Shown here: positions 1-64,000 of the stretch, piece by piece
Position numbering within the stretch: position 1 is the first letter of the stretch
How the letters are laid out: each line of letters opens with the position of its first letter
DNA from: Dehalococcoidia bacterium
Lineage (GTDB): Bacteria; Chloroflexota; Dehalococcoidia; Plut-88900
DNA: 64,000 nt
Direction: 5' to 3'
NCBI GenBank assembly: GCA_965249275.1
Contig: CBDFLQ010000007.1
Location: 352,001 to 416,000 of the forward strand
The notes under the pieces: generated by a model
Seen by the model: the letters and a program-made list of their open reading frames with translations, nothing else
What the model was told of the DNA's origin: nothing
Database searches by the model: none
Made by a program: the position numbers and the translations under genes

Positions 1-1
1 G

Positions 2-1360
2 ACCATCGCCGTCTACGACCTCGGCGGCGGCACTTTCGACGTCTCCATCCTGCAGATAGGCGAGGGTGTGTTCGAGGTCAAGTCCACAAACGGTGACACC
101 CATCTCGGCGGTGACGACTTCGACCAGCGCATCATCGACTGGCTAGTCGCCGAGTTCAAGCGTGACCAGGGTATCGACCTCCGACAGGACCGCATGGCCC
201 TCCAGAGGCTCAAGGAGGGCGCCGAGAAGGCCAAGTGCGAACTCTCCACCGTTATCGAGACGGAGATCAACCTTCCCTTCATCACCGCTGACTCCTCGGG
301 CCCCAAGCACATGAATATCTCCCTTTCCAGGGCTAAGCTTGAACAGCTTGTCGGCGACTTGGTCGACAGGACGGAAGGTCCTTGCCGCAGCGCCCTCCGG
401 GACGCCGACATCAACGCTGCTCAAGTGGACGAAGTCGTCCTTGTCGGCGGCCAGACCCGCATGCCTGCCGTATTCGAAAAGGTGAAGAGCGTTTTCGGCA
501 AGGAGCCTCACAAGGGCGTCAATCCCGACGAGGTCGTGGCTATCGGCGCGGGCATTCAGGCCGGCGTGCTCAAGGGAGACGTCCAGGACATTCTTCTTCT
601 CGACGTCACCCCACTCACGCTCGGCATCGAGACCCTCGGCGGCGTGGCAACCCCTCTGATCAACCGCAACACCACTATCCCCACCTCAAAGTCCCAGGTC
701 TTCTCCACCGCCTCCGACAACCAGCCCAGCGTCGACGTCCACGTCATCCAGGGCGAGCGTTCCATGGCTCAGCAGAACAAGACCATCGGCCGCTTCCTCC
801 TCGATGGCATCCTCCCCGCCCCCCGGGGCTTGCCCCAAATCGAGGTCACCTTCGACATAGATGCCAACGGCATCCTCAACGTCTCCGCCAAGGACACGGG
901 CACGGGCAAGGAGCAGAAGATCACCATCACCGCCAGCTCCGGCCTTGAAAAAGACGAGGTCGAGCGCATGGTCAGGGAGGCCGAGTCCAACGCCGAGGAT
1001 GACCGCCGTAAAAAAGAAGAGGTTGAGACCCGCAACAACGCAGACTCCCTAGCCTACGCCGCTGAAAAGATGCTCCGGGACAACGCCGATAAAGTCCCCG
1101 CTGACCTCAAAGCAGAGGTAGAGGGCAAGATCGCACAGGTGCGCTCGGCACTCCAGTCCGGGGATACCGACCAGATTAAGCGCTCCACCGACGAGCTTCA
1201 GGAGTCCATGCAGAAAGTCGGGGCTGCCGTCTACAGCCAGCAACAGTCCCAAGGCCCGACTGATGGCGCAGACCCGTCAGGTGGCCCACAGCCCGGCGGC
1301 CCGGGCCCTGATGGCCCGTCCCAGTCCGGCACCGTGGAAGGTGAATTCCGCGAAGTTTAA
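2..1360 (+). CDS. dnaK: Chaperone DnaK (Hsp70), 5'-truncated by window edge
   Basis: Frame is open from base 2: [56 protein letters not shown]; ends VEGEFREV. Confidence 0.98.
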
Positions 1361-1383
1361 CCCCTTCCTCATCCACAAAAGTC

Positions 1384-1430
1384 AAACGATGACCCGACAT
1401 GCTGAGCATGTCGGGTCATCGTTTCTTTCG
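1384..1430 (+). terminator. Intrinsic terminator after dnaK
   Basis: Perfect 20-bp inverted repeat aaacgatgacccgacatgct-g-agcatgtcgggtcatcgttt followed by ctttc. Confidence 0.85.
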
Positions 1431-1527
1431 GTGTAGGGGGGTGTCCCCTCCACTTCACTCCACTCCCGCCACCACTGTTGCTCCTGCGTTCTCAGACCAA
1501 CGAATGGGAACCCCGCCCGGAATCCAC

Positions 1528-1606
1528 TCGACCCTTCGACCCTGCTCAGGATGAGCGGATTCCTACCCCACTCCCACCCCCGGATTCCTGCCTCCGCAGG
1601 AATTAC
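1528..1606. repeat. REP-like palindromic elements
   Basis: tcgacccttcgaccctgctcaggatgagcgg (near-identical inverted copy at 52266-52296) and ggattcctgcctccgcaggaat, between convergent genes. Confidence 0.7.
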
Positions 1607-1636
1607 GGAGGAAGAAGAGGTGTTTCGCTCCCTTTT

Positions 1637-2980
1637 CTACCCCACCCCGGCCAAAACCGCCGCACCCGTGCTCTCCGAGCCCGGATGCCCCGGCGCTCCG
1701 TAAAGCGGGCACCCCGTGCAGCTCCGCGTCGACCCGCACGGCGCAACGTGTCCCTGCCCAGATCCAGTCAAGGAATTTGTGCTGGTCTCAGGCGTTGGTT
1801 CCTGGAACAGATCCAGCCGTAGCTGCTTCGCCTTCGGGGGCCGATGACCGGGAAACACCAGGAAAGGCCATGCCCGCTTCTTGATAACCCCCATCAACCG
1901 CAGGTCTCGCCACGAATCGATGGAATGCTGCCTGCGTTGCCTCAGGATCCGGTCCACCGCCGTCGGCCCCACACCCGGGGCTCGAAGCAACTGGGCTTTC
2001 GTAGAGTGATTTATGTCTATTGGAAAGGCGTCCAAGTTCTCCATGGCAATGACTGTCTTGGGGTCCCGGTCCATGGACAGATACCCCGATTCATCGAAGG
2101 CCATCTCGATCTCTTCGTTGGAAAACTTGTATATCCGCTTGAGCCAGTCCATCTGGTAAAGCCGGTGCGACCGCGTCATGGACGTAGCCGGGTGCTCTTC
2201 AAGGGGCGTGTAGGGCACCGGCTGAAAGTTGGAGTAGTAGGCCCGCTTGAGGTTCCATTCCCCATAAAGCTGGTCTACTCGGTGAAAAATTTCCCGGTCC
2301 GACTCATTGGCCGCGCCCACCACGAACTGGGTGGCCTGACCCACCGCCCCACCCGTCTTCTCCCGGTTCAGGTCGTTGATCCATTCCATCGGCGCCAGGA
2401 TGTCCCGCTCCAGGTCCTTCATCTTGCTCAGTGTGCGCATCCTCTCGGCAGTCGGCGTCTCAATATTGACCGAAAGCCGGGTCCCGAGCTTGTGCGCCGC
2501 CTCGATGTACTGCCGCTCTGTGCCCGGCATCACCTTCATGTGGATGTAGCCCTTGAATCCGTACCGTTCACGGATAATCTGCACCACGTCGATCAGTTTC
2601 GCCGTGGTCTTGGACCCGGTTCCCGCCACCCCCGAGCTCAGGAACAGGCCGTCCACCGTATGCCGCTGGTGTAACTCCATAAAGGTGCGCGCCAGCTCCT
2701 CCCGCTTGAAGGCGAACCTCTTCCTCGGGACCCAGTGGCTGTTGGGGCAGAAGTGGCAGTCCATCTTGCAGAAGTCGGTGAACATTACCCGCAACAGGCT
2801 TATGGTCTTGCCATTGGGCATCGACGCCTTGTAGACGCCGGGCAGCGGGTTCTTCTTCGGGTCCGAATAGGGCCTGCGCTCCTTGGATTTCCTCTGGGGT
2901 TGGGACAGAACATCGTCGCTGGCCATTCCTCCCAGCAGTTGGAGCTTTTCATAGGTGTCGGGCGTACGTCTGATGAGCAT
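1637..2980 (-). CDS. Putative DNA modification/repair radical SAM protein with helix-hairpin-helix (TIGR03916-like)
   Basis: CKMDCHFC (CxxxCxxC), GLFLSSG, YIHMKVMPG, HRLYQMDWL, FPIDIN...LLRAPGVG HhH; GGAGG RBS before ATG at 2980. Confidence 0.88.
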   Translation of the reverse strand: MLIRRTPDTYEKLQLLGGMASDDVLSQPQRKSKERRPYSDPKKNPLPGVYKASMPNGKTISLLRVMFTDFCKMDCHFCPNSHWVPRKRFAFKREELARTFMELHQRHTVDGLFLSSGVAGTGSKTTAKLIDVVQIIRERYGFKGYIHMKVMPGTERQYIEAAHKLGTRLSVNIETPTAERMRTLSKMKDLERDILAPMEWINDLNREKTGGAVGQATQFVVGAANESDREIFHRVDQLYGEWNLKRAYYSNFQPVPYTPLEEHPATSMTRSHRLYQMDWLKRIYKFSNEEIEMAFDESGYLSMDRDPKTVIAMENLDAFPIDINHSTKAQLLRAPGVGPTAVDRILRQRRQHSIDSWRDLRLMGVIKKRAWPFLVFPGHRPPKAKQLRLDLFQEPTPETSTNSLTGSGQGHVAPCGSTRSCTGCPLYGAPGHPGSESTGAAVLAGVG

Positions 2981-2999
2981 GGTGTATTCCTCCTCTAAT

Positions 3000-3013
3000 A
3001 GAACTTGTGTTCT
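3000..3013. promoter_or_regulatory. LexA (SOS) box
   Basis: AGAAC-ttgt-GTTCT about 20 bp upstream of the radical SAM start; matches the GAAC-N4-GTTC LexA box of Gram-positives/Chloroflexota; TTGACA on the minus strand at 3036-3031. Confidence 0.75.
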
Positions 3014-3107
3014 TATAGAATACATCAGGTTGTCAAGGGGTCACACATAGGCATGGAAGTGGATGGTTGGTTGGTGGCGAGGCAGGTGTTGGTAGGGCCT
3101 ACGCTTT

Positions 3108-3392
3108 AGATGCCTCCCGCCTGAGGCGGACCCTCCAGAGGCGGATGTTCCACTTTCAGCGCGGGGCCTCGGAATGACGGGGGAAAGGAGGGTGGGGTGC
3201 GTGGCTGGTCGAAGGGGGTGCGTGGTGTCCTGGGCGTGAGGGCGATCGGCCAATCGCCCCTACGGAAGGGGACACCACCCCATTCCGTTCTTGAGACCCT
3301 TCGACTCGGCTCCCGCCTCAGCGGATCTGCGACAGGGCGAACGGAATTCCTCACCCATGGATTACCATGTCGGGGCACGAGAATGACGGGGA
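3108..3392. repeat. Cluster of REP-like palindromes
   Basis: ccgcctgaggcgga, ...ggaatgacgg, gggcgatcggccaatcgcccctac (GTAG-type), cccttcgac...cagggcgaacgg, ...gagaatgacgggg. Confidence 0.7.
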
Positions 3393-3425
3393 AACTGGGA
3401 AGGGCTGACGGATCGGACGCCGTTC

Positions 3426-4532
3426 TTAGGTTATCCCGTACAGCCGAGCACAGTTGTCCCACATCGTCTTCCTCCTCATCGAGCCGGACAAAGGAAGCTC
3501 CATGAACAGGTCCACGGCATGGGGGAACTTTGAGTCGGGGTGTGGGTAATCGGTGGAGAGGACCAGGTTGTCGTCCAGACCGTAGCTCTCCACCATAGCC
3601 GCGGGTGATTCCTCGGGCTCCACGGATACGAAGCACTGCCGTTTGAAGTAGTCCCCCGGAGTCATCGTGAGGCTTGGCGCCTCCATCTTCCCCGAAAACT
3701 CGAAGTGATCGTCCATCCGCCACATCAGCCACGGGACCCAGGAGCAGTTGGCTTCCAGGAACGCCACACGCAGCGACGGAAACCGCTCCAACACCCCTCC
3801 CCCAATCATGCTTACCGCAGCCATCATCATCTCCATCGAGTGACAACACGTGTGAAACAGCCAGTAGTCTCCCTCGAACTGGGACCCGGCCTCCGGCATC
3901 GGGACGTGCGACCCCTCATGAAACCCGACCGACGCATCCAGTCTCTCTACTTCTTCCCACAGCGGATCGTAGCAAGGGTCGTGCCAGTTCTTCCCCAGGT
4001 ACAGGTTGGGCCTCAGGAATACACCCCTGAACCCGAGTTCCTCCACGCACCGCTTCACTTCCTTGACCGCCTCACCCACATCCGTCGGGAAAACCATGCC
4101 AATGCCTTTCATCCGGTCCGGGAAAGGGCTGCAAAAGTCCGACATCCAATCGTTGTACGCCCTGGCTATCGCCGCCCCGAAACCCGCGTCCAGCTTATCC
4201 GTAGCCACTGCGAAAAGCCCTCTGGATGGGTACATCAGCGCCATGTCCATGCCCTCACGGTCCATGGCCCGCACCTGGGAGCCCGGGTCCCAGCCGCTGT
4301 CTATAGGGTCTTGATAGGCATCCAGAGGCCCGGCCTTCTCCTCGAAAAGGTCATCATGGACGTCCCTTGGGATCTGTTCCCCGTCGATCTCTACACACAA
4401 GTCCTGCTGGTAACGAGCCATGCCCACGGGCGCGCGCTCCATGTACTCCGGGTCTATGTAACGTTGCCACAGATCCACCGGCTCGATGACGTGCATATCC
4501 GAGTCCATGAACTTCAAGCCATTCTTGCTCAT
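3426..4532 (-). CDS. Amidohydrolase family protein (Amidohydro_2)
   Basis: DSDMHVIEP, RAYNDW, YDPLWE, GFHEG, GGVLERFPSLRVAFLE, STDYPHPD. Confidence 0.9.
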   Translation of the reverse strand: MSKNGLKFMDSDMHVIEPVDLWQRYIDPEYMERAPVGMARYQQDLCVEIDGEQIPRDVHDDLFEEKAGPLDAYQDPIDSGWDPGSQVRAMDREGMDMALMYPSRGLFAVATDKLDAGFGAAIARAYNDWMSDFCSPFPDRMKGIGMVFPTDVGEAVKEVKRCVEELGFRGVFLRPNLYLGKNWHDPCYDPLWEEVERLDASVGFHEGSHVPMPEAGSQFEGDYWLFHTCCHSMEMMMAAVSMIGGGVLERFPSLRVAFLEANCSWVPWLMWRMDDHFEFSGKMEAPSLTMTPGDYFKRQCFVSVEPEESPAAMVESYGLDDNLVLSTDYPHPDSKFPHAVDLFMELPLSGSMRRKTMWDNCARLYGIT

Positions 4533-4940
4533 ATTCTCCCCTCCCATGCCAATGCCCTTATGTCGATTCCCGTGCCTAATTATATACGCTCAGTCTCCTC
4601 TCTCACCCGGCCATGTGACATAGTCCCCTTACTTCACCCGTCAGCTGCCTCTATAATGCCACTTGCCCATGCATCTCCTCTTTCCCTTTTTTCTGAGCCC
4701 CTTGCCCCGGCGGACGCGCGAAGAATCTACTGCGGATCAATCAGACAGGCACGGTTTCTTGATTGAGACAATCAAACCCCATCACGAAGCCTTGCTAAGA
4801 CTCCCATCCCGGTACCCCTGAAAGGAGCCCCATCCCTGCCACTCCGAACGATTGCATGTGAGTGACTAACGAACTCGAAAGGGATAAACTACCCCCCGGA
4901 CTATCCCCCAGTCTGCATATTGAAAAGGAGACCCCTACCC

Positions 4941-5141
4941 ATGGAAGGCGCTACCATCCAGCCCACCCAGGACGGCCCCTACGAGGTCACCGGCGAATTC
5001 ACCGTAGTCGACCACAACGGGAAGGAATATAAGAAGCGCAAGAAAGTGTTCCTTTGCCGTTGCGGCGGGTCCGCCATGAAGCCCTACTGCGACGGCACCC
5101 ACGTATCCAACGGTTTCAAGGACGCGTCGGAAGCCAAGTAA
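4941..5141 (+). CDS. CDGSH iron-sulfur domain protein
   Basis: DGPYEV...LCRCGGSAMKPYCDGTH; AGGAG RBS. Confidence 0.9.
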   Translation: MEGATIQPTQDGPYEVTGEFTVVDHNGKEYKKRKKVFLCRCGGSAMKPYCDGTHVSNGFKDASEAK

Positions 5142-5161
5142 CCGACCCTCGGAGTTCAGCC

Positions 5162-6310
5162 ATGCGCTTCGACAGCACCGTCTACTACCACTTCGGCGAG
5201 GTCTATCCCTGGGACAAACTTACCGATGAGTTTCGGGAAATCGCCGGCATTCTCGACCAGGCCGGCTTCACTACCGTGTGGCTCGCCGAGCACCATTTCT
5301 CCTGGGACGGCTGGAACCGAGCAATGACCAACCCCATCCTTGTCGGCGCCGACCTCGCCGCCCACACCCAGCGCATCCGCGTCGGCCAGTGTGGCGTCAT
5401 CCTCCCCGACTGGCATCCCATCCGCGTCGCCGAAGACATCGCCATGCTCGACAACATGACCAAGGGTCGCGTCGACTTCGGCATCGCCCGCGGCTACGAC
5501 AGCCGTTCCGCCCTCCAGTTCAACGTCCACGCCGACAGGTTGAACGCCGGTCAGAACTACGCCCTCTTCGCCGAGACCCTGGACATCATTAAGCGCGCGT
5601 GGACAGAAGAAGTCTTCCGCCACGAAGGCAAGTTCTACACCTTCCCCGTACCCGGCTGGAAAGAGCCGAATCCCGTGACCCATGACCCCCGCTTCCACAA
5701 CGAGGACGGCGAGATGGTCGCCTTCAGCGTCTACCCCAAACCCTTTCAGAAACCCCACCCTCCCATCTACCAGATGGCCGATTCCGTCACGTCCCACAAA
5801 TTCGCGGCGGCCCGGGACGTTGGTGTTATCAGCATGCGCAGCACCATGGAGAAGATCAAAGAGCACTGGGCCGGCTACGCGGAGACCGCCAACGACGTGC
5901 TGCTTGGCCCGAACCCCGCGCCCCGGAAGCTGGCCGTAATGCGGCCCACATATGTGGCCGAGACCCGAGAGCAGGCCATACAGGACATTCGGGAGGGGCT
6001 CAACTACCGTGAGAGGCTCACTTCCACCGACATACCCCGATCTCGAAAGGCGATGCTCTCCGAGGGAGAGTTCACGGAAGACGACCTGCTCGCGGACTGC
6101 TTTGAATTTGAGGACTCCCGCAACTTGATATTCGTCGGTACCCCGGACTCCGTGTCGGAGCAGATCGAGAGGTATCAGGAAGAGCTCGGACTTGACCACC
6201 TGGTACTCTTCCACAACATTCCCGGTCTCACCCACGAAAAGGTGATGAAAAGCCTATCCCTCTTCTCCGAAAAGGTGCTGCCCCGCTTCCAGAACGGCCC
6301 CGCAGCCTGA
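5162..6310 (+). CDS. LLM-class flavin-dependent oxidoreductase
   Basis: VWLAEHHF, WHPIRVAEDIAMLDNMTKGRVDFGIARG, PKPFQKPHPPI, VGTPDSV. Confidence 0.92.
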   Translation: MRFDSTVYYHFGEVYPWDKLTDEFREIAGILDQAGFTTVWLAEHHFSWDGWNRAMTNPILVGADLAAHTQRIRVGQCGVILPDWHPIRVAEDIAMLDNMTKGRVDFGIARGYDSRSALQFNVHADRLNAGQNYALFAETLDIIKRAWTEEVFRHEGKFYTFPVPGWKEPNPVTHDPRFHNEDGEMVAFSVYPKPFQKPHPPIYQMADSVTSHKFAAARDVGVISMRSTMEKIKEHWAGYAETANDVLLGPNPAPRKLAVMRPTYVAETREQAIQDIREGLNYRERLTSTDIPRSRKAMLSEGEFTEDDLLADCFEFEDSRNLIFVGTPDSVSEQIERYQEELGLDHLVLFHNIPGLTHEKVMKSLSLFSEKVLPRFQNGPAA

Positions 6311-6348
6311 GCCCTTATCCCATCAACCCTCGAAAGCCTGGTCTGCCC

Positions 6349-7125
6349 CTACCAGACGCTCCAGCCGCCATCCACCACTATAGTCTGCCCCGTGATGAAA
6401 CTGGAGTCCCTCGCCGCCAGGAAAAGCAGCGCAGTCTTCAACTCCTTCGGCCTGCCCTGCCTCCGCATCGGCGTCCGGTACTTTATCTCCTCCGCATCCG
6501 GGTTCCCCCCGACAAACGACTGCTCGCTTGGGAAGTAACCTGGCGCCAGGGCGTTCACAGTCACCCCACGGTCGGCCCACTGGATAGCGCAGGCCCGTGT
6601 CAGTCCCACCACGCTATGCTTCGAGATCGAGTATGCCCACGACGGACCCTGCGGCACTCCCCCAACCACCCCCAGCACCGAGGACAAATTGATAACTCGA
6701 CCGTATCCTCGGGCCAGCATCTCCTTGCCTACCCGGTGCGCCAGCATCGCAGATCCGATCACGTTAGTCTCCATGACCGCATCATAGGCATTGAAATCTG
6801 CGTCAGTAGCGCTCTTCGCCTCAAACAGGGAGACCCCGGCGTTGTTGACCAGTATGTCGATCTTTCCGTATTCGGCCAGCACCCGATCTACGAAAGTGTC
6901 TATCTGTTTAGGATCCGTCACGTCGGCTTTTACAGCAAGGCAGCGTCGGCCCAGGGCTCGGACCATTTCCGCCGTCTCTTCCATCTTCTCCACCCTGCGG
7001 GCACAGACGGCCAAGTCCGCACCCGCTTCGGCCAAAGCCTCGCAGAACGTCACACCCAGCCCCGACGACGCACCCGTCACGATCGCCGTCTGTCCGCTAA
7101 GATCAAACAGGTCATTATTAGCCAT
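6349..7125 (-). CDS. SDR family oxidoreductase (gluconate 5-dehydrogenase-like)
   Basis: LFDLSGQTAIVTGASSGLG, LVNNAG, YSISK (YxxxK), VNALAPGYF, VDGG. Confidence 0.92.
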   Translation of the reverse strand: MANNDLFDLSGQTAIVTGASSGLGVTFCEALAEAGADLAVCARRVEKMEETAEMVRALGRRCLAVKADVTDPKQIDTFVDRVLAEYGKIDILVNNAGVSLFEAKSATDADFNAYDAVMETNVIGSAMLAHRVGKEMLARGYGRVINLSSVLGVVGGVPQGPSWAYSISKHSVVGLTRACAIQWADRGVTVNALAPGYFPSEQSFVGGNPDAEEIKYRTPMRRQGRPKELKTALLFLAARDSSFITGQTIVVDGGWSVW

Positions 7126-7196
7126 TTTTCCTCGCTTAGCGGGCTCGGAATACCAATCCTGCATTCCCGCTTTACCCTTCGGACGCCAAGCATAAT

Positions 7197-7226
7197 TTGA
7201 CAGCATGGAAACCGCAAACTTACAAT
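7197..7226 (+). promoter_or_regulatory. Candidate sigma70 promoter for the SBP array
   Basis: TTGACA-N18-TACAAT. Confidence 0.55.
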
Positions 7227-7503
7227 TACCTGATATTCGGCCAAAAAGGCCGATCCAAGACGACTGTGGGAGATGGCGGAAAGTTTGTTTATTTCCACAG
7301 AGTTGGAATACTTCTGTCCCCTGACCCGAATGCTCGAAACTCTTCGGTTTCGGCCACAAAACTTTGCTGGCCGAGTCCTTTCCCCGTGGTCTTCGAAATC
7401 TAGGAGGTGGACTATGCCCGACACCTAGTCACCAACTTCCGTTCATTTGAAGACTCAGGGCAGGCTGCTTGGCCTGCAACCAATCACAACGAAAGGCAGT
7501 GCA

Positions 7504-8886
7504 ATGAAGATACTCAGTAACCATTTGGGCAAGGGTTTGACCCTGCGCAAGGGCTTTATGGCCCTCTTCGCAGTCCTGGCCCTTGCCCTACTTATCGCTG
7601 CAGCTTGCGGAGAGGCCGCAACGGCAACGCCGGAAGCAATGCCGGATGAACCCACGGCTATGGCGGATGAGCCCACGGCCATGGCAGATGAACCTACCGC
7701 CATGGCAGATGAGCCCACAGCCATGGCAGATGAACCTACCGCTATGCCTGTGCCCACTGCCATGACGGAAGCTGGCATGAGGCTGAGGTCCGAGTGGACC
7801 GTCGACAACCCCGCCACCCGTGAAGAGATCGAAGCTGAGCTCCAAAAGTACCGCGGCCAGAGCCTCGTGTTCGCCTCCTGGGGCGGCGCCTACCAGGCAG
7901 CCCAGCGTCAGGCATATGCCGTACCCTTTGCCGAGCAGTTCGGCATTGACATCATCGACGACTCCCAGCCCACCCTCGGTAACGTCCGAGCCAGGTCCCA
8001 GTCCGGCAACGTCACCTGGCACCTGTTCGACACCGGCACCGGCTCCATCTACCAGTTGTCCAACACAGGCGACCTGGAAGAGCTGGACTTTAGCATTATC
8101 GACAACCGGGACTTCCTGGAAGTCGTAAAGTCCCCCTACATCGGTGGCGGCGGCATCACCTGGTCAGAGGTCTGGGCCTACAACACCGACATATTCCCCG
8201 AAGATAATCAGCCTCACACAATGGTCGACATTTACGACACCGAGAAGTTCCCCGGCCGTCGCGCCTGGGCCTACTACCCGGACCACGAGTTGGTCTTCTT
8301 CCTCTTGTCCGAGAACCCGGAACTCCTTGACACTGCCGAAGGCCGCGCCAGCCTCTCCGCCCTCACGGACGAGCAGGTTGATCGAGCCTTCGAACTGGCC
8401 GAAGAGTACAAAGACCAGGTCGATTGGTTCTGGCAGACGGGCTCCGACTGCCCACAGAACCTGGTCAGCGGCGAAATGGACCTCTGCACCGCCTGGAACG
8501 GCCGCATCTTCGATGCCGCCAAGGAAGGCGAATCCATAAGAGTGTGCTGGGAGTGCGGCCACGTCCTAAACACCGGCGTCTTCGGCATAATCAGCGGACT
8601 TAAGGAGCAGGACCCGGAGGCCTTCGAACTGGCCCATCTCTACATGGCCTGGACTTCCTTCCCCGAAATCAACGCCCGGATGTCCCAGTTCATCACCTAC
8701 GGACCTGTTAACACCAAGTCCCTGCCTTTCCTCAGCGAGCCCGAATACGATGCAGTGAGGGACGAGCTTCCTTCCTCCATCACCAACGTTCCCTACGCCA
8801 TCTTCAAAGACGAAGTCCACGTAGGTGAGCGCGCCGACATCTGGCGCGAGCGCTGGATTGAGTTCCAGCAGACTTTTGAGAACTAG
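7504..8886 (+). CDS. ABC transporter solute-binding lipoprotein, PotD/PotF-like (copy 1)
   Basis: Lipobox LIAAAC, acidic Pro/Thr linker, SWGGAYQ, YDTEKFPGRR, AWNGR, TYGPVN. Confidence 0.9.
   Translation: MKILSNHLGKGLTLRKGFMALFAVLALALLIAAACGEAATATPEAMPDEPTAMADEPTAMADEPTAMADEPTAMADEPTAMPVPTAMTEAGMRLRSEWTVDNPATREEIEAELQKYRGQSLVFASWGGAYQAAQRQAYAVPFAEQFGIDIIDDSQPTLGNVRARSQSGNVTWHLFDTGTGSIYQLSNTGDLEELDFSIIDNRDFLEVVKSPYIGGGGITWSEVWAYNTDIFPEDNQPHTMVDIYDTEKFPGRRAWAYYPDHELVFFLLSENPELLDTAEGRASLSALTDEQVDRAFELAEEYKDQVDWFWQTGSDCPQNLVSGEMDLCTAWNGRIFDAAKEGESIRVCWECGHVLNTGVFGIISGLKEQDPEAFELAHLYMAWTSFPEINARMSQFITYGPVNTKSLPFLSEPEYDAVRDELPSSITNVPYAIFKDEVHVGERADIWRERWIEFQQTFEN
7636..7764 (+). repeat. 21-bp coding tandem repeat (AMADEPT)
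   Basis: About 6 degenerate copies of gccatggcagatgarccyac in the SBP1 linker. Confidence 0.9.
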
Positions 8887-8909
8887 CGTTTCCTGATACT
8901 GAATACATA

Positions 8910-8947
8910 GGCGCCCTCCGAAAGGCCCAACCCCTTTGGAGGGCGCC
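8910..8947 (+). terminator. Hairpin after SBP1
   Basis: ggcgccctccgaaagg...cctttggagggcgcc; no U-tract. Confidence 0.5.
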
Positions 8948-8987
8948 AAACCAGTGCCCCCCGTAGTTCTAGAGAAAGGGAGCAAAA

Positions 8988-10373
8988 ATGAAGAAAATCG
9001 GCAAATATCCGGGCAAGGGCTTGACCCTGCGCAAGGGCTTTATGGCCCTCTTCGCAGTCCTGGCGCTCGCCCTACTTATCGCTGCAGCTTGTGGCGAGGC
9101 CGCAACGGCAACGCCTGAAGCAATGCCGGATGAGCCCACCCCTACGGCGATGACGGAAGAGGAGCCGGATGACGCAATGCCGGAACCCACTGCCGTGATG
9201 GACGATGAGGAGCCGGATGATGCAATGCCGGAACCCACTCCTACAGCTATGATGGAAGAAACTGGCATGAGGTTGAGGTCCGAGTGGACCGTAGAAAACC
9301 CCGCCACCCGGGAAGAGATTGAAGCCGAGCTAGCGAAGTACCGCGGCAGGAGCATCGTGTTCAGCTCCTGGGGCGGCGCCTACCAGTCCGCACAGCGCCA
9401 GGCATACGGCGTACCCTTTGCCGAACAGTTCGGTATTGAGATCATCGATGACAGTCAGCCCACCGTCGGCAGGGTCCGGGCCATGCAGGAGTCAGGCAAC
9501 GTTGCATGGCACGTCTTCGACACCGGCGGCGGCTCCATCCATGCCCTGGCCAATGGCGGCTCCCTCGAAGAGCTGGACTTCAGCATCATTGACACCCGGG
9601 ACTTCCTGGAAGTCCTTAAAGCTCCCTACATCGGTGGTGGCGGCATCACCTGGTCCGAGACCTGGGCCTACAACACAGACATCTACCCAGAGGGCTCCCA
9701 ACCCCAGAACATGGCTGACATCTACGACACCGAGAAATTCCCGGGACGCCGTTCCTGGAGCCAGTTCCCGGACGCTGAGATAGTTTTCGCCCTGCTGTCT
9801 GAAAATCCTGACCTCATAAACAGCGCCGAGGGCAGAGCCAGTCTCTCAGCGCCCAACGAAGAGCAAGTAGACCGCGCCTTCGAGCTTTTTGAAGAGTACC
9901 GGGACCAGCCAAACATCTTCTGGACCACAGGGTCCGACTGCCCGCAGTTCCTTCTCAGCGGCGAAGCCGACCTGTGCACCAACTGGAACGGACGCATCTA
10001 CGACGCCGCCAAGGAAGGCGCACCTCTAAAGATCTGCTGGGAATGCGGACATGTCCTGAACACCGACGGTTGGGGCATCATCAAGGGCCTCAAGGAGCAG
10101 GACCCCGAGACCTTCGAGCTAACACAGCTGTACATGGCCTGGACCTCCTTCCCGGAGATCAACTCCCGGATGGCCCAGTTCATCACGTACGGCCCCGTCA
10201 ACACCAAGGCGTTGGCAGCCCTGTCTGACCCCATCTACGATGAAGTCAGAGACGAGCTTCCTTCCTCGCCCACCAACATCCCATACGCCGTTATCAACAA
10301 TGAAGTGCACCGGGCCGCAAACCTGGACGCTTGGCGTGAGAGATACGAGGCTTGGAAAGGCACACTGAATTAG
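8988..10373 (+). CDS. ABC solute-binding lipoprotein (copy 2)
   Basis: Paralog of copy 1 with the same motifs and a near-identical signal peptide. Confidence 0.9.
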   Translation: MKKIGKYPGKGLTLRKGFMALFAVLALALLIAAACGEAATATPEAMPDEPTPTAMTEEEPDDAMPEPTAVMDDEEPDDAMPEPTPTAMMEETGMRLRSEWTVENPATREEIEAELAKYRGRSIVFSSWGGAYQSAQRQAYGVPFAEQFGIEIIDDSQPTVGRVRAMQESGNVAWHVFDTGGGSIHALANGGSLEELDFSIIDTRDFLEVLKAPYIGGGGITWSETWAYNTDIYPEGSQPQNMADIYDTEKFPGRRSWSQFPDAEIVFALLSENPDLINSAEGRASLSAPNEEQVDRAFELFEEYRDQPNIFWTTGSDCPQFLLSGEADLCTNWNGRIYDAAKEGAPLKICWECGHVLNTDGWGIIKGLKEQDPETFELTQLYMAWTSFPEINSRMAQFITYGPVNTKALAALSDPIYDEVRDELPSSPTNIPYAVINNEVHRAANLDAWRERYEAWKGTLN

Positions 10374-10389
10374 TCTAGTTTGACATTGC

Positions 10390-10437
10390 AGGCGCCCCCC
10401 GACAGGACTCCAAGCCTACGGGGGGCGCCTCTTTTTT
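10390..10437 (+). terminator. Intrinsic terminator after SBP2
   Basis: aggcgccccccg...cggggggcgcct followed by ctttttt. Confidence 0.8.
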
Positions 10438-10530
10438 GTTTCTATGGCCCAGAAGAAAGGAGGAATTTGCCCCTGGAAGTTTTGTAACCAATAGTAAATT
10501 GTTTGTTGAATTAGAGGGAGGAGAGGATCC

Positions 10531-11922
10531 ATGAAGATTTATGAAAAGCGTCTCCGCAGAGGCTCGATCTCTGGGAGGCGCTTATTTGTACTTTTTACAG
10601 TGTTCACCCTTGCCCTGCTTATCGCAGCCGCCTGTGGCGAAGCCGCAACGGCAACGCCTGAAGCAATGCCGGATGAACCCACCCCCACGGCGATGATGGA
10701 AGAGGAGCCGGATGACGCAATGCCGGAACCCACGGCCGTGATGGAGGATGAGGAGCCAGATGATGCAATGCCGGAACCCACCGCAACTGCGGAAGCGATG
10801 GAAGAAACTGGCATCAGACCGAGGTCCGAGTGGACAGTCGATAACCCGGCCACCCGCGAGGAAATCTAAGCTGAGCTCCAAAAATATCGTGGTAGGAGCC
10901 TCGTGTTCAGTTCCTGGGGCGGCGCCTACCAGTCGGCCCAGCGCCAGGCCTACCTCATTCCCTTCAATGACCAGTTCGGCATTGAGGTCATCGAAGATAG
11001 CACTCCGCTCCTCGGCAGGGTCCGGGCCATGCAGGCGTCGGGCAACATCGCCTGGCACGTATTTGACCAAGGTACGGGTACAATACACAATCTCGGGAGG
11101 AACGGCTCCCTGGAAGACCTGGACTTCAGCGTAATTGACAACCGGGACTTCCTGGAAGTACTGAAGGCTCCCTACACCGCTGGTGGTGGCATCACCTGGT
11201 CCGAGACCTGGGCCTACAACTCCGATGTATACCCCGAGGGTAACCGGCCGACAATTATGTCCGACTTCTACGACACCGAGAAGTTTCCCGGCCGACGTGC
11301 CTGGGCCTACTACCCTCACCTCGAGATGAAGTTCGTGATTCTTGCTCAGAACCCAGAATTGCTCAACACATCCGAGGGTAGGGCCAGTCTGTCTGCTCTT
11401 AATCCCGAACAGGTGGACCGTGCATTCGAGCTCTTTGACGAATACGCGGACCAGATCGACCTGATATGGCAGACCGGCTCCGATTGCCCTCAGCTCCTGA
11501 TAAGCGGCGATCTGGACATGTGCACCAATTGGAATGGCCGCATCTTCGATGCCGTCAGGGAAGGTGCACCCATCAATATCTGCTGGGAGTGCGGTCACCT
11601 CCTCAACACCGACGGGTGGGGCATCATCAAGGGCCTGAAAGATCAGGACCCCGAGGCCTTCGAGTTGGCCCAGCTGTTCATGGCCTGGACTTCCTTACCG
11701 GAAATTAACGCTCGCATCTCTCAGTTCATCACCTACGGGCCGATAAACATCAAGTCTTTGTCTGCTCTTGACGCCCCTGAGTACGACGAAGTCAGGGATG
11801 AGCTTCCGTCATCTTCGGCCAACATCCCCTTCGCCATCCTAAATGACGAAGAGCATGCCGCTATCCATGATGACGAATGGCGGGAAAGGTACGCGGGGTT
11901 CATACAGACCTTGGGTCAGTAG
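10531..11922 (+). pseudogene. ABC solute-binding lipoprotein (copy 3) with one in-frame stop
   Basis: ATC-TAA-GCT-GAG at 10864-10875 where paralogs have ATC-GAA-GCT-GAG; the frame is otherwise intact to 11922. Confidence 0.85.
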
Positions 11923-11964
11923 TCCGGCGTAACATACGCTCACTATGTCCTAAAACGGCTAACT

Positions 11965-11997
11965 AGGGGGCGCACCGGCAGTGCCGGTGCGCCCTCT
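11965..11997. terminator. Hairpin after SBP3
   Basis: agggggcgcaccggca-g-tgccggtgcgccctct; duplicate of 13792-13824. Confidence 0.65.
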
Positions 11998-12022
11998 CAG
12001 TTTGTAGGGTGCACTCCCCGTA

Positions 12023-12094
12023 TCAGCGAAATACCCGGAAGAACTCCCGCATGTCCTTAGCCAACGCCTGAGGCTCTTCCATAGCCGCAAAGTG
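12023..12094 (-). pseudogene. 3'-end remnant of the epoxide hydrolase gene
   Basis: Encodes HFAAMEEPQALAKDMREFFRVFR*; 7 mismatches in 72 bp versus 13850-13921. Confidence 0.9.
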
Positions 12095-12109
12095 CCCACC
12101 TCGACAATT

Positions 12110-12192
12110 CCATACGCCATTATCAACAATGAAGTGCACCGGGCCGCAAACCTGGACGCTTGGCGTGAGAGATACGAGGCTTGGAAAGGCAC
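12110..12192 (+). pseudogene. 3'-end remnant of SBP copy 2
   Basis: 1 mismatch in 83 bp versus 10281-10363; followed by a copy of the SBP2 terminator at 12219-12266. Confidence 0.9.
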
Positions 12193-12360
12193 CCTTCATT
12201 AGCCTGGTTTGACATTACAGGCGCCCCCCGTCAGTATTCCAAGCTTACGGGGGGCGCCTCTGTTTTTGTTTCTATGATCTTGAGGAAAGGGGAAATTTGC
12301 CGCTGGTATTTTGGTAACCAATAGAAAATTGCTTGTGCAATTAGAGTGAGGAGAGGAACT

Positions 12361-13749
12361 ATGAAGATCTATGAAAAGCGTCTCGGCAGAGGCTTAATCT
12401 CTGGGAGGCGCTTCTTTGTACTATTGACACTCCTAGCCCTTGCCCTGTTAATCGCGGCCGCTTGTGGCGAGGCCGCAACAGCGACTCCGGAAGCAATGCC
12501 GGAAGAGCCCACGCCTACGGCGATGATGGAAGAGGAGTCAGATGAGGCGATGCCGGAGCCTACGGCGATGATGGAAGACGAGGAGCCGGATGAGGCGATG
12601 CCGGAACCCACGCCCACTGCGATGATGGAGGAAACTGGCATCAGGCCCAAGTCCGAGTGGACCGAAGAAAACCCGGCCACCAAGGAAGAAATCGAAGCTG
12701 AGCTTCAAAAATACCGAGGCAGTAGCATCGTCTTCAGTTCCTGGGGAGGCGCATATCAGGCTGCTCAGCGCAGGGCCTACGCCATTCCCTTCACCGAACA
12801 GTTCGGAATCGAGATCATCGATGACAACCAGCCCGAGCTTGCAAAGGTCCGGGCCATGGCTGAAACCGGCAACATAACCTGGCACGTCTTCGACACCGGT
12901 GCAGGTTCTCTGCACAACCTCGGAAAGACCGGTGACCTGGAGAACCTTGACTTCAGCGTCATCGATACCCGGGACTTCCTCGAAGTCCTCAAAGCGCCCT
13001 ACATTGGCGGCGGGGGCGTTACCTGGGGTGAGACCTGGGCCTACAATAGTGATAGTTTCCCCGAAGGCCAACAGCCCACTTCCATGGCCGATATCTACGA
13101 CCCCGAGGCTTTCCCCGGACGCAGGGGCTGGGCTTACTATCCCGACGCTGAGCTGATGTTTGTTCTGATATCGGAGAACCCCGACCTGATAAATACCCAG
13201 GAAGGTAGAGCCAGCTTGGCAGCCTTGACGCCCGAACAGGTAGACCGCGCCTTCGAACTCTTCGAAGAATACAGTGATCAGATCTCCCTGATCTGGCAAA
13301 CCGGCTCCGACTGTCCCCAGCTCCTCATCAGCGGCGAGCTTGACATGTGCACCAACTGGAATGGCCGAATCTTCGACGCCGCAAAGGAAGAAGCTCCCCT
13401 AAAGATATGCTGGGAGTGTGGTCACGTCATCAATACCGAATCGTTTGCCATCATCAAGGGCTTGAGGGATCAGGAGCCGGAGGTTTTCGAACTGGCTCAG
13501 CTGTTTATAGCCTGGACATCCTTCCCGGAAATCAACGCACGCATGTCCCAGTTCATAAGCTATGGACCCATTAACATCAAGTCTCTCGATTACCTAAGCG
13601 CCCCTGAATATGATGCAGTCAGGAATGAGCTTCCTTCCTCTGCTTCGAACATTCCCTACGCCATTTTTAAGGACGCAGAGCACGTAGCGGCCAACCAGGA
13701 TGCCTGGCTGGAGAGGTACGCGGAGTTCACACAGAGCTTGGCCCAGTAA
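12361..13749 (+). CDS. ABC solute-binding lipoprotein (copy 4)
   Basis: Paralog; signal peptide MKIYEKRL resembles copy 3; GAGGAG RBS. Confidence 0.9.
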   Translation: MKIYEKRLGRGLISGRRFFVLLTLLALALLIAAACGEAATATPEAMPEEPTPTAMMEEESDEAMPEPTAMMEDEEPDEAMPEPTPTAMMEETGIRPKSEWTEENPATKEEIEAELQKYRGSSIVFSSWGGAYQAAQRRAYAIPFTEQFGIEIIDDNQPELAKVRAMAETGNITWHVFDTGAGSLHNLGKTGDLENLDFSVIDTRDFLEVLKAPYIGGGGVTWGETWAYNSDSFPEGQQPTSMADIYDPEAFPGRRGWAYYPDAELMFVLISENPDLINTQEGRASLAALTPEQVDRAFELFEEYSDQISLIWQTGSDCPQLLISGELDMCTNWNGRIFDAAKEEAPLKICWECGHVINTESFAIIKGLRDQEPEVFELAQLFIAWTSFPEINARMSQFISYGPINIKSLDYLSAPEYDAVRNELPSSASNIPYAIFKDAEHVAANQDAWLERYAEFTQSLAQ

Positions 13750-13791
13750 CCCGGCGTAACATACGCCCACTAGGTCCTAAAACGGCTAACT

Positions 13792-13824
13792 AGAGGGCGC
13801 ACCGGCAGTGCCGGTGCGCCCTCT
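13792..13824. terminator. Hairpin between convergent SBP4 and epoxide hydrolase
   Basis: Perfect inverted repeat agagggcgcaccggca-g-tgccggtgcgccctct. Confidence 0.7.
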
Positions 13825-13849
13825 CAGTTTGTAGGGTGCACTACCCGTA

Positions 13850-14998
13850 TCAGCGAAATCCCCGGAAGAACTCCCGCATGTCCGCAGCTAGCGCATGAGG
13901 CTCCTCCATAGCCGCAAAGTGACCCCCCCTGGGGAACTCCGTCCACCTCTGCACGTTATACGTCCGCTCCGCCCACTCCCTCACCGGACGGTCCAGCTCC
14001 TCCGGGAACACCGCCACGGCCGTCGGAACCCTTATCGCCTCTCCCTGACTAAGGCGCCACCTGTCCTTCCGGGTCTCGTAATATATCCGCGCCGAACTGT
14101 TAATCGTCTCGGTGACCCAGTACAACGTTACGTTTGTCAGTATCTGGTCCTTGGTGTAGACGCTTTCGATGTCCCCGCCGCAATCGCTCCAGGAGCGCCA
14201 CTTCTCTACTATCCAAGCCGCCAGCCCCGCAGGGGAGTCGTTAAGTCCATAGGCCAGGGTCTGAGGTTTTGTCCCCTGTATGTGTCCATACGCACCCTCG
14301 TCCCTCTCCCATTGCTCGATCTCTCGGAGATATTGCTTTTCTGCATCAGACAGAGGCCGGGACCCGGGCCCCAGATAAGGGCTGCCGCCGAGAATCATGT
14401 TGATATGGATAGCCTTCACCTTATCCGAGTGGCTGAACCCCAGTCTCGATGATATCGATGCTCCCCAGTCTCCTCCCTGTGCCACATAGCTTTCGTAGCC
14501 GATCTGGCTCATCAGCTTTGCAAACACGTCGGCCATGCCGTTTACGCCCATCCCGGGAACCGACGGCTTCTCCGAAAATCCGTACCCCGGCAGCGAGGGC
14601 GCCACCACGTCGAACGAGTCCCTTTCGTCGCCGCCGTGGGCCGCGGGGTCGGTTAACAAGGGTATGAAGTCCAGAAACTCGACTATCGACCCCGGCCACC
14701 CGTGGATCAACAGCAGGGGTAGTGGGTCCGGCCCTTTGCCCCGTTCGTGGATGTAGTGCACGTCCAACCCATCCACCTGGTCAACGTATTGGGAATAGCC
14801 GTTGATCACCTCTTCCTGCTTCCGCCAGTCGAACTCCTCTATCCAGTAGTCCACTAGCTCCTTAACGTATGCCAGGTTTGACCCGTAGTCCCACCCAGAC
14901 CCCGGGATCTCGTCCGGCCAGCGCGTCCTCTTCAGCCGCTCACGCAGATCTGTCAGAACATCTTCCTTTATGTCGACTCTAAACGGCCTAATAGCCAT
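13850..14998 (-). CDS. Epoxide hydrolase (EHN domain + alpha/beta hydrolase)
   Basis: IRPFRV...DLRERL..TRWP, HGWPGS, PSLPGYGFS, QGGDWG, GGHFAAMEEP. Confidence 0.95.
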   Translation of the reverse strand: MAIRPFRVDIKEDVLTDLRERLKRTRWPDEIPGSGWDYGSNLAYVKELVDYWIEEFDWRKQEEVINGYSQYVDQVDGLDVHYIHERGKGPDPLPLLLIHGWPGSIVEFLDFIPLLTDPAAHGGDERDSFDVVAPSLPGYGFSEKPSVPGMGVNGMADVFAKLMSQIGYESYVAQGGDWGASISSRLGFSHSDKVKAIHINMILGGSPYLGPGSRPLSDAEKQYLREIEQWERDEGAYGHIQGTKPQTLAYGLNDSPAGLAAWIVEKWRSWSDCGGDIESVYTKDQILTNVTLYWVTETINSSARIYYETRKDRWRLSQGEAIRVPTAVAVFPEELDRPVREWAERTYNVQRWTEFPRGGHFAAMEEPHALAADMREFFRGFR

Positions 14999-15033
14999 GA
15001 TCATCCTCCGGAGTTTGCGTTGCCAGCATTTCT

Positions 15034-15231
15034 TCACTCATCACAGTTGGATTCGAGGGCCACTATCGTATCCACAAGCCTACCCGCCCATTCCCTCATC
15101 TCCTCTTCGATGTCCGCTCCGCAGTGGGCACAGTCCAGGTCCCCGAATCGGAGGTTTATGCCGCAATCTCGGCACTCGGGTCTCTCGGACAATATTCTGA
15201 AAACTGTCTGAATCTGGGTCTCGGTAGCCAT
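15034..15231 (-). CDS. Small zinc-ribbon protein
   Basis: CRDC...CAHC; GAGGAG RBS; stop 35 bp before the epoxide hydrolase start. Confidence 0.7.
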   Translation of the reverse strand: MATETQIQTVFRILSERPECRDCGINLRFGDLDCAHCGADIEEEMREWAGRLVDTIVALESNCDE

Positions 15232-15415
15232 TTCTCCTCACTGCAGTCGTTAGTCAAGTCTGATGTCGGATGATTATCTTATACAACGCTCTCCGTCATT
15301 GGGCCCTTGCCCCCAATGCCAGTGCAACGGGCGTCCCTTTTGATGATATGATATCAAGTAACCAATTCTCATTCCGCCCCACCTGCTTCTCCCCAAGGAT
15401 TTTCACAAGCCAACT

Positions 15416-17158
15416 ATGCTCATCGCCCTTCAAAGGCTCTTGTCCCGTGACCGGTCCATAAACGGAAAAACGGACAAAAGACTACTCCTCTTCAAGATCC
15501 GTCAGCAGGGCATTTACCCCGCCCTGGCCCTTCCCGCACTGCTTCTAATGGTCCTCTTCTTCATCATCCCACTGGTCAGAATGGTGGACGTCAGCTTCGG
15601 TGGGAATGACGGCTTCTCCCTCGCCTACTACGACAAGGCCCTCACTAACCCCATCTACCAGAGGATGTTCCGCACCACCTTCGAACTGGCTGCTTTTACC
15701 ACTGTCGGTTGCATCGCTCTCGGCTACCCCATCGCCTATTTTCTTGCCACCCGCACGGGCCGTTGGCACAGCGTAGTTCTCTTAATAGCCATAATCCCAT
15801 TCATTACTAACTCCATTGCCAGCGTCTACTCGTGGCGCGTGATATTCGGCAGACGCGGTCCCGTAAACGAGTTCTTGCAGCTCATCGGAGTAATAGATGG
15901 ACCACTTGAAATACTCTGGAGCCGTTTCGCAGTAGAAGTCGGCATGATTCAGATTCTCCTTCCCTTCATGATTCTCCCACTCTACGCCGTCATGCGAAGT
16001 ATCCCCAAGAGCCTTACAGCCGTCGCCGAAAGTATGGGCGCCCATCCGCTAAAGAGTTTCCGGCACATATTCCTTCCCCTGAGCCTTCCGGGAATCTGGG
16101 CCGGGTCCATTCTTGTATTCATACTCAGCGCGGGCAGCGCCATCGCCCCGAGCATCCTGGGCGGCATCCGGGACCAGGGCATCGCTTCCTATCTGGCCGG
16201 AACCAGCGGATTCAGCGCCGCTCTCGCCGTGATCCTCCTTACCGCTATACTCATCCTGTACATGATATTCGCCCGGCTGGTCGGATTCGGCTCCCTATAT
16301 GGCGCCGGTGAGGCCCTCCTCCGCTCCTCTCCCATCGAGATCTCCTACCGCGCACCCCGGCGCATTTCTTTGAATGTCATGGTCGGGGCAGTTTGCATTT
16401 TTCTGGTCCTGCCAAGCCTCATAGTCATTCCCCTCGCCTTCAATGAGTCTTCATTCGTCATTTTCCCTCCCAAGTCCTATAGTTTGGTCTGGATCAAGAC
16501 CTTCTTCACTACCAGCGTAATCAGCCCCGTCAACTGGGTGGAGTCTACCTTCACCAGCCTCCAACTTGCCTTTATCACAGTCTTGGTCTCCGTGCCCGCC
16601 GGAGGCCTGGTCGCCTACGGAATAGCACGAGGCTCCTTCCCGGGCCGCGGCTTTCTTGGTTCCTTTATCATCCTGCCCCTTATAATCCCCTCGACCCTCA
16701 CTGCAATCGCTCTTTTCTACTTCTACTCCTTCCACATGCGGATACTTGTCGGCACCGTCATTGGCATAGCCATGCCCCACGCCGTTCTGGCAATACCCTA
16801 TGTAGTCATCATCCTTACTGCCACCCTCCGAGGCGTCGACGAGGTCCACGAGCATGCTGCCATGAGCCTCGGCGCTAATCGATTCACCGCTTTCCGGAGG
16901 GTTATCCTGCCCCAGATAGTGCCCGGCATTACCGTTGCCACCTTTTTCGCATTCATGGTCTCCTTCTACGAGGTGCCAATAGCCGTGTTCCTCAAGGACC
17001 CGTTCCTCAGGACCCTTCCCATGAATTTGTGGAACGGCGTAACCGTGGAATTCGCCCCTATGATGGCCGCCGTATCCTTCATTCTCCTGATTTTCGCTGC
17101 TTTCATGCTTATAGGCTTGGTCTTTTTCAGAAGTCGACTGTTTAAGCAACGCACCTAG
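15416..17158 (+). CDS. ABC permease, fused PotB+PotC-like halves
   Basis: Two EAA-loop regions (AVAESMGA..., HAAMSLGA...), LPFMILPLY, LPLSLPG; about 12 TM segments. Confidence 0.9.
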   Translation: MLIALQRLLSRDRSINGKTDKRLLLFKIRQQGIYPALALPALLLMVLFFIIPLVRMVDVSFGGNDGFSLAYYDKALTNPIYQRMFRTTFELAAFTTVGCIALGYPIAYFLATRTGRWHSVVLLIAIIPFITNSIASVYSWRVIFGRRGPVNEFLQLIGVIDGPLEILWSRFAVEVGMIQILLPFMILPLYAVMRSIPKSLTAVAESMGAHPLKSFRHIFLPLSLPGIWAGSILVFILSAGSAIAPSILGGIRDQGIASYLAGTSGFSAALAVILLTAILILYMIFARLVGFGSLYGAGEALLRSSPIEISYRAPRRISLNVMVGAVCIFLVLPSLIVIPLAFNESSFVIFPPKSYSLVWIKTFFTTSVISPVNWVESTFTSLQLAFITVLVSVPAGGLVAYGIARGSFPGRGFLGSFIILPLIIPSTLTAIALFYFYSFHMRILVGTVIGIAMPHAVLAIPYVVIILTATLRGVDEVHEHAAMSLGANRFTAFRRVILPQIVPGITVATFFAFMVSFYEVPIAVFLKDPFLRTLPMNLWNGVTVEFAPMMAAVSFILLIFAAFMLIGLVFFRSRLFKQRT

Positions 17159-17192
17159 GACCGCTGGTGTCAGGATATTTCGGGAGGATCAT

Positions 17193-17609
17193 ATGGACTA
17201 CAACGACGCCCTAGCCTTTCTATCATCCAACTTCGACGCCGTCGTCAACACCTTCAGAAGGTCCGGCGCCATCCAGTCCAGTGTGGTAAAGGCCGGGGCC
17301 TATCAAAACGGTGTCGTCTTCGTTGCCATCGGCAACTCGGCAAAGCTGAAAAACCTCGCCCGAGACCCCCGCTGCACCGTAACCGTTGTTAGCCCCCACT
17401 GGGACAGATGGTGTGCCGTCGAAGGCAAGGTGGTGATTCGGGATTGGGACAACACGGACCACGAAGCCCTGCGCATCGAACTCCGCGAGACATTCGTAGC
17501 CTGCGGGGGCGACCACGATGACTGGGATGAGTACGACCGTGTGATGCGGGAAGATCGCCGAGCCATCGTCGTGGTTCAGCCCGACCACATCTATGGACAG
17601 GGAGTTTAG
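17193..17609 (+). CDS. PPOX-class (probable F420-dependent) oxidoreductase
   Basis: TFRRSG..QSSVV, AKLKNLARDPRCTV, DHDDWDEY..VMREDRR. Confidence 0.85.
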   Translation: MDYNDALAFLSSNFDAVVNTFRRSGAIQSSVVKAGAYQNGVVFVAIGNSAKLKNLARDPRCTVTVVSPHWDRWCAVEGKVVIRDWDNTDHEALRIELRETFVACGGDHDDWDEYDRVMREDRRAIVVVQPDHIYGQGV

Positions 17610-17629
17610 TAAGGCAGGGCCAGCTGGGT

Positions 17630-18529
17630 CTAACCGAGTAGGTTGAGGGCCTTCGGCACTACCGATATCTCGACAGGCGTCTCAGCCACCCGCTCTCCGT
17701 CCGCCCAGATGGGCATCGGCTCCTCGGTCTCTATCTTTAGCCTCTTTACGCGGTGCATGGAAACTGCCGGGTTTGTCAGGTGTCCACCGCTGAAGACCCG
17801 GGGCACCATCATCACGACCTCCCACCTCGACACTGACTGGACCAAGCACACGTCCAATATCCCATCATCCGCCACCGCCCCGGGCGCTATCTTCATATTG
17901 CCACCGTACTGGGCCGTATTGGCCGTGGCGGCCAAAAATATCCGGCCCGAGTACTCGAAGTCCTCGCCCTTTAGGTGCACCATCGCATCCCTGTAACGGA
18001 GTATCTGAAGGAAGATGGCGTAGAGATAGGAAGGCGTACCGGAAAGGAAGCGAGGCACGTGTCCGTCCGCAACGTACTGGCTCACCGCACTGTCGAATCC
18101 TAGAGTAGCTACCGTCGCGAAGTACCTGTGCCCGACTGAGCCCAAGTCTATCTGCCTCGAATCGCCGGCTAAAATCAGATCAGCTACGCCCTCGGGGGTA
18201 TTGGGGAGATCCATCGCCGCCGCAAAATCGTTGCACCTGCCGGCAGGTATGATCCCGACGATCACTCCCGAGGCTAAGGGGTGGCCCATCACTCCGTTGA
18301 TCACTTCGTGCAGGGTCCCGTCTCCCCCGCAGGCCAGCACCCCAACACTTCCCTCCTCTACCGCCTTCCGCGCCAATTCTTCGGCATCCCCAGGGCGAGA
18401 TGTATACAGGACCTCGTTAGATACGCCCGCCGAGGTCAGCAGCGTCCCCGTCTGCATCGCAAGGGCCCGACTCCTCCCCTTGCCCGACACAGGGTTGGCG
18501 ACGATGGTCCATTTGGCCCCATTCCCCAT
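17630..18529 (-). CDS. Diacylglycerol-kinase-family lipid kinase (YegS/BmrU-like)
   Basis: ANPVSG, GGDGTLHEVING, PAGRCND, YGGNMKIAP, ADGE. Confidence 0.92.
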   Translation of the reverse strand: MGNGAKWTIVANPVSGKGRSRALAMQTGTLLTSAGVSNEVLYTSRPGDAEELARKAVEEGSVGVLACGGDGTLHEVINGVMGHPLASGVIVGIIPAGRCNDFAAAMDLPNTPEGVADLILAGDSRQIDLGSVGHRYFATVATLGFDSAVSQYVADGHVPRFLSGTPSYLYAIFLQILRYRDAMVHLKGEDFEYSGRIFLAATANTAQYGGNMKIAPGAVADDGILDVCLVQSVSRWEVVMMVPRVFSGGHLTNPAVSMHRVKRLKIETEEPMPIWADGERVAETPVEISVVPKALNLLG

Positions 18530-18532
18530 GCT

Positions 18533-20119
18533 TTATGTCACGTCGCAAAGGAAGATTGGCGGATAGTGATACAGTGATACCTCGGGAGAGGGGCCTACCG
18601 TGTCCTTGGCCATCTCCAATGCCGTTGCCACGTCCGGCGCGGTCTCGTAGCCAAGCCGCTCGGCCACCGACTTGTCCTTCGCCCCCGCCACAATCACCCG
18701 GCCAAGGTACTCCTGCCCGTAGCATGCCCAATACCACATGTACAAGGGGTGGACACCGTGATATGCGTACGATTCCCGGTACAGCTTCCGATACCGTTCG
18801 TTCGAGGCAAAAGAAGCCTCAAACCTCTTCTCGATTTCCGCAGCATCCCGGGTTTCGGGCAACACGTTGTTGTAAAAATCGATATACGAGGGGTGGTGCA
18901 ATGAGTTGAATCGCTCCTCCAGCGGGTGCGAGAACACCAGTACCCCGCCCCGCCTCACCAACGGTTTGCCCCGATACATGTTGAAGCTGTAGCCGAGCGC
19001 GAGCGTGTGGATTAGCAGCGGATTCAGCAGTGAGTTCACGTTGTACGGGCAGAGATAAGGAAGGCCCATTACCACCACGTCGGCCTGGCCCTCTACCGGT
19101 ACCGCCTGCTGCTTGAACACACTCGCTAATATCTTCTCATGTACCAAGTCCGTGTCCCCCGCCGCGACATCCAGCAGTCCATATGGCGAGCGAATGTTCT
19201 GGAATATCTGCCATCGCAAATAGAACGGCGAGATGTCCAGTGCCCTACGGTTGACCCCGAATGTCACCTTGTCTATTGCATTCCAGTCTGACTCCTGCTT
19301 TTGCAGGTGTGCCAATATCGACGGAAACGTGTTCGAGGTCAGGGCAGTCTCAATCTTGAAGACGTTCAGATTCTTGGATACCACCTTCCCCATCCCGTTA
19401 ACCGAGTTATGCAACGCGGACCGTGTCGGGTCCATGTATGACTCGCACCGCATCAGTGTGTGCACGTTGTGGTTGTGCCTCATGGTCTTGTAACTCACCA
19501 GTCCCGTGTTGATCGACTTATGCCCACCATCCATCGATGAGAGGTTGATATTCACGTAGATCAGCAGGTCAGACTCCGCCACCCTATTCGATGTCTCTAC
19601 CTCCTCACCCTTCTGAGTCGTCCCGAGCACCACCAGGTTCTCCTCGTCCTCCGCATCGAAGTTGTACAACCTGTCGGGGTGGAATTCGTTGAATACCCTC
19701 TTGCCCACCGCCCGCTTCAGCTCGGAAGGAGTCATTCGCCGATGCAACCCCAGCGCGGCTACAAGGTGTATATCCTCGACACCCTTCTCTCTCAGAGTCC
19801 GAAGCACCGCTTCGATGATCCTCTGGCGCAGGTCGGGCCGCTTCATCGGTGGCAGAGGCAAAGATATATCGTCAAAAGCGATGGTTACCTTCATGCCGGG
19901 CCGAAGCTGGTGGGATAACGGGTCCTGACCCAAAGGGTTCTCTAATGCCTCAGCTATCGCTCCGTCCGCGTCTTTAATAGAGGGAAGGGCGGGCGGGGGA
20001 TAGATTATGCGACTCCCCACCGGCAGCTCCTCGAACCGGAATGCCTCCCCATGATGCATCAGGAATCGCTGTCCGGGCTTCTCGACCCGTTTGACCAGCT
20101 TGCTCTTATCTATTTCCAA
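18533..20119 (-). CDS. Lactate racemase (LarA/DUF2088) domain protein
   Basis: ALENPLG..PL, VTIAFDD, ALGLHRRM, GGHKS, HNHN; TTG start inferred from AAGGAAG. Confidence 0.8.
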   Translation of the reverse strand: MEIDKSKLVKRVEKPGQRFLMHHGEAFRFEELPVGSRIIYPPPALPSIKDADGAIAEALENPLGQDPLSHQLRPGMKVTIAFDDISLPLPPMKRPDLRQRIIEAVLRTLREKGVEDIHLVAALGLHRRMTPSELKRAVGKRVFNEFHPDRLYNFDAEDEENLVVLGTTQKGEEVETSNRVAESDLLIYVNINLSSMDGGHKSINTGLVSYKTMRHNHNVHTLMRCESYMDPTRSALHNSVNGMGKVVSKNLNVFKIETALTSNTFPSILAHLQKQESDWNAIDKVTFGVNRRALDISPFYLRWQIFQNIRSPYGLLDVAAGDTDLVHEKILASVFKQQAVPVEGQADVVVMGLPYLCPYNVNSLLNPLLIHTLALGYSFNMYRGKPLVRRGGVLVFSHPLEERFNSLHHPSYIDFYNNVLPETRDAAEIEKRFEASFASNERYRKLYRESYAYHGVHPLYMWYWACYGQEYLGRVIVAGAKDKSVAERLGYETAPDVATALEMAKDTVGPSPEVSLYHYPPIFLCDVT

Positions 20120-20171
20120 TACAGCTTCCTTATATCTCAGTGGCCTTCGCGGTAAGTGTAGCAAGCCCCGG

Positions 20172-21413
20172 TTAGTCGGGAAAGGTGAACACCATCTTTC
20201 CGCCTCCCAGCCTCCCCGCCCGACCCGCTTTCACTATTGCCTCCCGGTACCGCTCTATGGGAAACCTGTGACTCACCAGCCTCGACACCCCGGAACGGAA
20301 GTTTCCGTCCCTCATGAGGTCTTTGGCCAGTTCGAACGTCTTCATCTCTTTGTCCCTGGTCCGCTCTATCCCGTAGGCGTAAGAGCCTATAAATCGCACC
20401 TCCTGGTGCCACAGGGGCGTCAGGTCGGCTTTCGCATCCGACGGCATTCCCAGGGCCACGAGCGTCCCGTTCTCCATCGTCCACCTCATTGCATCTTCCA
20501 GCGCTGCCGACGTGCCAACACACTCGAACACAACGGGAAACCCGCCCGAAACAGCCGGCTTCCCCCGAATGACCGACAGCACCTTCGCCCCGACCTCGTC
20601 CGACAGCTGCGCATATCCCCCCACACCAGCATCACATACCACGTTGGCTCCCAAGTCCATGGCCTTACGCTTCTGTGATTCGTATTTGGCCACAGCCACT
20701 ATCCGGCATTCCGGTTGTAATGCCCTCAGCGCTGCAATGGTCAGCAATCCAACTACACCACACCCGACCACGAGCACGGGCCCCGGCCCTTCTATCCCGG
20801 CCCTAAGCACTCCGTGAATAGCACACGATAGCGGCTCCAACAGCACCGTCGTCTCGTCCGAAAAGTCATCCGGGACTCGGTGCAACTGCGCTGTGTGCGC
20901 CACGAACCGTTCACCCCAGCCTCCCGGCAAGCTTCGGCAATACCCGATCTGCAGCCCCGCCGAAAATTCCCCTTCCGTTGTCCGCACGCAGTTAGCATAC
21001 CGTCCCGCTGCACATTGAGGGCACAAGTCGGGCATCCCCCTGACCGTGCAGCCCAAAGCCGGTTCTATTGCCACCCTTTCTCCCACCTGGAACTCTTCAA
21101 CCCCTTCCCCCACCTCAATTATCTCCGCCACAACCTCGTGGCCCGGGACAAGTGGAAATGACGTAAAACCAGATAGATACAAGCTCCCCCTGCACATCAC
21201 CACTACCAGGTCAGACCCACAGATCCCACTCATAATCGTGCGCACCTTGACCCAATCTGGACCCGGCAGCGCTGGCTCCTGCACGTCCTTCATCCGCAAA
21301 ACAGCAGTCGGGCCCAACGACAACCGTGGGAACCGTTTGGAAAGCGCCCTGGTCACCAGCCACCGTGGAATACTCTTGGAAACAACTAATGCCTTCACAA
21401 AAACCTGTCTCAT
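20172..21413 (-). CDS. Zinc-dependent alcohol dehydrogenase (MDR)
   Basis: GICGSD, GHE, C...CPQC...C structural Zn site, GCGVVG. Confidence 0.9.
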   Translation of the reverse strand: MRQVFVKALVVSKSIPRWLVTRALSKRFPRLSLGPTAVLRMKDVQEPALPGPDWVKVRTIMSGICGSDLVVVMCRGSLYLSGFTSFPLVPGHEVVAEIIEVGEGVEEFQVGERVAIEPALGCTVRGMPDLCPQCAAGRYANCVRTTEGEFSAGLQIGYCRSLPGGWGERFVAHTAQLHRVPDDFSDETTVLLEPLSCAIHGVLRAGIEGPGPVLVVGCGVVGLLTIAALRALQPECRIVAVAKYESQKRKAMDLGANVVCDAGVGGYAQLSDEVGAKVLSVIRGKPAVSGGFPVVFECVGTSAALEDAMRWTMENGTLVALGMPSDAKADLTPLWHQEVRFIGSYAYGIERTRDKEMKTFELAKDLMRDGNFRSGVSRLVSHRFPIERYREAIVKAGRAGRLGGGKMVFTFPD

Positions 21414-21475
21414 CCCCTCTCCCTACATGGGAGAGGACTAGGGCCGTAGGCTCGCTGAAGAGAGTGAGGGTATCG

Positions 21476-22165
21476 CTATCCTTTTAGGGTCCACCATTGC
21501 ACTGGCCAATCCCTGGCACGGGCCAGCTTCCCCAATCTGCGTTCCGGGTTTACCGCTATCGGATGCCCCACCAACTCCAGGAGCGGCAGGTCCGAAATGT
21601 CGTCCGCGTAGGCGTAGGAGTCCGACAATACTACCCCACATTTCTCCGCCCAGATCTTTGCGGCCTCCGCTTTCCCGGTTCCACTCAGAGGTCCAAACTC
21701 CAATTCCCCCGTGAATCGTCCCCCGTCCACTTTGCCCCGGGACGCCATCACCTCGTCGACCCCCAGCAAGTCCCCCAGAGGCCTGACCATCTCCATTAGC
21801 CCGCCGGTAAGGAGCACCACCTTGTGACCATCAGTCCTGTGTCGCTCCACCTCATCCCTCGCCTCCCTGAAGAGCCGCCGGCCCCAGTACTCTGCGCCTC
21901 TCCTCTTAGCCCAGCCTACCAGGTCCCCCACCGCTGACCCGCGGTAGTTCTTAAAGAATCCCTTGATGAATTTAACCCTGTCAGTCCAGTCCGTCAGGGC
22001 GTAAAGCGGAATTCTGGGGGCAAAAGCTGCTAACCACAGACTCCGGCTTAAGAGGCCTTTCCCTTCCAGGGCGTAGTCCAGGTAAACGTCCAGCAGATTT
22101 GAAGAGGCGATGGTCCTGTCCACATCAAAGAACGCCGCAACTCTGGCATTAGGCCCTCCCATCAA
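21476..22165 (-). CDS. HAD-IB family phosphatase
   Basis: AAFFDVDRT, LLTGG, GKAEA, SYAYADDISDLPLL...AVNP. Confidence 0.9.
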   Translation of the reverse strand: MMGGPNARVAAFFDVDRTIASSNLLDVYLDYALEGKGLLSRSLWLAAFAPRIPLYALTDWTDRVKFIKGFFKNYRGSAVGDLVGWAKRRGAEYWGRRLFREARDEVERHRTDGHKVVLLTGGLMEMVRPLGDLLGVDEVMASRGKVDGGRFTGELEFGPLSGTGKAEAAKIWAEKCGVVLSDSYAYADDISDLPLLELVGHPIAVNPERRLGKLARARDWPVQWWTLKG

Positions 22166-24404
22166 GCGCCTCGACTGCCGCCTGCACTTCCCCGGTCACC
22201 TCGCGGCTCAACTCACTCAACCCCTTGGCGTCGGCTCCGTCGGACCTGCCCGCGAAGCAGATAGGCGCCCCAAAACGTATGGAGACGGGATGCCGCTTCA
22301 CTCTTACCGTACCTTTAGGCATCGCTTTATGCGAGTCCTTGATAAACGCGGGTACGACGGGGGCCTCGGACATGAGGGCAAGGAACCCTATGCCGTTCTT
22401 GAAGGGTTGTATCCTTCCCGGCCGACCCCTGCTCCCTTCCGGGTAGAAAACCAGTGCGTGCCCCTTTTCCAATACCGCCAACGCCAACCCGAGCTCCTCC
22501 CGAGACGTCCCCTTCCTGTCGAAAGGGATCGCCGTGAACAGTCCCCTTACCATGCGCGACATGAACCCGTTTTCAAAAAAGTAGTCCTTGGCCGCCACGG
22601 GGTGTACTTTCTCACCTCTCCGCCCGAGAGCATGGAATATCACCGGCGTGTCCATGTGGCTATTGTGGTTCGAAGCAATGATATAAGGCCCGGAGTCTGG
22701 AATGTTCTCAAGCCCCTCACACCGGAAACCCGTCCACCACCTGATCGCCGAGCTCATAAGAAAGAACAGAGCTTGCCCCCAACACCTGATCCACAGTGGG
22801 ACCTTGAACCACCTCTCGGCTTCTGCGCCGAATCCCGCATCCAAAACGCGAGTCGCGTTTCCCCTGGACTCAGGGGCCATGCCGAGCAGGTACTTCTTCA
22901 CACCCGGAATATGCACATCCTGAAGGTAGGACTCCCAGTCCAGCTTACCGATATCGAAGTCAAAATTCTCCTTATCACTCTCGTGAAGCGCACCCATCGC
23001 ACTGCGGGTGTTAGTGGTGAGGAACTTGCATTCAGCCTCGGCGTAAGGTCCGTACAACCTGCCGTACTGGTACAGCCTCTCCAGCGACACCATCTTCAAC
23101 TTCAATCTGTTATGAAAGCGTCGGGTCCAAGGCGTAAAGGAGATGGGCGCCGTAGCTGCGATGGCGGCTCGGAGCGGGAGCATATAGCGCAGGCGGATAT
23201 GGCGAAGGAATTTGGTGGTGGTGGGAAAGGTAGGTTTGGTGAGTTTCCTTGCTTGTCCCCCCTCATCCCCTGACACCGGAAACGGGTTCTTCTGGAAATG
23301 CGCGTCAACCTGGTCTGCGAACCCCTCCAGCGTTATCGGGTTCTCCATCCCTGAGGCAATCTGGTACACCTTTGGAGAGTCATCTACCGAGGCTTGCGCG
23401 ACGATGGCCAATATAGCGTTGGCGACCATGTCAACGGGTATGATGTCCAGTATCCCGTCCCGTTTGCCCGGGAAATCGATCATTCGGCCCCGTCCGTAGG
23501 CCACTATCAGCGGGTCGAGCATCCGAAAACCGTTAAGCCAACCCGGTACAGGCGCTTTCCAGGCGCCTTCTATTATGGCCGGCCTGATAATCGCCCCTTT
23601 CATACCTCCAATGCTCCGCACAAACATCTGCTCACCCATCGCTTTGGAGAAGGTGTACACGTCCTGCCAACCGCGCCTGTGAGCCCATTCCATGCCGATC
23701 TTGCTCAGCTGCTTGTCCAGCCGCTCAGACTCGGCGCGGCTAACCTGCCCCTTCGCTCCCCTCACCGACCCCGCTTTCGCCAGAATCGCCTCGATCTCCT
23801 CTTCCACATCGTAGTCTGTCTGGGGAATACCGTTGATGTCCCCGACAGTACGGGTCGGGTCTGGCAGCTCCTCCGACACAGGCCCTTTGCGAGTAGCATT
23901 CACGTAGCAGGTAGAAACTTGGGCGAAAAACGGGTCCTTACATCCCTTTGCGAACTCAACCATTCGACCGGGACCCAAGGTGTTCAATCTCACTGCCGTA
24001 TCCAAAGGCGCATCGAAGGAGACGACCGCGGCGCAATGAATAATTATGTCGACTTCGCCTTGCAAACGCTTGTATGTTTCCGGGTCCAGGCCCAGCTTAT
24101 CTATAGCTACATCCCCTGAGACGGCATGGATCTTGCTATCGAAGAGGCCGTCGAAAGCATCTCCCATCCTGTCTTTCAACGGCTCGAAGATCTGGGATTC
24201 GAAGACTTCCTGTTTGAGTCTTTCGTCTATGGATATAGCTGTGGCTGTGGCCCCGGCCCGTGTCTTGGGCCTGACAAGAACGTAGACAACCGCGATGTCA
24301 GGAAGAAGGCTGAGCATTCTCTCCAGGAGCACTTTGCCCAACAGGCCCGTGCCGCCTGTGAGAAGCACAGTCTTTCCCCTGTAGAAGTCTCGAAGTGGTT
24401 GCAA
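22149..24404 (-). CDS. Fatty acyl-CoA reductase (NAD_binding_4 + Sterile) fused to a PlsC-type acyltransferase
   Basis: TGGTGLLGKVLLE, IIHCAAVVSFD, VSTCYV, YTFSKAMGE, RPAII, DIIPVD; C-terminal NHNSHMD (HxxxxD) and FYPEGSR. Confidence 0.88.
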   Translation of the reverse strand: MQPLRDFYRGKTVLLTGGTGLLGKVLLERMLSLLPDIAVVYVLVRPKTRAGATATAISIDERLKQEVFESQIFEPLKDRMGDAFDGLFDSKIHAVSGDVAIDKLGLDPETYKRLQGEVDIIIHCAAVVSFDAPLDTAVRLNTLGPGRMVEFAKGCKDPFFAQVSTCYVNATRKGPVSEELPDPTRTVGDINGIPQTDYDVEEEIEAILAKAGSVRGAKGQVSRAESERLDKQLSKIGMEWAHRRGWQDVYTFSKAMGEQMFVRSIGGMKGAIIRPAIIEGAWKAPVPGWLNGFRMLDPLIVAYGRGRMIDFPGKRDGILDIIPVDMVANAILAIVAQASVDDSPKVYQIASGMENPITLEGFADQVDAHFQKNPFPVSGDEGGQARKLTKPTFPTTTKFLRHIRLRYMLPLRAAIAATAPISFTPWTRRFHNRLKLKMVSLERLYQYGRLYGPYAEAECKFLTTNTRSAMGALHESDKENFDFDIGKLDWESYLQDVHIPGVKKYLLGMAPESRGNATRVLDAGFGAEAERWFKVPLWIRCWGQALFFLMSSAIRWWTGFRCEGLENIPDSGPYIIASNHNSHMDTPVIFHALGRRGEKVHPVAAKDYFFENGFMSRMVRGLFTAIPFDRKGTSREELGLALAVLEKGHALVFYPEGSRGRPGRIQPFKNGIGFLALMSEAPVVPAFIKDSHKAMPKGTVRVKRHPVSIRFGAPICFAGRSDGADAKGLSELSREVTGEVQAAVEALDGRA

Positions 24405-24594
24405 GGAAGTACGCTGGGTGTCGTCTAACTAAGGTAGGAAAACAAGCGGAGCAGCGTCCAAACCTGGGGCTCCGCCAACCCCGACGCATTATAGTTTCCG
24501 CCGGTCGAATCGTCCATTACCCCCCACATCCCCTCTCCTCTCTTGAATAACCTGGCATGGTCTGGGGTACCTGAAACCTCACCCACTTCCTCTA

Positions 24595-25161
24595 TCATTC
24601 GGTCGCCAAGTGCCGTGCCACCTCCGTGAGCCCCGTCACCCGAGTTACGTTTTCCCCGTATTGGTACCCTCGATTCCTTGGCCAGTCCCTCAGAAACACC
24701 CTCGACAGCCCCTTCCGAGACAGATGATCGGCAACCCGGCCATCGTCATCTACGAACTCCTCAATCCCGAGTTCCGAGCACATATGCCACTTGAAGTCCG
24801 GGGATCGCAAGCCCAGGTTGTTCGAGTGGACCTCGCGGAACAGGTGGAGAAACCCATGTGCTTTCAACCATCCCTCTATTAGCCCCGCTCCAATCCCGTT
24901 CCGACTGGTAACCAGTACCGGGGTTCGGAACTCGCTTATCGATTCGATCCCCTCCTGAGCGTCCTCCAGTGGCTTGCGCCCATAGTACTTGAGCTTCAAT
25001 AGCCACTTCATTGCCACAAGCCCGATTCCTGAAGGAGTTTCTCTGCTCTTCGAGTTGAGTGGGCGGCTCTCGTATGGTCCCGGTGCTATCGGCACGTTTA
25101 GTCCGAAGGGAGGGCGGCAAATTACACCGTCCATATCTATGCCTATCAGGGGTTTGTCCAT
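24595..25161 (-). CDS. HAD-superfamily protein (5'-nucleotidase-like)
   Basis: IGIDMDGV, LVTSR, K...FVDDD. Confidence 0.7.
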   Translation of the reverse strand: MDKPLIGIDMDGVICRPPFGLNVPIAPGPYESRPLNSKSRETPSGIGLVAMKWLLKLKYYGRKPLEDAQEGIESISEFRTPVLVTSRNGIGAGLIEGWLKAHGFLHLFREVHSNNLGLRSPDFKWHMCSELGIEEFVDDDGRVADHLSRKGLSRVFLRDWPRNRGYQYGENVTRVTGLTEVARHLATE

Positions 25162-25272
25162 ACGCCAGCCTTTTCAGATACCGTGTCTTCTCCGGTCATT
25201 CTACCTCGAACGCCTCCGTAGAAAGCTGCCTGTGTGGTAGTATCGGACCGTAGCTTCAAGGGAGGAAGAGAC

Positions 25273-26148
25273 ATGAAACAGCTTGGCCCCGATCAAGTTT
25301 GCCGCAGGTTCTCCGCCGAAGATCTGCCCAGCCTTCGCGTCGAGTCCGGAGAGGTCTTCTCTGTACGGACGACTGACCGGTTCCGGAACGTCTCCAAAAC
25401 CGACCCCGACTTCGCAAAGTCGGACGTTGTCCGGTCCATGAATGGACCCATTTACGTTAACGGGGTCCGCGCGGGCGACACCCTAAAGGTAGAGTTTCTT
25501 TCCATGTCCCCCGCCGAGACCTCCGCCTACGTCCTTGCCCTTCCGGGTCACGGGGCGCTGGGGAGCCGGATTCCCAACTTCCTAATGGAGACCGTAGACG
25601 TTACCGGTAAAGACGCAGTGTTCCCGAATGGCACGTCGGTCCCGATCAGGCCCATGCTAGGCTTGATCGGCGTGGCCCCCGAGCATGGGGAAGCAGGGTT
25701 GAGTGCCACCGGGCCTTTCGGAGGCCAGCTCAGCATCACCGACGTCACGGCAGGCTCTGCCCTCTACTTACCCGTGTTCCACGACGGCGCATTCTTGTCT
25801 ATGGGAGATTCTCATCTCGCTATGGGAGAAGGTGAGTCCACGAGCTCCGCCGTCGAAGGTTCGATGAGTATCACCATCCGGGCCGCGGCTTCTCAAGACG
25901 TAAGAGTTTCGGGCCCCATGGTAGTGACCCCCGAGCATGTGATTAGCTTCGGAAGAGGGGTCACCATGGAAGAGGCTGCTAACGCCGCCACCCTGGCCAT
26001 GGCAGACCTCCTTATGTCCCGACTAAACATATCGGCCACGGACGCCGCCATGCTCATCGGATGCGGAGCAGACCTGCGGACCGCTCTAGCTCTCCATTCG
26101 CCCTACAGCATGAAGATGCTCATGCCCCTCTCCACCCTACCCCTCTAA
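25273..26148 (+). CDS. Acetamidase/formamidase family protein
   Basis: NGPIYVNGVRAGDTLKVE, PMLGLIGVAP, GPFGG, LYLPV..DGA.LSMGDSHLAMGEGE. Confidence 0.88.
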   Translation: MKQLGPDQVCRRFSAEDLPSLRVESGEVFSVRTTDRFRNVSKTDPDFAKSDVVRSMNGPIYVNGVRAGDTLKVEFLSMSPAETSAYVLALPGHGALGSRIPNFLMETVDVTGKDAVFPNGTSVPIRPMLGLIGVAPEHGEAGLSATGPFGGQLSITDVTAGSALYLPVFHDGAFLSMGDSHLAMGEGESTSSAVEGSMSITIRAAASQDVRVSGPMVVTPEHVISFGRGVTMEEAANAATLAMADLLMSRLNISATDAAMLIGCGADLRTALALHSPYSMKMLMPLSTLPL

Positions 26149-26226
26149 CCTCTCGCCCTCTCCCAATCAGAATAAAGTTGGGGGCGGCTAACTCAGCCGC
26201 CCCCAACCTTCCCCATTCATTTTCTC

Positions 26227-26949
26227 CTAGTCCCTGGACACAAACCCTAACAGGCTTAGGATGATCATGAATATGTTCAGGAAGTTCACGTACAACCCGA
26301 TGCTTCCCATCACCGCAACCTGAGTCGCCGCCTCGTAGTTGCCCTGCTCCGCCGCCTGCAAAGCCAACACTTTCATCTGTTTTGTCTGCCACACCGTCAG
26401 CGCTAGGAACAACGGCAGCAAAACAATATTTATCAGCAGGAACAGAAAGCTGGATTGAAGAAGCAAGATGTTTACGAGACTTATGACTATCAACCCAACC
26501 ACGCCGATAATCAGCATCGGACCCCATCTCGAAATATCCCTCTTGGTGGTCATGCCGATTGCGCTCATTCCCACGAACAGCCCCGCGGTCAGCAGGAACG
26601 CAACTGCGATGGTCTCGGTCGTGTATCGGGACACGATCCAGGACAGGAACAACCCTTCCATGGCCGTGAACAGGAGATAGACCCCTGTCGCCGGCCCAGT
26701 GTGCCCCTTCACAGCCAGGCCGTTGGCAGCCATCAACATCCCAAATATCAACCCGAACCCCACCAAGAAACCCAACCACCCGATATTCAGAATGACGTCG
26801 CCGAGCCCTATCCTGTCCCCGACCCATATGCCTGCCCCGGTGGTAATGATCCCCAGGGCCACAAGCCCGTACATCCGGGACATGGCCCCTGTATAAATCT
26901 GGTTGGCTCGTTCCCTACCGAAGCCGATGCTGTATTGGTCCCTGAGCAT
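26227..26949 (-). CDS. Bax inhibitor-1/YccA family membrane protein
   Basis: About 7 TM segments, TTKRDIS.WG, LYVNFLNIF. Confidence 0.88.
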   Translation of the reverse strand: MLRDQYSIGFGRERANQIYTGAMSRMYGLVALGIITTGAGIWVGDRIGLGDVILNIGWLGFLVGFGLIFGMLMAANGLAVKGHTGPATGVYLLFTAMEGLFLSWIVSRYTTETIAVAFLLTAGLFVGMSAIGMTTKRDISRWGPMLIIGVVGLIVISLVNILLLQSSFLFLLINIVLLPLFLALTVWQTKQMKVLALQAAEQGNYEAATQVAVMGSIGLYVNFLNIFMIILSLLGFVSRD

Positions 26950-27083
26950 GGGTCTCAAACTCCCTTTACAAGTAAATGCGGTCCAGCCTCAAATTATACA
27001 TCGCGGGGCTCGTCCCTTCGGGGTAGGCCAGAGGACAAGCGCCTATAAAGTGCAATCAAAGATTCGCCCCAGGCATGTATTGC

Positions 27084-27842
27084 CTAAGGACCAGGAGACT
27101 GAGTTGGGCCGTCCTGCGGAGGACGGGGATGGCTGTGTACCTCCGCCATAAGAAACGCCAAACTCCCGCGCCACAGGTGTACTTGCTCTTCGCCCCAAGC
27201 GGGGTCATAGTCCGGGAATTTGGCCAGAAGCTTCGTCATCATGTCAGAGTTGTGTGGCGATTCCACATGTCCCTTAACGGGCTCCGAGACTCGCACTTGT
27301 GGAGCCGAGGCCGGAGGAGCGCTCGACGGCGCTGCCCTCTTCCTCGGCCCCCGCGTCCCGGACTGCCTATCCCGCGGCGTCTTGAAATGCGGCGAAAGCT
27401 GTATCTCAGCATCTTTGGCTATGCGAAGAAAGAACGTCATGCCCTTTCGCCCTACTTCGTCCTGTGATCCGCCTGTCTTGAATTTCTCAGCAAGGTGATC
27501 GGGAGTTGCAGACCTAAGCATAAGTCCGTCCAGCACCGGCACGTACGCCCTTTCCACTACCTTATACAGCAGCCCCTTTGCCTCATCCTCCCCCGAAGAC
27601 AGCAAGCTCTTGAGCGCATCCGTTGGGTGTCTTTGTGAATCCACCAACCCGAGAAATGCCAGCGCAGACTGCAAATTCGACTCGGCCGACGCGTTGACCT
27701 TCAGTTTCTTGAGGTAACTGTTGTCTATCCGGCTCGGCAAGTGTTGATTGGCAAAGTCCTCCCTCAACGTTTCCAACAGTCGTTGCCATTGAGAGTAAGG
27801 GGGATACGGTGGTCGCCTTTTGCCATTTTCTAACCCTGCCAT
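27084..27842 (-). CDS. DUF5343-like putative DNA-binding protein
   Basis: PPY...LPSRIDNSYL, ALAFLGLVD....PT..L, K..TFFL.IAKDA.I.LSP, basic/Pro linker, LLAKFPDYDPAW tail; family recognised from memory. Confidence 0.65.
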   Translation of the reverse strand: MAGLENGKRRPPYPPYSQWQRLLETLREDFANQHLPSRIDNSYLKKLKVNASAESNLQSALAFLGLVDSQRHPTDALKSLLSSGEDEAKGLLYKVVERAYVPVLDGLMLRSATPDHLAEKFKTGGSQDEVGRKGMTFFLRIAKDAEIQLSPHFKTPRDRQSGTRGPRKRAAPSSAPPASAPQVRVSEPVKGHVESPHNSDMMTKLLAKFPDYDPAWGEEQVHLWRGSLAFLMAEVHSHPRPPQDGPTQSPGP

Positions 27843-27910
27843 GCCGTTTGTCCTTTGTCCGGCTTGTCTGGCACTCGTCCGTTATGGCTATGATACCAGC
27901 CAAAAACGGT

Positions 27911-28101
27911 TAAGGCAATATATGCCATCCCCGACAACTAAGGCAAAAGGTAGTGGCATATTTGCCTTACAGCATTCTGGTTTTGCCTTAGTTTCACAGG
28001 TGCTTTTTCCACGGCTAGAATGGCCTCATATTGCCTGAATTGCACCCGAGGCCGGGACATACACCGACCTTACGAGGCAAAGCCCACAAGGCAATATGCC
28101 A
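27911..28101. repeat. Array of 7 (T/C)(A/C/G)AGGCAA motifs in both orientations
   Basis: +27911, +27939, -27969, -27990, -28038, +28073, +28087; exact 13-bp inverted pair aactaaggcaaaa at 27936-27948 and 27981-27993. Confidence 0.8.
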
Positions 28102-28180
28102 CCGGGTGCCGCCCGGCGGCAAGCGCTATACCTATCGGGATAGCGACCCGGACCGCAGTTCGAAAGGAGGGTTGAATAAA

Positions 28181-29308
28181 ATGGTTGTAGAGCAGTTGTT
28201 AACTAGCAGACCGATTTCCAGATTATCGGTCGAGAGGGCCCCGGCCCGGATTAAGGTGGTCGGCGTCGGAGGAGGCGGTTGTAACTGCGTCCGACGCATG
28301 CTGGCCCACAACGTCCCTGGTGTCGAGTTCGTAGTTGTAAACACCGATATCAAGTCACTGGAATCAGTGACCCACGGCGCCACCGTCCTCCAGATTGGTG
28401 AGAACATCACCCACGGATGGGGCGCTGGCGGAGAGTTCGACATCGGCGAGAAAGCTGCGGAAGAGTCTTCCACTCTTATAAAGAAGGCGCTCAAGAACGC
28501 CGAGCTCGTCTTCCTCACCGCCGGCATGGGCGGCGGTACAGGCACCGGAGCCGCACCCTACGTAGCCGAACTGGCAAAGCAGATGGGCGCCCTCGTTGTC
28601 GGAGTTGTCACAACTCCCTTCAGCTTTGAAGGCACCCGCAGGCTCAGCCAGGCCATCGCCGGCGTCGCACGGCTCCGCCGCCACGTGGACAACCTCATCG
28701 TCATCCACAATGACCGGCTCCTCCAGTTTGTGGACCACGATGCCGGGATGACCGAGGCCTTCCAGACCGCGGACGAGGTGGTCAGCCAGGGCATCGTCAG
28801 TGTCTCCGAGCTCATCAATGTCCCCGGTGAGATCAACGTAGACTTCGCCGACGTCCAGACCATTATGTCCAGCCCCGGTGGCGCTCTCATGGCCATGGGA
28901 CTGGGACGAGGCAGCATGGGCGCACTGGAGGCCGCCAGGCAGGCAGTGACCAACCCCCTCCTCAACCTCTCCATCAGAGGCGCCAAGGGAGTCCTCTTCT
29001 CCGTCAAGGGCGGCGATGAATTGACCCTCGGCGGCGTCAACGCCGCCGGTGAGCTGATCAACAGCGCCGTCGACAAGAACGCCAGCATCTTCTTCGGAAT
29101 GTCCATCGATCCTTCGCTCGGCGACATGGTGAAGCTCACCCTAATCGCCACCGGCCTAAAGCAGGACAAGGGCTTTAACTCCTTCACCGGGAAGTTCAAG
29201 GGACTGTTCCCCGGATTTGAGATGAAGGTGAAGGCCCCTGGCATCATGGGCCGGGGTAAGAAGAGGAAGAAGCGGTCCTCACAGTACGAATGGGACGACG
29301 ACTTTTAG
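28181..29308 (+). CDS. ftsZ: Cell division GTPase FtsZ (atypical C-terminus)
   Basis: IKVVGVGGGGCN, NTD, AGMGGGTGTGAAP, PFSFEG, T7 loop INVDFADV; AAGGAGG RBS. Confidence 0.95.
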   Translation: MVVEQLLTSRPISRLSVERAPARIKVVGVGGGGCNCVRRMLAHNVPGVEFVVVNTDIKSLESVTHGATVLQIGENITHGWGAGGEFDIGEKAAEESSTLIKKALKNAELVFLTAGMGGGTGTGAAPYVAELAKQMGALVVGVVTTPFSFEGTRRLSQAIAGVARLRRHVDNLIVIHNDRLLQFVDHDAGMTEAFQTADEVVSQGIVSVSELINVPGEINVDFADVQTIMSSPGGALMAMGLGRGSMGALEAARQAVTNPLLNLSIRGAKGVLFSVKGGDELTLGGVNAAGELINSAVDKNASIFFGMSIDPSLGDMVKLTLIATGLKQDKGFNSFTGKFKGLFPGFEMKVKAPGIMGRGKKRKKRSSQYEWDDDF

Positions 29309-29465
29309 GTAACCCAGGACTCGGGGCACGGGAGGCGACCCTCAACTCCACCTTCCGTGCCCCCCATCCTTGCCGCATCCTGAAATCGAGCCCGTCGTCG
29401 GATACGGGATGTAATGACAGAGTAGGTCGAGAAACCCGAAACTGAGAATTTGGCAGGTAGAAACC

Positions 29466-30221
29466 GTGGCTTTACAACAGACTCTCCCAACCCCACAAAT
29501 CCAACTGGACCCGGTAGCCAAGATAGCTTTCGAACGGCCTGCTTTGGCCCTCTGCTATCCCTCCCTGAAGCATGCCTCCCCGGCAGCCGAGTTGACTGCC
29601 AGATCAGAAAAGGACGCTGGCAGAAGAGGTCCCAATCACCCCAGCGTCACTCTTCTCCTTTCCAGCATAATTGAGTTGGAGCGTAGGGACATGATTGCCA
29701 TCGGAGCCTCTACCTTCAGAGCCAACCGAGGAGAGGCAGGCGGCATCTGGGTTACCAAGAAGGTGCCCCATTGCCCCGGCAGCGGAATGACTTCGGACCT
29801 CTTCCACAGCATCACCCACGGTTACTCCTCCCTCAAAGACGTCCTCGCCCGCTACTTCCGAGACTCCTTCCGCCAGGACCCCTGGACCCTTGCCTCTACC
29901 CTAGGCATGCAGGAGGCAAAGGCCTACGGGTACCTGACAACCCAGCAATGGCCAGTCACTGGAATCAAGGGTTTCCTGAGCCGCATCGGCCTTTCCAGCG
30001 ACATCCAGACTCTATGGGTTAGGGACGGGCTAAAAGTTAGGGAAGCTACCCAGGCCTCGCGGCTCCTCAGAATTCATATAGACGAGTTTCGCACACGCTC
30101 CCGCAACCTGTACGAAGGCATGCGCGTTGGCATAGCCGAGTCGATTAACAAGATGGATGAGCACCTGACCCCGCGGGTCATCAGGCTCCCACAGCTCAAA
30201 AAGAGGTTTGCCGCAAGTTGA
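29466..30221 (+). CDS. Hypothetical protein
   Basis: 251-aa ORF filling the gap, plausible codon usage, terminator follows; no recognised motif. Confidence 0.6.
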   Translation: MALQQTLPTPQIQLDPVAKIAFERPALALCYPSLKHASPAAELTARSEKDAGRRGPNHPSVTLLLSSIIELERRDMIAIGASTFRANRGEAGGIWVTKKVPHCPGSGMTSDLFHSITHGYSSLKDVLARYFRDSFRQDPWTLASTLGMQEAKAYGYLTTQQWPVTGIKGFLSRIGLSSDIQTLWVRDGLKVREATQASRLLRIHIDEFRTRSRNLYEGMRVGIAESINKMDEHLTPRVIRLPQLKKRFAAS

Positions 30222-30267
30222 CCATATTTGACAACTAACTCTCTTTCTATACCCTCCTCCCCCTTAT

Positions 30268-30303
30268 ACAAAGGGTCCGACCTCCGCCAGTCGGGCCCTT
30301 TGT
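30268..30303. terminator. Intrinsic terminator
   Basis: acaaagggtccgac-ctccgcca-gtcgggccctttgt followed by a T-rich tail. Confidence 0.75.
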
Positions 30304-30457
30304 CTTTGTCCTCGATTTCCCTCTCACGACATCAAACGTCAACTCCATGGAAGAACCCAGAGGGTTGCTCTGTTGACATGACAAAGCAGAACGCCGGTAT
30401 GATCCACCGGCGTTCTGCTTACTTATTCAGTTATGGGGAGCGTGGATATCTGAGAGT

Positions 30458-30721
30458 TTAACTCCGCCCGACACCTTCCGACTCGGCGATCTTCCGCCGG
30501 ACAACTTCATCTCGGGGATAGAAGATCGAGTCCTCGCCAATCACTCCAGCATCCTTTCGTCTCCGAAAGATGAAGAGCTTGTCCCGGGACGAACGCCCAA
30601 GCAAGCCGAGCGCCCCAGCCGTGCTGCCGAGTACGGCCAGACCGCCCAGGGCGATCCCCAAGCCTATGAATTTTCTTCTCTGGTTGATCTTGGTCTCTGC
30701 CTTATCGATTGTGGTGCTCAA
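30458..30721 (-). CDS. Small protein with twin-arginine-like motif and one hydrophobic segment
   Basis: NQRRKFIG followed by a hydrophobic stretch; GGAG RBS and TTG start. Confidence 0.6.
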   Translation of the reverse strand: MSTTIDKAETKINQRRKFIGLGIALGGLAVLGSTAGALGLLGRSSRDKLFIFRRRKDAGVIGEDSIFYPRDEVVRRKIAESEGVGRS

Positions 30722-30995
30722 ATGCTACTCCCGGTGTGAACCCGCCTCAAAGGGTCGGGGCTTAGTTGCGCATGCATATTATAAGCCTCTGACGAAGCGG
30801 TGCAACGGGTCGCATCGGTCCAAAGCGTCACAAAAGCACACTAACCCGGGCGCCGACGGTCGAAACCCTTGGAATCCCGCATGGCACGCCATTTCAGACC
30901 TCGTTCAAAAACCCCTTGCAATCTCATTTTCGCCGTGATAATCTTCGCCCTGATAAACTCTTCACAAAGTTTTTGGGCCGACTCCGGGGGCAATA

Positions 30996-31289
30996 TTGGA
31001 CCCTAATTTCATCACAAGACAAGATTGGGCAGACATCGGTGAGTTTCTCTTGGCCCTCCTTTTCGTACCCGGCCTGATGATCGTCTTCGCCTTCTCCATG
31101 CTCACAGCCCATGCTCTAATCCCTTCGCTCGTCAGATCGGGCCATCTCCCTGATGACCTGTCAAAAGTCCGGCCTGTCTTATACATCATCGCGTTTGCAG
31201 CTCTTCTGGGAGTAATCTCCTATCTCGCCTTCGTGGGCGTCAATGCGGACCGCTCTTTCGGAGACGTTTACTCCCGCTGGTGGCAGTAA
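30996..31289 (+). CDS. Small 2-TM membrane protein heading the ACIII operon
   Basis: Two hydrophobic helices; ends 40 bp before actA. Confidence 0.7.
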   Translation: MDPNFITRQDWADIGEFLLALLFVPGLMIVFAFSMLTAHALIPSLVRSGHLPDDLSKVRPVLYIIAFAALLGVISYLAFVGVNADRSFGDVYSRWWQ

Positions 31290-31329
31290 CCACCCCCTGA
31301 AGGAAAACCGGACTTCCATCAACTAACAG

Positions 31330-31890
31330 ATGCCCACCACGATCAAAATACTCGTACCGATTGTAGGTCTTGGTGTTGGAGTCATCCTCGTCTTGACGGC
31401 GGTATTTTTGACGAAAGCCGTATTCTCCGAACCGTTCCAGGTATTTGGCATGGGTGCCGCTCCCGAGCAGCCCATCAACTTTCCCCACGACGTACATGTC
31501 GAAAAAGTCGGCATCGAGTGCATGTTCTGTCACCGCACCGTCGATTCCAGCGGACCCGCCGGCATACCCCCTGTTGAGCAATGTCTCTTCTGCCACAAGG
31601 ATTTGGGCGATGAGCAGTTCATCCTTTCCGGGAGCGAGGAACTGGAACTCCTTAGGTTTCACTTCGATAACGGCGACCCGATCCAGTGGAAACGAGTCCA
31701 CCGCCTCCCCGACCACGTTCAGTTCCTCCATGAAGCCCACATAGGCGCCGGTATTAACTGTTCCACCTGCCACGGTGACGTGGGCGGCATGCAGGTGGTG
31801 GAGCAGGTCCGAGACCTGAAGATGGGCGACTGCGTTGACTGTCACCGGGAGAATAACGCCCCTACCGATTGCCTAACGTGTCACTATTAG
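31330..31890 (+). CDS. actA: ACIII pentahaem cytochrome c subunit
   Basis: N-terminal TM, QPINFPHDVH, 5 CxxCH motifs, WKRVHRLPDHVQF.HEAH. Confidence 0.9.
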   Translation: MPTTIKILVPIVGLGVGVILVLTAVFLTKAVFSEPFQVFGMGAAPEQPINFPHDVHVEKVGIECMFCHRTVDSSGPAGIPPVEQCLFCHKDLGDEQFILSGSEELELLRFHFDNGDPIQWKRVHRLPDHVQFLHEAHIGAGINCSTCHGDVGGMQVVEQVRDLKMGDCVDCHRENNAPTDCLTCHY

Positions 31891-31924
31891 ACTTGGGAAA
31901 TGCACCTAAAGCGGTAAATTAAAA

Positions 31925-34174
31925 TTGCCAGTTAGCCGAAGACAATTTCTAAAGATCGCCGGTATCTCGTCATTGGGCGCGGTCATATTTAAGGCCTGTG
32001 GTTTCGATGCGGAAGAGAACCTCGTCGAGAGCCCGGTAAACCTCCCCGAAGACCTGGTCACCGGGACCGATAACTGGTATGCCAGCACGTGCCGGCAGTG
32101 CCCCGCAGGCTGCGGCAACATTGTTCGGGTCATGGAAGGCCGAGCCAAGAAGATCGAGGGTAACCCCAACCATCCCCTGAGCCGAGGCAAGCTCTGTGTA
32201 AGAGGACAGGCAGGAGTCCAGGCCCTTTACCACCCCGACAGGATAGCCGGGCCTATGCGCCGCTCCGGTCCCCGAGGCTCCAGCCAATATGAACGTATAT
32301 CTTGGAATGACGCCGAGGCGGAAATAGTCCCACGCCTCCAAAACACCCAGGCCGACCGCGTGCTCCTGGCCACCGAGCCCCTCAGGGGTAGACTGGCAAT
32401 GGTCACCAAGCGGTTTGTCGAAGCCCTTGGCATCCGACATCACTCATTTGAAACTCTGGAGCGCTCCACTAACCTGAAAGCGGCAATGCGACAGGTCTTC
32501 GGTGTGGAGCAATTGCCGGAATTCGATCTGGAAAACACGAACTTCCTCCTCGGTTTCGGCGCAGACTTGCTTGAAACTTGGCTTTCCACAGTCCGGTACA
32601 ACCGCGGTTACGGCCATTTCCGGCAGGGCAACCACCGAGAGCGCGGGACATTCGTACATGTCGATAGCCGCTTCTCCATGACCGCCGCCAACGCCGACAA
32701 GTGGGTACCCGTCAAACCCGGCATGGAGGGCATATTAGCCCTCGGCTTAGCCTACGTAATTATCAGAGAAGAGCTCGGCGACAAGGCCGCAGCCGATGCC
32801 ATGACCGGAGGCCGGGGCTTCGAAGCCCTCGCCCCCTTCGCGCCCAACCTAACCGCCGAAATGACAGGGGTGTCGGAGAACGAGGCCATTGCTCTCGCCC
32901 GACGTTTCGCCGAAGAGCAGCCGAGTCTCGCCATCGGAGGCGGCTCCGCCGGTGCGCACACCAACGGTGTCTACAACCTGGCGGCTATATATTCTCTCAA
33001 CGTGCTCGTAGGAAACCTGGGAGTGGACGGCGGACTTCACTTCAATCCCTCGCCATTGTCTCCGGGCGCCGGCGACTCTATTCCCGACTCCACGTTCAAG
33101 GACTGGCAGGATATCGCCAGCGATATGGGGAACGTGGAACTCCTTATGGTTAGGAATGTGGATCCCGTCCACGGCCTGCCAGAGGACTTGGGCTTCCAGG
33201 AAGCCATTGCGAAAGTGCCCTACGTAGTTAGTTTCTCCAGCTTCATGGACGACACCACATCCCAAGCCGACCTCATCCTGCCCGACAGCACTTATCTCGA
33301 ATCCTGGGGCGACGATGTTCCCGACCCGGGCCCCGGCTACGAAATGGTCACATTCCAGCAGCCTGTAGTAGCTCCGTTCCAGGATACCCGGTCCTTCGGG
33401 GATGCTTTAATTGGCATCTCCAGCCGTCTCGGCGGCTCGGTGGCCTCCGCTCTGCCTTGGACAAGTTTCAAGGAAGTTGTCCAGGAAAGCGCCCAAGAGC
33501 TATTCGCTCTCAACCGCGGCAACCTTACCCTCGATGGCAGCTTCGAGGCCTTTTGGAACGGGCTGCTACAGCGTGGCGTTTGGTATGACCAAGACTCCAG
33601 GCCCAGTACGAAGGTTGACCCCCAGCCCCTCCCCACGGAAGTCAACGCTCCCGTATTTCAAAATGCCCCCCATGAGGAGGGCATGAATCTCATCGTCTAC
33701 CAGACCAACTCCATGCTTGACGGAAAGCTGGCCCACCTTCCGTGGCTTCAGGCTACACCCGACCCCATCACCACCGTGGTCTGGGATACATGGGTAGACC
33801 TCAGCCGCGAGGACGCACGTAGGATGGAAGTGAAGTCGAACGACATCGTAGAGGTCAGGTCCCAGTACGGTGCAATCGAAGCCCCGGTTTATGTAAACAG
33901 AGGAACGCCCCCAGGCACGGTATGCATCCCCGTTTCCCAGGGTCACTCGGCCTTCGGGCGCTACGCCGAGAACCGGGGCACTAACGTTATGTCGATTCTT
34001 GCGCCTCTCACCGACCCCAACACCGGGGCCCTTGCCTACAACGCTACCAGGGTCAAAGTCACCAAGACTGACCGGCAGAGGACTTTGCCCAAGTTCGAAG
34101 GCGTAGTCGAAGCATTGCCCGCCGTAACCACCGAGCTCATTCAGATTGCAAACGGAAAGGACGGCTCTCACTAG
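31925..34174 (+). CDS. actB1: ACIII ActB1/QrcB-like molybdopterin-oxidoreductase-fold subunit
   Basis: Tat signal SRRQFLK, CRQCPAGC...KLC, KIEGNPNHP, YLESWGD, LPWLQATPDPIT. Confidence 0.8.
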   Translation: MPVSRRQFLKIAGISSLGAVIFKACGFDAEENLVESPVNLPEDLVTGTDNWYASTCRQCPAGCGNIVRVMEGRAKKIEGNPNHPLSRGKLCVRGQAGVQALYHPDRIAGPMRRSGPRGSSQYERISWNDAEAEIVPRLQNTQADRVLLATEPLRGRLAMVTKRFVEALGIRHHSFETLERSTNLKAAMRQVFGVEQLPEFDLENTNFLLGFGADLLETWLSTVRYNRGYGHFRQGNHRERGTFVHVDSRFSMTAANADKWVPVKPGMEGILALGLAYVIIREELGDKAAADAMTGGRGFEALAPFAPNLTAEMTGVSENEAIALARRFAEEQPSLAIGGGSAGAHTNGVYNLAAIYSLNVLVGNLGVDGGLHFNPSPLSPGAGDSIPDSTFKDWQDIASDMGNVELLMVRNVDPVHGLPEDLGFQEAIAKVPYVVSFSSFMDDTTSQADLILPDSTYLESWGDDVPDPGPGYEMVTFQQPVVAPFQDTRSFGDALIGISSRLGGSVASALPWTSFKEVVQESAQELFALNRGNLTLDGSFEAFWNGLLQRGVWYDQDSRPSTKVDPQPLPTEVNAPVFQNAPHEEGMNLIVYQTNSMLDGKLAHLPWLQATPDPITTVVWDTWVDLSREDARRMEVKSNDIVEVRSQYGAIEAPVYVNRGTPPGTVCIPVSQGHSAFGRYAENRGTNVMSILAPLTDPNTGALAYNATRVKVTKTDRQRTLPKFEGVVEALPAVTTELIQIANGKDGSH

Positions 34175-34194
34175 CCGTACCCAGGAGGTAATCC

Positions 34195-34902
34195 TTGGCA
34201 GACCAAAACAAATTCAAGTGGGGTATGGTTATCGACGTCGACCGGTGCACCGGTTGTGAGGCATGCGTAGTAGCTTGCCAAGCCGAGAACAATATTCCTC
34301 TAAATGAAGAGGACAGGTTCCACCAGGGACGCGCCATAGAATGGATTCGGATCGAGCGCTACTGGGAGGGTGAATACCCTGACGTCAAGGCCAAGTTCCT
34401 TCCCGTCCTTTGCCAGCACTGCGACAACGCTCCTTGCGAGCCCGTCTGTCCCGTCTATGCCACCTACCACAACGACCAGGGCATGAACGTCCAGGTCTAC
34501 AACAGGTGTGTAGGCACCCGATACTGTGCAAACAACGATCCCTACCAGGTGCGATTCTTCAACTTCTGGGAGCCCGAATGGCCCGAGTCCCTGGAAAATC
34601 AGCTAAACCCGGATGTTACCGTCCGCACTCGAGGGCTGATGGAGAAGTGCTCCTTCTGTGTCCAGCGCATTCGGCGCACGGAGCGCGACCTCAAAAACGA
34701 TGGCCGAGATCTCAGGGACGGCGAATTGCAGCCTGCCTGCGCCCAGACCTGCCCAACCGACGCATTGGTATTCGGAAACATGAAAGACCCGGAAAGCCGT
34801 GTCTCTAAGCTCGCAAAGAGCGACAGACACTACAAGTTGCTCGAAAACTTGGGCACGGAGCCCAACGTGATTTATCTGAAGAAAGTGGAGCGTGATGGCT
34901 AG
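34195..34902 (+). CDS. actB2: ACIII ActB2 iron-sulfur subunit
   Basis: WGMVID..CTGCEACVVACQAENN, CQHCDNAPCEPVCP, YNRCVGTRYC, NPDVTVR.RG.MEKCSFCVQRI. Confidence 0.88.
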   Translation: MADQNKFKWGMVIDVDRCTGCEACVVACQAENNIPLNEEDRFHQGRAIEWIRIERYWEGEYPDVKAKFLPVLCQHCDNAPCEPVCPVYATYHNDQGMNVQVYNRCVGTRYCANNDPYQVRFFNFWEPEWPESLENQLNPDVTVRTRGLMEKCSFCVQRIRRTERDLKNDGRDLRDGELQPACAQTCPTDALVFGNMKDPESRVSKLAKSDRHYKLLENLGTEPNVIYLKKVERDG

Positions 34903-36334
34903 CGGCGAACACGAAGAGCTCCACTCTTTAGTCGAGATTCCGCGGCCGACGTCGCAGCAGGTCAACGACGACCTTCTCTCCCAGACTAACACCTTGGGTC
35001 AGCGGTTCAAGACTGCAACCCCCATATTCGGCGTTCTGGTGGCCGTGGGAATCATCGGCTTCATCATCAAGGCCCTGGACGGCTTTGACGACCGCAAGGA
35101 CTGGGGTTACTACGCCGCCATTTTCGCCTTCCTGTTCACCACTTGTCAGAGCGCTCTGCTTGTATCCGCAACCATGAGGCTGGCTAAGACTCACTGGCGC
35201 CGCCCCCTCGCCCGTGTATCCGAGCTCTTCGCCATCGTCGGTGTATTCAACCTCCTTATATTCCTTCCCCTCCTATGGACAATACCCGAGGCCGAAGGCC
35301 GCAACAGCATTTGGTTCGAGTGGCCTTGGGGCGCCCCCCACCTCCTTGATGCCCTCGCCATGATCTTCCTGGTCCTTAACGGCCTTGCCCTTCTTTGGGC
35401 TTCCTCCCTTCCTGACATAGCGCTTTACGGGCGTAGGTACGGAGGCGTTCGTGGCGCTCTTGCCCGGCTCATGTCCAGGGGTTGGAAAGGCACTCCCCTC
35501 CAGTGGACCGTTCTCAAGAGCGGCCAGATTGCCCTCGGCACTTTCTACTTTATATTCCTTATAGGAGTCGTCTTCATCATATCTTCCGACTTCTCGATGG
35601 CTTTAGTGCCTGGCTGGATCGACGCCATATTCCCCGCTTTCCAGGCCATCACCTGTATCCAGGCGGGTATCGCAACCACCATGCTCACCCTTTACCTGGT
35701 GCGACGCTTCGGCGGCCACGAGAAGTACATTTACATGGAAGTATTCTGGGCGTTGAGCAAGATCCTGATAGCCTTCACCCTGCTCTGGATATATTTCTGG
35801 TTCGCCGGATTCATAACTTTCTGGTATGGCCGCAAACCGGTGGAGGAGAACGTCCTCCAGCTACTCATGATCGGGCCCTACCGCTTTGCTTTCTACTTGG
35901 CCGTGTTCCTGAGTTTCGTGGTGCCCTTCCTGATCCTCATGTGGAATTGGGTGCGCAAGACACCTGCGGGCCCGTCCATAGCCTCGGCGGTCATCATCTG
36001 TGGCGTATTCTTCGATAAGCTGCGGCTGTACGTTGCCTCTTATTCCTTCACAAATGACGAGTTGGCAGCCGCTCTCCATCACGAGTCGGAATTCGTCAAC
36101 ACGACCTTTCCGGCCACCGGCGCCGATATTCCCCACTTCTTCGTGACTAACTGGCCGGACTATACCGACATTATGGTTATCCTCGGTGGCTTGGCCATGC
36201 CCTTCTTTGTCTATCTGATCGCCACCAAGCTTCTTCCGGTCATTTCCATCTGGGAAACTAAGGAAGGCTACCTATTGAGTTCGGTTAAGACCATTCTGAA
36301 ACGCCGGTACCTGGTACTGGCCAAGCCTGATTGA
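34892..36334 (+). CDS. actF: NrfD-family membrane subunit, ActF-like paralog
   Basis: About 10 TM segments, WRRPLARVSE; lacks the ActC HAG, H.GRPW and SVHS motifs. Confidence 0.6.
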   Translation: MMASGEHEELHSLVEIPRPTSQQVNDDLLSQTNTLGQRFKTATPIFGVLVAVGIIGFIIKALDGFDDRKDWGYYAAIFAFLFTTCQSALLVSATMRLAKTHWRRPLARVSELFAIVGVFNLLIFLPLLWTIPEAEGRNSIWFEWPWGAPHLLDALAMIFLVLNGLALLWASSLPDIALYGRRYGGVRGALARLMSRGWKGTPLQWTVLKSGQIALGTFYFIFLIGVVFIISSDFSMALVPGWIDAIFPAFQAITCIQAGIATTMLTLYLVRRFGGHEKYIYMEVFWALSKILIAFTLLWIYFWFAGFITFWYGRKPVEENVLQLLMIGPYRFAFYLAVFLSFVVPFLILMWNWVRKTPAGPSIASAVIICGVFFDKLRLYVASYSFTNDELAAALHHESEFVNTTFPATGADIPHFFVTNWPDYTDIMVILGGLAMPFFVYLIATKLLPVISIWETKEGYLLSSVKTILKRRYLVLAKPD

Positions 36335-36369
36335 CAATCCCAACGCAAAGAGGTTAGCGGAGACTCTTA

Positions 36370-37746
36370 ATGCAAGAACGAGTCCCTGTTCCCGATTCCG
36401 AAATAAATCGAGAACTCCTAAGCCCCATAGAAACTCACCCTAAGTGGTTTTTCATTACTGTGGCAGTTCTGGCCCTGATCGTGGCCACCGCGGGCGGGGC
36501 GTTGGGCTGGATGATAAATCAGGGTCTGGGCGTCACTGGCCTTAATCGGCCGGTGATGTGGGGCTTCTTCATCTCCAATTTCGTATTCTGGGTCGGCATC
36601 AGCCACGCTGGCGTTATGATCTCCTCGATCCTCAGGCTCAGCCAGGCAGAATGGCGCAGGCCCGTAACCCGTGCCGCCGAGGTCCTCACTATCTTCTCCC
36701 TGATGACCGCTGCCCTCTTCCCACTGATGCACGCTGGGCGGCCTTGGCGCATAGCCTACTGGATCTTCCCCTATGACTTCGCCCGCGGCATCTGGCCTAA
36801 CATACGCTCTCCCCTGGTATGGGACCCGGCCGCTATATTCACCTATCTGACTGGAGCCACTCTATTCGTTTTAATAGCCCTGGTCCCGGACCTCGCCGTA
36901 ATGCGAGACCGCAACAAGGGTGTAAGGAAGCAGATATACGGATTCTTGTCCCTCGGGTTCCGGGGCACGCCACGTCAGTGGAGGCTCCAGGCCATCGCCG
37001 GAATCCTGCTCTCTGCGTTGATACTGCCAGTGTTCGTCTCAGTGCACAGCATTGTGTCCTGGGACTTCGGTATGGCTGTATCCGTCGCGAGCTGGCACAC
37101 GACTGTGATGGCCCCCTACTTCGTGATCGGTGCCGTGCACTCGGGTGTATCGGCCGTAGTTACGATGATGGCTCTGCTGCGCTGGGTCTTCAAGTGGGAC
37201 AAGTTCATCCGTCCCGAACACTTCGACGGCCTGGGCCGTCTCCTCATCGTCGTCGGCACCGGCTGGTTCTATTTCTTCATCCTGGAGTTCATATTCGGCC
37301 TCTACAGCCAGGAAACTTCCGAGGTCACGCTCAGAAATATGCTGCTCTATGAGTGGCCGTGGAACTTCATGTTCTTCACATTCCTGGCGACCTCATACTT
37401 CATCCCGATACCGATGTGGCTGTTCAGGGGAGTGAGACGCAACGTGTTGCTGATGTTCCTCACCTCCATCCTCGTCAACATCGGCATGTGGCTGGAGAGG
37501 TTCTTGATCATCGTTCCGGGCCTGATGAGAAAACAGGAGTTCACTTTCGTCTGGGCCAACTACAGGCCGAGTGTCGTTGAGATATTGCTCGTTGTCGGGT
37601 CCTTTGCGTTTGTGACCATGATGGTGCTGCTCTTCTCCAAGGTCTTCCCTCTCATTCCTCTGTTCGACCAGAAGGAGGGCAAGATACTGGAGGCCACCAC
37701 CAGGGTAGGCAGGCGGAATGTTCCGTCCATTGTCAGAGAAGAGTAA
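36370..37746 (+). CDS. actC: ACIII quinol-oxidising membrane subunit (NrfD family)
   Basis: WGFFISNFVFWVGISHAG, HAGRPW, SPLVWD, SVHSIVSWDF, NIGMWLERF. Confidence 0.88.
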   Translation: MQERVPVPDSEINRELLSPIETHPKWFFITVAVLALIVATAGGALGWMINQGLGVTGLNRPVMWGFFISNFVFWVGISHAGVMISSILRLSQAEWRRPVTRAAEVLTIFSLMTAALFPLMHAGRPWRIAYWIFPYDFARGIWPNIRSPLVWDPAAIFTYLTGATLFVLIALVPDLAVMRDRNKGVRKQIYGFLSLGFRGTPRQWRLQAIAGILLSALILPVFVSVHSIVSWDFGMAVSVASWHTTVMAPYFVIGAVHSGVSAVVTMMALLRWVFKWDKFIRPEHFDGLGRLLIVVGTGWFYFFILEFIFGLYSQETSEVTLRNMLLYEWPWNFMFFTFLATSYFIPIPMWLFRGVRRNVLLMFLTSILVNIGMWLERFLIIVPGLMRKQEFTFVWANYRPSVVEILLVVGSFAFVTMMVLLFSKVFPLIPLFDQKEGKILEATTRVGRRNVPSIVREE

Positions 37747-37755
37747 GGTGAAGCC

Positions 37756-38289
37756 ATGACCACATTTGTACCTAAAAAGAGCGTCTTGGGGGTCTTCCCC
37801 AACGCCGACACCGCGGCGGATGCTGTGGAGGGACTCCAGTCGAATAAGTTCGACGACAAGGAGTTCGAGATAATGTCGGGCACCCCGTATCCCGAGGGCG
37901 CCTTCGGTGAGAAGAAGTCGTCCCACCGGCTGTACGTCTTCCCCTTCATCGGGGCGGCCATCGGCTTTACGGTGGCCATACTGCTTACCACCGCCACGCA
38001 GGTCTCCTACCCTCTCGTCACAGGTGGTAAGCCAATCCTCTCCATCCCTCCCATGGCAATCATCACCTACGAAGGGACAATGCTCGGGGCCATCATCTTC
38101 ACGGTTCTCGGCATCGTCTTCGAGTCCCGCCTGCCGAGAAGTAAGCTGGGCCTCTATGACGAGCGCATTATGGAAGGCCACGTCGGAGTCCTGGTAACCG
38201 CCCCCGAGGACCGGATCCCCGTGGCACAGAACGTGCTGAAGGAGGCAGGCGCAGAAACCATCAAGGAAGGCGAACCCGTCGGGGTCTGA
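37756..38289 (+). CDS. actD: ACIII ActD (DUF3341)
   Basis: TPYP, 2 TM segments, YPLVTGGKP..SIPP..IITYE. Confidence 0.85.
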   Translation: MTTFVPKKSVLGVFPNADTAADAVEGLQSNKFDDKEFEIMSGTPYPEGAFGEKKSSHRLYVFPFIGAAIGFTVAILLTTATQVSYPLVTGGKPILSIPPMAIITYEGTMLGAIIFTVLGIVFESRLPRSKLGLYDERIMEGHVGVLVTAPEDRIPVAQNVLKEAGAETIKEGEPVGV

Positions 38290-38310
38290 CGAAGGGTAAC
38301 CAGGAGCGTT

Positions 38311-39351
38311 ATGGAGTTTCACATCGGTATGGGGCGTAGCGAAACGATCCACGAGATCGGCCCATTGGCGCGCATCGCTGAGGACGCTGGATTCACTCAT
38401 ATCAACTTTCCAGATCAGCCACCACTCAACCGAGATGTGTTTCTGAACATGGCTATGGCAGCCCAAAGCACTACCAGGATATCGATGGGTCCAGGCATCG
38501 TTACCCCATATACCTATCATCCAGCTGTGATCGCCAATGCCACCGCAACCGTAGACGAGTTGTCGGGGGGGCGGGCGTTTGTCGGCATAGGTGCGGGGGG
38601 CAGCGCGGTAATGAGCATGGGCCTCAAACCGCGGCCCATGAGCGAGCTGCGCGAGGCGGCCCGGTTCATCAAGAATTTCATGTCCGGCAAGGAAGCGGAA
38701 TTCAAGGGCGGAAAGACCCACTCAGAATGGATCAAGCGTCCTGTCCCAATGTACATTGCGATCGACGGACCCCGAGGCCACGAGATCGCCGGTGAATTCG
38801 CCGATGGCGCATACGTCCAAAGCGTTCACCCCGACGTGTTCGAATGGAGAAAATCCCTAATTGAGCGGTCAGCCGTAAAGGCAGGCCGGGATCCCTCTAG
38901 AATCAAAATCATACCCTCGACCATCGTCTACATCACAGACAATCGCGAAAGTGCCCGCCGGGAGGTAGCCCCACAAGTTGCTTCCAAGCTCAGACGGGCC
39001 TTCCCCATGTGGAGAAGCAGTCACCCCGACATGGTGGCCCTGCGGGAGCAACTTGAAAAAAACGACCCCGGGCTTGTGGATGAGATAATCCAGGTCGGAG
39101 ACCGTATTAACGAAGTTTTTGACGAGCACCAGCACGAGAAAATCGACTCACCCCAGGCCGAGCCGGTGACTTGGAGGCTGATTGACTACTATATGCTCGT
39201 CGGGAGTGAGGACGAGGTCTGTGAACGGATACAGGACCTTAGGAATCGGGGGCTGGCCGGACTTATGCCCCTTATCTACACCATACAGGACAAGCAAACG
39301 ATGATGCAGGAGATCGGCGCCCGGATCATCTCTCGATTCGGAAACAACTAA
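38311..39351 (+). CDS. LLM-class (Mer-like, possibly F420-dependent) oxidoreductase
   Basis: AEDAGF, TTRISMGPGIVTPYTYHPAVIANATATVDELSGGRAFVGIGAG, GPR..EIAGEFADG. Confidence 0.9.
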   Translation: MEFHIGMGRSETIHEIGPLARIAEDAGFTHINFPDQPPLNRDVFLNMAMAAQSTTRISMGPGIVTPYTYHPAVIANATATVDELSGGRAFVGIGAGGSAVMSMGLKPRPMSELREAARFIKNFMSGKEAEFKGGKTHSEWIKRPVPMYIAIDGPRGHEIAGEFADGAYVQSVHPDVFEWRKSLIERSAVKAGRDPSRIKIIPSTIVYITDNRESARREVAPQVASKLRRAFPMWRSSHPDMVALREQLEKNDPGLVDEIIQVGDRINEVFDEHQHEKIDSPQAEPVTWRLIDYYMLVGSEDEVCERIQDLRNRGLAGLMPLIYTIQDKQTMMQEIGARIISRFGNN

Positions 39352-39353
39352 GC

Positions 39354-39926
39354 ATGAGAGCGTTAGCCGCAATAAGAAAATCGGGCTTCAAGTGGCCCCT
39401 GCTATTGGTCGTACTCGGGACCATTGCCCTCGCCTGCTCTACGGGCAGCTACCCCGTGGACATTTTCACGGAGATGCACTACCAGCAGTCCTACCGCTCC
39501 CAGGAACCTCCGCGGCTCTTGACTGCCGAGGGCGCAGTCCCCTTCACCGATGAATCGATGGCCCTTCGCCCCGCCGAGCCTGCATCCCAAGGTGAAGCCC
39601 TGATTCCAAACCCGATTGAAGCGTCTGCTGATAATCTGGTCCGCGCCCAGCAGGTATTTACCCGCAACTGCTCCATGTGCCACGGGGTCTCCGGCGCGAG
39701 CGACAGTTTCATATCCGTAACCTTCACCTCCATGGGCATCAAGCCGCCTGCCAACTTCGCAGAGGCCGGATCCATAACGCCCGATGGCAGTTCCGATGGT
39801 CTGGCTTTCTGGATAATCACGGACGGGCTCGGAAACATGCCTTCCTTCCGTCACCTCCTCTCCTATGAGGACCGGTGGGGAGTCATTCACTACCTGCGTC
39901 TCCTCTCCCAACAGGCCGGACAGTAG
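39354..39926 (+). CDS. actE: ACIII monohaem cytochrome c lipoprotein
   Basis: Lipobox IALAC, EMHYQ.S..SQE, NP, CSMCH, DG..FWIITDG.GNMPSF, RW. Confidence 0.85.
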   Translation: MRALAAIRKSGFKWPLLLVVLGTIALACSTGSYPVDIFTEMHYQQSYRSQEPPRLLTAEGAVPFTDESMALRPAEPASQGEALIPNPIEASADNLVRAQQVFTRNCSMCHGVSGASDSFISVTFTSMGIKPPANFAEAGSITPDGSSDGLAFWIITDGLGNMPSFRHLLSYEDRWGVIHYLRLLSQQAGQ

Positions 39927-39931
39927 CCCCC

Positions 39932-40513
39932 ATGTCCCGCTTCCAGGGAACGCACACCGGCGGCGTCCGGTTCCCGACCACTTTTAACGCCGCCCTCAGG
40001 ATAACCCCGTTCTTAACGGCCATCTTGGCCATCCTAATTGTTCTGTCCGCAGCCGCTTGTGCCACGGAGCCCCCAACCCTGGAAGAGCGCGCCCAATCTA
40101 TTGACCAACATCTCATGTGCCCCGTTTGTCCCGCGGAGACCATCGACCAGTCCCAGGCAGACGTCGCCATACAGATGCGCGAGCTGGTCCGCGAGAAACT
40201 GCGAGCCGGGGAATCCGAAGACCAGATATTCAATTTCTTCGTCGACCGTTATGACAAGGGAGTCCTTGCCGAGCCTCCCGCAGAAGGTTTTAATATCCTC
40301 GTTTGGGTTATCCCACCCGTAGCCTTCCTTTTAGGTCTAGCTCTCATATGGCTCGGGTTCCGACAATTGACTCGCTCCCCGCGTCTCTATACGCCGAGTT
40401 CCAGCAATGACTGGCAAGCCGATTCTGCAAGTTATCTGAGGGAGATCGACGAAGAGTTCGAAGCCTTCCGGCGCACCGCAAACCCTGGCACAGCTCCCGG
40501 ACACAATCTGTAA
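39932..40513 (+). CDS. ccmH: Cytochrome c biogenesis protein CcmH
   Basis: LMCPVC..ETIDQS, A.QMR, FVDRY..VL..PP, C-terminal TM. Confidence 0.88.
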   Translation: MSRFQGTHTGGVRFPTTFNAALRITPFLTAILAILIVLSAAACATEPPTLEERAQSIDQHLMCPVCPAETIDQSQADVAIQMRELVREKLRAGESEDQIFNFFVDRYDKGVLAEPPAEGFNILVWVIPPVAFLLGLALIWLGFRQLTRSPRLYTPSSSNDWQADSASYLREIDEEFEAFRRTANPGTAPGHNL

Positions 40514-40528
40514 AAGGGAGGTTTAACC

Positions 40529-42529
40529 TTGGCCGAGCTAGGAACCCTATCCCTCTTTTTCGCCCTCATACTAGCCCTCTACGCTTGCGTAGGATCAGTC
40601 TTTGGCGTCCGGAGAAGCCTCCCTGAACTGGTTACCAGCGCCCGATACAGCGCCTATCTAACACCTCTTCCCGTGGCTATATCCGTACTTGCCTTGGTGG
40701 GCGCATTCTTGTCTCGGGACTTCGATGTCAAGTACGTAGCCGAGCACAGCAACGCGGCTATGTCCCGCGCCTACGCCTGGGTCGCCTTTTACTCCGGCAA
40801 TGAGGGGTCAATCCTATTTCTCGCTGCAGCCCTCTCCATCGTTGCCGCTATCGCCCTTGCCTTGGCCCCGAGGCTCCACCAAGCCAGTCTCGCCTACACC
40901 TGCGCAATTATCACGGGAGTCCTCGCCTTCTTCCTGGCCGTGCTCGTCTTCCTCGCGAATCCTTTCGAGACTACCGCCGTCGCCGTCCCCGACGGACGGG
41001 GTATGAACCCCCTTCTCACCCATCCGGGCATGTTCGTCCATCCCCCTATGTTGATGACCGGCCTAGTAACTGTCTCCATACCCTTCGCTTTCGCAATAGG
41101 TTCCTTGCTGGCAGGTAGGACCGGAGACGAGTGGGTCGATACCGGCAGGACGTGGGCCCTCGTCTCCTGGGGCATCCTCGGCGCTGGCCTGCTGCTCGGC
41201 GGCTGGTGGGCATACACGATACTGGGGTGGGGTGGATTCTGGGCATGGGACCCGGTGGAGAACGCCGGCTTTATGCCGTGGCTCGTACTGACCGCCTTTG
41301 TGCATTCGATAATGGTGCAGAAGAGGCGGGGCATGTTCAGGGTGTGGAATATTGCCTTGATCAACGTGGCCTTCACATCCTCACTCCTTGGTATGTTCAT
41401 CAACCGTGGTGGCCCGACGCCCTCCGTCCACTCCTTCGCCGAATCTGTCCTCGGATGGGTGTTCCTCGGGTTCATGGTTGTTACCGCACTATTCTCCTTC
41501 GGTGTACTGTTCCGCCGCATGTCGCTCCTACGCAACGCACAGCAACTGGAATCCAAGCTTTCCAGGGAGACTGCGTTCCTGGTCAACAATCTGCTCTTCC
41601 TAGCTATCGCCTTCGTTATCATCTGGGGGCAGGTCTTTCCCGTTATCTCGGACACGGTGACCGGTGTATCCATCACCGTCGGGGAGCCTTTCTACAACCG
41701 GGTCAACGGGCCCCTGCTCCTGGCAGTTGTGTTCCTCATGGGTATCGGGCCACTCATACCCTGGCGCCGGGGATCATTGACCCAGCTCCGTACAGCTCTG
41801 TTAATCCCCTTCGCCACCGCCCTTGCCGTTGACCTCATCCTCATCGGGTTCGGTATTACCAAGCCGTTCCCCCTCCTTGCTGTTGGGCTTTCGGTCGCGG
41901 TTGCGGTGGGAATCTTCAGAGAGTGGTACCGTGGAACCAGGGCCCGACACCGCGGTGGCGAATCCTATCCTGTGGCCTTCCTCCGCCTTATATCGGCAAA
42001 CCGACCCCGCTATGGAGGCTATGTTGTCCACCTCGCCATCGTGATGATGGCCCTCGCAATAGTCGGCACCTATTTCTTTGATACACAGAAGGACGTCCGA
42101 CTGGCCGAAGGTCAAAGCGCTGAGGCCGCCGGATACACGATCACATATCTCGAAACCGAGCAGAGGGACTTCCCAGACCACACCGAACGCATAGCAAGCG
42201 TGGAAATCTCGAACGAAGACGGTGAGTCACTAGGAATCTTCAAGCCCGAGCAGTCCTTCTATCCGGCTTTCAGCCTGAGGCCCGCCCGCGCCGCAATCCG
42301 CTCCACCCCTCTGGAGGATGTCTACATCATTCCCAACGATTTCTTCCCCGACGGTACGGTCGGATTCCGAATATTGGTTAACCCTCTTGTCATGTGGATG
42401 TGGGTAGCCGGACCTGTAATGGTGCTCGGCACCCTCATTGCTCTCTGGCCGGGAAGGCGCGCAAGTCGGGCCCCGGCGCCTGTTCCGACGCCATCCATTA
42501 ACCCGGCGTACGCGTCGGCATCGAAGTGA
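40529..42529 (+). CDS. ccmF: Cytochrome c haem lyase CcmF
   Basis: GMNPLL.HP.M..HPP, WAY..LGWGGFWAWDPVENA, SVHSF, SRE, HL. Confidence 0.96.
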   Translation: MAELGTLSLFFALILALYACVGSVFGVRRSLPELVTSARYSAYLTPLPVAISVLALVGAFLSRDFDVKYVAEHSNAAMSRAYAWVAFYSGNEGSILFLAAALSIVAAIALALAPRLHQASLAYTCAIITGVLAFFLAVLVFLANPFETTAVAVPDGRGMNPLLTHPGMFVHPPMLMTGLVTVSIPFAFAIGSLLAGRTGDEWVDTGRTWALVSWGILGAGLLLGGWWAYTILGWGGFWAWDPVENAGFMPWLVLTAFVHSIMVQKRRGMFRVWNIALINVAFTSSLLGMFINRGGPTPSVHSFAESVLGWVFLGFMVVTALFSFGVLFRRMSLLRNAQQLESKLSRETAFLVNNLLFLAIAFVIIWGQVFPVISDTVTGVSITVGEPFYNRVNGPLLLAVVFLMGIGPLIPWRRGSLTQLRTALLIPFATALAVDLILIGFGITKPFPLLAVGLSVAVAVGIFREWYRGTRARHRGGESYPVAFLRLISANRPRYGGYVVHLAIVMMALAIVGTYFFDTQKDVRLAEGQSAEAAGYTITYLETEQRDFPDHTERIASVEISNEDGESLGIFKPEQSFYPAFSLRPARAAIRSTPLEDVYIIPNDFFPDGTVGFRILVNPLVMWMWVAGPVMVLGTLIALWPGRRASRAPAPVPTPSINPAYASASK

Positions 42530-42542
42530 GGAAGGCCGCCTC

Positions 42543-43016
42543 GTGGTCATAGCCATAGGCGTCCTTCTGGCCTTAGTGTGTCTGGCGGTAGCGGCTATTC
42601 CTTTTCTCAAGTACCGGCACTCTCGCCAAACTGTAGACCCTCTTCAGGTGATTTCCGAGCTTCAGAACCAGCGTCAACGCCTCTACAAGGAACTCCTCAC
42701 ATTGGAAGAAAATAGCAAAACGGGCGCCGTCCCCGAGCCCGAGTTCAACGCCGTTTCCCTGACTCTCCGCCGCCGCGCCGCAGAGAATCTCTGGATTCAA
42801 CGCCGTTGGGAGGAGCGATTGACCGACCTGGACCTGGCCATAGAGCAGTTGATCTCTTTGCAAAAGCAAGGCGTTTCTTCCTTGCAGGACGCTAAGCCCC
42901 CTGAGCAGGGCCATAATGCCAAACCATGTCCCGAATGCGGGGCCCATGTGCCCATGAACACCCCCATTTGCCCCAAGTGCGGCGCCCAGCCGGAGAAAGT
43001 GCAGTCGGCCCTCTAG
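42543..43016 (+). CDS. CcmI-like N-terminal protein with C-terminal zinc ribbon
   Basis: N-terminal TM, coiled coil, CPECG...CPKCG; GTG start after GAGGAAGG. Confidence 0.65.
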   Translation: MVIAIGVLLALVCLAVAAIPFLKYRHSRQTVDPLQVISELQNQRQRLYKELLTLEENSKTGAVPEPEFNAVSLTLRRRAAENLWIQRRWEERLTDLDLAIEQLISLQKQGVSSLQDAKPPEQGHNAKPCPECGAHVPMNTPICPKCGAQPEKVQSAL

Positions 43017-43033
43017 CGCCGGAAGTCATTGCG

Positions 43034-44248
43034 ATGCCCAGATATATTAAAATTCTGTTTGTAGCCTTCGCCCTGATCCTGGCGATGCTCGCAATTGCTG
43101 TAGTTCCCGCCGCGGCTGATGAACACTTCATCAGCGGTCGGGTAGTCAACCAGACTCCCGGCGCCGAGCCTCCCTCAGGCCTCCAGGTAGTCCTCACGAT
43201 CTTCGAAGAAGGGACACCCATAGAACAACTCACGGCGACAACCGATGCAGATGGCGCATTCGCTTTCGAGGACATCCCTCGGGTCCTGGGTCTCCGCTAC
43301 CTTCTGCAGCTTCAGTACGATGGAGGCCAATATCAGACCGAGCTAGACCCTGCCTCATCGGAGCCCGTACAGATTGTCGTCTACGACTCCACGTCCGACC
43401 TCGCTTCCCTCTCCGTGCTCGACGATACCATCATGGTGACCCGGGAGCCGGGGCAGTACGAGCAGTTAACCGTCCGGCAGGTTGTCCGAGTCCGAAACGA
43501 GACCCTACAAACCTTCGTACCTTCCTTCGGGGATCCCGGTGCCGGCATGATGAACTTCCTCCGAGTCTCCATGCCCGCCGGTTTCTCCGAGATGACCATC
43601 AGGAGCGACCTCCAGGGTGGTCAGGTGATACCCGTAGACCGGGGTGTGGGCATCACCACCGCCGTTCCTCCCGGCATTCACGCCATAGTATTCTCCTACG
43701 CCGCCCCCTATGACCGGTCCGACCTCATTTTCGAACCCCTCTATCCGCAGGGCGCAGACATGGTGCGTGTCCTGGTGCGAGAGGACGTAGGTCTGCTAAT
43801 CGGCGTCGACCTCCGAGAAGAAGCCCCCGTCACCGTCTCCGGCAGCAGCTTCAGGGTCTACAGCATCGGGCCCGTCCCCATTGGCAACCGAGTCACCCTC
43901 GGATTCACCGATCTTCCCCAGGCCCCCTGGACCACCACCATCGCCGATGCCTTCACGACCCAGTGGAAAATTACAGCCATCATACCCGGCGTTACCGCGT
44001 TGATTTTCCTGGTACTTCTCGGTTACGCCTGGAGGCTCCAGAAGCGAGACCCGCGTCCCGTGGACGCCGCCATTCTTACCGCCAACATACAAAGCCAGCC
44101 CGACCAGATGGAGCTTGTCCGACAAATCGCCGGACTGGACGAACGGCGTGACCTGGGAGAGACACAGGATCCCGGCTACGAGCAACGCAGGTCTCTCTTA
44201 AAACGTAGGCTTCTTTCCCGAGCGCTAAAGGACGCCTCCTCGGCCTGA
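43034..44248 (+). CDS. Secreted beta-sandwich protein with C-terminal membrane anchor (carboxypeptidase-regulatory-like domain)
   Basis: Signal peptide, ISGRVVNQT..TTDADGAFAF, C-terminal TM and L...IA.LD...G.....YE..R..LK tail. Confidence 0.65.
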   Translation: MPRYIKILFVAFALILAMLAIAVVPAAADEHFISGRVVNQTPGAEPPSGLQVVLTIFEEGTPIEQLTATTDADGAFAFEDIPRVLGLRYLLQLQYDGGQYQTELDPASSEPVQIVVYDSTSDLASLSVLDDTIMVTREPGQYEQLTVRQVVRVRNETLQTFVPSFGDPGAGMMNFLRVSMPAGFSEMTIRSDLQGGQVIPVDRGVGITTAVPPGIHAIVFSYAAPYDRSDLIFEPLYPQGADMVRVLVREDVGLLIGVDLREEAPVTVSGSSFRVYSIGPVPIGNRVTLGFTDLPQAPWTTTIADAFTTQWKITAIIPGVTALIFLVLLGYAWRLQKRDPRPVDAAILTANIQSQPDQMELVRQIAGLDERRDLGETQDPGYEQRRSLLKRRLLSRALKDASSA

Positions 44249-44294
44249 TTCTCCGGCACCCTAGACCCGTCCAGAACACGAAAGGTCATTCACA

Positions 44295-44813
44295 GTGTGG
44301 GACCTCTTCGACATCCTGACCCTCATAGTACGATCTGTCCACGCCGTTTCCTCTGTCTTGTGGATTGGCGGCAGTATCTTCTACCTCATTGTCCTCAGGC
44401 CCGCGCTCCGGGATGCAGAGAAATCGGGAGCCCCGCCAGGCAGGATAGTATCCCGTTTGGTCGCTCTCCATTTCAGGGAGTGGGTCCACGTATCGATGAT
44501 AGCGCTGCTGGTGAGCGGGGCCATTCTCACCTTCGACCGGCTCACCGAGCCCACGGTGTCGGCCCTCTACATCGGGGCCCTTGCAGCCAAGATCGGCATA
44601 GCATTCTGGCTCTTCGGCATCGGCACGGCCACCTACAGGAAGAAACTGATAGAACGGAAGCACGAGGCCGGTGACCCGGAGAAAGGGAAAAGAAACATCG
44701 CCTTCCGTTGGCTGCAACCTCTCGTTTCCCCATCGATGATCGTGTACGGGGGCCTCGTAGTCATCCTCCTCAGCGATTTGCTAAACGCCACCTTCATCAA
44801 GGGCATCTCCTGA
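44295..44813 (+). CDS. CopD-like membrane protein
   Basis: RSVHAVSSVLWIGG, L..K; 4 TM segments. Confidence 0.6.
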   Translation: MWDLFDILTLIVRSVHAVSSVLWIGGSIFYLIVLRPALRDAEKSGAPPGRIVSRLVALHFREWVHVSMIALLVSGAILTFDRLTEPTVSALYIGALAAKIGIAFWLFGIGTATYRKKLIERKHEAGDPEKGKRNIAFRWLQPLVSPSMIVYGGLVVILLSDLLNATFIKGIS

Positions 44814-44881
44814 CGCACCATCCCTGCCCTCGACCCCATTCCTTGAATCCCCGCGTCTTACCATCTATCATTTAGTAGTTA

Positions 44882-45619
44882 GTGACGCCCATCACAACCA
44901 TGAGTGCCAACGCGACACCACAATCCCCCGCCATCCAGACACGAGACCTCACCCGAAAATACGGTCGTGTCACCGCCATAAACAGTCTGGACATCACCAT
45001 TGAGGCGGGAGATAAGGTAGTTCTTGTAGGGCCGAATGGCTCCGGCAAGACGACGCTGATCAAGCTCCTTTCCACCCTCATCAAACCCACGTCCGGTGAC
45101 CTGTTCATCCACGGCTACGACGTCGCCAAGCACGACGCCGGTATCAGGTCCACAATTGGGGTCGTCCTCCACGAGCCCCTCCTTTATGGTCGGCTCACCG
45201 CCGCCGAAAACCTCCGCTTCTACGCAAGAATGTTCCACGTTCCTGATGCTGAACAGAGAATCGATGCCCTGGCCGAACAGCTCGACCTCACCGATCTCCT
45301 CAAGACCCGAGTCGACGTGCTATCCCACGGCCAGCGCAAGCGCGTCTCCATGCTCAGGGCCGTCCTCCACAACCCGGGAATCCTCCTCCTGGATGAGCCT
45401 GACTCAGGCCTTGACAGTGCCGCCCTCCAACGCCTCTTTGACTTCTGTAACAGCCAACCGCGCACCGTCATTATGTCGACACACAATATCGATAACGGCC
45501 TCCGAATAGCTGATCGAGCTCTCTTCCTGAAGAGAGGACGAGTAGTAATGGACTCCGGCGTGGAAGCGCTAGAGAAAGACGTTTTAGACACTCGATACCA
45601 GGCCCTGGCCGTCGGCTAA
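44882..45619 (+). CDS. ccmA: Haem ABC exporter ATPase CcmA
   Basis: GPNGSGKT, LTAAENL, LSHGQ, LLLDEP, H-loop; adjacent to ccmBC. Confidence 0.9.
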   Translation: MTPITTMSANATPQSPAIQTRDLTRKYGRVTAINSLDITIEAGDKVVLVGPNGSGKTTLIKLLSTLIKPTSGDLFIHGYDVAKHDAGIRSTIGVVLHEPLLYGRLTAAENLRFYARMFHVPDAEQRIDALAEQLDLTDLLKTRVDVLSHGQRKRVSMLRAVLHNPGILLLDEPDSGLDSAALQRLFDFCNSQPRTVIMSTHNIDNGLRIADRALFLKRGRVVMDSGVEALEKDVLDTRYQALAVG

Positions 45620-45629
45620 TCTGCGAATC

Positions 45630-46301
45630 ATGTCCTACTGGCAAGCCATAGCAGCAATAGTGAAGAAGGACCTCTTGGTCGAGGTGCGGGGCAAGGAGGT
45701 CGTCCTTGCCGTCAGTTTCTTCGTTCTGCTCATGGTCTTCACCTTCAACTTCGCCTTCAGGCCCGGGTCGGTGCCCACTGAAGTCATGACCCCCGGCGTC
45801 CTCTGGTTCACCTTCCTGTTCGCGGGCATGCTCAGCTTCCAGCGCGTCGTCAGCTCAGAGCAGGAGAACGGTTGCCTGGACGGCCTCATGCTATGCCCCT
45901 ACGGCCGGGACGTGATCTTCATCTCCAAGACCATAAGCAGCTTCCTATTCGTAATGATGGTCGAGTCCATAGCCATCCCCATTTTCGCAGTGGTCTTTAA
46001 CCTATCCAGCGTTCCCATTCAACTTATCCTGATAATCCCCGTGGCCACTCTCGGCATAGCGATAGTCGGCACTTTCCTCGCGGCCCTGTCCATGAACACC
46101 CGACTCCGAGAAGTGATGCTGCCCGTGCTGATGATTCCCCTGGTCGTGCCTGCGGTCATCGGCGCGGTGGAGTCCACCGGAGACGCCTTCGAAGGCGCAG
46201 GCTGGGCCGCCGTTCAGCCTTGGATTTACGTTCTTATCGTCTTCGACGTAGTATTCCTGGTAGTCGGCTTTCTTACATTCGAGCACGTGCTGGAAGAATA
46301 G
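45630..46301 (+). CDS. ccmB: CcmB
   Basis: KDL..E.R, PGVLW, E.ENG.LDGL, LPVLMIPL. Confidence 0.92.
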   Translation: MSYWQAIAAIVKKDLLVEVRGKEVVLAVSFFVLLMVFTFNFAFRPGSVPTEVMTPGVLWFTFLFAGMLSFQRVVSSEQENGCLDGLMLCPYGRDVIFISKTISSFLFVMMVESIAIPIFAVVFNLSSVPIQLILIIPVATLGIAIVGTFLAALSMNTRLREVMLPVLMIPLVVPAVIGAVESTGDAFEGAGWAAVQPWIYVLIVFDVVFLVVGFLTFEHVLEE

Positions 46302-46310
46302 GCATCACGT

Positions 46311-47012
46311 ATGGAACAAACTATAAATGCCCCCTCTCGCCGACGCAGATTCACTTGGATGGACGGTCTGTTCGCCCTGATCACCGTCCTTATGACCATA
46401 AATATCTACTTGATTTTCCTCTGGGTCCCGAAAGAGGCCGTTCAGGGCAACGTTCAGCGCCTCTTCTACTTCCATCTACCCGTGGCATGGATTGCCTATC
46501 TGGCCTTCTTCCTGGTGTTCATATTCAGCATCCTACACCTTCGGAAACGCAGTGCCCGGTGGGACAGGTGGGCCTATTCTTCCGCCGAGTTGGGAGTTGT
46601 ATTCACCTCCGCAACCATAGTTTCGGGCATAATCTGGGCCAAGCCGATCTTCGGCGTCTGGTGGACTTGGGACGCCCGGCTCACGACAACCGCTCTCCTA
46701 TGGCTCATATACGTCGGCTATCTCATGGTTGGAGCTTACTCAGAGTCCTCTGAGAGGTCCTCCCGACTGCGGGCCGTCGTAGGCATCATGGGATTCGTGG
46801 TAGTCCCGATTAACTATCTTTCCGTCTACCTCTGGGACACTGTGCACGTGGAGCCGATAATAGGCGGCGGTGAGGAGGCATTCCTTAGTTCCGAGATGTA
46901 TACCACGTTGATGTTCAGCCTCGTCACCTTCACCTTGCTGTTCTTTGTCCTGCTGAAAACTAGAGTAATGCTGAGAAAGAGCGAAGAGACCGCCGCCGGT
47001 CTCGACTCCTGA
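46311..47012 (+). CDS. ccmC: CcmC
   Basis: YFHLP.AW, WAKPIFGVWWTWDARLT, W.TVH. Confidence 0.93.
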   Translation: MEQTINAPSRRRRFTWMDGLFALITVLMTINIYLIFLWVPKEAVQGNVQRLFYFHLPVAWIAYLAFFLVFIFSILHLRKRSARWDRWAYSSAELGVVFTSATIVSGIIWAKPIFGVWWTWDARLTTTALLWLIYVGYLMVGAYSESSERSSRLRAVVGIMGFVVVPINYLSVYLWDTVHVEPIIGGGEEAFLSSEMYTTLMFSLVTFTLLFFVLLKTRVMLRKSEETAAGLDS

Positions 47013-47027
47013 TCCGAAAGAGACGTT

Positions 47028-47180
47028 ATGGAAGACAATTTCGGATATCTCGTCGCCGGTTTCGCAATAGGCTGGGGCATTTTCATGGGCTTGGCATACT
47101 GGATCTACAGGCGCGTTGCCCGCGTCGGCCAGGACATCGAAGAGATGAAACGGGCTCGCGTCCCCCGCAGCGACGATTAA
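47028..47180 (+). CDS. ccmD: CcmD (50 aa, absent from the ORF track)
   Basis: MEDNFGYLVAGFAIGWGIFMGLAYWIYRR...: single TM plus charged tail, between ccmC and ccmE. Confidence 0.8.
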   Translation: MEDNFGYLVAGFAIGWGIFMGLAYWIYRRVARVGQDIEEMKRARVPRSDD

Positions 47181-47183
47181 CCT

Positions 47184-47651
47184 ATGGCTTCAGACTCCCG
47201 CATAGATCCCGCCATCGAGGCGTATACCCCGTGGCTATCCCCGCGCAAGAAGACCATCGTCGGGGGGATAGTCCTCATTCTGGCCCTCGCTACCATCATT
47301 TCTCTCATTGCCTTCAACGTCGGGCAGGCCTTCCTGGAAGTGAGCGAGGTACAGCAGAGAGGCTCGATGATCCATGGGCAGGACATCAAAATCAACGGCA
47401 TCATCGTCCCCGGCTCCATCGAATACGGCGACCAGGAAGACGTGTCCTTCCAGGTGCTGGACGCCAAGAAGAAGTCTGGCGAACCGCTGGATGTGACATT
47501 CGCGGGCGTACCTCCCGGACAATTCGACGTCCCATCGGTAGAGGTCGTCCTGGAGGGCAGCCTGGAACCCGACAACATATTCCACGCCACCAGCATCATA
47601 ACCAGGGAGTCCCGACAGTACATACCGGTCACCGAGCAAGAACCCAACTGA
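47184..47651 (+). CDS. ccmE: Haem chaperone CcmE, variant motif
   Basis: N-terminal TM, G.IVPGSI, V.F.G..P..F, VVLEG..F.A..I.TRESRQY; follows ccmABCD. Confidence 0.85.
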   Translation: MASDSRIDPAIEAYTPWLSPRKKTIVGGIVLILALATIISLIAFNVGQAFLEVSEVQQRGSMIHGQDIKINGIIVPGSIEYGDQEDVSFQVLDAKKKSGEPLDVTFAGVPPGQFDVPSVEVVLEGSLEPDNIFHATSIITRESRQYIPVTEQEPN

Positions 47652-47677
47652 ACAAACAGGAAGAGAGCTATACCCCC

Positions 47678-48820
47678 ATGAAAGCAGTACAGCTGATCAC
47701 GAGCGGCGACTACCAGTCCCACTATCTCATCGATGACCATGAGTCCTGGAAGGAAGAAGTGCAAGTCCATGAAGGCTACGGGCTCGACAGGTTCGAATAC
47801 CGGGATATCCCCCGCCCCGAGCCCGGTCTCGGTCAGGTCGTTGTCCAGATCAAGGCCTGCGGCCTGAACCATTTGGACGCATGGGCCGCCAAGGCTCCCA
47901 GGGCTGCAATCAGGGAGAAACCGGTAACTCCCGGGGCGGATATGGCTGGTGTCGTAGATCAAATAGGACCGGGAGTCACTAATGTATCTGTAGGGGACAG
48001 GGTAATGGTCTACCCCGGAGTAAAGTGCAACAGTTGCCGATATTGCCTTGCAGGCCGCGACAACCTCTGCCCCAACAAGCCTGGTTTCGGGAGCGGTTGG
48101 GACGGCGGGCTCGCCGAGTACGCGCTGGTACCCGAGCAGAGCATCATCCCCGTCCCCGACAACGTATCCCTCATCGACGCCGCCTCCATGCCCATAATCT
48201 TCATGACCGTCTGGCATATGCTGGTCACCAGGGCCCGAGTCCAACCGGGCGACACCGTGCTTGTCAACGCTGCGGGAAGCGGCGTGGGTATCGCCGGAAT
48301 TCAGATAGCCAAGCTTTTCCACGCCCGGGTGATAGCCAGCGCCGGCTCCGACCCCAAGCTCGAGAAGGCCCGGAAGCTCGGGGCAGACGACGTCATCAAC
48401 TACACCACCTCCTCAATTAAGGAAGATGTAAAGCGGCTCACAGACGGTTACGGCGTCGACATCGTAGTAGACAGCCTCTCAGGCAACCTGGCGGAGGAGA
48501 GCATCGAGGCCCTCGCAGTCGGCGGCCGGTTCGTTAACTGCGGCTGCACGCTGGGCAACTGGGCAACGGTCAACGTAGCCCGCATGCTGTTCAAGGAGAC
48601 CTCGGTACTGGGCTCGGTGATGGGCACCCACCGAGAACTGGTCGAGTGTCTGCGCCTGGTCTCGGAAGGGAAGCTACGCGCTGTAATCGACCAGGTGTAT
48701 CCCCTGTCGCAAGTCAAAGATGCAGTATCTTACCTGCTAGAGCGCCGGGTATTCGGCAAAGTGATGGTAGTCCCCGACAGCCAGTACCCGCCCTCCGAGC
48801 CCTACTCCACCCTGGACTAG
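47678..48820 (+). CDS. Zinc-binding MDR dehydrogenase/quinone reductase-like protein
   Basis: MKAVQL, ACGLNHLD, CNSCRYC...NLC, AAGSGVG, FGKVMV. Confidence 0.9.
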   Translation: MKAVQLITSGDYQSHYLIDDHESWKEEVQVHEGYGLDRFEYRDIPRPEPGLGQVVVQIKACGLNHLDAWAAKAPRAAIREKPVTPGADMAGVVDQIGPGVTNVSVGDRVMVYPGVKCNSCRYCLAGRDNLCPNKPGFGSGWDGGLAEYALVPEQSIIPVPDNVSLIDAASMPIIFMTVWHMLVTRARVQPGDTVLVNAAGSGVGIAGIQIAKLFHARVIASAGSDPKLEKARKLGADDVINYTTSSIKEDVKRLTDGYGVDIVVDSLSGNLAEESIEALAVGGRFVNCGCTLGNWATVNVARMLFKETSVLGSVMGTHRELVECLRLVSEGKLRAVIDQVYPLSQVKDAVSYLLERRVFGKVMVVPDSQYPPSEPYSTLD

Positions 48821-48839
48821 CTCCGAAGCCTCACGCGTC

Positions 48840-50141
48840 TTACATGAGACGCGTGGGCATGGGTGTATTCCCATTCTTGAACCGGTCCACGGAGAAATGC
48901 TGCCAGGGGATGGAAGACTTTCCATCGACTATCAGGTCTGCGGTCAGCTTTCCCGCCACCGGGCCCAGGCCAAATCCGTGGCCACTGTACCCCATCGAGA
49001 GGAATAGGCCCTCGGGTTTGCCGGCAGGACCGAGCACCGGCACCAGGTCCGGAGTGGTGTCTATATACCCCGCCCAACTTCTTTCGATTTTAAGCTGGCG
49101 CAGCTTGGGTATCAATTTGCCCGCCGCATTAAACTGACGCGTTACCTTATTCAGAGCCTTTCTCGGCTCCTTGCCGACCGGCGCTACAATCGTGGACCGT
49201 TTGCCCTGCAGGGAAGCCAGGAAGAGCTTCACGTCGTGTTTCAACAGCTCCATGTCCACCCGCATGGTTATGCTCTTGCGCTGCTTTATGAGCCTGGGAA
49301 GCCACACTCTCAGGTCTCGAAGATCGTGCAACGATAGTTCATGATAGACATCCTGCCGTCGATAACCGTTGCTGACCCGGACCGGCCCTGAGGCCGTCTG
49401 CCTAAAGCAGTAGTAGCCGCCTCTCACGAATTGCTCGATTATCGGCGGGGCTGGTCCGGTCTCACCCTGCGAAAGCGTCACTATCTGTACAGGAATGTGA
49501 ACGCCCAGCCGATCGGCGAGACGGTATGCCCAGACGCCCGCTGCAAGCACCACGACGCCGGTCTCAATCTCTCCCTGCGTAGTCTCGACTGACGAGACAC
49601 GGCCCCCGGTGACGCCTATGTTGGTTGCCACGCAGCCGGTACGGATCTCGGCGCCGTTTTCCCGGGCCGCATTGGCAAAACCGTTCACCACCTTGGTCGG
49701 GTTCACGTGACCTTCGTCAGCGGAGTAGGCCATCGCCTCAAGGTGGCCTTCCACCACCGGGAACCGGGTCCTGACCTGCTCTATAGTCAGCATCTCCAGT
49801 TGGATGCCCCCGTCGCGCGCAGCCTCCACCATCTCCTCGAAATAAGGCATGTCCTCTGCCGACTCGGCTGGAAGCAGTCGGCCCTTCTTGACGAACTCGA
49901 TCTCGTAGCCGATGTCTTCGCTGAGGCCGTCGTAGATGGCAAGGCTTTCCCGAGCCAGCTCGAACTCCCCTGCCTGCTTGCCCAGCAGTCCCACCGCCGC
50001 AACGGTCCGCCCGGAGGCCTCGTAGGCCACGTCGTCCTTCTCAAGCACCACCACGCGTTTGCCCCTCTTGGACAGGTTGTAGGCTATGGAGCAGCCCGTT
50101 ATTCCGCCGCCTATTACTACGGCATCAGCTTTGGTTAACAT
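48840..50141 (-). CDS. FAD-dependent amino-acid oxidase (DAO family)
   Basis: VIGGGITG, EASGR, LAAGVW, WAGYIDTTPD, GYSGHGFGLGP. Confidence 0.9.
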   Translation of the reverse strand: MLTKADAVVIGGGITGCSIAYNLSKRGKRVVVLEKDDVAYEASGRTVAAVGLLGKQAGEFELARESLAIYDGLSEDIGYEIEFVKKGRLLPAESAEDMPYFEEMVEAARDGGIQLEMLTIEQVRTRFPVVEGHLEAMAYSADEGHVNPTKVVNGFANAARENGAEIRTGCVATNIGVTGGRVSSVETTQGEIETGVVVLAAGVWAYRLADRLGVHIPVQIVTLSQGETGPAPPIIEQFVRGGYYCFRQTASGPVRVSNGYRRQDVYHELSLHDLRDLRVWLPRLIKQRKSITMRVDMELLKHDVKLFLASLQGKRSTIVAPVGKEPRKALNKVTRQFNAAGKLIPKLRQLKIERSWAGYIDTTPDLVPVLGPAGKPEGLFLSMGYSGHGFGLGPVAGKLTADLIVDGKSSIPWQHFSVDRFKNGNTPMPTRLM

Positions 50142-50662
50142 TCGAGCCCTTTCTCAACTCTGCCCGCAAGTTGGACTGTCATCGGGACTTCCACGCAGCC
50201 GTTGTTGTGCAATGGGCAATACGCACAGTCCTTTTCCAGCTTGGGGATCGGGACGGTGGCCCTGGCGAACCCCATCCCTTCAAACGCACCCGTAGCGTAG
50301 GTCTGGGTCAGCGTGTGAAGAGTATCGTAGCCCTTCTCCCTGGCCGCCTCCTGGCATCGCTTGATCAGCTTGGATGCGATGCCCCGGCGCTGGAATCGCT
50401 CCTCGACGGCCAGCGACCTGAGCTCAGCTATACCGTCGTACTCCATGAGAGATGCGCAGCCTGCGAACTCGCCCTCGGTAGCGGCTATGAAGAACCGGCC
50501 CTCGGACACCAGAGACCGAACTTCATCCTCACCCACCGGCAGGAGAAAACCCTCCGCCGCTTCCCCCGAGTGCCGAAACCGATAAAGCTCTATCAGGCGG
50601 CTTATCGGCGCTACGTGCTCGGGGCCCGCTTTTGATATCCGAACGGACTTGGTTACTGTCAT
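50135..50662 (-). CDS. GNAT acetyltransferase, short ArgA-like
   Basis: GCASL, AELRSLAV...QRRGIA, DCAYCP...C.E..M. Confidence 0.8.
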   Translation of the reverse strand: MTVTKSVRISKAGPEHVAPISRLIELYRFRHSGEAAEGFLLPVGEDEVRSLVSEGRFFIAATEGEFAGCASLMEYDGIAELRSLAVEERFQRRGIASKLIKRCQEAAREKGYDTLHTLTQTYATGAFEGMGFARATVPIPKLEKDCAYCPLHNNGCVEVPMTVQLAGRVEKGLEC

Positions 50663-50682
50663 GTCTAAAGCCTAAGTCCGTC

Positions 50683-51999
50683 TCACATCAAACGTGGCGG
50701 AACCGGTGTCTTCTCCTCTGCAAACCGACTCGGTCTGAAGGAATTGATGTCTACCGATGTCCTTCCATCGATGATCAGGTCTGCCAGCAACTTCCCAACT
50801 ATCGGCCCAACCGCAAAGCCATGTCCACTGAAGCCCGTCGCCAGGTAAAACCCCTCAATCCCCTTCACCGGCCCGATGATAGGCAGAAAGTCGGGCGTCA
50901 TGTCCACGTAACCACCCCACGTCCGAGTCAAGCGCAGTCCCTTCATTTCCGGCACCAGCTGTCCCACCAGCTTCAGTTTGCGTGCTATGTTCTCGGGTTG
51001 GGGTATCGGCTCGGTCCCGACAGGGGCAGGGTTGCTGTGCCCTGTCCCCGTCACCTTCTTGACTAGCGCTGCAAAATCCAGCTTGAGGATGTCCCGGTTC
51101 AACTTCAATGAAACGTCTCCCCGGTACTTGAGTAACCGGGGAATCCAGACCGCCAGGTCCCGCAGGTCATGCAGCGACAGGTCGTGATAGACGTCCAGCT
51201 TGCGGTAGCCGCCCGTGACCCGGAACGTCCCCGAGGCCGTCTGCCGAGACCCGTAGGTCGGACCTCTCAGGAAGCAGTCGAAGAGGCGGGGCGCGGGTTC
51301 CGTCTCCCCCTGCACGACCTTGATCAGCTGTATAGGCAGCTTAACACCCAGCCGGTCGGCGAGACGGTAGCCCCAAACACCAGCCGCGTCCAGGACCACG
51401 GGAGTAGAAATCTCTCCACGATTCGTTACCACTGAAGCGACCTTACCCGCCCTAGTGACTACCTCAGTTGCGAGGCAGCCCGTAACTATCTGCGCGCCGT
51501 ACTCGCGGGCAGATCTGGCGAAAGAATCCACCACTTTCACAGGGTTTACGTGGCCCTCGTGCGGGGACCACGCAGCCCTGATGAAGGGGCCTTGCAGAAA
51601 GGGCCACTTGGCCCGGGCCTGGGCCGCATCGTACCACTGGATTTCGACACCCGATTTCTCCGCCCCCTTGATCATCTCCTCGAACAGCGGGATGTCTTCC
51701 TCGGTGTTGGCGATAACCAGCCTGCCGCCGTTGATCAGCTCTATATCCGTGCCCAGCTCGTCGTTCAGACCGAACCAGATCTCCATGCTGGCCTGGGCGA
51801 GGGCGAACTCGTCGGGGTGGTGTTTCCCAACCAGGCCGACAGCCGCCATCGTACGGCCGGAGGCCTCGTGTGCGATATCATCCTTCTCGAGGACCGCCAC
51901 CCGCCAGCCGCGCTTGGCCAGCCGGTACGCCGTGGAGCAACCGGTGATTCCAGCGCCGACGATTACCGCGTCGGCTTCGGTCGGAAATCCACTATCCAT
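50683..51999 (-). CDS. FAD-dependent amino-acid oxidase (DAO family), paralog
   Basis: IVGAGITG, EASGR, WGGYVDMTPD, GFSGHGFAVGP. Confidence 0.9.
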   Translation of the reverse strand: MDSGFPTEADAVIVGAGITGCSTAYRLAKRGWRVAVLEKDDIAHEASGRTMAAVGLVGKHHPDEFALAQASMEIWFGLNDELGTDIELINGGRLVIANTEEDIPLFEEMIKGAEKSGVEIQWYDAAQARAKWPFLQGPFIRAAWSPHEGHVNPVKVVDSFARSAREYGAQIVTGCLATEVVTRAGKVASVVTNRGEISTPVVLDAAGVWGYRLADRLGVKLPIQLIKVVQGETEPAPRLFDCFLRGPTYGSRQTASGTFRVTGGYRKLDVYHDLSLHDLRDLAVWIPRLLKYRGDVSLKLNRDILKLDFAALVKKVTGTGHSNPAPVGTEPIPQPENIARKLKLVGQLVPEMKGLRLTRTWGGYVDMTPDFLPIIGPVKGIEGFYLATGFSGHGFAVGPIVGKLLADLIIDGRTSVDINSFRPSRFAEEKTPVPPRLM

Positions 52000-52104
52000 T
52001 CGGTGACTTTAACAGCACGACTTACCCCATTCAAGACCGTGTACTGGTTTGCCAAGCGATGCCCCTCAACCCCATCCCCTCAAACGTGTACTCTCGATGC
52101 CTTT

Positions 52105-52296
52105 CACTCTGTCATCCCCAGGTCCCGCGCTGCAAGCCCACCGAGGCAGGAGGAATCTCGGACTCGCCTCCTCCCGAGGGGAGCCCGTCCGCCTAAGGCG
52201 GATCATTCCGGCCGCCGAGAACCGGCTATAAGTGCGCCGAGGCGTGAATCCATCCCTGGGTAGGGCCGCTCACCCTGAGCACCGTCGAAGGGTCGA
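52105..52296. repeat. REP-like palindrome cluster
   Basis: ctgtcatccc...ggaatctc, tccgcctaaggcgga, ccgctcaccctgagcaccgtcgaagggtcga (inverse of 1528-1558). Confidence 0.65.
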
Positions 52297-52361
52297 GCGA
52301 GGGGAGGGGCCCACGTTGTCAGTCCGTCGTGGTCGTCCCCCCCAAAAGTGACACGAACCCC

Positions 52362-52391
52362 TTGACCAGAGTTGTACACATGTACTATATT
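52362..52391 (+). promoter_or_regulatory. Candidate promoter with a palindromic operator
   Basis: TTGACC-N18-TATATT with GTAC-acat-GTAC in the spacer. Confidence 0.5.
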
Positions 52392-53147
52392 CACACCCGA
52401 CTAGCTCGTCACTCACCCTAAACCCAAGGAGGAACCATAACCCAGGGGGAACCACGGCCCCGGCCCCCGAGGACTCAACGTCCCAGCCCATCCCAAAGGG
52501 CGGCCCATGCCGCCCCACGGCTCAAGCGAAAGCCGCCATCTCCTCTACCAAAGGCCCCGGCTCACCTTCCCCCCGCAACCCAGGCGATGGAAGGCCCACA
52601 GACTATACGCGGCAGGCCCCGTCCAACGACGCCCCTGCCGATTCAACGCTTCCCATTACCGGATGCGTTTACCCCGGCCCATTGCGCGCCGGTTTTCCCG
52701 GTAGGTCAACCGACCCCCGGTTTAGCAAGGCCCTCGTGTCCTTGTTTGTCCCGCCGTCCCTGCCATCCGTCTCTACGACCGATGCACCGGGACGCCGGTT
52801 CTGAAAGTCCGCCTCAAGCGGCATGTTCCCCGTCAGCGGTCCGGTCATGTGCCGCTGCCGGTGGGATCGGCCCCACACAACCCTGACCGCGGCCGACAAC
52901 GTGTGGGGATAAGCCAGCCCGGCGCCGATGGCCCGGCAACAACCCCCGGCCTGGATTCTAGTCACGGACCTTCCATCGCCTGCCCCCTCCCAAACAAAAC
53001 CGAGACACCATCACCACATTTCAATAGAACCTGGGAAGCGTAGATCATCGCTCCTCATGGAAGGAGGTTCTCCAACTATCGGATATGTACGCACAATTTT
53101 GCCCATCCTTGACCCGACACCACCCCTGTGCTACAAAGGGGCCGCTT

Positions 53148-54584
53148 ATGGACAACCCATCCGTCCCCCGCCCCGACATCGACGCTATTCTCAATCCCGG
53201 CTCCATCGCCGTCGTCGGTGCGTCAACCCACCCCGCAAAGCAGGGCCACACCTACGTAAGCGCTCTCCGCGAGTTTGGCTTTCAGGGCCAGGTCTACCCC
53301 ATCAATCCGAAGGCCGAGGAGGTGGCTGGGTACACCTGCTACCCCTCCCTCAAGGACGTGCCCGGCCCCGTGGACTACGTCATCTCCGCCGTGCCCGCTC
53401 CCCTTCTTCCTCAAGTCATGAAGGATGCCCGCGGCAAGCAGGTCAAGGGAATCCACCTGTTCACTGCACGAATGGCCGAGATGGCCACCGAGGAGGGACT
53501 CGCGCTGGAAGCCGGCATCATCAGGTCAGCAAGGGAGCTCGGGGCACGGATAATCGGGCCCAACTGCATGGGTCTGTACAATCCCGGTCACGGCATCTCC
53601 TTCAGACAAAACCTTCCGAAGCAGCCCGGCCACGTGGGATTCCTCAGCCAGAGCGGCGGCAACACGGTGGAGTTCGTCTACCGCGCCTCGCTGCGTGGCG
53701 TCTTCTTCAGCAAGGCCGTGAGCTACGGCAACGCCGCCGACCTCAACGAGTGCGACCTACTGGAGTATTTCACCCACGACCCCGAGACCTCGATCATCGC
53801 CTGCTACATTGAGGGCATCAGGGGCGGGCCCCGCTTCTTTGAAGTCCTTTCGCAAGCGGCATCGGTAAAGCCCGTCGTGTTGCTGAAGGGGGGTCGAGGG
53901 AAAGCCGGGACACGGGCGGTCGCCTCTCATACCGCCTCCCTAGCCGGGTCCACACAAATATGGCGCTCTGCCGTGACCCAGGCCGGGGCAATCTGGGCCG
54001 AGACCATAGAGGAGATGACCGATATCGCAGTGGCGCTGCGCTTTATGGAGCGGCCTCGGGGCCCGAGGGTCGGGATCATCTGTGGTGGAGGTGGCAACAC
54101 CGTACACAGCGCCGACATCTGCGAAGCCGCAGGACTCACGGTCGAACCTCTGCCCGAGTCCGCGCGCTCGGGTTTCAAGGAACATCTTCCCGACACCTGG
54201 TTCCACACCAACAACCCCTTTGATTTATCGGGCATTATGTCGAGCGACGACCACGGCATGACCATGCCCCTCGCCGTGCGTCTCATGGCCGAAAGCGGGG
54301 CCTTCGACCTGATCCTCATAGACCCCGACATAGATTTCCACTTCGACCATCAACTGGCTCGGGGGCGGGTTTTCCGCCTTATGGAGATCCTCACCAAGCT
54401 GCCCAAAGAGATCAAGATCCCCGTAGCAATGATCATCCGTCCCGGTGACGCGTTGGAAGAGTGGCGCTGGCGCGCCGTCACCGAGCTTCAACAAATGGCC
54501 TGGGAAGCGGGAGTCCCGGTGTACAACTCGATGCCTCGGGCCGCCGCCTGCATCACGAAAGTATTGGCCAGTCCCGGGCACTGA
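53148..54584 (+). CDS. Acyl-CoA synthetase (NDP-forming) alpha subunit / CoA-binding protein
   Basis: LNPGSIAVVGAS, YPINP, IIGPNCMG, SQSGG, SYGN..DL, SHTASLAG, NPFDL. Confidence 0.9.
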   Translation: MDNPSVPRPDIDAILNPGSIAVVGASTHPAKQGHTYVSALREFGFQGQVYPINPKAEEVAGYTCYPSLKDVPGPVDYVISAVPAPLLPQVMKDARGKQVKGIHLFTARMAEMATEEGLALEAGIIRSARELGARIIGPNCMGLYNPGHGISFRQNLPKQPGHVGFLSQSGGNTVEFVYRASLRGVFFSKAVSYGNAADLNECDLLEYFTHDPETSIIACYIEGIRGGPRFFEVLSQAASVKPVVLLKGGRGKAGTRAVASHTASLAGSTQIWRSAVTQAGAIWAETIEEMTDIAVALRFMERPRGPRVGIICGGGGNTVHSADICEAAGLTVEPLPESARSGFKEHLPDTWFHTNNPFDLSGIMSSDDHGMTMPLAVRLMAESGAFDLILIDPDIDFHFDHQLARGRVFRLMEILTKLPKEIKIPVAMIIRPGDALEEWRWRAVTELQQMAWEAGVPVYNSMPRAAACITKVLASPGH

Positions 54585-54619
54585 CCTAGTGGGGACAAAT
54601 CGTCCCTCTCTCCGATTCC

Positions 54620-56341
54620 CTAGCGACGCCCGAATTCCTTTTCAAGCAGGCTGGAACTCAAGTGCACCAGCGTTGGCCTGCCGTGAGGACAGGTGTGGGG
54701 GCTCGCCGCCTGCTCCAGCAGACGCACAACCTCTTCCATCGACGCCTGTTGCAGCACGTCCCCGGCACGTATGGCGCTATGGCAGGCTATGGATGCAGCC
54801 AGCCGCTCCTCGCTTTGCTCTGGGGAGGCGGGATCGAGCAGGGAGTCCAGGACGTCCAGGAAAGCTCGGTCCGGGGCTCGGGCCGAAAGCATGGCCGGGA
54901 CTGCTCTGAGCACGTACGCTCCATCTCCGAACGGTTCGACGTCAAACCCGTGTCCTCGAAGCAGTTCCTCCACCTGGGTCAGGCTTTCTCTTTGCACAGG
55001 TGAAAGGTCGACGGTAGCAGGAGCCAGCATTCCCTGTACCTGCACTCGCTTCTCCGACCGTTCTTTCAGCACCCTTTCGAAGAGCACCCGTTCGTGGGCA
55101 GCGTGCTGGTCGACCAGGTACATTCCGTCCGGGCCCTCAGCCACTATGTAAGTGTTGCTGACCTGACCGACCACCCTCAGAAGCGGCAGCGTGCTCTTCG
55201 TTAACATCGTGGGAGCAGCAGGTGTATCGTGCGCCGGGACCCGGGGCCCCGATGCCCAACCTAGAAGGTCCGACCCCAGGGGTGTCTTCCTGAAAGAAGT
55301 GTCGGGAGTTGCGCCAGGGACATTGGTGGCTAGGGCTGCAGAATGCACGGGGCTCGATTCGACCAGCGCCTGTCTTACCACCCGCTGAACCAGGCTAAAC
55401 ATCTCCCGGTCTTTCCTGAACCTCACCTCAGTCTTGGAGGGATTCACGTTGACGTCAACATCCGCCGGGGATACCTCGATTAGGAGAACGGCCACGGGCC
55501 TGCGCCCGACCATCAGCAGGTTCTGGTATGCCTCTTCCACTGCGTAGTTGAGCCTCCTGTCCTGGATCCACCGACCGTTCAGGACAAGGGTCACGTATCC
55601 CGTCTGGGCTCGGCTCACCGTTGGCGGGCCTGCCAACCCCTCGACTCTTCCAACGCCATTCTCCTCGCCCGACAACTCCAGCATCGCCGCGGCAGTGTCC
55701 GCTCCATAGACGCTGGAGACCGCTTCGCGTAAGCCACCAGCGCCGGTGGTTGAAAGTGCTTTACGGCCATCGATGGTCAGGCTGAATCTGACCGAGGGCC
55801 GGGCCATCGAGTACCGGGTGACCAGATTGCCGATGCGCCCATTTTCCGTGGCCACGGATTTCATGAACTTCAGCCTGGCTGGGACGTTTTGGAAGAGGTG
55901 GGTTACCCGCACGGTGGTGCCCCGAGGCCTGCCCACCGCTTCCCTTTTCATAAACTCGCCAGCCTGAAGGCGGACCCGGGTCCCGGCCTGCTCACTCTCA
56001 ACTCTCGTCAGCAGTTCCATGTCGGAAACGGAGGCGATGCTAGGCAGGGCCTCACCCCGGAACCCGAGGGTGGCGATCTTCTCAAGGTCGCCGCTGGAGG
56101 TGAGTTTGCTGGTTGCGTGCCTCAGGAAAGCTGTCTCCACGTCGGCGGACGGGATGCCTGCACCGTCGTCCACCACCCGTATGAGCTTCAGCCCCCCACC
56201 CGACACCTCCACTGCGATCTGCGAAGCCCCTGCGTCCAAGCTGTTTTCGACAAGCTCCTTCACCACGGAGGCCGGTCTTTCCACCACCTCCCCGGCAGCG
56301 ATCTGGGCAGCAGTCTCAGGAGTGAGTACCCTAATTGCCAT
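54620..56341 (-). CDS. mutL: DNA mismatch repair endonuclease MutL
   Basis: IAAGEVVERPASVVKELVENSLDAG, GFRGEAL, DQHAAHER, ACH, CPHGRP. Confidence 0.97.
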   Translation of the reverse strand: MAIRVLTPETAAQIAAGEVVERPASVVKELVENSLDAGASQIAVEVSGGGLKLIRVVDDGAGIPSADVETAFLRHATSKLTSSGDLEKIATLGFRGEALPSIASVSDMELLTRVESEQAGTRVRLQAGEFMKREAVGRPRGTTVRVTHLFQNVPARLKFMKSVATENGRIGNLVTRYSMARPSVRFSLTIDGRKALSTTGAGGLREAVSSVYGADTAAAMLELSGEENGVGRVEGLAGPPTVSRAQTGYVTLVLNGRWIQDRRLNYAVEEAYQNLLMVGRRPVAVLLIEVSPADVDVNVNPSKTEVRFRKDREMFSLVQRVVRQALVESSPVHSAALATNVPGATPDTSFRKTPLGSDLLGWASGPRVPAHDTPAAPTMLTKSTLPLLRVVGQVSNTYIVAEGPDGMYLVDQHAAHERVLFERVLKERSEKRVQVQGMLAPATVDLSPVQRESLTQVEELLRGHGFDVEPFGDGAYVLRAVPAMLSARAPDRAFLDVLDSLLDPASPEQSEERLAASIACHSAIRAGDVLQQASMEEVVRLLEQAASPHTCPHGRPTLVHLSSSLLEKEFGRR

Positions 56342-56350
56342 GGCTCGAAC

Positions 56351-58945
56351 CTACTCCGCGCCCCGGCCTTTCTTGGCCTCTTCCTGCAGTTCGTAAAGCT
56401 TGAGTATGGCGTCCCGCGGGGTCATGGATGCGATGTCGATTTCGGCGAGCTCCTTTACCACAGGAGAGGAGTCGGCGGGAAGCGTGAAGAAGGACATTTG
56501 CCACGGCCCCGAGTCCTCGCTCTGCGGGGCAACACCCGGCGAGGGCTTCGCGCCGTTTTCCAAATGTTCCAGCACTCGGGATGCCCGGTCTATCACGGTT
56601 CTCGGGATCCCGGCCAGCTGTGCCACGTGAATCCCGTAGCTCTTGTCAGCGCCGCCCGGGACCACCTTGTGCAGGAAGACGGCCTTCCCATCTTCCTCAG
56701 CCACCGACACGTTGAAGTTCACTATCCGTGGAAAGGTGTCGGCGAGTTTGACCAACTCGTGGTAATGGGTGGCAAAGATGGTCTTGGCTGAGGCCCGGGG
56801 GTCAGTGTGGATGTGCTCGATTACCGCCTGGGCGATGGATAGGCCGTCATAGGTGCTCGTGCCCCTGCCGATCTCGTCCAGGATGATCAGGGACTTGGGT
56901 GTCGCCAAATGGAGGATCCTGGCCGTTTCCAGCATCTCGATCATAAAGGTCGAGCGGCCCGTCGAGAGGTCATCCTGCAAGCCGACCCTCGTGAATATAC
57001 GGTCCACCAATCCGATGTGAGCGTTCTCCGCAGGGACAAAGCTCCCGATCTGTGACATCAGGGTTATCAGGGCTGCCTGCCTCATGTACGTGGATTTCCC
57101 CGACATGTTGGGCCCCGTAAGCACGATGATCTGCTGCTCCTCGCCCGTCAGGTGCAAGTCGTTGGGGACGAACACGCCCTCTCCGACCACCCTTTCCACC
57201 ACCGGGTGCCTACCCCCGACTATGCTGATGACCCCGTCATCCGATAGCTCTGGGCGCACGTAGCCGTACAGGGAAGCCACCTCGGCGAGGCTGCTGAACA
57301 GGTCGACCAGGGCAAGGGTCCCGGCCAGATCGTGGATCTTGACAACCGAACTCGCCACCTGGGCGCACAGATGCCGGTATATGGCCTGCTCCAGCTCCTC
57401 CACCTTCTCCTGCGCCCCGAGAATCAAGGCCTCGAACTCTTTGAGCTCCGGTGTGACATAGCGCTCGCCGTTCACCAGGGTCTGCTTGCGGATGTACCCC
57501 GCCGGGACCTGGGGCAGGTGGGATCTGCTGACCTCCACGTAGTAGCCGAAAACCCTGTTATAGCCCACCCGCAGCGACTTGATCCCCGTCTTCCGGCGCT
57601 CGTCTCGCTCCAGCGCCGCGATAAAGCCCCTCGCCTCCGACGAGGCGTTCCTCATCTTGTCCAGCTCCGCGTCAAAGCCCACGCGGACCACCCCGCCTCC
57701 CCCCACCGTCGTCGACGGTTCGTCCATCAACGTCCGCGAAATGAGATCTACTACGTCCGTGCAATCGGGCATTGAGTCCAGGACCCAGGACACCCCGTTC
57801 AGCCCTGCATCCTGGATGGTCTGTTTGATCTCGGGGCCCAGTTCCAGGCCTCTCTTCAGAGCCATCAATTCCTTGGGGTTGGCGATTCCACGTTGCACGC
57901 GCACCGCCGTGCGCTCCACGTCTCCCACCTTGGACAGCAACTTCGTTACTCGTGTCCGGCAAACCCCGTCGGCGTAGAAGGCATGCACCGAGTCCAGTCT
58001 CCGGTCCAGGGCCTCCAGGTCGAACAAGGGCTGCCCGATCCACTCTTTCAGGAGTCGGGCGCCCATCGGCGTGCTGGTGCGGTCCAGCACCCACAACAGA
58101 GAGCCCTCCACCTCATCCCGCCAGGCGCTGCGGAAGAGTTCCAGGTTTCGCCGCGTCTGCGGGTCCAGGACCACCGTCTTGTCCAGAGAATAGGTTGAAG
58201 GGCCGGCCAAGGCCCCCGCCGCCGCCTTCTGAGTCGCCCTCAAGTAATCGACCAGCCCTCCCGCAGCCCGGATGGCCAGCGGCAGGCCCTCGCAGCCAAA
58301 GGACTCCAGGCTGGTCACGCTGAAATGCTCCAGCAATATCCGCTCCGCTTCATCGCTGTCGGATGTTACCGGCCCGGCGCATGTCACGGGGGCCGAGGGC
58401 CAAGCAGGCTCGGGACTAACGCTCTCCGGTAGGAGCAGCTCGGATGGCGCGAGGCGATCAAGCTCGGGGGCGAGAGCGGCTTCGGGGAGCTGGGCTACCC
58501 GGAACTCGCCGGTGCTTATGTCGGTGTAGGCAATCCCGGCCTCGGGCCCTTCCGGCACCACCGACACCAGGTAGTTGTTCCTCTTGTGGTCCAGGATTTC
58601 CGGCTCGACTACCGTACCGGGTGTGACCACCCTGACCACTTCCCGGTCCACAAGGCCGCGGGCGAGGTTGGCGTCACCCACCTGCTCGCAGATGGCTACC
58701 TTAAAGCCTCGGTTAACAAGCTTTGCAAGGTAGCCGTCCAGCGCATGGTGGGGCAGTCCTGCCATCGGGAAGCGCTTGCCGCGGCCCATCTCCCTCGACG
58801 TCAGGGTGATGGCCAACTCCTTAGAAACTATGCGGGCGTCCTCGTCGAAGGTCTCGTAAAAGTCGCCCAAGCGGAAGAAGACCAGTACGTCGGGGTACTG
58901 TTTCTTGATGCTCAGGTATTGTCGTCGGATGGGTGTGGAAGCCAA
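56351..58945 (-). CDS. mutS: DNA mismatch repair protein MutS
   Basis: GDFYE, TPGT, TGPNMSGKST, STFMIEM, DEIGRGT, THYHEL, SYGIHVA. Confidence 0.97.
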   Translation of the reverse strand: MASTPIRRQYLSIKKQYPDVLVFFRLGDFYETFDEDARIVSKELAITLTSREMGRGKRFPMAGLPHHALDGYLAKLVNRGFKVAICEQVGDANLARGLVDREVVRVVTPGTVVEPEILDHKRNNYLVSVVPEGPEAGIAYTDISTGEFRVAQLPEAALAPELDRLAPSELLLPESVSPEPAWPSAPVTCAGPVTSDSDEAERILLEHFSVTSLESFGCEGLPLAIRAAGGLVDYLRATQKAAAGALAGPSTYSLDKTVVLDPQTRRNLELFRSAWRDEVEGSLLWVLDRTSTPMGARLLKEWIGQPLFDLEALDRRLDSVHAFYADGVCRTRVTKLLSKVGDVERTAVRVQRGIANPKELMALKRGLELGPEIKQTIQDAGLNGVSWVLDSMPDCTDVVDLISRTLMDEPSTTVGGGGVVRVGFDAELDKMRNASSEARGFIAALERDERRKTGIKSLRVGYNRVFGYYVEVSRSHLPQVPAGYIRKQTLVNGERYVTPELKEFEALILGAQEKVEELEQAIYRHLCAQVASSVVKIHDLAGTLALVDLFSSLAEVASLYGYVRPELSDDGVISIVGGRHPVVERVVGEGVFVPNDLHLTGEEQQIIVLTGPNMSGKSTYMRQAALITLMSQIGSFVPAENAHIGLVDRIFTRVGLQDDLSTGRSTFMIEMLETARILHLATPKSLIILDEIGRGTSTYDGLSIAQAVIEHIHTDPRASAKTIFATHYHELVKLADTFPRIVNFNVSVAEEDGKAVFLHKVVPGGADKSYGIHVAQLAGIPRTVIDRASRVLEHLENGAKPSPGVAPQSEDSGPWQMSFFTLPADSSPVVKELAEIDIASMTPRDAILKLYELQEEAKKGRGAE

Positions 58946-59063
58946 GGGGACTCCTTTAGGCTATTGTACCCGGAACATTCCCTGTCACAAGGGACTTACC
59001 GGAGTGGCTTCCCATCCAGGAATAGGTTGTTTCGCAGCGCAGCGAGCGGGGAGATTCAGAGGC

Positions 59064-59234
59064 TCAACCCCTGCTCTTGCTGAAGAACGCCACAAGGAAG
59101 AAAGCGCATCCCAAAAAGAAAGTAACGCTCGCTGCGATACCTACAGGGTCTCGGGCCAGCAGGCTTTGAGTGATGAACAAAAAGCTGCAAACCAGAAAGA
59201 CGATCCAGCCCGCAAGCTGAAAGGACCTCTGCAA
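59064..59234 (-). CDS. Small 2-TM membrane protein (about 56 aa)
   Basis: TTG start 8 bp after the fdhA-like stop; GWIVFLVCSFLFI...DPVGIAASVTFFLGC. Confidence 0.55.
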   Translation of the reverse strand: MQRSFQLAGWIVFLVCSFLFITQSLLARDPVGIAASVTFFLGCAFFLVAFFSKSRG

Positions 59235-59242
59235 TGCGGGGC

Positions 59243-61915
59243 CTAACCGACGACAGCGGCCAGCTTGGCCACCCTGGCCCGAGCCCCGCTCCGGGGCACG
59301 ACCGCCGACGGGGCATGATTGAGGCTCTGCACTAGGGTGTCGGTGTGGGGAATAGAGAGCTGCATGAAGCCGGTGGGGACGTATTCGCACACCTGGGCCA
59401 CAGCCTCCGAGGCGCCGGTCTGAGTTATGACTTCAATCTCGTCCCCGCTATTTATGCCGTTTGACGCGGCATCCTCCGTGTTAATCATGGCCCTGGTTCG
59501 GCCATCAAGCTCCACCACTCCCTTGATTTCCCGCAGGGTGCCGCTCAACACGAAAATCGGGTAGTCGGGGTCAGCGTTTACTGTGTAGGGTCCAGTCTCG
59601 AAGGCCGACAGCAGGCCCTTGCCCCTTGTGATGCCGTCTGAGTGCAGTACCGGGGTGCCGGGGTGCGAGGCGTCGGGGCACGGCCATTGGAGGCCGACCA
59701 CGCCCAACCGGTCGTAGCTGATTCCGCCGTAGGCCGGGACCTGGGAGCTTATCTCTTCCATCACCTTCGCAGGGCTTTCGTGGTCGAACCCCGATGCGCC
59801 CATCCTCGCCGCCAGAGCGCCCACCACCTCCGACACTGTCATCGACTCCCCAATGCGCTCCACAACTCTGTTAAGTCTCTGCACCCGGCGTTCTGCGTTG
59901 GTAAATGTTCCGTCCTTCTCTGCGAAGCTTGCCGCAGGGAGCACCACATCCGCCGCCCTCGCTACGTCGGAGAAGAACAAATCGTGGACCACCAGGAAAT
60001 CGAGGGAAGACAGGGCCTCGGCGTCCAGGTCGGGCGCCTCTCTCTGGCTGTCAAGGGAAACGAACAGCGCCCGCAATCCGCTTTCGCCACCACTTTGCAC
60101 CATCTCCCCATAGCTGAGTCCCGCTCCCGAGGGAGCATCGGAGCCGCCCGCAAGGGACACATAGCCCGGAAGCATCAAGGGTACGCAACCCATGTCGGTG
60201 GTGCCTTGACTGTTCGCATCCGACCTCAACGGGTTCACCCCCGCCGACGCCTTGCCAACGTTGCCCGTGATCAAACCCAGGTTTGCCGCGGCCCGAGCAA
60301 TAGCAGCACCCGGCTCCACGGACCGCGATGTACTGAAGAACAACGCCGCAGGCTTCTGACCAGCGTAAGCCCGAGCAGCTTCAACCAGTAGACCCTGCTC
60401 GACTCCAGTTAACTCGGCTAGGCCCTCTAATGTCGGGCCTGCCAGCGAGCCAGTCAGCGCGTCCATACCTTCACATTGACCATCGATGAATTCCTGATCC
60501 TGAAGGCCCTCATCCAACATAACCTTGGCCAGTGCGGCCAGTGCGGCTGCGCCGGTCCCGGGCAAGTGACGCAGCCAGATCGTGGCCTCAAGGGCCAGCT
60601 CAGTCTCTACCGGATCGATGACTATAAGAGTCGCTCCCCGGTTGACGGCCTCCTTGACCTGAATGGCGGCCACGGGGTGGTCCCAGGTCAGGTCGCTGCC
60701 GTAGACCAGGATGCAGCGGGCATCCCTCATCTCGCGGAAGCCGTTGGTCATTGCGCCCACGCCAAGGGTCTCTCCCAGGGCCGAGACACTCTCCGCATCA
60801 CACGTGGTATCCGTGTGGTCGATATTGTTCGAACCCATCACCGACCGCGTGAACTTCTGGAGCAGGTAGTTCTCTTCGTTGGTGGCGCGTGGCGAAGCCA
60901 GAGCGCCGAAGGCCGACCCCTTGTGCTCGGCGAGTTTGCCGGCGATCAGGTCCAGGGCCTCGTCCCACGTGGCCTCGACAAGCTCTCCGTCTTTCTTGAT
61001 ATAGGGCGTCGAGATCCGGTCCTTGTTGTGGACGAACTTGTAGCCGAACTTGCCTTTACCGCAGGCGTTGCCCTGGTTCGCGGGGCCGCTCAGGTCAGGT
61101 ATGGCGCGTATAACCCGGCCCTTCTTGACCAGCAGTTCAAGTTGGCATCCCACGCTGCAGTTGGAGCAGATTGTGGTAACCGATTTCTCCGGCGCGCCCG
61201 ACCATTTGTGGTCTTTCTCGGTGATTGCCCCGACCGGGCAGACGTCGACGCACGCCCCGCAGAAGGTACACCCGGAGTCCGACAGGGAACCACCAAGGGA
61301 CGTGCCTATGAGAGTCCGGTCGCCGCGTTCGATGAAAGTGATGGCATTGACGCCCTCTATCTCGTTGCAGGCCCTCACGCAGCGCCCACAGACGATGCAC
61401 AGGTTCATGTCGTGGTCTATGAAGGGGTTGGACGTGTTCAGGGGCTCGTGCCGGTACTCGTAGGGCAGGTCCGAGTCCTTCATCTGCAGGTGGTAGACCA
61501 CGTCCTGCAGCTCGCACCGCTCGTTCTGCGGGCAGAGCACGCACCGGTCAACGACGTTGGCATGGCGCAGGCAGATGTCCTGCGGGCCGCAGTGGTCTAT
61601 CCGCGGGCAGGTCAGGCAGCCGTGGGGATGCTCCGACAGAATCAGGTCCATGATATTGTGCCTGATCCCGTCTATCGCCTTCCCCTTCGTTGTCACAACC
61701 ATCCCGTCCATTGCGCCCGTGGTACACGACGCCGGCGTCCCGCGCATCCTCTCGACCTGCACCACGCACATCCGGCACGCTCCGAACGCCTTCAGGGTCG
61801 GGTGCCAGCAGAGGTACGGGATATAAATTCCCGCTTCCCGAGCGGCCTCGATGATCGTCTGGCCCTTCCTGGCCTTGATCTCCCGTCCGTCTACGGTAAG
61901 CGTTATTTCGTCCAC
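59243..61915 (-). CDS. FdhA/NuoG-like Fe-S and molybdopterin-fold protein
   Basis: [2Fe-2S] LC...GACRMC...C, HPHGCLTC, CIVCGRCVRAC, CTFCGACVDVCP, CSNCSVGC...C, EKDGTFTNAERRVQ; GTG start after GAGG. Confidence 0.85.
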   Translation of the reverse strand: MDEITLTVDGREIKARKGQTIIEAAREAGIYIPYLCWHPTLKAFGACRMCVVQVERMRGTPASCTTGAMDGMVVTTKGKAIDGIRHNIMDLILSEHPHGCLTCPRIDHCGPQDICLRHANVVDRCVLCPQNERCELQDVVYHLQMKDSDLPYEYRHEPLNTSNPFIDHDMNLCIVCGRCVRACNEIEGVNAITFIERGDRTLIGTSLGGSLSDSGCTFCGACVDVCPVGAITEKDHKWSGAPEKSVTTICSNCSVGCQLELLVKKGRVIRAIPDLSGPANQGNACGKGKFGYKFVHNKDRISTPYIKKDGELVEATWDEALDLIAGKLAEHKGSAFGALASPRATNEENYLLQKFTRSVMGSNNIDHTDTTCDAESVSALGETLGVGAMTNGFREMRDARCILVYGSDLTWDHPVAAIQVKEAVNRGATLIVIDPVETELALEATIWLRHLPGTGAAALAALAKVMLDEGLQDQEFIDGQCEGMDALTGSLAGPTLEGLAELTGVEQGLLVEAARAYAGQKPAALFFSTSRSVEPGAAIARAAANLGLITGNVGKASAGVNPLRSDANSQGTTDMGCVPLMLPGYVSLAGGSDAPSGAGLSYGEMVQSGGESGLRALFVSLDSQREAPDLDAEALSSLDFLVVHDLFFSDVARAADVVLPAASFAEKDGTFTNAERRVQRLNRVVERIGESMTVSEVVGALAARMGASGFDHESPAKVMEEISSQVPAYGGISYDRLGVVGLQWPCPDASHPGTPVLHSDGITRGKGLLSAFETGPYTVNADPDYPIFVLSGTLREIKGVVELDGRTRAMINTEDAASNGINSGDEIEVITQTGASEAVAQVCEYVPTGFMQLSIPHTDTLVQSLNHAPSAVVPRSGARARVAKLAAVVG

Positions 61916-61926
61916 TACTGTTACCT

Positions 61927-63621
61927 CTAACCGGGTGTGCTCAGGGCCGAGCATCGGCCTGCGGGGCACACCTTATGGATAATATGAGCTTCCAGCTCGC
62001 TGGCGAAATACTTCACCGCCGACTTTATGGGGTTCACCGAAAGCTGACCGTGGCCGCAGAGGGAGGTTAGCAGGGTGTCGCCCATCGCGAGCATCTTATC
62101 TACATCGCCCTCCTTAGCCCTGCCCTCCGTCATGGTCTGAAACATATCGAGAATGTGCTTGGTACCGAGGCGGCACGGGAAACACTTGCCGCACGACTCC
62201 TCGTTGTTGAAGTCGGCCAGTATCGAGGCCATCTCCACGGGGCACGAGCTCTCGTCGCCGACAATTATCCCACCCGACCCCAGGATCGCCCCTCTTCCCG
62301 CCATCTCGTCAAAGTCCAGGGTCACGTCAATCTCCGATGGCCCGAGGAACCCGCCCAGCGGCCCGCCGGTCTGGAGGAGCTTGATCTCCTTGCCGGGGCT
62401 CACGCCCCCGGCCACGTCGTCGATGACCTGACGCAAGGTCAGGCCGAAAGGCACCTCGGCCATCTGGGGCCTGGCGACGTTGCCGGTGAGGCAAACTATG
62501 GCCGTACCCTTGCTTCTCTCCGTCCCGATTCCCGCGAACCACTCGCCGCCCCGCCTCAGTATCTCCGGCACGTAGGCGTATGTCTTCACGTTGTTTATGT
62601 TGCTCGGCTTGCCCCACAGCCCCACCTGCGCCGGGAAGGGAGGCCTGGACCGCGGCATCGCCCGCTTCCCTTCGATGGATTCCATCAGTGCGGTCTCTTC
62701 CCCCGCCACGTAGGACTCGCCGGTCAGGGAAACAGCTATGTCAAAGTCGAAGCCGCTGCCCAGGATGTTCTTTCCAAGCAGCCCGTCCCTGTAGGCCTGG
62801 TCAATCGCCGTCTGCGTGGTGCGGATAACGTCTCGGTGCACACACCGGATGAAGACGTATCCCTTGCTGGCGGCGGTCGCATAGCCTGCGATGGTCATCC
62901 CTTCCAGTACGGTGTGAGGATCGCTTTCAAGGAGGCCCTTGTCGTTGTAGGCGCCCGGGTCTCCTTCCTCGGCGTTGCAGAGGATGTACTTGGTCGGACC
63001 CGGGGCCCCGGCCAGGAACCTCCATTTCATTGCTGCCGGGAACGCCGCCCCACCCCTCCCCCTCAGTCCCGACTTCAACACATCTTCGATCACTTCAGGG
63101 GGAGCCATACCCGAGAGGCACCGGTCGAGTCCGGAGTAGCCACCGTTGGCTATGTACTGGTCGATTTCCGATGGATTGATGGTGCCGCAATTCCGCATGG
63201 CAACCCGGACCTGCGGCTTGAGGTCGGGGAGATCGAAGAGCATGGGGAGCCCGTCCACCGACTCATCGCCACGCACGGCAAGAGCTAGGTCGGGCCTGGG
63301 GTTTCCGCCGACCAGATAGTCTCTGACTAACGTTTCAGCAATCTCCGGGGTAACGTTTGCGTAGGTAATACGGGGTCTGCCAGGTGCGATTATGTCGACT
63401 AACACCTCTGCATAGCAGAGCCCGATGCAGCCGACCTGGTGCACCCGCGCCTCGACACCACTCTCGGCGATGGCCTTTTCGAAAGCCTCCACCACTTGCA
63501 GACCACCCGCCGCCCGTCCACAGGTCGCGGTCCCGACGAATATCCGTGCAGGGCTGCCCTTCATCAGGGCCTCCCAGCTGGAGTCGGCGCGTTGTTTGAG
63601 CTGTTTGTAGGCTTCCGTCAT
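61927..63621 (-). CDS. nuoF: NADH-binding flavoprotein NuoF/HydB-like
   Basis: N-terminal thioredoxin-like CG..GC.G.C, SGLRGRGG, NAEEGDPG, YVAGEETAL, ESCGKCFPCR, CPAGRC. Confidence 0.88.
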   Translation of the reverse strand: MTEAYKQLKQRADSSWEALMKGSPARIFVGTATCGRAAGGLQVVEAFEKAIAESGVEARVHQVGCIGLCYAEVLVDIIAPGRPRITYANVTPEIAETLVRDYLVGGNPRPDLALAVRGDESVDGLPMLFDLPDLKPQVRVAMRNCGTINPSEIDQYIANGGYSGLDRCLSGMAPPEVIEDVLKSGLRGRGGAAFPAAMKWRFLAGAPGPTKYILCNAEEGDPGAYNDKGLLESDPHTVLEGMTIAGYATAASKGYVFIRCVHRDVIRTTQTAIDQAYRDGLLGKNILGSGFDFDIAVSLTGESYVAGEETALMESIEGKRAMPRSRPPFPAQVGLWGKPSNINNVKTYAYVPEILRRGGEWFAGIGTERSKGTAIVCLTGNVARPQMAEVPFGLTLRQVIDDVAGGVSPGKEIKLLQTGGPLGGFLGPSEIDVTLDFDEMAGRGAILGSGGIIVGDESSCPVEMASILADFNNEESCGKCFPCRLGTKHILDMFQTMTEGRAKEGDVDKMLAMGDTLLTSLCGHGQLSVNPIKSAVKYFASELEAHIIHKVCPAGRCSALSTPG

Positions 63622-64000
63622 CGGGCCTTCTTTATGATCTCGACTGCGGCCTCGGGAGTGAGGTCACCGTATATCTTATCGTCGACGATGGCTACGGGTC
63701 CGTGGGCGCAGGCGGCGGCGCAGGACGTTCGCTTCCAGGTAAACTCTCCGTCGGTCGTCGTGCCCTCCTCTTCCATCCCCAGCTCCTTCTTTACTGCCGA
63801 CATGACTTCCAGCGAGCCCCGCACGTGGCAGGACGGGCCCCAGCACACCTCCACGGTATGGGTGCCGGGAGGCGTGAAGCGGAAGTGGGTGTAGAAGGTG
63901 GCTACGCCGAAAACGTCGTTGACCGAGGCATCTGTAAAGTCGGCGATGAGGGGAATAGACTCGGAAGGCAGGAAACCGAACTCTTCCTGGACGTGAATGA
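63618..64000 (-). CDS. nuoE: NuoE/HydC-like [2Fe-2S] subunit, 5'-truncated by window edge
   Basis: VQEEFGFLP...GVATFYTHF...VCWGPSCH...SCAAACAHGP. Confidence 0.9.
   Translation of the reverse strand, partial: IHVQEEFGFLPSESIPLIADFTDASVNDVFGVATFYTHFRFTPPGTHTVEVCWGPSCHVRGSLEVMSAVKKELGMEEEGTTTDGEFTWKRTSCAAACAHGPVAIVDDKIYGDLTPEAAVEIIKKAR

Follow-up and report, generated by a model that had tools for sequence, protein, structure and literature searches.

A conserved elb-type gene cluster with a LarA homologue in a Dehalococcoidia genome, most likely serving ether lipid synthesis

The elbABCDE genes of Myxococcus xanthus correspond to MXAN_1531 to MXAN_1527 (Lorenzen et al. 2014, as described in the available portions of PMC9131029 and PMC13012113). 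In the same portions of PMC9131029, ElbB is a HAD protein, ElbD has the domain order FAR-ACS-ACP-AT, and Myxococcus genetics link elbD to alkyl and vinyl ethers. These portions report no in vitro demonstration of the fatty-acyl reductase (FAR) and acyltransferase activities of ElbD and no role for ElbC, and they ascribe the elbB phenotype to polar effects. MXAN_1529 is elbC according to locus tags in a figure legend within the available part of PMC13012113, and the protein has been classed in group 15 of the LarA homologues (LarAH; Desguin 2020, Dataset S2).

The related LarAH group 14, the function of which is listed as unknown, is found in the neighborhood of COG0204 (88%), COG0560 (88%), COG1063 (88%) and COG3320 (50%) (Desguin 2020, Sci Rep, Table S1). 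Racemases and epimerases need two catalytic histidines. Groups 14 and 15 are without H174 (Desguin 2020, residue tables). Purified Frankia LarAH14 supplied with the nickel-pincer cofactor (NPN) was inactive in seven hydroxy-acid assays. The available text and supplements of Desguin 2020 draw no link between group 14 and ether lipids. The classical ether-forming enzyme, the FAD protein AGPS, belongs to a pathway with a two-domain FAR-acyltransferase (FARAT) represented by Tetrahymena TtFARAT and M. xanthus MXAN_1675/1676/1674. The anaerobic Ger / PlsA-PlsR route to bacterial ether lipids and plasmalogens is AGPS-free and proceeds by reductive conversion of an existing ester.

We analyzed a stretch of 64,000 nucleotides (the window) from the genome of an uncultured Dehalococcoidia-type bacterium of the Chloroflexota. 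ORF calls and direct reading bear out the original prediction of five co-oriented, tightly spaced genes with intact motifs on the minus strand at 17630-24404. The features of the region are as follows.

22149-24404, minus strand: FARAT, 751 aa, TTG start; PF07993, PF03015 and PF01553
21476-22165, minus strand: HAD-IB hydrolase, 229 aa; PF12710, TIGR01490
20172-21413, minus strand: Zn-dependent medium-chain dehydrogenase (ADH), polyol-dehydrogenase type, 413 aa; ADH_N and ADH_zinc_N
18533-20164, minus strand: LarA homologue of the LarAH14/15/16 family, 543 aa from the first TTG; Lar_N, NF052592
17630-18529, minus strand: soluble lipid kinase of the YegS/DgkB/Rv2252 family, 299 aa; DAGK_cat and YegS_C
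21414-21475, no strand assigned: HAD-ADH spacer, 62 bp, with the REP-like palindrome CCCTCTCCC-N5-GGGAGAGG
24488-24516, minus strand: candidate sigma-70-like promoter, TGGACG-17-TATAAT, 10/12 positions, ~85 bp upstream of the FARAT start
24595-25161, minus strand: co-oriented upstream ORF, 188 aa, possibly a small HAD/NT5C-like phosphatase, of uncertain membership in the unit

The FARAT and HAD reading frames share 17 nt, or 14 nt should translation of HAD begin at the ATG at 22162; the HAD to ADH gap is 62 bp, and LarAH and the kinase are separated by 3 bp. Between ADH and LarAH lie 7 bp when the first TTG (20164) is taken as the LarAH start and 52 bp when the TTG at 20119 is taken instead. 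The latter is the probable start, giving 528 aa, because it is preceded by an AAGGAAG Shine-Dalgarno-like run and the NCBIfam match begins at residue 24; it also accounts for the gap of about 52 bp given in the original prediction.

The cluster is an elb-type, trimmed relative of the Myxococcus elb operon in which HAD corresponds to ElbB, LarAH to ElbC and FARAT to ElbD. The proposed kinship to this ether-lipid operon stands, and the HAD and DUF2088 neighbors that the original prediction mentions for elb-like clusters are indeed present there in the form of ElbB (available portions of PMC9131029) and the group 15 protein MXAN_1529 (Desguin 2020). Both clusters carry, in one direction, a linked HAD-IB protein, a LarAH14-16 protein and a protein with FAR and HX4D acyltransferase domains, and both would constitute an AGPS-independent route. 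However, FARAT has 751 aa compared with ~1450–1540 aa for ElbD, which includes acyl-AMP ligase and carrier domains; in place of the SDR/epimerase-type ElbA and ElbE of Myxococcus there is a Zn medium-chain dehydrogenase; and a YegS-type lipid kinase belongs to the unit. M. xanthus also has both routes, whereas no AGPS was found in the genome studied here.

FARAT joins a fatty-acyl reductase (NAD_binding_4 and Sterile) at its N terminus to a glycerolipid acyltransferase of the HX4D type at its C terminus, with Pfam scores of 217, 49 and 82 bits for PF07993, PF03015 and PF01553. The FAR motifs GxxGxxG and Y250xxxK254 and the acyltransferase motifs H580x4D585 and P655-G657-R659 are invariant in 23 aligned homologues. 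Neither PF00501 nor PF00550 is detected by Pfam within the 751 aa, so that, as originally proposed, the fusion has no adenylation or ACP domain, and all 12 Chloroflexota relatives are likewise FAR-AT only. FARAT is an ElbD-like protein minus the adenylation and carrier domains. In a tree of FAR domains, 18/18 FAR-AT rows fall in one split (SH-aLRT 99) adjoining Armatimonadota ElbD. The non-Chloroflexota branch of this split has AGPS directly downstream of FARAT, whereas HAD, Zn-ADH, LarAH and the kinase take the place of AGPS in our cluster. L041, L015, L014 and L016 are bacterial examples of the FARAT-AGPS pathway, and the two-domain architecture of FARAT is also that of TtFARAT and MXAN_1675.

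The HAD protein, the ElbB counterpart, matches PF12710 at 99 bits and TIGR01490 at 123 bits (cut-off 98), and its DxDxT motif reads FFDVDRT. The dehydrogenase has GroES-like and Rossmann domains, catalytic Cys/His zinc ligands, the motifs GICGSD and PGHE, and a Cys-rich structural-zinc loop. Its closest solved structures are sorbitol dehydrogenase (4.6e-27), ketose reductase, xylitol dehydrogenase and threonine 3-dehydrogenase, and no equivalog cut-off is reached in an NCBIfam-type profile search. The kinase is a predicted lipid kinase of the YegS/DgkB/Rv2252 family by its domains, its GGDGT motif and a TIGR00147 match at 151 bits (cut-off 119).

LarAH scores 801 bits with NF052592, compared with a family cut-off of 740. 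Alignment to PDB 9q2u and homologues identifies the complete nickel-pincer cofactor quartet, to which mapping with Dataset S2 (Desguin 2020) assigns the roles of ribose contact (D99), catalytic histidine (H141), thioamide link (K216) and nickel ligand (H232). Among 32 homologues, D99 and H232 occur in 32/32, and H141 and K216 each in 31/32. The second catalytic histidine of lactate racemase is absent, its segment being a gap in the alignment to 9q2u. The pattern is that of group 14, where D72, H108, K184 and H200 are kept, R75 is replaced by L and H174 is missing. Group 14 also shares the partners AGPAT (COG0204), HAD (COG0560), Zn-ADH (COG1063) and thioester reductase (COG3320). It differs in comprising eight genes from GeConT 2 genomes, the three named in the available text of Desguin 2020 being actinobacterial (Acidimicrobium, Ilumatobacter and Frankia), while here the host belongs to the Chloroflexota, reductase and acyltransferase form one polypeptide, and a lipid kinase lies downstream. 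The best solved relatives of LarAH are LarA_Sp and LarA_Bw (PDB 9q2u and 9q3j, E 9e-34 and 4.5e-27; Gatreddi et al. 2025), NPN-binding proteins that are similar in size (~500 aa) and in having a single catalytic histidine. However, those proteins have Asn at the second-histidine position and sugar-metabolism neighbors, whereas in LarAH the segment is deleted and the neighbors are lipid enzymes.

LarB, LarC and LarE are encoded in the window's genome, although two further LarA homologues in it could account for them, and all three are present in its chromosome-level relatives. LarC occurs in 50/50 related genomes, at most 5 kb from the LarAH gene in five of them (including L008), and also in the four genomes without LarAH14-16. 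We consider LarAH a predicted NPN-dependent enzyme of the LarA superfamily. The inactivity of Frankia LarAH14 is compatible with a different substrate, yet proves nothing.

The five genes form a conserved unit. The set is kept in 10–11 of 12 related Chloroflexota loci, in two different gene orders, with FARAT accompanied by HAD in 12, ADH in 11, LarAH in 11 and the kinase in 10. LarAH is the best conserved protein of the set (61–99% identity, compared with 39–94% for FARAT) and is single-copy in 46/50 genomes. Across 301 genomes of the window's class, LarAH14-16 exceeds the cut-off in 14 and FARAT occurs in 13, all within those 14. The original prediction had named a lack of co-occurrence elsewhere as one refutation, and the genes do recur. 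These partners also lie beside full-length ElbD (FAR, AMP-binding, PP-binding and acyltransferase domains; 1454–1541 aa) in loci from Planctomycetota, Acidobacteriota, Binatus-like bacteria, Myxococcota and Poribacteria. The dehydrogenase and lipid kinase had been regarded as additions, but they are not peculiar to this lineage: Planctomycetota, Phycisphaerales and Acidobacteriota (L028, L050 and L066) carry both in their elb-like clusters, and COG1063 accompanies 88% of LarAH group 14 (Desguin 2020). The SAR202 label in the original prediction is at most tentative for the window; the named relatives are 'Dehalococcoidia bacterium' MAGs, one 46%-identical relative being titled SAR202-VII-2.

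Across genomes, ElbD/FARAT is paired either with LarAH (together with HAD) or with AGPS as alternatives, a relationship newly described here. Among 61 genomes with ElbD or FARAT, which are mutually related and had been collected by way of the FAR-AT protein, so that the tallies are not independent samples, 47 have LarAH only, 10 have AGPS only, four have both and none has neither. HAD lies within 10 kb in 38/46 LarAH-only loci compared with 0/10 AGPS-only loci, and the FAR tree contains at least four switches between the two states. In a sample of 251 Acidobacteriota genomes, the 39 with ElbD divide into 25 with LarAH only, 13 with AGPS only, one with both and none with neither, while the 212 without ElbD include two with LarAH and one with AGPS. 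Eight Acidobacteriota genomes encode HAD-FAR fusions without the acyltransferase domain, and these have neither LarAH nor AGPS. The originally noted lack of an FAD alkyl-DHAP synthase extends beyond the cluster. AGPS was not found in the window's genome (87% complete), where only GlcD/GlcE-like and YdiJ-like FAD oxidases were seen and the top tblastn match with a bacterial AGPS query is 22–31% identical, nor in six chromosome-level relatives, nor in any of 11 Chloroflexota relatives. The place that the classical ether-forming enzyme has in other bacteria seems to be taken here by a nickel-cofactor enzyme.

Taken together, this is an elb-type operon most likely (probability roughly 0.6) for 1-O-alkylglycerol ether membrane lipids made without AGPS, the product being inferred. 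The FAR domain would draw an acyl thioester from the general pool and reduce it to the fatty aldehyde or alcohol, and the acyltransferase domain would acylate a glycerol-phosphate or DHAP backbone. The trio of LarAH, HAD and Zn-dehydrogenase may do the job performed elsewhere by AGPS and alkyl-DHAP reductase, with the nickel cofactor borrowing the hydride of the glycerol C2-OH, the polyol-type dehydrogenase setting the C2 alcohol and the phosphatase pulling the reaction forward. The YegS-type kinase could then re-phosphorylate the alkyl(acyl)glycerol for entry into CDP-dependent head-group synthesis. The enzymes of the Ger / PlsA-PlsR route are unrelated, and the cluster contains no such genes.

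We suggest more tentatively, as something possible rather than probable, that the long-sought module by which bacteria form ether bonds independently of AGPS consists of LarAH14-16 (ElbC) and its two partners, HAD and the dehydrogenase. The fatty aldehyde from FAR would be joined to glycerol phosphate as a hemiacetal, the nickel-pincer cofactor would take the C2 hydride of the glycerol phosphate, and this hydride would pass to the oxocarbenium carbon in a redox-neutral 'reductive etherification' yielding alkyl-DHAP. The Zn-dehydrogenase (an SDR in Myxococcus) would next reduce the C2 ketone, and phosphatase and kinase would feed the product into phospholipid synthesis. If so, no NPN enzyme before LarAH14-16 would have acted on a lipid or done anything other than isomerize a 2-hydroxy acid.

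The foremost alternative, which we regard as unlikely, is that the operon changes the backbone or head group of a lipid and forms no ether bond, with possible products being long-chain-diol-type lipids similar to those found in Thermomicrobia, or lipids whose stereochemistry is unusual. The substrate of LarAH would then be a small polyol, hydroxy-acid or glycerol phosphate, one hydroxyl of which is inverted or shifted; the Zn-dehydrogenase and the HAD phosphatase would finish this small-molecule branch, and FARAT and the kinase would attach and activate chains. Characterized LarA-family enzymes so far use small 2-hydroxy acids, the closest solved ADH relatives use free polyols and threonine, HAD-IB members are mostly small-molecule phosphatases, and Thermomicrobia, which are also Chloroflexota, make 1,2-diol lipids with a synthesis left unexplained in the available part of PMC2615216. 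However, the either/or distribution is with AGPS, whose only known job is ether-bond formation, and elbD is tied to alkyl and vinyl ethers by genetics (PMC9131029, portions available). In addition, the LarA active-site residues R75 and K298 are replaced by L and N in this LarAH group (Desguin 2020), and three PlsY copies in the genome indicate an ordinary glycerol-3-phosphate pathway.

It is more doubtful still that the operon remodels fatty alcohols, wax esters or neutral lipids, with FAR producing alcohols, the acyltransferase esterifying alcohols or lysolipids, the kinase and phosphatase cycling diacylglycerol and phosphatidate, and LarAH a degenerate or regulatory passenger. FAR enzymes alone do yield alcohols, and Pontiella isolates have elbD homologues with ether lipids not detected (available part of PMC11868695). 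Some LarAH relatives are also degenerate, since group 16 has lost K184 and H108 (Desguin 2020) and L065 carries H141N and K216R. However, L065 is the sole degenerate copy among the homologues examined and its genome also has AGPS. The intact quartet in 31/32 homologues, the highest conservation in the set and the single copy in 46/50 genomes are likewise at odds with a passenger.

That the five genes are chance neighbors is highly improbable: scans for promoters and terminators score no higher than in shuffled sequence and RNA/DNA contig depth does not demonstrate transcription, but the conservation data contradict this reading, as the frames overlap or nearly abut, the same set recurs in shuffled order in several phyla, 13/14 genomes in the class of 301 have LarAH and FARAT together, and an independent neighborhood table agrees (Desguin 2020).

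The sigma-70-like promoter is a candidate only, since the region holds two such sites compared with a mean of 2.8 in shuffles. Depth spikes at 21305-21591 appear in RNA and DNA contigs alike, and a regular-expression search finds 49 copies of the REP-like palindrome of the HAD-ADH spacer genome-wide. The 188-aa upstream ORF has zero matches in Pfam, NCBIfam and PDB; an Atlas feature score of 0.97 to 'FCP1 homology/nucleotidase' clusters serves as a lead only. This ORF is conserved in the upstream position in 5/12 Chloroflexota loci.

The original prediction placed five co-oriented genes here, and ORF calls and direct reading of the sequence agree with its coordinates and spacings:

22149-24404, minus strand: FARAT, one ORF in which a fatty-acyl reductase (FAR) is joined to an HX4D acyltransferase (PF07993, PF03015 and PF01553)
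21476-22165, minus strand: HAD-IB hydrolase (PF12710; TIGR01490 above cut-off)
20172-21413, minus strand: ADH, a Zn medium-chain dehydrogenase by Pfam and NCBIfam
18533-20164, minus strand: LarAH, matching NF052592, 'NPN-dependent hydroxyacid isomerase, LarAH14/15/16 family' (801 bits against a cut-off of 740; NPN is the nickel-pincer cofactor)
17630-18529, minus strand: lipid kinase of the YegS/DgkB type (TIGR00147 above cut-off)

Read from the sequence, FARAT and HAD overlap by 17 nt, or by 14 nt if HAD begins at the ATG at 22162, and gaps of 62 bp and 3 bp separate HAD from ADH and LarAH from the kinase. The ADH-LarAH gap is 7 bp with the first TTG of LarAH and 52 bp with the TTG at 20119, which is preceded by an AAGGAAG run and agrees with a family match beginning at residue 24. 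The catalytic motifs, also predicted to be intact, are so both in an alignment of 23 homologues, drawn from the best 120 of 318 database matches, and on direct reading. The nucleotide-binding glycines, Y250xxxK254, H580x4D585 and the P655-G657-R659 block of FARAT are invariant in all 23 proteins, and the HAD DxDxT motif, the kinase GGDGT motif and the ADH zinc ligands are present in the window sequence.

The cluster is set among ordinary genes of the chromosome, which encode ABC-transporter parts, an epoxide hydrolase, FtsZ, alternative complex III and proteins of cytochrome c maturation. Upstream of FARAT lies a 188-aa ORF (24595-25161, minus strand) with a DxDGV start and a DDD motif, kept at the same place in five of 12 Chloroflexota loci. 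Searches of Pfam, NCBIfam and PDB found no family for it, and Atlas features (0.97) give only a lead toward FCP1/NT5C-like small phosphatases. The HAD-ADH spacer (21414-21475), inside the operon, holds a REP-like palindrome, CCCTCTCCC-N5-GGGAGAGG, often preceded by CACCCTCACCCTAG, of which a regular-expression search found 49 copies in the 2.9-Mb genome.

Contigs from two metatranscriptome sets of one study and from one DNA set were aligned to the window. The RNA-library contigs, 90-97% alike, span most of the cluster at a depth that is low like that of the flanks, and such libraries may contain DNA. Both the kinase/LarAH junction (contigs at 17447-19436 and 18363-19740) and the HAD/FARAT junction (contigs at 21939-22342 and 22111-22738) are crossed by single contigs. 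This coverage cannot prove transcription, and a promoter and terminator scan of the cluster region gave sites not above shuffled sequence. Around the REP-like spacer (21305-21591) contig depth reaches about 1000 in two RNA libraries and 510 in the DNA run.

The alignment retrieved 79 loci from named species genomes, against which six window proteins were compared by tblastn. Among the 12 Chloroflexota loci (L001-L009 and L011-L013) the partners of FARAT are HAD in 12, ADH and LarAH in 11 each, and the kinase in 10; L007 has FARAT and HAD alone nearby, and L011 is without the kinase. The genes are arranged either as FARAT-HAD-ADH-LarAH-kinase or as ADH-LarAH-kinase-FARAT-HAD. Across 301 genomes of the window's class, LarAH14-16 is above cut-off in 14 and FARAT is present in 13, all within those 14; the one genome with LarAH and no FARAT (G181) is an 80% complete assembly in 400 contigs. 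LarAH is found in 12/12 genomes of the window's own family and in 2/289 sampled class genomes outside it. The cluster is a real unit, but patchy in the class. In one genome of the same genus (G093:C1:957587-959831) the FARAT frame is split into two overlapping ORFs of 248 and 630 aa, by a frameshift or an assembly error.

The cluster resembles the elb ether-lipid operon of Myxococcus xanthus. According to passages of a review (PMC9131029), ElbB is a HAD-like phosphohydrolase, the function of ElbC is unknown, ElbD has the composition FAR-ACS-ACP-acyltransferase, and both ElbA and ElbE belong to the NAD epimerase/dehydratase proteins. In the legend of a figure in a 2026 PNAS paper (PMC13012113) the five genes, in the order elbA to elbE, carry the locus tags MXAN_1531 to MXAN_1527, so elbC is MXAN_1529, a protein listed in LarAH group 15 in Dataset S2 of Desguin et al. 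2020. In Table S1 of that paper, where groups 14-16 are all given as 'unknown function', the context of group 14 is COG0204 (88%), COG0560 (88%), COG1063 (88%) and COG3320 (50%), that of group 15 is COG0451 (150%), COG0560 (100%) and COG1022 (75%), and that of group 16 is COG0204 and COG0560 (100%). Judged by its partners and these COG contexts, the window cluster has surroundings of the group-14 type, in a host that belongs to the Chloroflexota.

The full ElbD architecture (FAR, AMP-binding, phosphopantetheine site and acyltransferase; 1454-1541 aa) occurs in seven other lineages: Planctomycetota, Thermoanaerobaculia, Acidobacteria, Binatus-like bacteria, Polyangia, Myxococcales and Poribacteria. 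At the Polyangia locus L060, LarAH lies immediately upstream of ElbD and an epimerase immediately downstream. A PF12710 HAD follows ElbD in L028, L066 and L035, and in L050, where ElbD is cut at the contig end, a HAD-ADH-LarAH-kinase run stands behind the acyltransferase fragment. ADH and the lipid kinase had been taken for additions special to this lineage, which they are not: together with LarAH they flank ElbD in L028 and L066. Two database proteins of 1220-1246 aa (P0117 and P0118) combine FAR and AMP-binding domains with a PF12710 HAD in a single polypeptide, which adds to the evidence for joint action of the ElbB-type HAD and the reductase. In two unrelated phyla the cluster has F420-type genes as immediate neighbours (CofD at L008:4111-5682; CofC and CofD at L066:5397-7003), which may be coincidence.

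A rapid maximum-likelihood tree was computed from 63 FAR domains, each with a tblastn match longer than 400 residues. A branch with SH-aLRT 99 sets apart all 18 FAR-AT proteins, and two Armatimonadota ElbD adjoin them (97). If the tree is rooted at its midpoint, the FAR-AT proteins lie inside ElbD diversity, a position that, under that root, a single loss of the ligase-carrier part would explain. The non-Chloroflexota FAR-AT branch comprises Phycisphaeraceae, Hydrogenedentota and three Wenzhouxiangella, and directly downstream of the gene each encodes a 617-638-aa FAD protein. This protein is AGPS, the FAD-dependent alkyl-DHAP synthase that is the classical ether-forming enzyme (E 3e-136 to the solved guinea-pig enzyme, 4bby). 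By tblastn AGPS is present in L041, L015, L014, L016, L029 and L071 and in no Chloroflexota locus. In the window's own genome, all three PF02913 matches, considered as AGPS candidates, proved to be GlcD-like, GlcE-like and YdiJ-like.

The presence of AGPS beside these FARATs led to a search for LarAH14-16 and AGPS across 61 whole genomes, namely those that contain 60 of the 79 loci and the window's own. Eleven loci with a short acyltransferase match only (L021, L022, L025, L027, L033, L059, L064, L067, L072, L073 and L078) and eight near-duplicate Binatus-like loci (L053, L054, L056, L057, L061, L062, L069 and L070) were dropped. LarAH only is found in 47 genomes, AGPS only in 10 (L041, L015, L014, L016, L029, L010, L044, L049, L071 and L077; in L010 as a C-terminal fragment at the contig start), both in four (L042, L055, L065 and L076, the last a weak match of 32% identity) and neither in none. 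The sampled genomes are interrelated and many are incomplete MAGs; these tallies, and those of a second sample below, show a pattern and do not amount to statistical testing. On the FAR tree (52 scored rows), the exclusive states require four changes or more. A HAD is encoded within 10 kb of the FAR gene in 38/46 LarAH-only, 0/10 AGPS-only and 0/4 'both' loci; the ElbB-type HAD goes with LarAH, not with AGPS. ADH is near the FAR gene in 19 LarAH-only loci and in none of the other two kinds; the kinase (18 LarAH-only, three AGPS-only and two 'both' loci) is not discriminating.

The second sample consisted of 251 genomes of the phylum of L066, which were not selected by way of the window protein. 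An ElbD-sized protein is present in 39, with LarAH only in 25, AGPS only in 13 (all E <1e-150), both in one (G479) and neither in none; without G407, a genome with LarAH and ElbD that is flagged unpublished, these counts are 38, 24, 13, 1 and 0. The subgroup nearest L066 (20 genomes) divides into seven with LarAH and 13 with AGPS. Among the remaining 212 genomes, LarAH occurs in two and AGPS in one, as a FAR-AGPS fusion. This is a 1210-aa ORF (L106:7708-11340, genome G607) with AGPS behind a FAR-like region by tblastn, in which Pfam detects the FAD domains only; an acyltransferase-like stretch adjoins it, an alternative wiring of the same three activities.

A strict rule that every related FAR has LarAH or AGPS fails, as eight Acidobacteriota FAR matches have neither. 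The tblastn match is confined to the FAR domain in all four checked, and the three of these examined by Pfam are HAD-FAR fusions that lack an acyltransferase domain; the two with scanned neighbours have another gene context. Three Acidobacteriota loci without LarAH14-16 or AGPS are L102, L103 and L104 (G527, G430 and G536). L102 and L104 share a different conserved lipid-type cluster, in which a HAD-FAR fusion of 779-820 aa, without acyltransferase, is followed by another FAR-like reductase, a protein resembling polysaccharide pyruvyl transferases and an acyl-AMP ligase. In L102 the cluster additionally encodes an enoyl-CoA hydratase, another ligase and a lipid kinase. The HAD-FAR fusion is the sole part identified in L103.

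The window's own genome, 87% complete and in 7 contigs, codes for LarC, LarE and LarB, each above its cut-off. Two further LarA homologues in it (G000:C7:679425-680831 and C6:48591-49193) could also use these proteins; one of the two itself scores only about 200 bits per half against NF052592, and further genomes of the class encode relatives of it that measure about 480-520 aa. LarC is present in 50/50 related genomes versus 6/14 control genomes. In five genomes of two phyla (G317, G318, G322, G323 and G326) larC lies within 5 kb of a LarAH14-16 gene, and locus L008 has this nickel-insertion gene at 13104-14288, near LarAH14-16; cofactor synthesis is therefore physically linked to the lipid cluster.

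The cofactor site of LarAH is intact. Across 32 aligned homologues, D99 and H232 (window numbering) are found in 32, and H141 and K216 in 31; these correspond to LarA D72, H200, H108 and K184 in the pattern of Dataset S2 (Desguin et al. 2020). The only LarAH among them with a damaged site (H141N, K216R) is that of L065, whose genome also carries AGPS. The position of LarA R75 is Leu in 28/32, and Dataset S2 gives Asn in place of K298 for group 14. In the alignment to 9q2u, its best solved relative (E 9e-34), the window LarAH has a gap where 9q2u carries the stretch with the second catalytic residue, and a passage of Gatreddi et al. 2025 describes the His174 equivalent as absent from groups 14 and 15. 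A Frankia LarAH14 is reported as inactive in seven hydroxy-acid assays (Desguin et al. 2020).

What is observed is the gene set and its conservation, a cofactor site that is intact, a genome that lacks AGPS, and the either/or distribution. Beyond this we infer a functional scheme with an ether lipid as the candidate product. FAR would reduce an acyl-CoA or acyl-ACP drawn from the general pool, since the protein has no self-loading ligase and carrier any more; in Myxococcus the elbD-dependent species is described as an aldehyde, not an alcohol (PMC9131029). The acyltransferase domain would acylate glycerol phosphate or DHAP, and LarAH, HAD and ADH may jointly replace AGPS and alkyl-DHAP reductase. 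The nearest solved relatives of ADH oxidise the C2 alcohol of polyols, so the enzyme would suit a C2 ketone/alcohol step on alkyl-DHA(P). That one operon encodes both a phosphatase and a kinase would make sense if the intermediates of the middle steps are dephosphorylated, or if dephosphorylation drives those steps; the kinase would then return the product to a phosphatidate-like pool. The genome has three PlsY genes and thus an ordinary ester-lipid pathway alongside the cluster. Passages of the elb review state that in vitro demonstration of the ElbD reductase and transferase activities is lacking, and report no ElbC phenotype (PMC9131029). Pontiella isolates with elbD homologues are described as having no ether lipids (PMC11868695). 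On the alternative of long-chain diols, which Thermomicrobia make, passages of the T. roseum genome paper leave diol synthesis unclarified (PMC2615216).

The window cluster is a minimal five-gene version of the elb-type system in a genome without AGPS. The elb operon was reportedly described in 2014, and how the elb bacteria form the ether bond without AGPS is said to have been a standing question since. Because either LarAH with HAD or AGPS accompanies ElbD/FARAT, almost never both and never neither, the distribution points to the nickel-pincer enzyme LarAH as a candidate for the AGPS-independent ether-bond step. Knock-outs, nickel dependence and isotope tracing thus offer direct tests of the question. 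If LarAH has this role, nickel-pincer chemistry would reach from small hydroxy acids to membrane lipids, and uncultured Dehalococcoidia-type bacteria would be an added possible source of non-isoprenoid alkylglycerol ether biomarkers.

Already known are the elb operon, the COG neighbourhoods of LarAH 14-16 (2020 supplement) and elbD homologues in Chloroflexota MAGs, with 37 of 558 reported in a Black Sea study (PMC11868695). In the literature searched, which left most subscription journals outside, no paper combines 'ether lipid' with 'lactate racemase' and none links elbC or elbB to LarA or DUF2088 by title or abstract. The main additions are the FARAT form in an AGPS-free Chloroflexota genome and the either/or distribution of LarAH and AGPS. 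Genome mining for elb-like clusters by way of the adenylation domain should miss the FARAT form. This may be the reason that a 2026 preprint on sponge symbionts assigns elb-like clusters only to Poribacteria and Acidobacteriota, and only ger homologues to Chloroflexota.

Follow-up and report, generated by a model that had tools for sequence, protein, structure and literature searches.

The 64-kb stretch of Dehalococcoidia DNA analysed here (the window) forms part of a 1.09-Mb chromosomal contig and contains a divergent pair of genes. One encodes a DUF5343-like protein of 252 amino acids (Pfam PF17278; 27084..27842, minus strand) and the other a second FtsZ paralogue of 375 amino acids (ftsZ2; 28181..29308, plus strand). 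The intergenic spacer between them (27843-28180) is 338 bp in size and harbors an array of seven AGGCAA cores in both orientations (27913..28094). Downstream of the DUF5343-like gene, the open reading frame at 26120-26827 was rejected as lying in the wrong frame by conservation, the real gene (26227-26958) encoding a Bax1-I membrane protein.

The translated ftsZ2 product scores above the equivalog cut-off of TIGR00065 (Bitscore: 358.5; cut-off: 295.2) and contains the PF00091 (Tubulin; 155 bits) and PF12327 (FtsZ_C; 88 bits) domains. Its GTP-binding (GGGTGTG) and T7 (NVDFAD) motifs are intact and both are invariant in the alignment (A4), while the C-terminus consists of a short basic tail and a final acidic-aromatic peptide. 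Judged by these scores and motifs, FtsZ2 is a genuine FtsZ and a second paralogue, sharing 49% amino acid identity with the FtsZ encoded behind mraZ-rsmH and 49-56% with other FtsZ genes of the class. The original prediction described ftsZ as being without ftsA, sepF or dcw neighbours, which is true at this locus but overlooked a canonical mraZ-rsmH-ftsZ locus 190 kb away. There, another ftsZ directly follows mraZ-rsmH (MraZ is encoded on contig C7 near 573 kb), and immediately past the -10 box of the mraZ promoter are three GTGG boxes separated by six-base spacers, an arrangement that PMC12957436 describes for MraZ.

The DUF5343-like protein matches PF17278 across residues 15-136 at a score that passes the gathering threshold (29.7 bits; cut-off: 27), and the same label is precomputed for 21/27 of its homologues. 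No other Pfam family was found in it at E <= 0.01, PF02381 (MraZ) included. A profile search retrieved 4038 representatives with an E value of 0.001 or lower; at 1e-30 or lower there were 869, mostly full length. An ESM Atlas search returned DUF5343 clusters only. No match was obtained by tblastn against plasmid and phage records, and a literature search found no paper naming DUF5343. The protein is fast-evolving, with its homologues sharing 22-94% amino acid identity with the copy in the window (alignment A5). In the AF2 model (mean pLDDT: 85.7), residues 1-150 form a predicted two-module (winged-)HTH domain, residues ~151-198 a basic disordered linker (pI 11.7) and residues 199-237 a conserved helical hairpin with a KFPDYDPxW motif, which probably mediates oligomerisation. 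This C-terminal motif is common to hundreds of full-length family members, including homologues encoded away from ftsZ, and is therefore not FtsZ-specific.

Comparison of residues 5-153 of the model against 48,161 chains placed members of the bipartite-HTH group in all six top positions, namely FokI (Z 7.4; 147 aligned residues), BrxA (6.3), 3bhw (6.2), SspB (6.0), N.BspD6I (5.7) and the BpuJI DNA-binding domain (5.5), with rmsd values of 3.7-4.2 over 135-147 aligned residues and 8-14% identity; these Z-scores lie below 8, in the range which the tool calls common for helical models. Foldseek returned nothing for the model at E <= 0.001, with BrxA at an E value of 0.58. BrxA, FokI/BpuJI and SspB have been described as sharing one homologous two-HTH DNA-binding architecture (PMC12839542, 2026). 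They match the N-terminal domain as a whole better than any other structure compared but show no sequence-level relationship to the DUF5343-like protein. What the comparison shows is a resemblance of fold, not homology. The members of this group furthermore occur in a defence or restriction context, whereas the context of the DUF5343-like gene is a housekeeping one, and the DUF5343-like protein adds the linker and C-terminal hairpin and is without an enzymatic partner domain.

The seven cores of the array are located at 27913, 27941, 28075 and 28089 on the plus strand and 27962, 27983 and 28031 on the minus strand, with successive spacings of 28, 21, 21, 48, 44 and 14 bp, mixed orientations and an extended consensus of approximately TAAGGCAAWA. 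Sites 2 and 3 constitute an inverted repeat with 9-bp arms, nested within sites 1 and 4. Three GGCA-N3-5-TGCC palindromes start at 27911, 27954 and 28087, exactly where the original prediction had placed them, and all of its other coordinates and strings are likewise present in the sequence. AGGCAA occurs 1357 times in the 2,899,744 bases of the genome (0.47 per kb), so that seven copies in 182 bp have a Poisson P of 6e-12, or ~1e-7 once multiplied by the number of such windows. The spacer array is alone in the 2.9-Mb genome in having at least five copies in 250 bp, and lowering the threshold to at least four adds a single four-site cluster, in a tandem-repeat coding region on contig C6, to the seven-site array. 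Across the 64-kb window there are 36 sites against 28.0 expected, a number reached in 4/100 shuffles. The word is thus barely enriched while the cluster is extreme, showing that the signal is the local cluster and not the word itself. The extended words TAAGGCAA (38 copies genome-wide) and AGGCAAWAT (24 copies) are scattered singly, these being word counts rather than measured binding.

The uniqueness of the array in the genome indicates that it does not belong to a global regulator's regulon, contradicting the possibility, raised with the original prediction, that the motif belongs to an unrelated one. Among nine genomes of the genus, the sites at 27941, 27983, 28031 and 28089 are invariant and that at 27913 is partly kept, while those at 27962 and 28075 are not retained in the second clade. 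Mean column identity across the nine spacers is 74% and the flanks of the sites drift, a pattern by which the motif array is under purifying selection. In the spacers of the genome itself and eleven family relatives, AGGCAA is present 7, 7, 6, 7, 7, 5, 5, 4, 4, 0, 5 and 1 times, with genome L013 accounting for the zero and one other family genome for the single copy. An Rfam scan of 26800-28400 at E <= 1 gave only a chance-level sRNA match outside the spacer, and hence no known RNA family explains the array. A sigma-54 reading of TGGCAT...TTGCC, noticed by eye, was rejected as its GG-to-GC spacing is about four bases too short.

An AGGCAA copy at 27080 on the minus strand, which overlaps the TAG stop codon of the DUF5343-like gene, had been counted as an eighth site in addition to the seven in the spacer. 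The latter count stands, but the eighth copy belongs to a separate small stem-loop (27071..27085, minus strand; 5-bp stem, 5-nt loop) that begins within the stop codon. Its AGGCA-N5-TGCCT stem, with a variable loop, occurs in 4/5 close genomes and in 0/4 of the second clade, and one of the four close genomes which retain the stem has lost the AGGCAA word itself. On this distribution, the array does not include the eighth copy. A genome search for AGGCA-N-TGCCT palindromes as a genome-wide operator yielded 0-3 per spacing with none favoured, N5 being no commoner than the others. The best look-alike of the palindrome (C5:653427) is situated ahead of znuA and probably serves another regulator, while that of the eighth copy, at C7:100271, is a different GC-rich intergenic hairpin with two copies only.

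By consensus scan, the ftsZ2 promoter is predicted at 27993..28021 on the plus strand (TTCACA-17-TAGAAT; 10/12 matches) and that of the DUF5343-like gene at 27890..27918 on the minus strand (TTGCCT-17-TATCAT with a TG extension; 9/12), and the array overlaps both of these consensus matches. The predicted -35 hexamer of the DUF5343-like gene is array site 1 itself, while site 4 abuts the predicted ftsZ2 -35 box and site 5 falls at ~+3 to +8. The predicted ftsZ2 -10 box, CTAGAAT, is invariant in the genus (9 genomes). RNA-library contigs from three studies extend over ftsZ2 starting at 28050, and over the DUF5343-like gene as far as 27873, which is 31 nt ahead of its ATG; this evidence consists of assembled contigs, the depth of which cannot rank expression. 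Some parts of the window are without such cover in some runs. In the predicted ftsZ2 leader, a small hairpin (28124..28145, plus strand) was predicted from nine leaders with RNAalifold. Of its four pairs, the two outer ones have both bases exchanged in 4 and 3 sequences, and according to this alignment compensatory substitutions maintain the hairpin between the genus's two clades. Being inverted copies, array sites 5 and 7 could alternatively pair in the ftsZ2 leader RNA, giving an invariant 8-bp stem.

The DUF5343-like gene and ftsZ2 are adjacent and divergent in 11/11 other genomes of the family, and the pair can be observed in nine further Dehalococcoidia loci, whose FtsZ2 proteins are 70-73% identical. 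In a class sample of 201 Dehalococcoidia genomes, a DUF5343-like protein is encoded in 88, as counted with a profile that was built from ftsZ-linked members and favours them, and in 35 of these carriers, which belong to six families, the gene is located within ~4 kb of an ftsZ operon and divergent from it. The gene pair is thus conserved. Linkage was observed in 10/10 carriers of family f1, 10/10 of f6, 7/7 of f47, 1/1 of f63, 1/2 of f36 and 6/7 of f48. The linked operons have four architectures, comprising ftsZ2 alone, rsmH-ftsA-like-ftsZ, a 69 amino acid ORF followed by ftsA-ftsZ, and three ftsZ genes in tandem. The remaining 53/88 genomes encode their homologue away from ftsZ. Six of these unlinked homologues were inspected, two of which are transcribed divergently from gyrB or a ParB-like gene and another two immediately precede dprA or pilB. 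The ftsZ-linked proteins do not form one clade in a quick tree (4 label changes, equalled in 49/500 shuffles).

Short repeated words are also present in the spacers of other lineages, differing from one lineage to the next. Those of f6, f47, f63 and f36 harbor GGACA-type boxes at ~10-bp spacing beside the -35 box, and TGAAAT occurs 11, 9, 3 and 2 times in four f48 spacers, these motifs having been found by eye and by k-mer counts without a background test. At eight FtsZ2 loci without a DUF5343-like neighbour, no 6-mer exceeds four copies and only four of the loci had one with four.

We suggest, at what we judge to be even chances, that the DUF5343-like protein is a locus-specific transcription factor which controls itself and ftsZ2 through the array. 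The protein would be a sequence-specific DNA binder, combining a BrxA/FokI-type pair of (winged-)HTH modules with the basic linker and C-terminal hairpin, and its promoter would stand back-to-back with the ftsZ2 promoter. Its targets would be the AGGCAA(W) sites, which occupy the ~75 bp separating the two predicted -35 boxes, cover its own -35 box, abut that of ftsZ2 and are also found at the ftsZ2 start site and in the leader. In this way the protein would regulate both itself and FtsZ2, the second paralogue, which is separate from the MraZ-controlled mraZ-rsmH-ftsZ1 locus. The array with its uniqueness and conservation, the synteny and the predicted fold are what the analysis shows, and from them we infer the reader of the sites, the sign of the regulation and the transcription start sites. 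Counted against this reading are the varying palindrome spacing (3, 4 and 5 bp), uncommon among rigid dimeric operators, the fold Z-scores below 8, the two family genomes with no or one AGGCAA copy, the possible leader-RNA pairing of sites 5 and 7, the homologues encoded away from ftsZ and the scatter of the ftsZ-linked proteins in the quick tree.

A close parallel is MraZ, likewise a small DNA-binding protein (by prediction in the DUF5343-like case) whose gene heads an operon containing ftsZ and whose short sites are repeated at the promoter. Autoregulation and control of division genes, here proposed for the DUF5343-like protein, are established for MraZ in PMC12957436. The two differ, however, in that MraZ has a MraZ/AbrB-like fold in place of two predicted HTH modules, and mraZ is the first gene of its operon whereas the DUF5343-like gene is divergent. 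The MraZ sites are furthermore three or four GTGG direct repeats with a 10-bp period, whereas the array consists of AGGCAA in both orientations at irregular spacing.

Alternatively, the array may be functional but not read by the DUF5343-like protein, its sites being operators of another factor, or promoter elements (with TTGCCT as a -35-like hexamer) together with leader-RNA pairing, and the gene being there for another reason, for example as that of a nucleoid protein or protein partner. This appears rather unlikely to us. Two AGGCAA copies do fall on -35-like hexamers of promoters predicted on the minus strand, RNA pairing between sites 5 and 7 is perfect and site spacing and orientation are irregular, while the homologues near gyrB, the ParB-like gene and dprA would fit a general chromosome protein and a weak PADLOC match (PDC-M34A; 22.6 bits) points to defence-type relatives. 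However, both predicted promoters have sites 1-4 on their upstream side and so, if the predictions hold, outside either RNA. The locus has no further conserved gene for a DNA-binding protein, its neighbours encoding the Bax1-I membrane protein and a GOLPH3-like protein. AGGCAA is not clustered elsewhere in the genome, and the repeated word changes by lineage while FtsZ2 stays 70-100% identical, which is easier to explain if the fast-evolving DUF5343-like neighbour is the reader.

It is improbable, in our assessment, that the DUF5343-like protein couples DNA to the cytoskeleton, possibly besides regulating, by binding both the array and FtsZ2 (through its linker, its C-terminal hairpin or the FtsZ2 tail) and tethering or positioning polymers, as in TubR-tubC-TubZ or MatP-matS, or blocking them, as SlmA does. 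A predicted DNA-binding fold with lasting adjacency to ftsZ across four operon types, a single site cluster beside the genes as in centromere-like systems, and an FtsZ2 with neither FtsA nor SepF as a neighbour are consistent with such a role, and a DNA-binding domain joined by a long disordered basic linker to a conserved C-terminal module suits an adaptor. The locus furthermore lies 0.32-0.48 genome lengths from dnaA, in the terminus-proximal half, in 15/15 closed genomes of three families, but these represent only three independent lineages and none has it at the antipode. The GC skew of the genome's own contigs is noisy, with no turn at the locus, and cannot place ori or ter. Against coupling, the C-terminal motif is shared with homologues away from ftsZ, the FtsZ2 tail is not conserved between lineages that retain the pairing, and divergent regulator-target pairs are far commoner than tethers. 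A complex prediction for FtsZ2 and the DUF5343-like protein (18-row alignment each) scored 0.01 against a mark of 0.32, the tool's verdict being 'no answer', which speaks neither for nor against an interaction.

The original prediction, in which the protein binds the array and either regulates ftsZ or couples it to the chromosome, fits the predicted HTH fold, the gene pair and the conserved array, but its analogy with TubZRC is not supported. In both systems a GTPase of the tubulin/FtsZ superfamily is encoded together with an iterated DNA site and a winged-helix DNA-binding protein, the last by prediction in the DUF5343-like case. The TubZRC GTPase, however, is a member of the divergent TubZ clade and not an equivalog-level FtsZ, tubR-tubZ form one operon downstream of tandem direct iterons rather than divergent genes flanking mixed-orientation 6-9-mers, and the system is plasmid- or phage-borne rather than located on a chromosomal contig. 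TubR is moreover one of dozens of tied winged-helix matches to the DUF5343-like model (6tey, Z 4.4; 3m8e, Z 4.0), no better than MarR or GntR proteins and level with IclR and FtsK-gamma. The parallel drawn with SlmA is not supported by the number of sites. In SlmA-SBS and MatP-matS a DNA-bound protein also acts on FtsZ or the divisome, but from many sites over a chromosomal macrodomain, whereas the word count revealed one cluster at one gene and not the many chromosome-wide sites, depleted near the terminus, of SlmA/Noc-type systems. SlmA has a TetR fold and MatP an RHH fold, both differing from that predicted for the DUF5343-like protein.

That the cluster is a functionless chance or compositional feature of an AT-richer spacer is hardly credible, since the lower G+C content (0.53 vs 0.59) and mild window-wide enrichment of AGGCAA are set against its Poisson probability, its singularity in 2.9 Mb and the invariance of four sites across two clades whose spacers otherwise diverge, by which this reading is already contradicted.

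To our knowledge, FtsZ regulation in bacteria without peptidoglycan and most division genes is largely unknown, and we know of no regulator other than MraZ that is commonly tied to ftsZ operons. In the genomes examined, ftsZ loci are headed by either mraZ or a DUF5343-like gene. The linked genomes of f1, f47, f63 and f36, all of which have two ftsZ loci, also encode MraZ, but it was found in neither f6 (0/10) nor f48 (0/6 tested) on the contigs seen. The DUF5343-headed locus holds all the ftsZ genes found on those contigs in f6 and in five f48 genomes, while one f48 genome has two further ftsZ copies on another contig. A possible, though tentative, extension of the regulatory reading is that DUF5343-like proteins constitute a second, MraZ-independent class of ftsZ-operon 'head' proteins in the wall-less Dehalococcoidia. 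Each ftsZ locus would then be headed by mraZ or by a divergent DUF5343 gene with a private site array, DUF5343 would act as the master DNA-binding division controller where MraZ was not found (f6 and f48), and its linker and C-terminal module might also hold FtsZ on DNA. From the present findings, DUF5343 gains a first testable role, as a candidate for regulating FtsZ paralogues specifically, or for coupling them to DNA, in at least six Dehalococcoidia families. With the probe (27900-28110) and partner genes defined, in vitro testing is possible without culturing the organisms. The multiple FtsZ paralogues of the class, furthermore, come with separate control regions, which bears on why two or three FtsZs are kept.

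An additional conserved gene (29466..30221, plus strand) is located downstream of ftsZ2 in 6/6 family loci with enough flank. Its 251 amino acid product has 18 homologues, all at least 60% identical and restricted to the family of the window, and a Pfam search assigned it to no family. The predicted fold is GOLPH3/Vps74-like (pLDDT: 75.4), with 3kn1_A (Z 7.7) and 2zih_A (Z 7.2) followed by the next match at 4.8; Foldseek again placed these two on top, but at E values of 0.13-1.1. This GOLPH3-like gene may represent a third member of the module.

The DUF5343-like gene (27084-27842, minus strand) and the plus-strand ftsZ gene of the window, which starts with an ATG at 28181 with AAAGGAGG just ahead, are separated by a spacer of 338 bp, and the original description of this region matches the sequence as read. 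Seven AGGCAA cores are found in the spacer, at 27913 (+; site 1), 27941 (+; site 2), 27962 (-; site 3), 27983 (-; site 4), 28031 (-; site 5), 28075 (+; site 6) and 28089 (+; site 7), and when oriented on the motif they extend to an approximate consensus of TAAGGCAAWA. Nested between sites 1 and 4, sites 2 and 3 make up an inverted repeat with arms of 9 bp. AGGCAA occurs 1,357 times in the seven contigs (2.9 Mb; 0.47 per kb) of the genome, in which the window spans C7:352001-416000, and the probability of seven copies in 182 bp is 6e-12 (Poisson), or ~1e-7 corrected for the number of windows. A genome scan for at least four AGGCAA per 250 bp yielded two clusters, the spacer array and a four-site cluster in a tandem-repeat coding region, and AGGCAA is, by the genome-wide word counts, not a genome-wide operator. 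Similarly, TAAGGCAA is present in 38 copies genome-wide, four of which are located in the array region while the remainder are single. The array is genuine, conserved and unique in the genome.

The DUF5343-like protein is found in 35/61 related genomes, including all eight other genomes of the genus and all three other genera of the family. The synteny of the gene pair extends to all eleven other family genomes, where the ftsZ orthologue is the divergent neighbour (78-100% amino acid identity; DUF5343-like protein: 36-94%). The twelve spacers harbor 7, 7, 6, 7, 7, 5, 5, 4, 4, 0, 5 and 1 AGGCAA copies, respectively, and in the genera with none or one, GGACA(A/T)-type words, identified by eye, are repeated instead. 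When the spacers of the nine genus genomes are aligned (mean column identity: 74%), GGCAAA of site 2, TTTGCCTTA of site 4, CATATTGCCT of site 5 and CAAGGCAAT-N-TGCC of site 7 are invariant, as are the ribosome-binding sites and a CTAGAAT -10 box. Conservation of site 1 is partial, and sites 3 and 6 are not retained in a second clade comprising four of the nine genomes. An eighth copy (27071-27087), originally counted as bracketing the DUF5343-like gene, does not belong with these sites: it consists of a 5-bp stem and 5-nt loop starting in the TAG stop codon, the stem is kept with varying loops in four of the five close genomes and in none of the four second-clade genomes, and its AGGCAA is not conserved. 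It is therefore treated here as unrelated to the array.

The 252-amino acid DUF5343-like protein narrowly passes the family threshold (29.7 versus 27 bits), shows a weak PADLOC match (PDC-M34A; 22.6 bits) and has no NCBIfam match. It belongs to a large family of ~230-amino acid proteins (4,038 representatives at E <= 0.001 in a profile search), and no publication naming 'DUF5343' was found in a full-text search. The AlphaFold2 model, built from a 124-row alignment (mean pLDDT: 85.7), is made up of a helical N-terminal domain (helices 16-31, 41-47 and 51-63, a short β hairpin, and helices 75-82, 85-100, 114-123 and 128-144), a basic linker (approximately residues 151-198; pI 11.7) modelled with low confidence, and a confident helical hairpin (199-237) bearing the family-wide KFPxFDPxW motif. 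Foldseek returned no match at E <= 0.001. Over residues 5-153, the hits of an all-against-all structural search were headed by FokI (Z 7.4), BrxA (6.3), 3bhw (6.2), SspB (6.0), N.BspD6I (5.7) and the BpuJI DNA-binding domain (5.5), a Z range flagged as common by the search tool, followed by single winged-helix regulators at Z ~4, including TubR, FtsK-gamma, MarR and GntR. According to a comparative study from 2026 (PMC12839542), the two DNA-binding HTH modules of BrxA have homologues in FokI/BpuJI and SspB, and the top matches thus form one coherent DNA-recognition architecture. On the basis of this model, the DUF5343-like protein is predicted to read DNA.

The ftsZ gene of the window encodes a full FtsZ (TIGR00065; 358.5 versus 295.2 bits) with Tubulin and FtsZ_C domains. 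It was originally described as stand-alone, which holds in that no ftsA, sepF or dcw genes adjoin it, but a second ftsZ is located 190 kb away on the same contig, directly behind mraZ and rsmH and ahead of nrdR and a class II-like ribonucleotide reductase gene (contig C7:570758-573346; minus strand of the extracted locus L004, 8759-11370). The window gene is thus a paralogue, ftsZ2, and its product shares 49% amino acid identity with that of the mraZ-linked ftsZ1. The latter locus is the reduced dcw remnant reported from Dehalococcoidia (PMC10608941). Immediately 3′ of the -10 box of the mraZ promoter (TTGACA-17-TAGAAT) are three GTGG boxes separated by six-base spacers, which is the MraZ-box arrangement reported in PMC12957436, and ftsZ2 has a control region of its own, different from these boxes. 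In one genus of the family, a third FtsZ sharing 61-63% amino acid identity with FtsZ2 is encoded divergently from minC-minD (genome G011, C1:266000-272000; L108), across an 890-bp gap without an ORF of 100 amino acids or more.

Among 28 loci of Dehalococcoidia MAGs with FtsZ2-like products (identity of 63% or more), a DUF5343-like gene is divergently upstream in fifteen and absent from ten with enough flank, while three are too short. A profile search of an even class sample recovered the protein in 88/201 genomes. When its coordinates were compared with FtsZ_C matches (within ~4 kb and divergent), linkage to an ftsZ operon emerged for 35 of these 88 genomes, namely in families f1 (10/10), f6 (10/10), f47 (7/7), f63 (1/1), f36 (1/2) and f48 (6/7), and by this measure in none of the other 53. 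The linked operon in f1 consists of just ftsZ2; in f6, of rsmH, an FtsA-like gene and ftsZ; in f47, f63 and f36, of a conserved 69-amino acid ORF, ftsA and ftsZ; and in f48, of three tandem ftsZ genes. The 69-amino acid ORF has no Pfam match and lies on the operon strand between the DUF5343-like gene and ftsA-ftsZ (L109, 3746-3955, minus strand), a place it also takes in L111, L112 and L113. All three tandem ftsZ genes are intact in L110 (1483-5752; G067) and in four other f48 genomes, and a single divergent DUF5343-like gene heads all of them. MraZ is found in 155/201 class genomes, but in none of ten f6 and six tested f48 genomes (MAGs 84-100% complete); the DUF5343-headed locus contains the one ftsZ found on the same contig in f6 and, in five f48 genomes, all three. 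In f1, f47, f63 and f36, MraZ is present next to the other ftsZ. The pairing with ftsZ operons is complementary to MraZ and recurs in six families, with four operon designs, and literature searches on DUF5343 and on FtsZ and MraZ in Dehalococcoidia and Chloroflexi yielded no description of it. In a quick tree, the ftsZ-linked proteins fall into four or more groups with unlinked proteins in between (four label changes, equalled in 49/500 shuffles), and linkage is thus either old and often lost or repeatedly gained. The genomic contexts of six unlinked homologues were all housekeeping: gyrB and a ParB-like gene are each the divergent neighbour of one homologue, and two others immediately precede dprA and pilB.

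Repeated words also occur in other linked spacers, as compared by k-mer counts and by eye without a background model. In f47, f63 and f36, (T)GGACA(A/G)T boxes, three of them 10 bp apart in one case, lead into a TTGACG -35 box; f6 spacers contain GGACA and GACAA boxes 10-11 bp apart, 5′ of a -35-like TTGAG; and four f48 spacers hold 11, 9, 3 and 2 copies of TGAAAT. In the 540 bp upstream of eight ftsZ2 loci without a DUF5343-like neighbour, no 6-mer exceeds four copies, a number reached in four loci only.

We suggest that the most economical mechanism, which has an even chance of being correct, is an autoregulated transcription factor dedicated to ftsZ2, whereby the DUF5343-like protein would regulate both its own gene and ftsZ2 via the array. 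Scanning for consensus elements predicts one promoter for ftsZ2 (TTCACA-17-TAGAAT; 27993-28021, plus strand; 10/12 matches) and one on the minus strand (TTGCCT-17-TATCAT; 27918-27890), the -35 hexamer of which is site 1. If these predictions hold, sites 1-4 would occupy the ~75 bp separating two back-to-back promoters, with site 4 adjoining the ftsZ2 -35 box, site 5 covering the start site and sites 6 and 7 falling within a ~150-nt leader. RNA-library contigs from three studies, which give no information on ends or strand, extend over ftsZ2 starting at 28050, and over the DUF5343-like gene as far as 27873, 31 nt 5′ of its ATG. Contigs 90-99% like 26100-29500 (runs X1, X2, X3 and X9) come from RNA libraries labelled sponge metagenome in their records and from metatranscriptomes of two other organisms, and this lineage, or relatives close to it, may inhabit hosts of this kind.

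The main rival, that another protein reads the sites or that they serve promoter and RNA roles, is rather doubtful. It draws on the RNAalifold consensus of the leader, where the inverted copies 5 and 7 pair in an invariant 8-bp stem, so that RNA and DNA roles are indistinguishable for these two sites. A further leader hairpin (28124-28145), 5′ of the ftsZ2 ribosome-binding site, is kept by compensatory changes between the two genus clades. It is improbable that the protein couples DNA to FtsZ, although its adaptor-like modelled build would be compatible with a second, protein-binding function. One observation keeps this tether idea alive: the locus is far from the origin in all fifteen closed genomes (0.40-0.48, 0.38-0.42 and 0.32-0.40 genome lengths from dnaA in f1, f6 and f47, respectively). 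However, these represent three lineages only, the locus is never at the antipode, and the window's own contig has no GC-skew turn there. By the genome-wide word counts, sites scattered as for SlmA are absent, and the proposed TubZRC analogy lacks the defining features of such systems, the GTPase here being a true FtsZ, the genes divergent, the sites in mixed orientation and the contig chromosomal.

Directly 3′ of ftsZ2, a 251-amino acid protein (29466-30221, plus strand) without a Pfam family shows conservation restricted to the family (18 homologues, none below 60% identity). The GOLPH3/Vps74 fold is the best match to its model (pLDDT: 75.4; Z 7.7 and 7.2; next match 4.8). GOLPH3 is a phosphoinositide-binding membrane protein, and as such the modelled protein might serve at the membrane as partner of an FtsZ without FtsA or SepF neighbours. 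The gene following the DUF5343-like gene (26227-26958, minus strand) encodes a membrane protein of the Bax1-I family (137.5 bits), with 73-95% conservation across the genus; the two ORFs on this DNA that look longer are shadow frames. In a 751-amino acid fusion (22149-24404, minus strand), a fatty acyl-CoA reductase with NAD_binding_4 and Sterile domains is joined to an acyltransferase domain, which suggests wax-ester or ether-lipid type chemistry. Elsewhere in the genome, the divergent lipA/znuA spacer (C5:653427) contains a perfect AGGCA-N6-TGCCT palindrome followed by ATTGCC, which probably serves a metal regulator as its operator.
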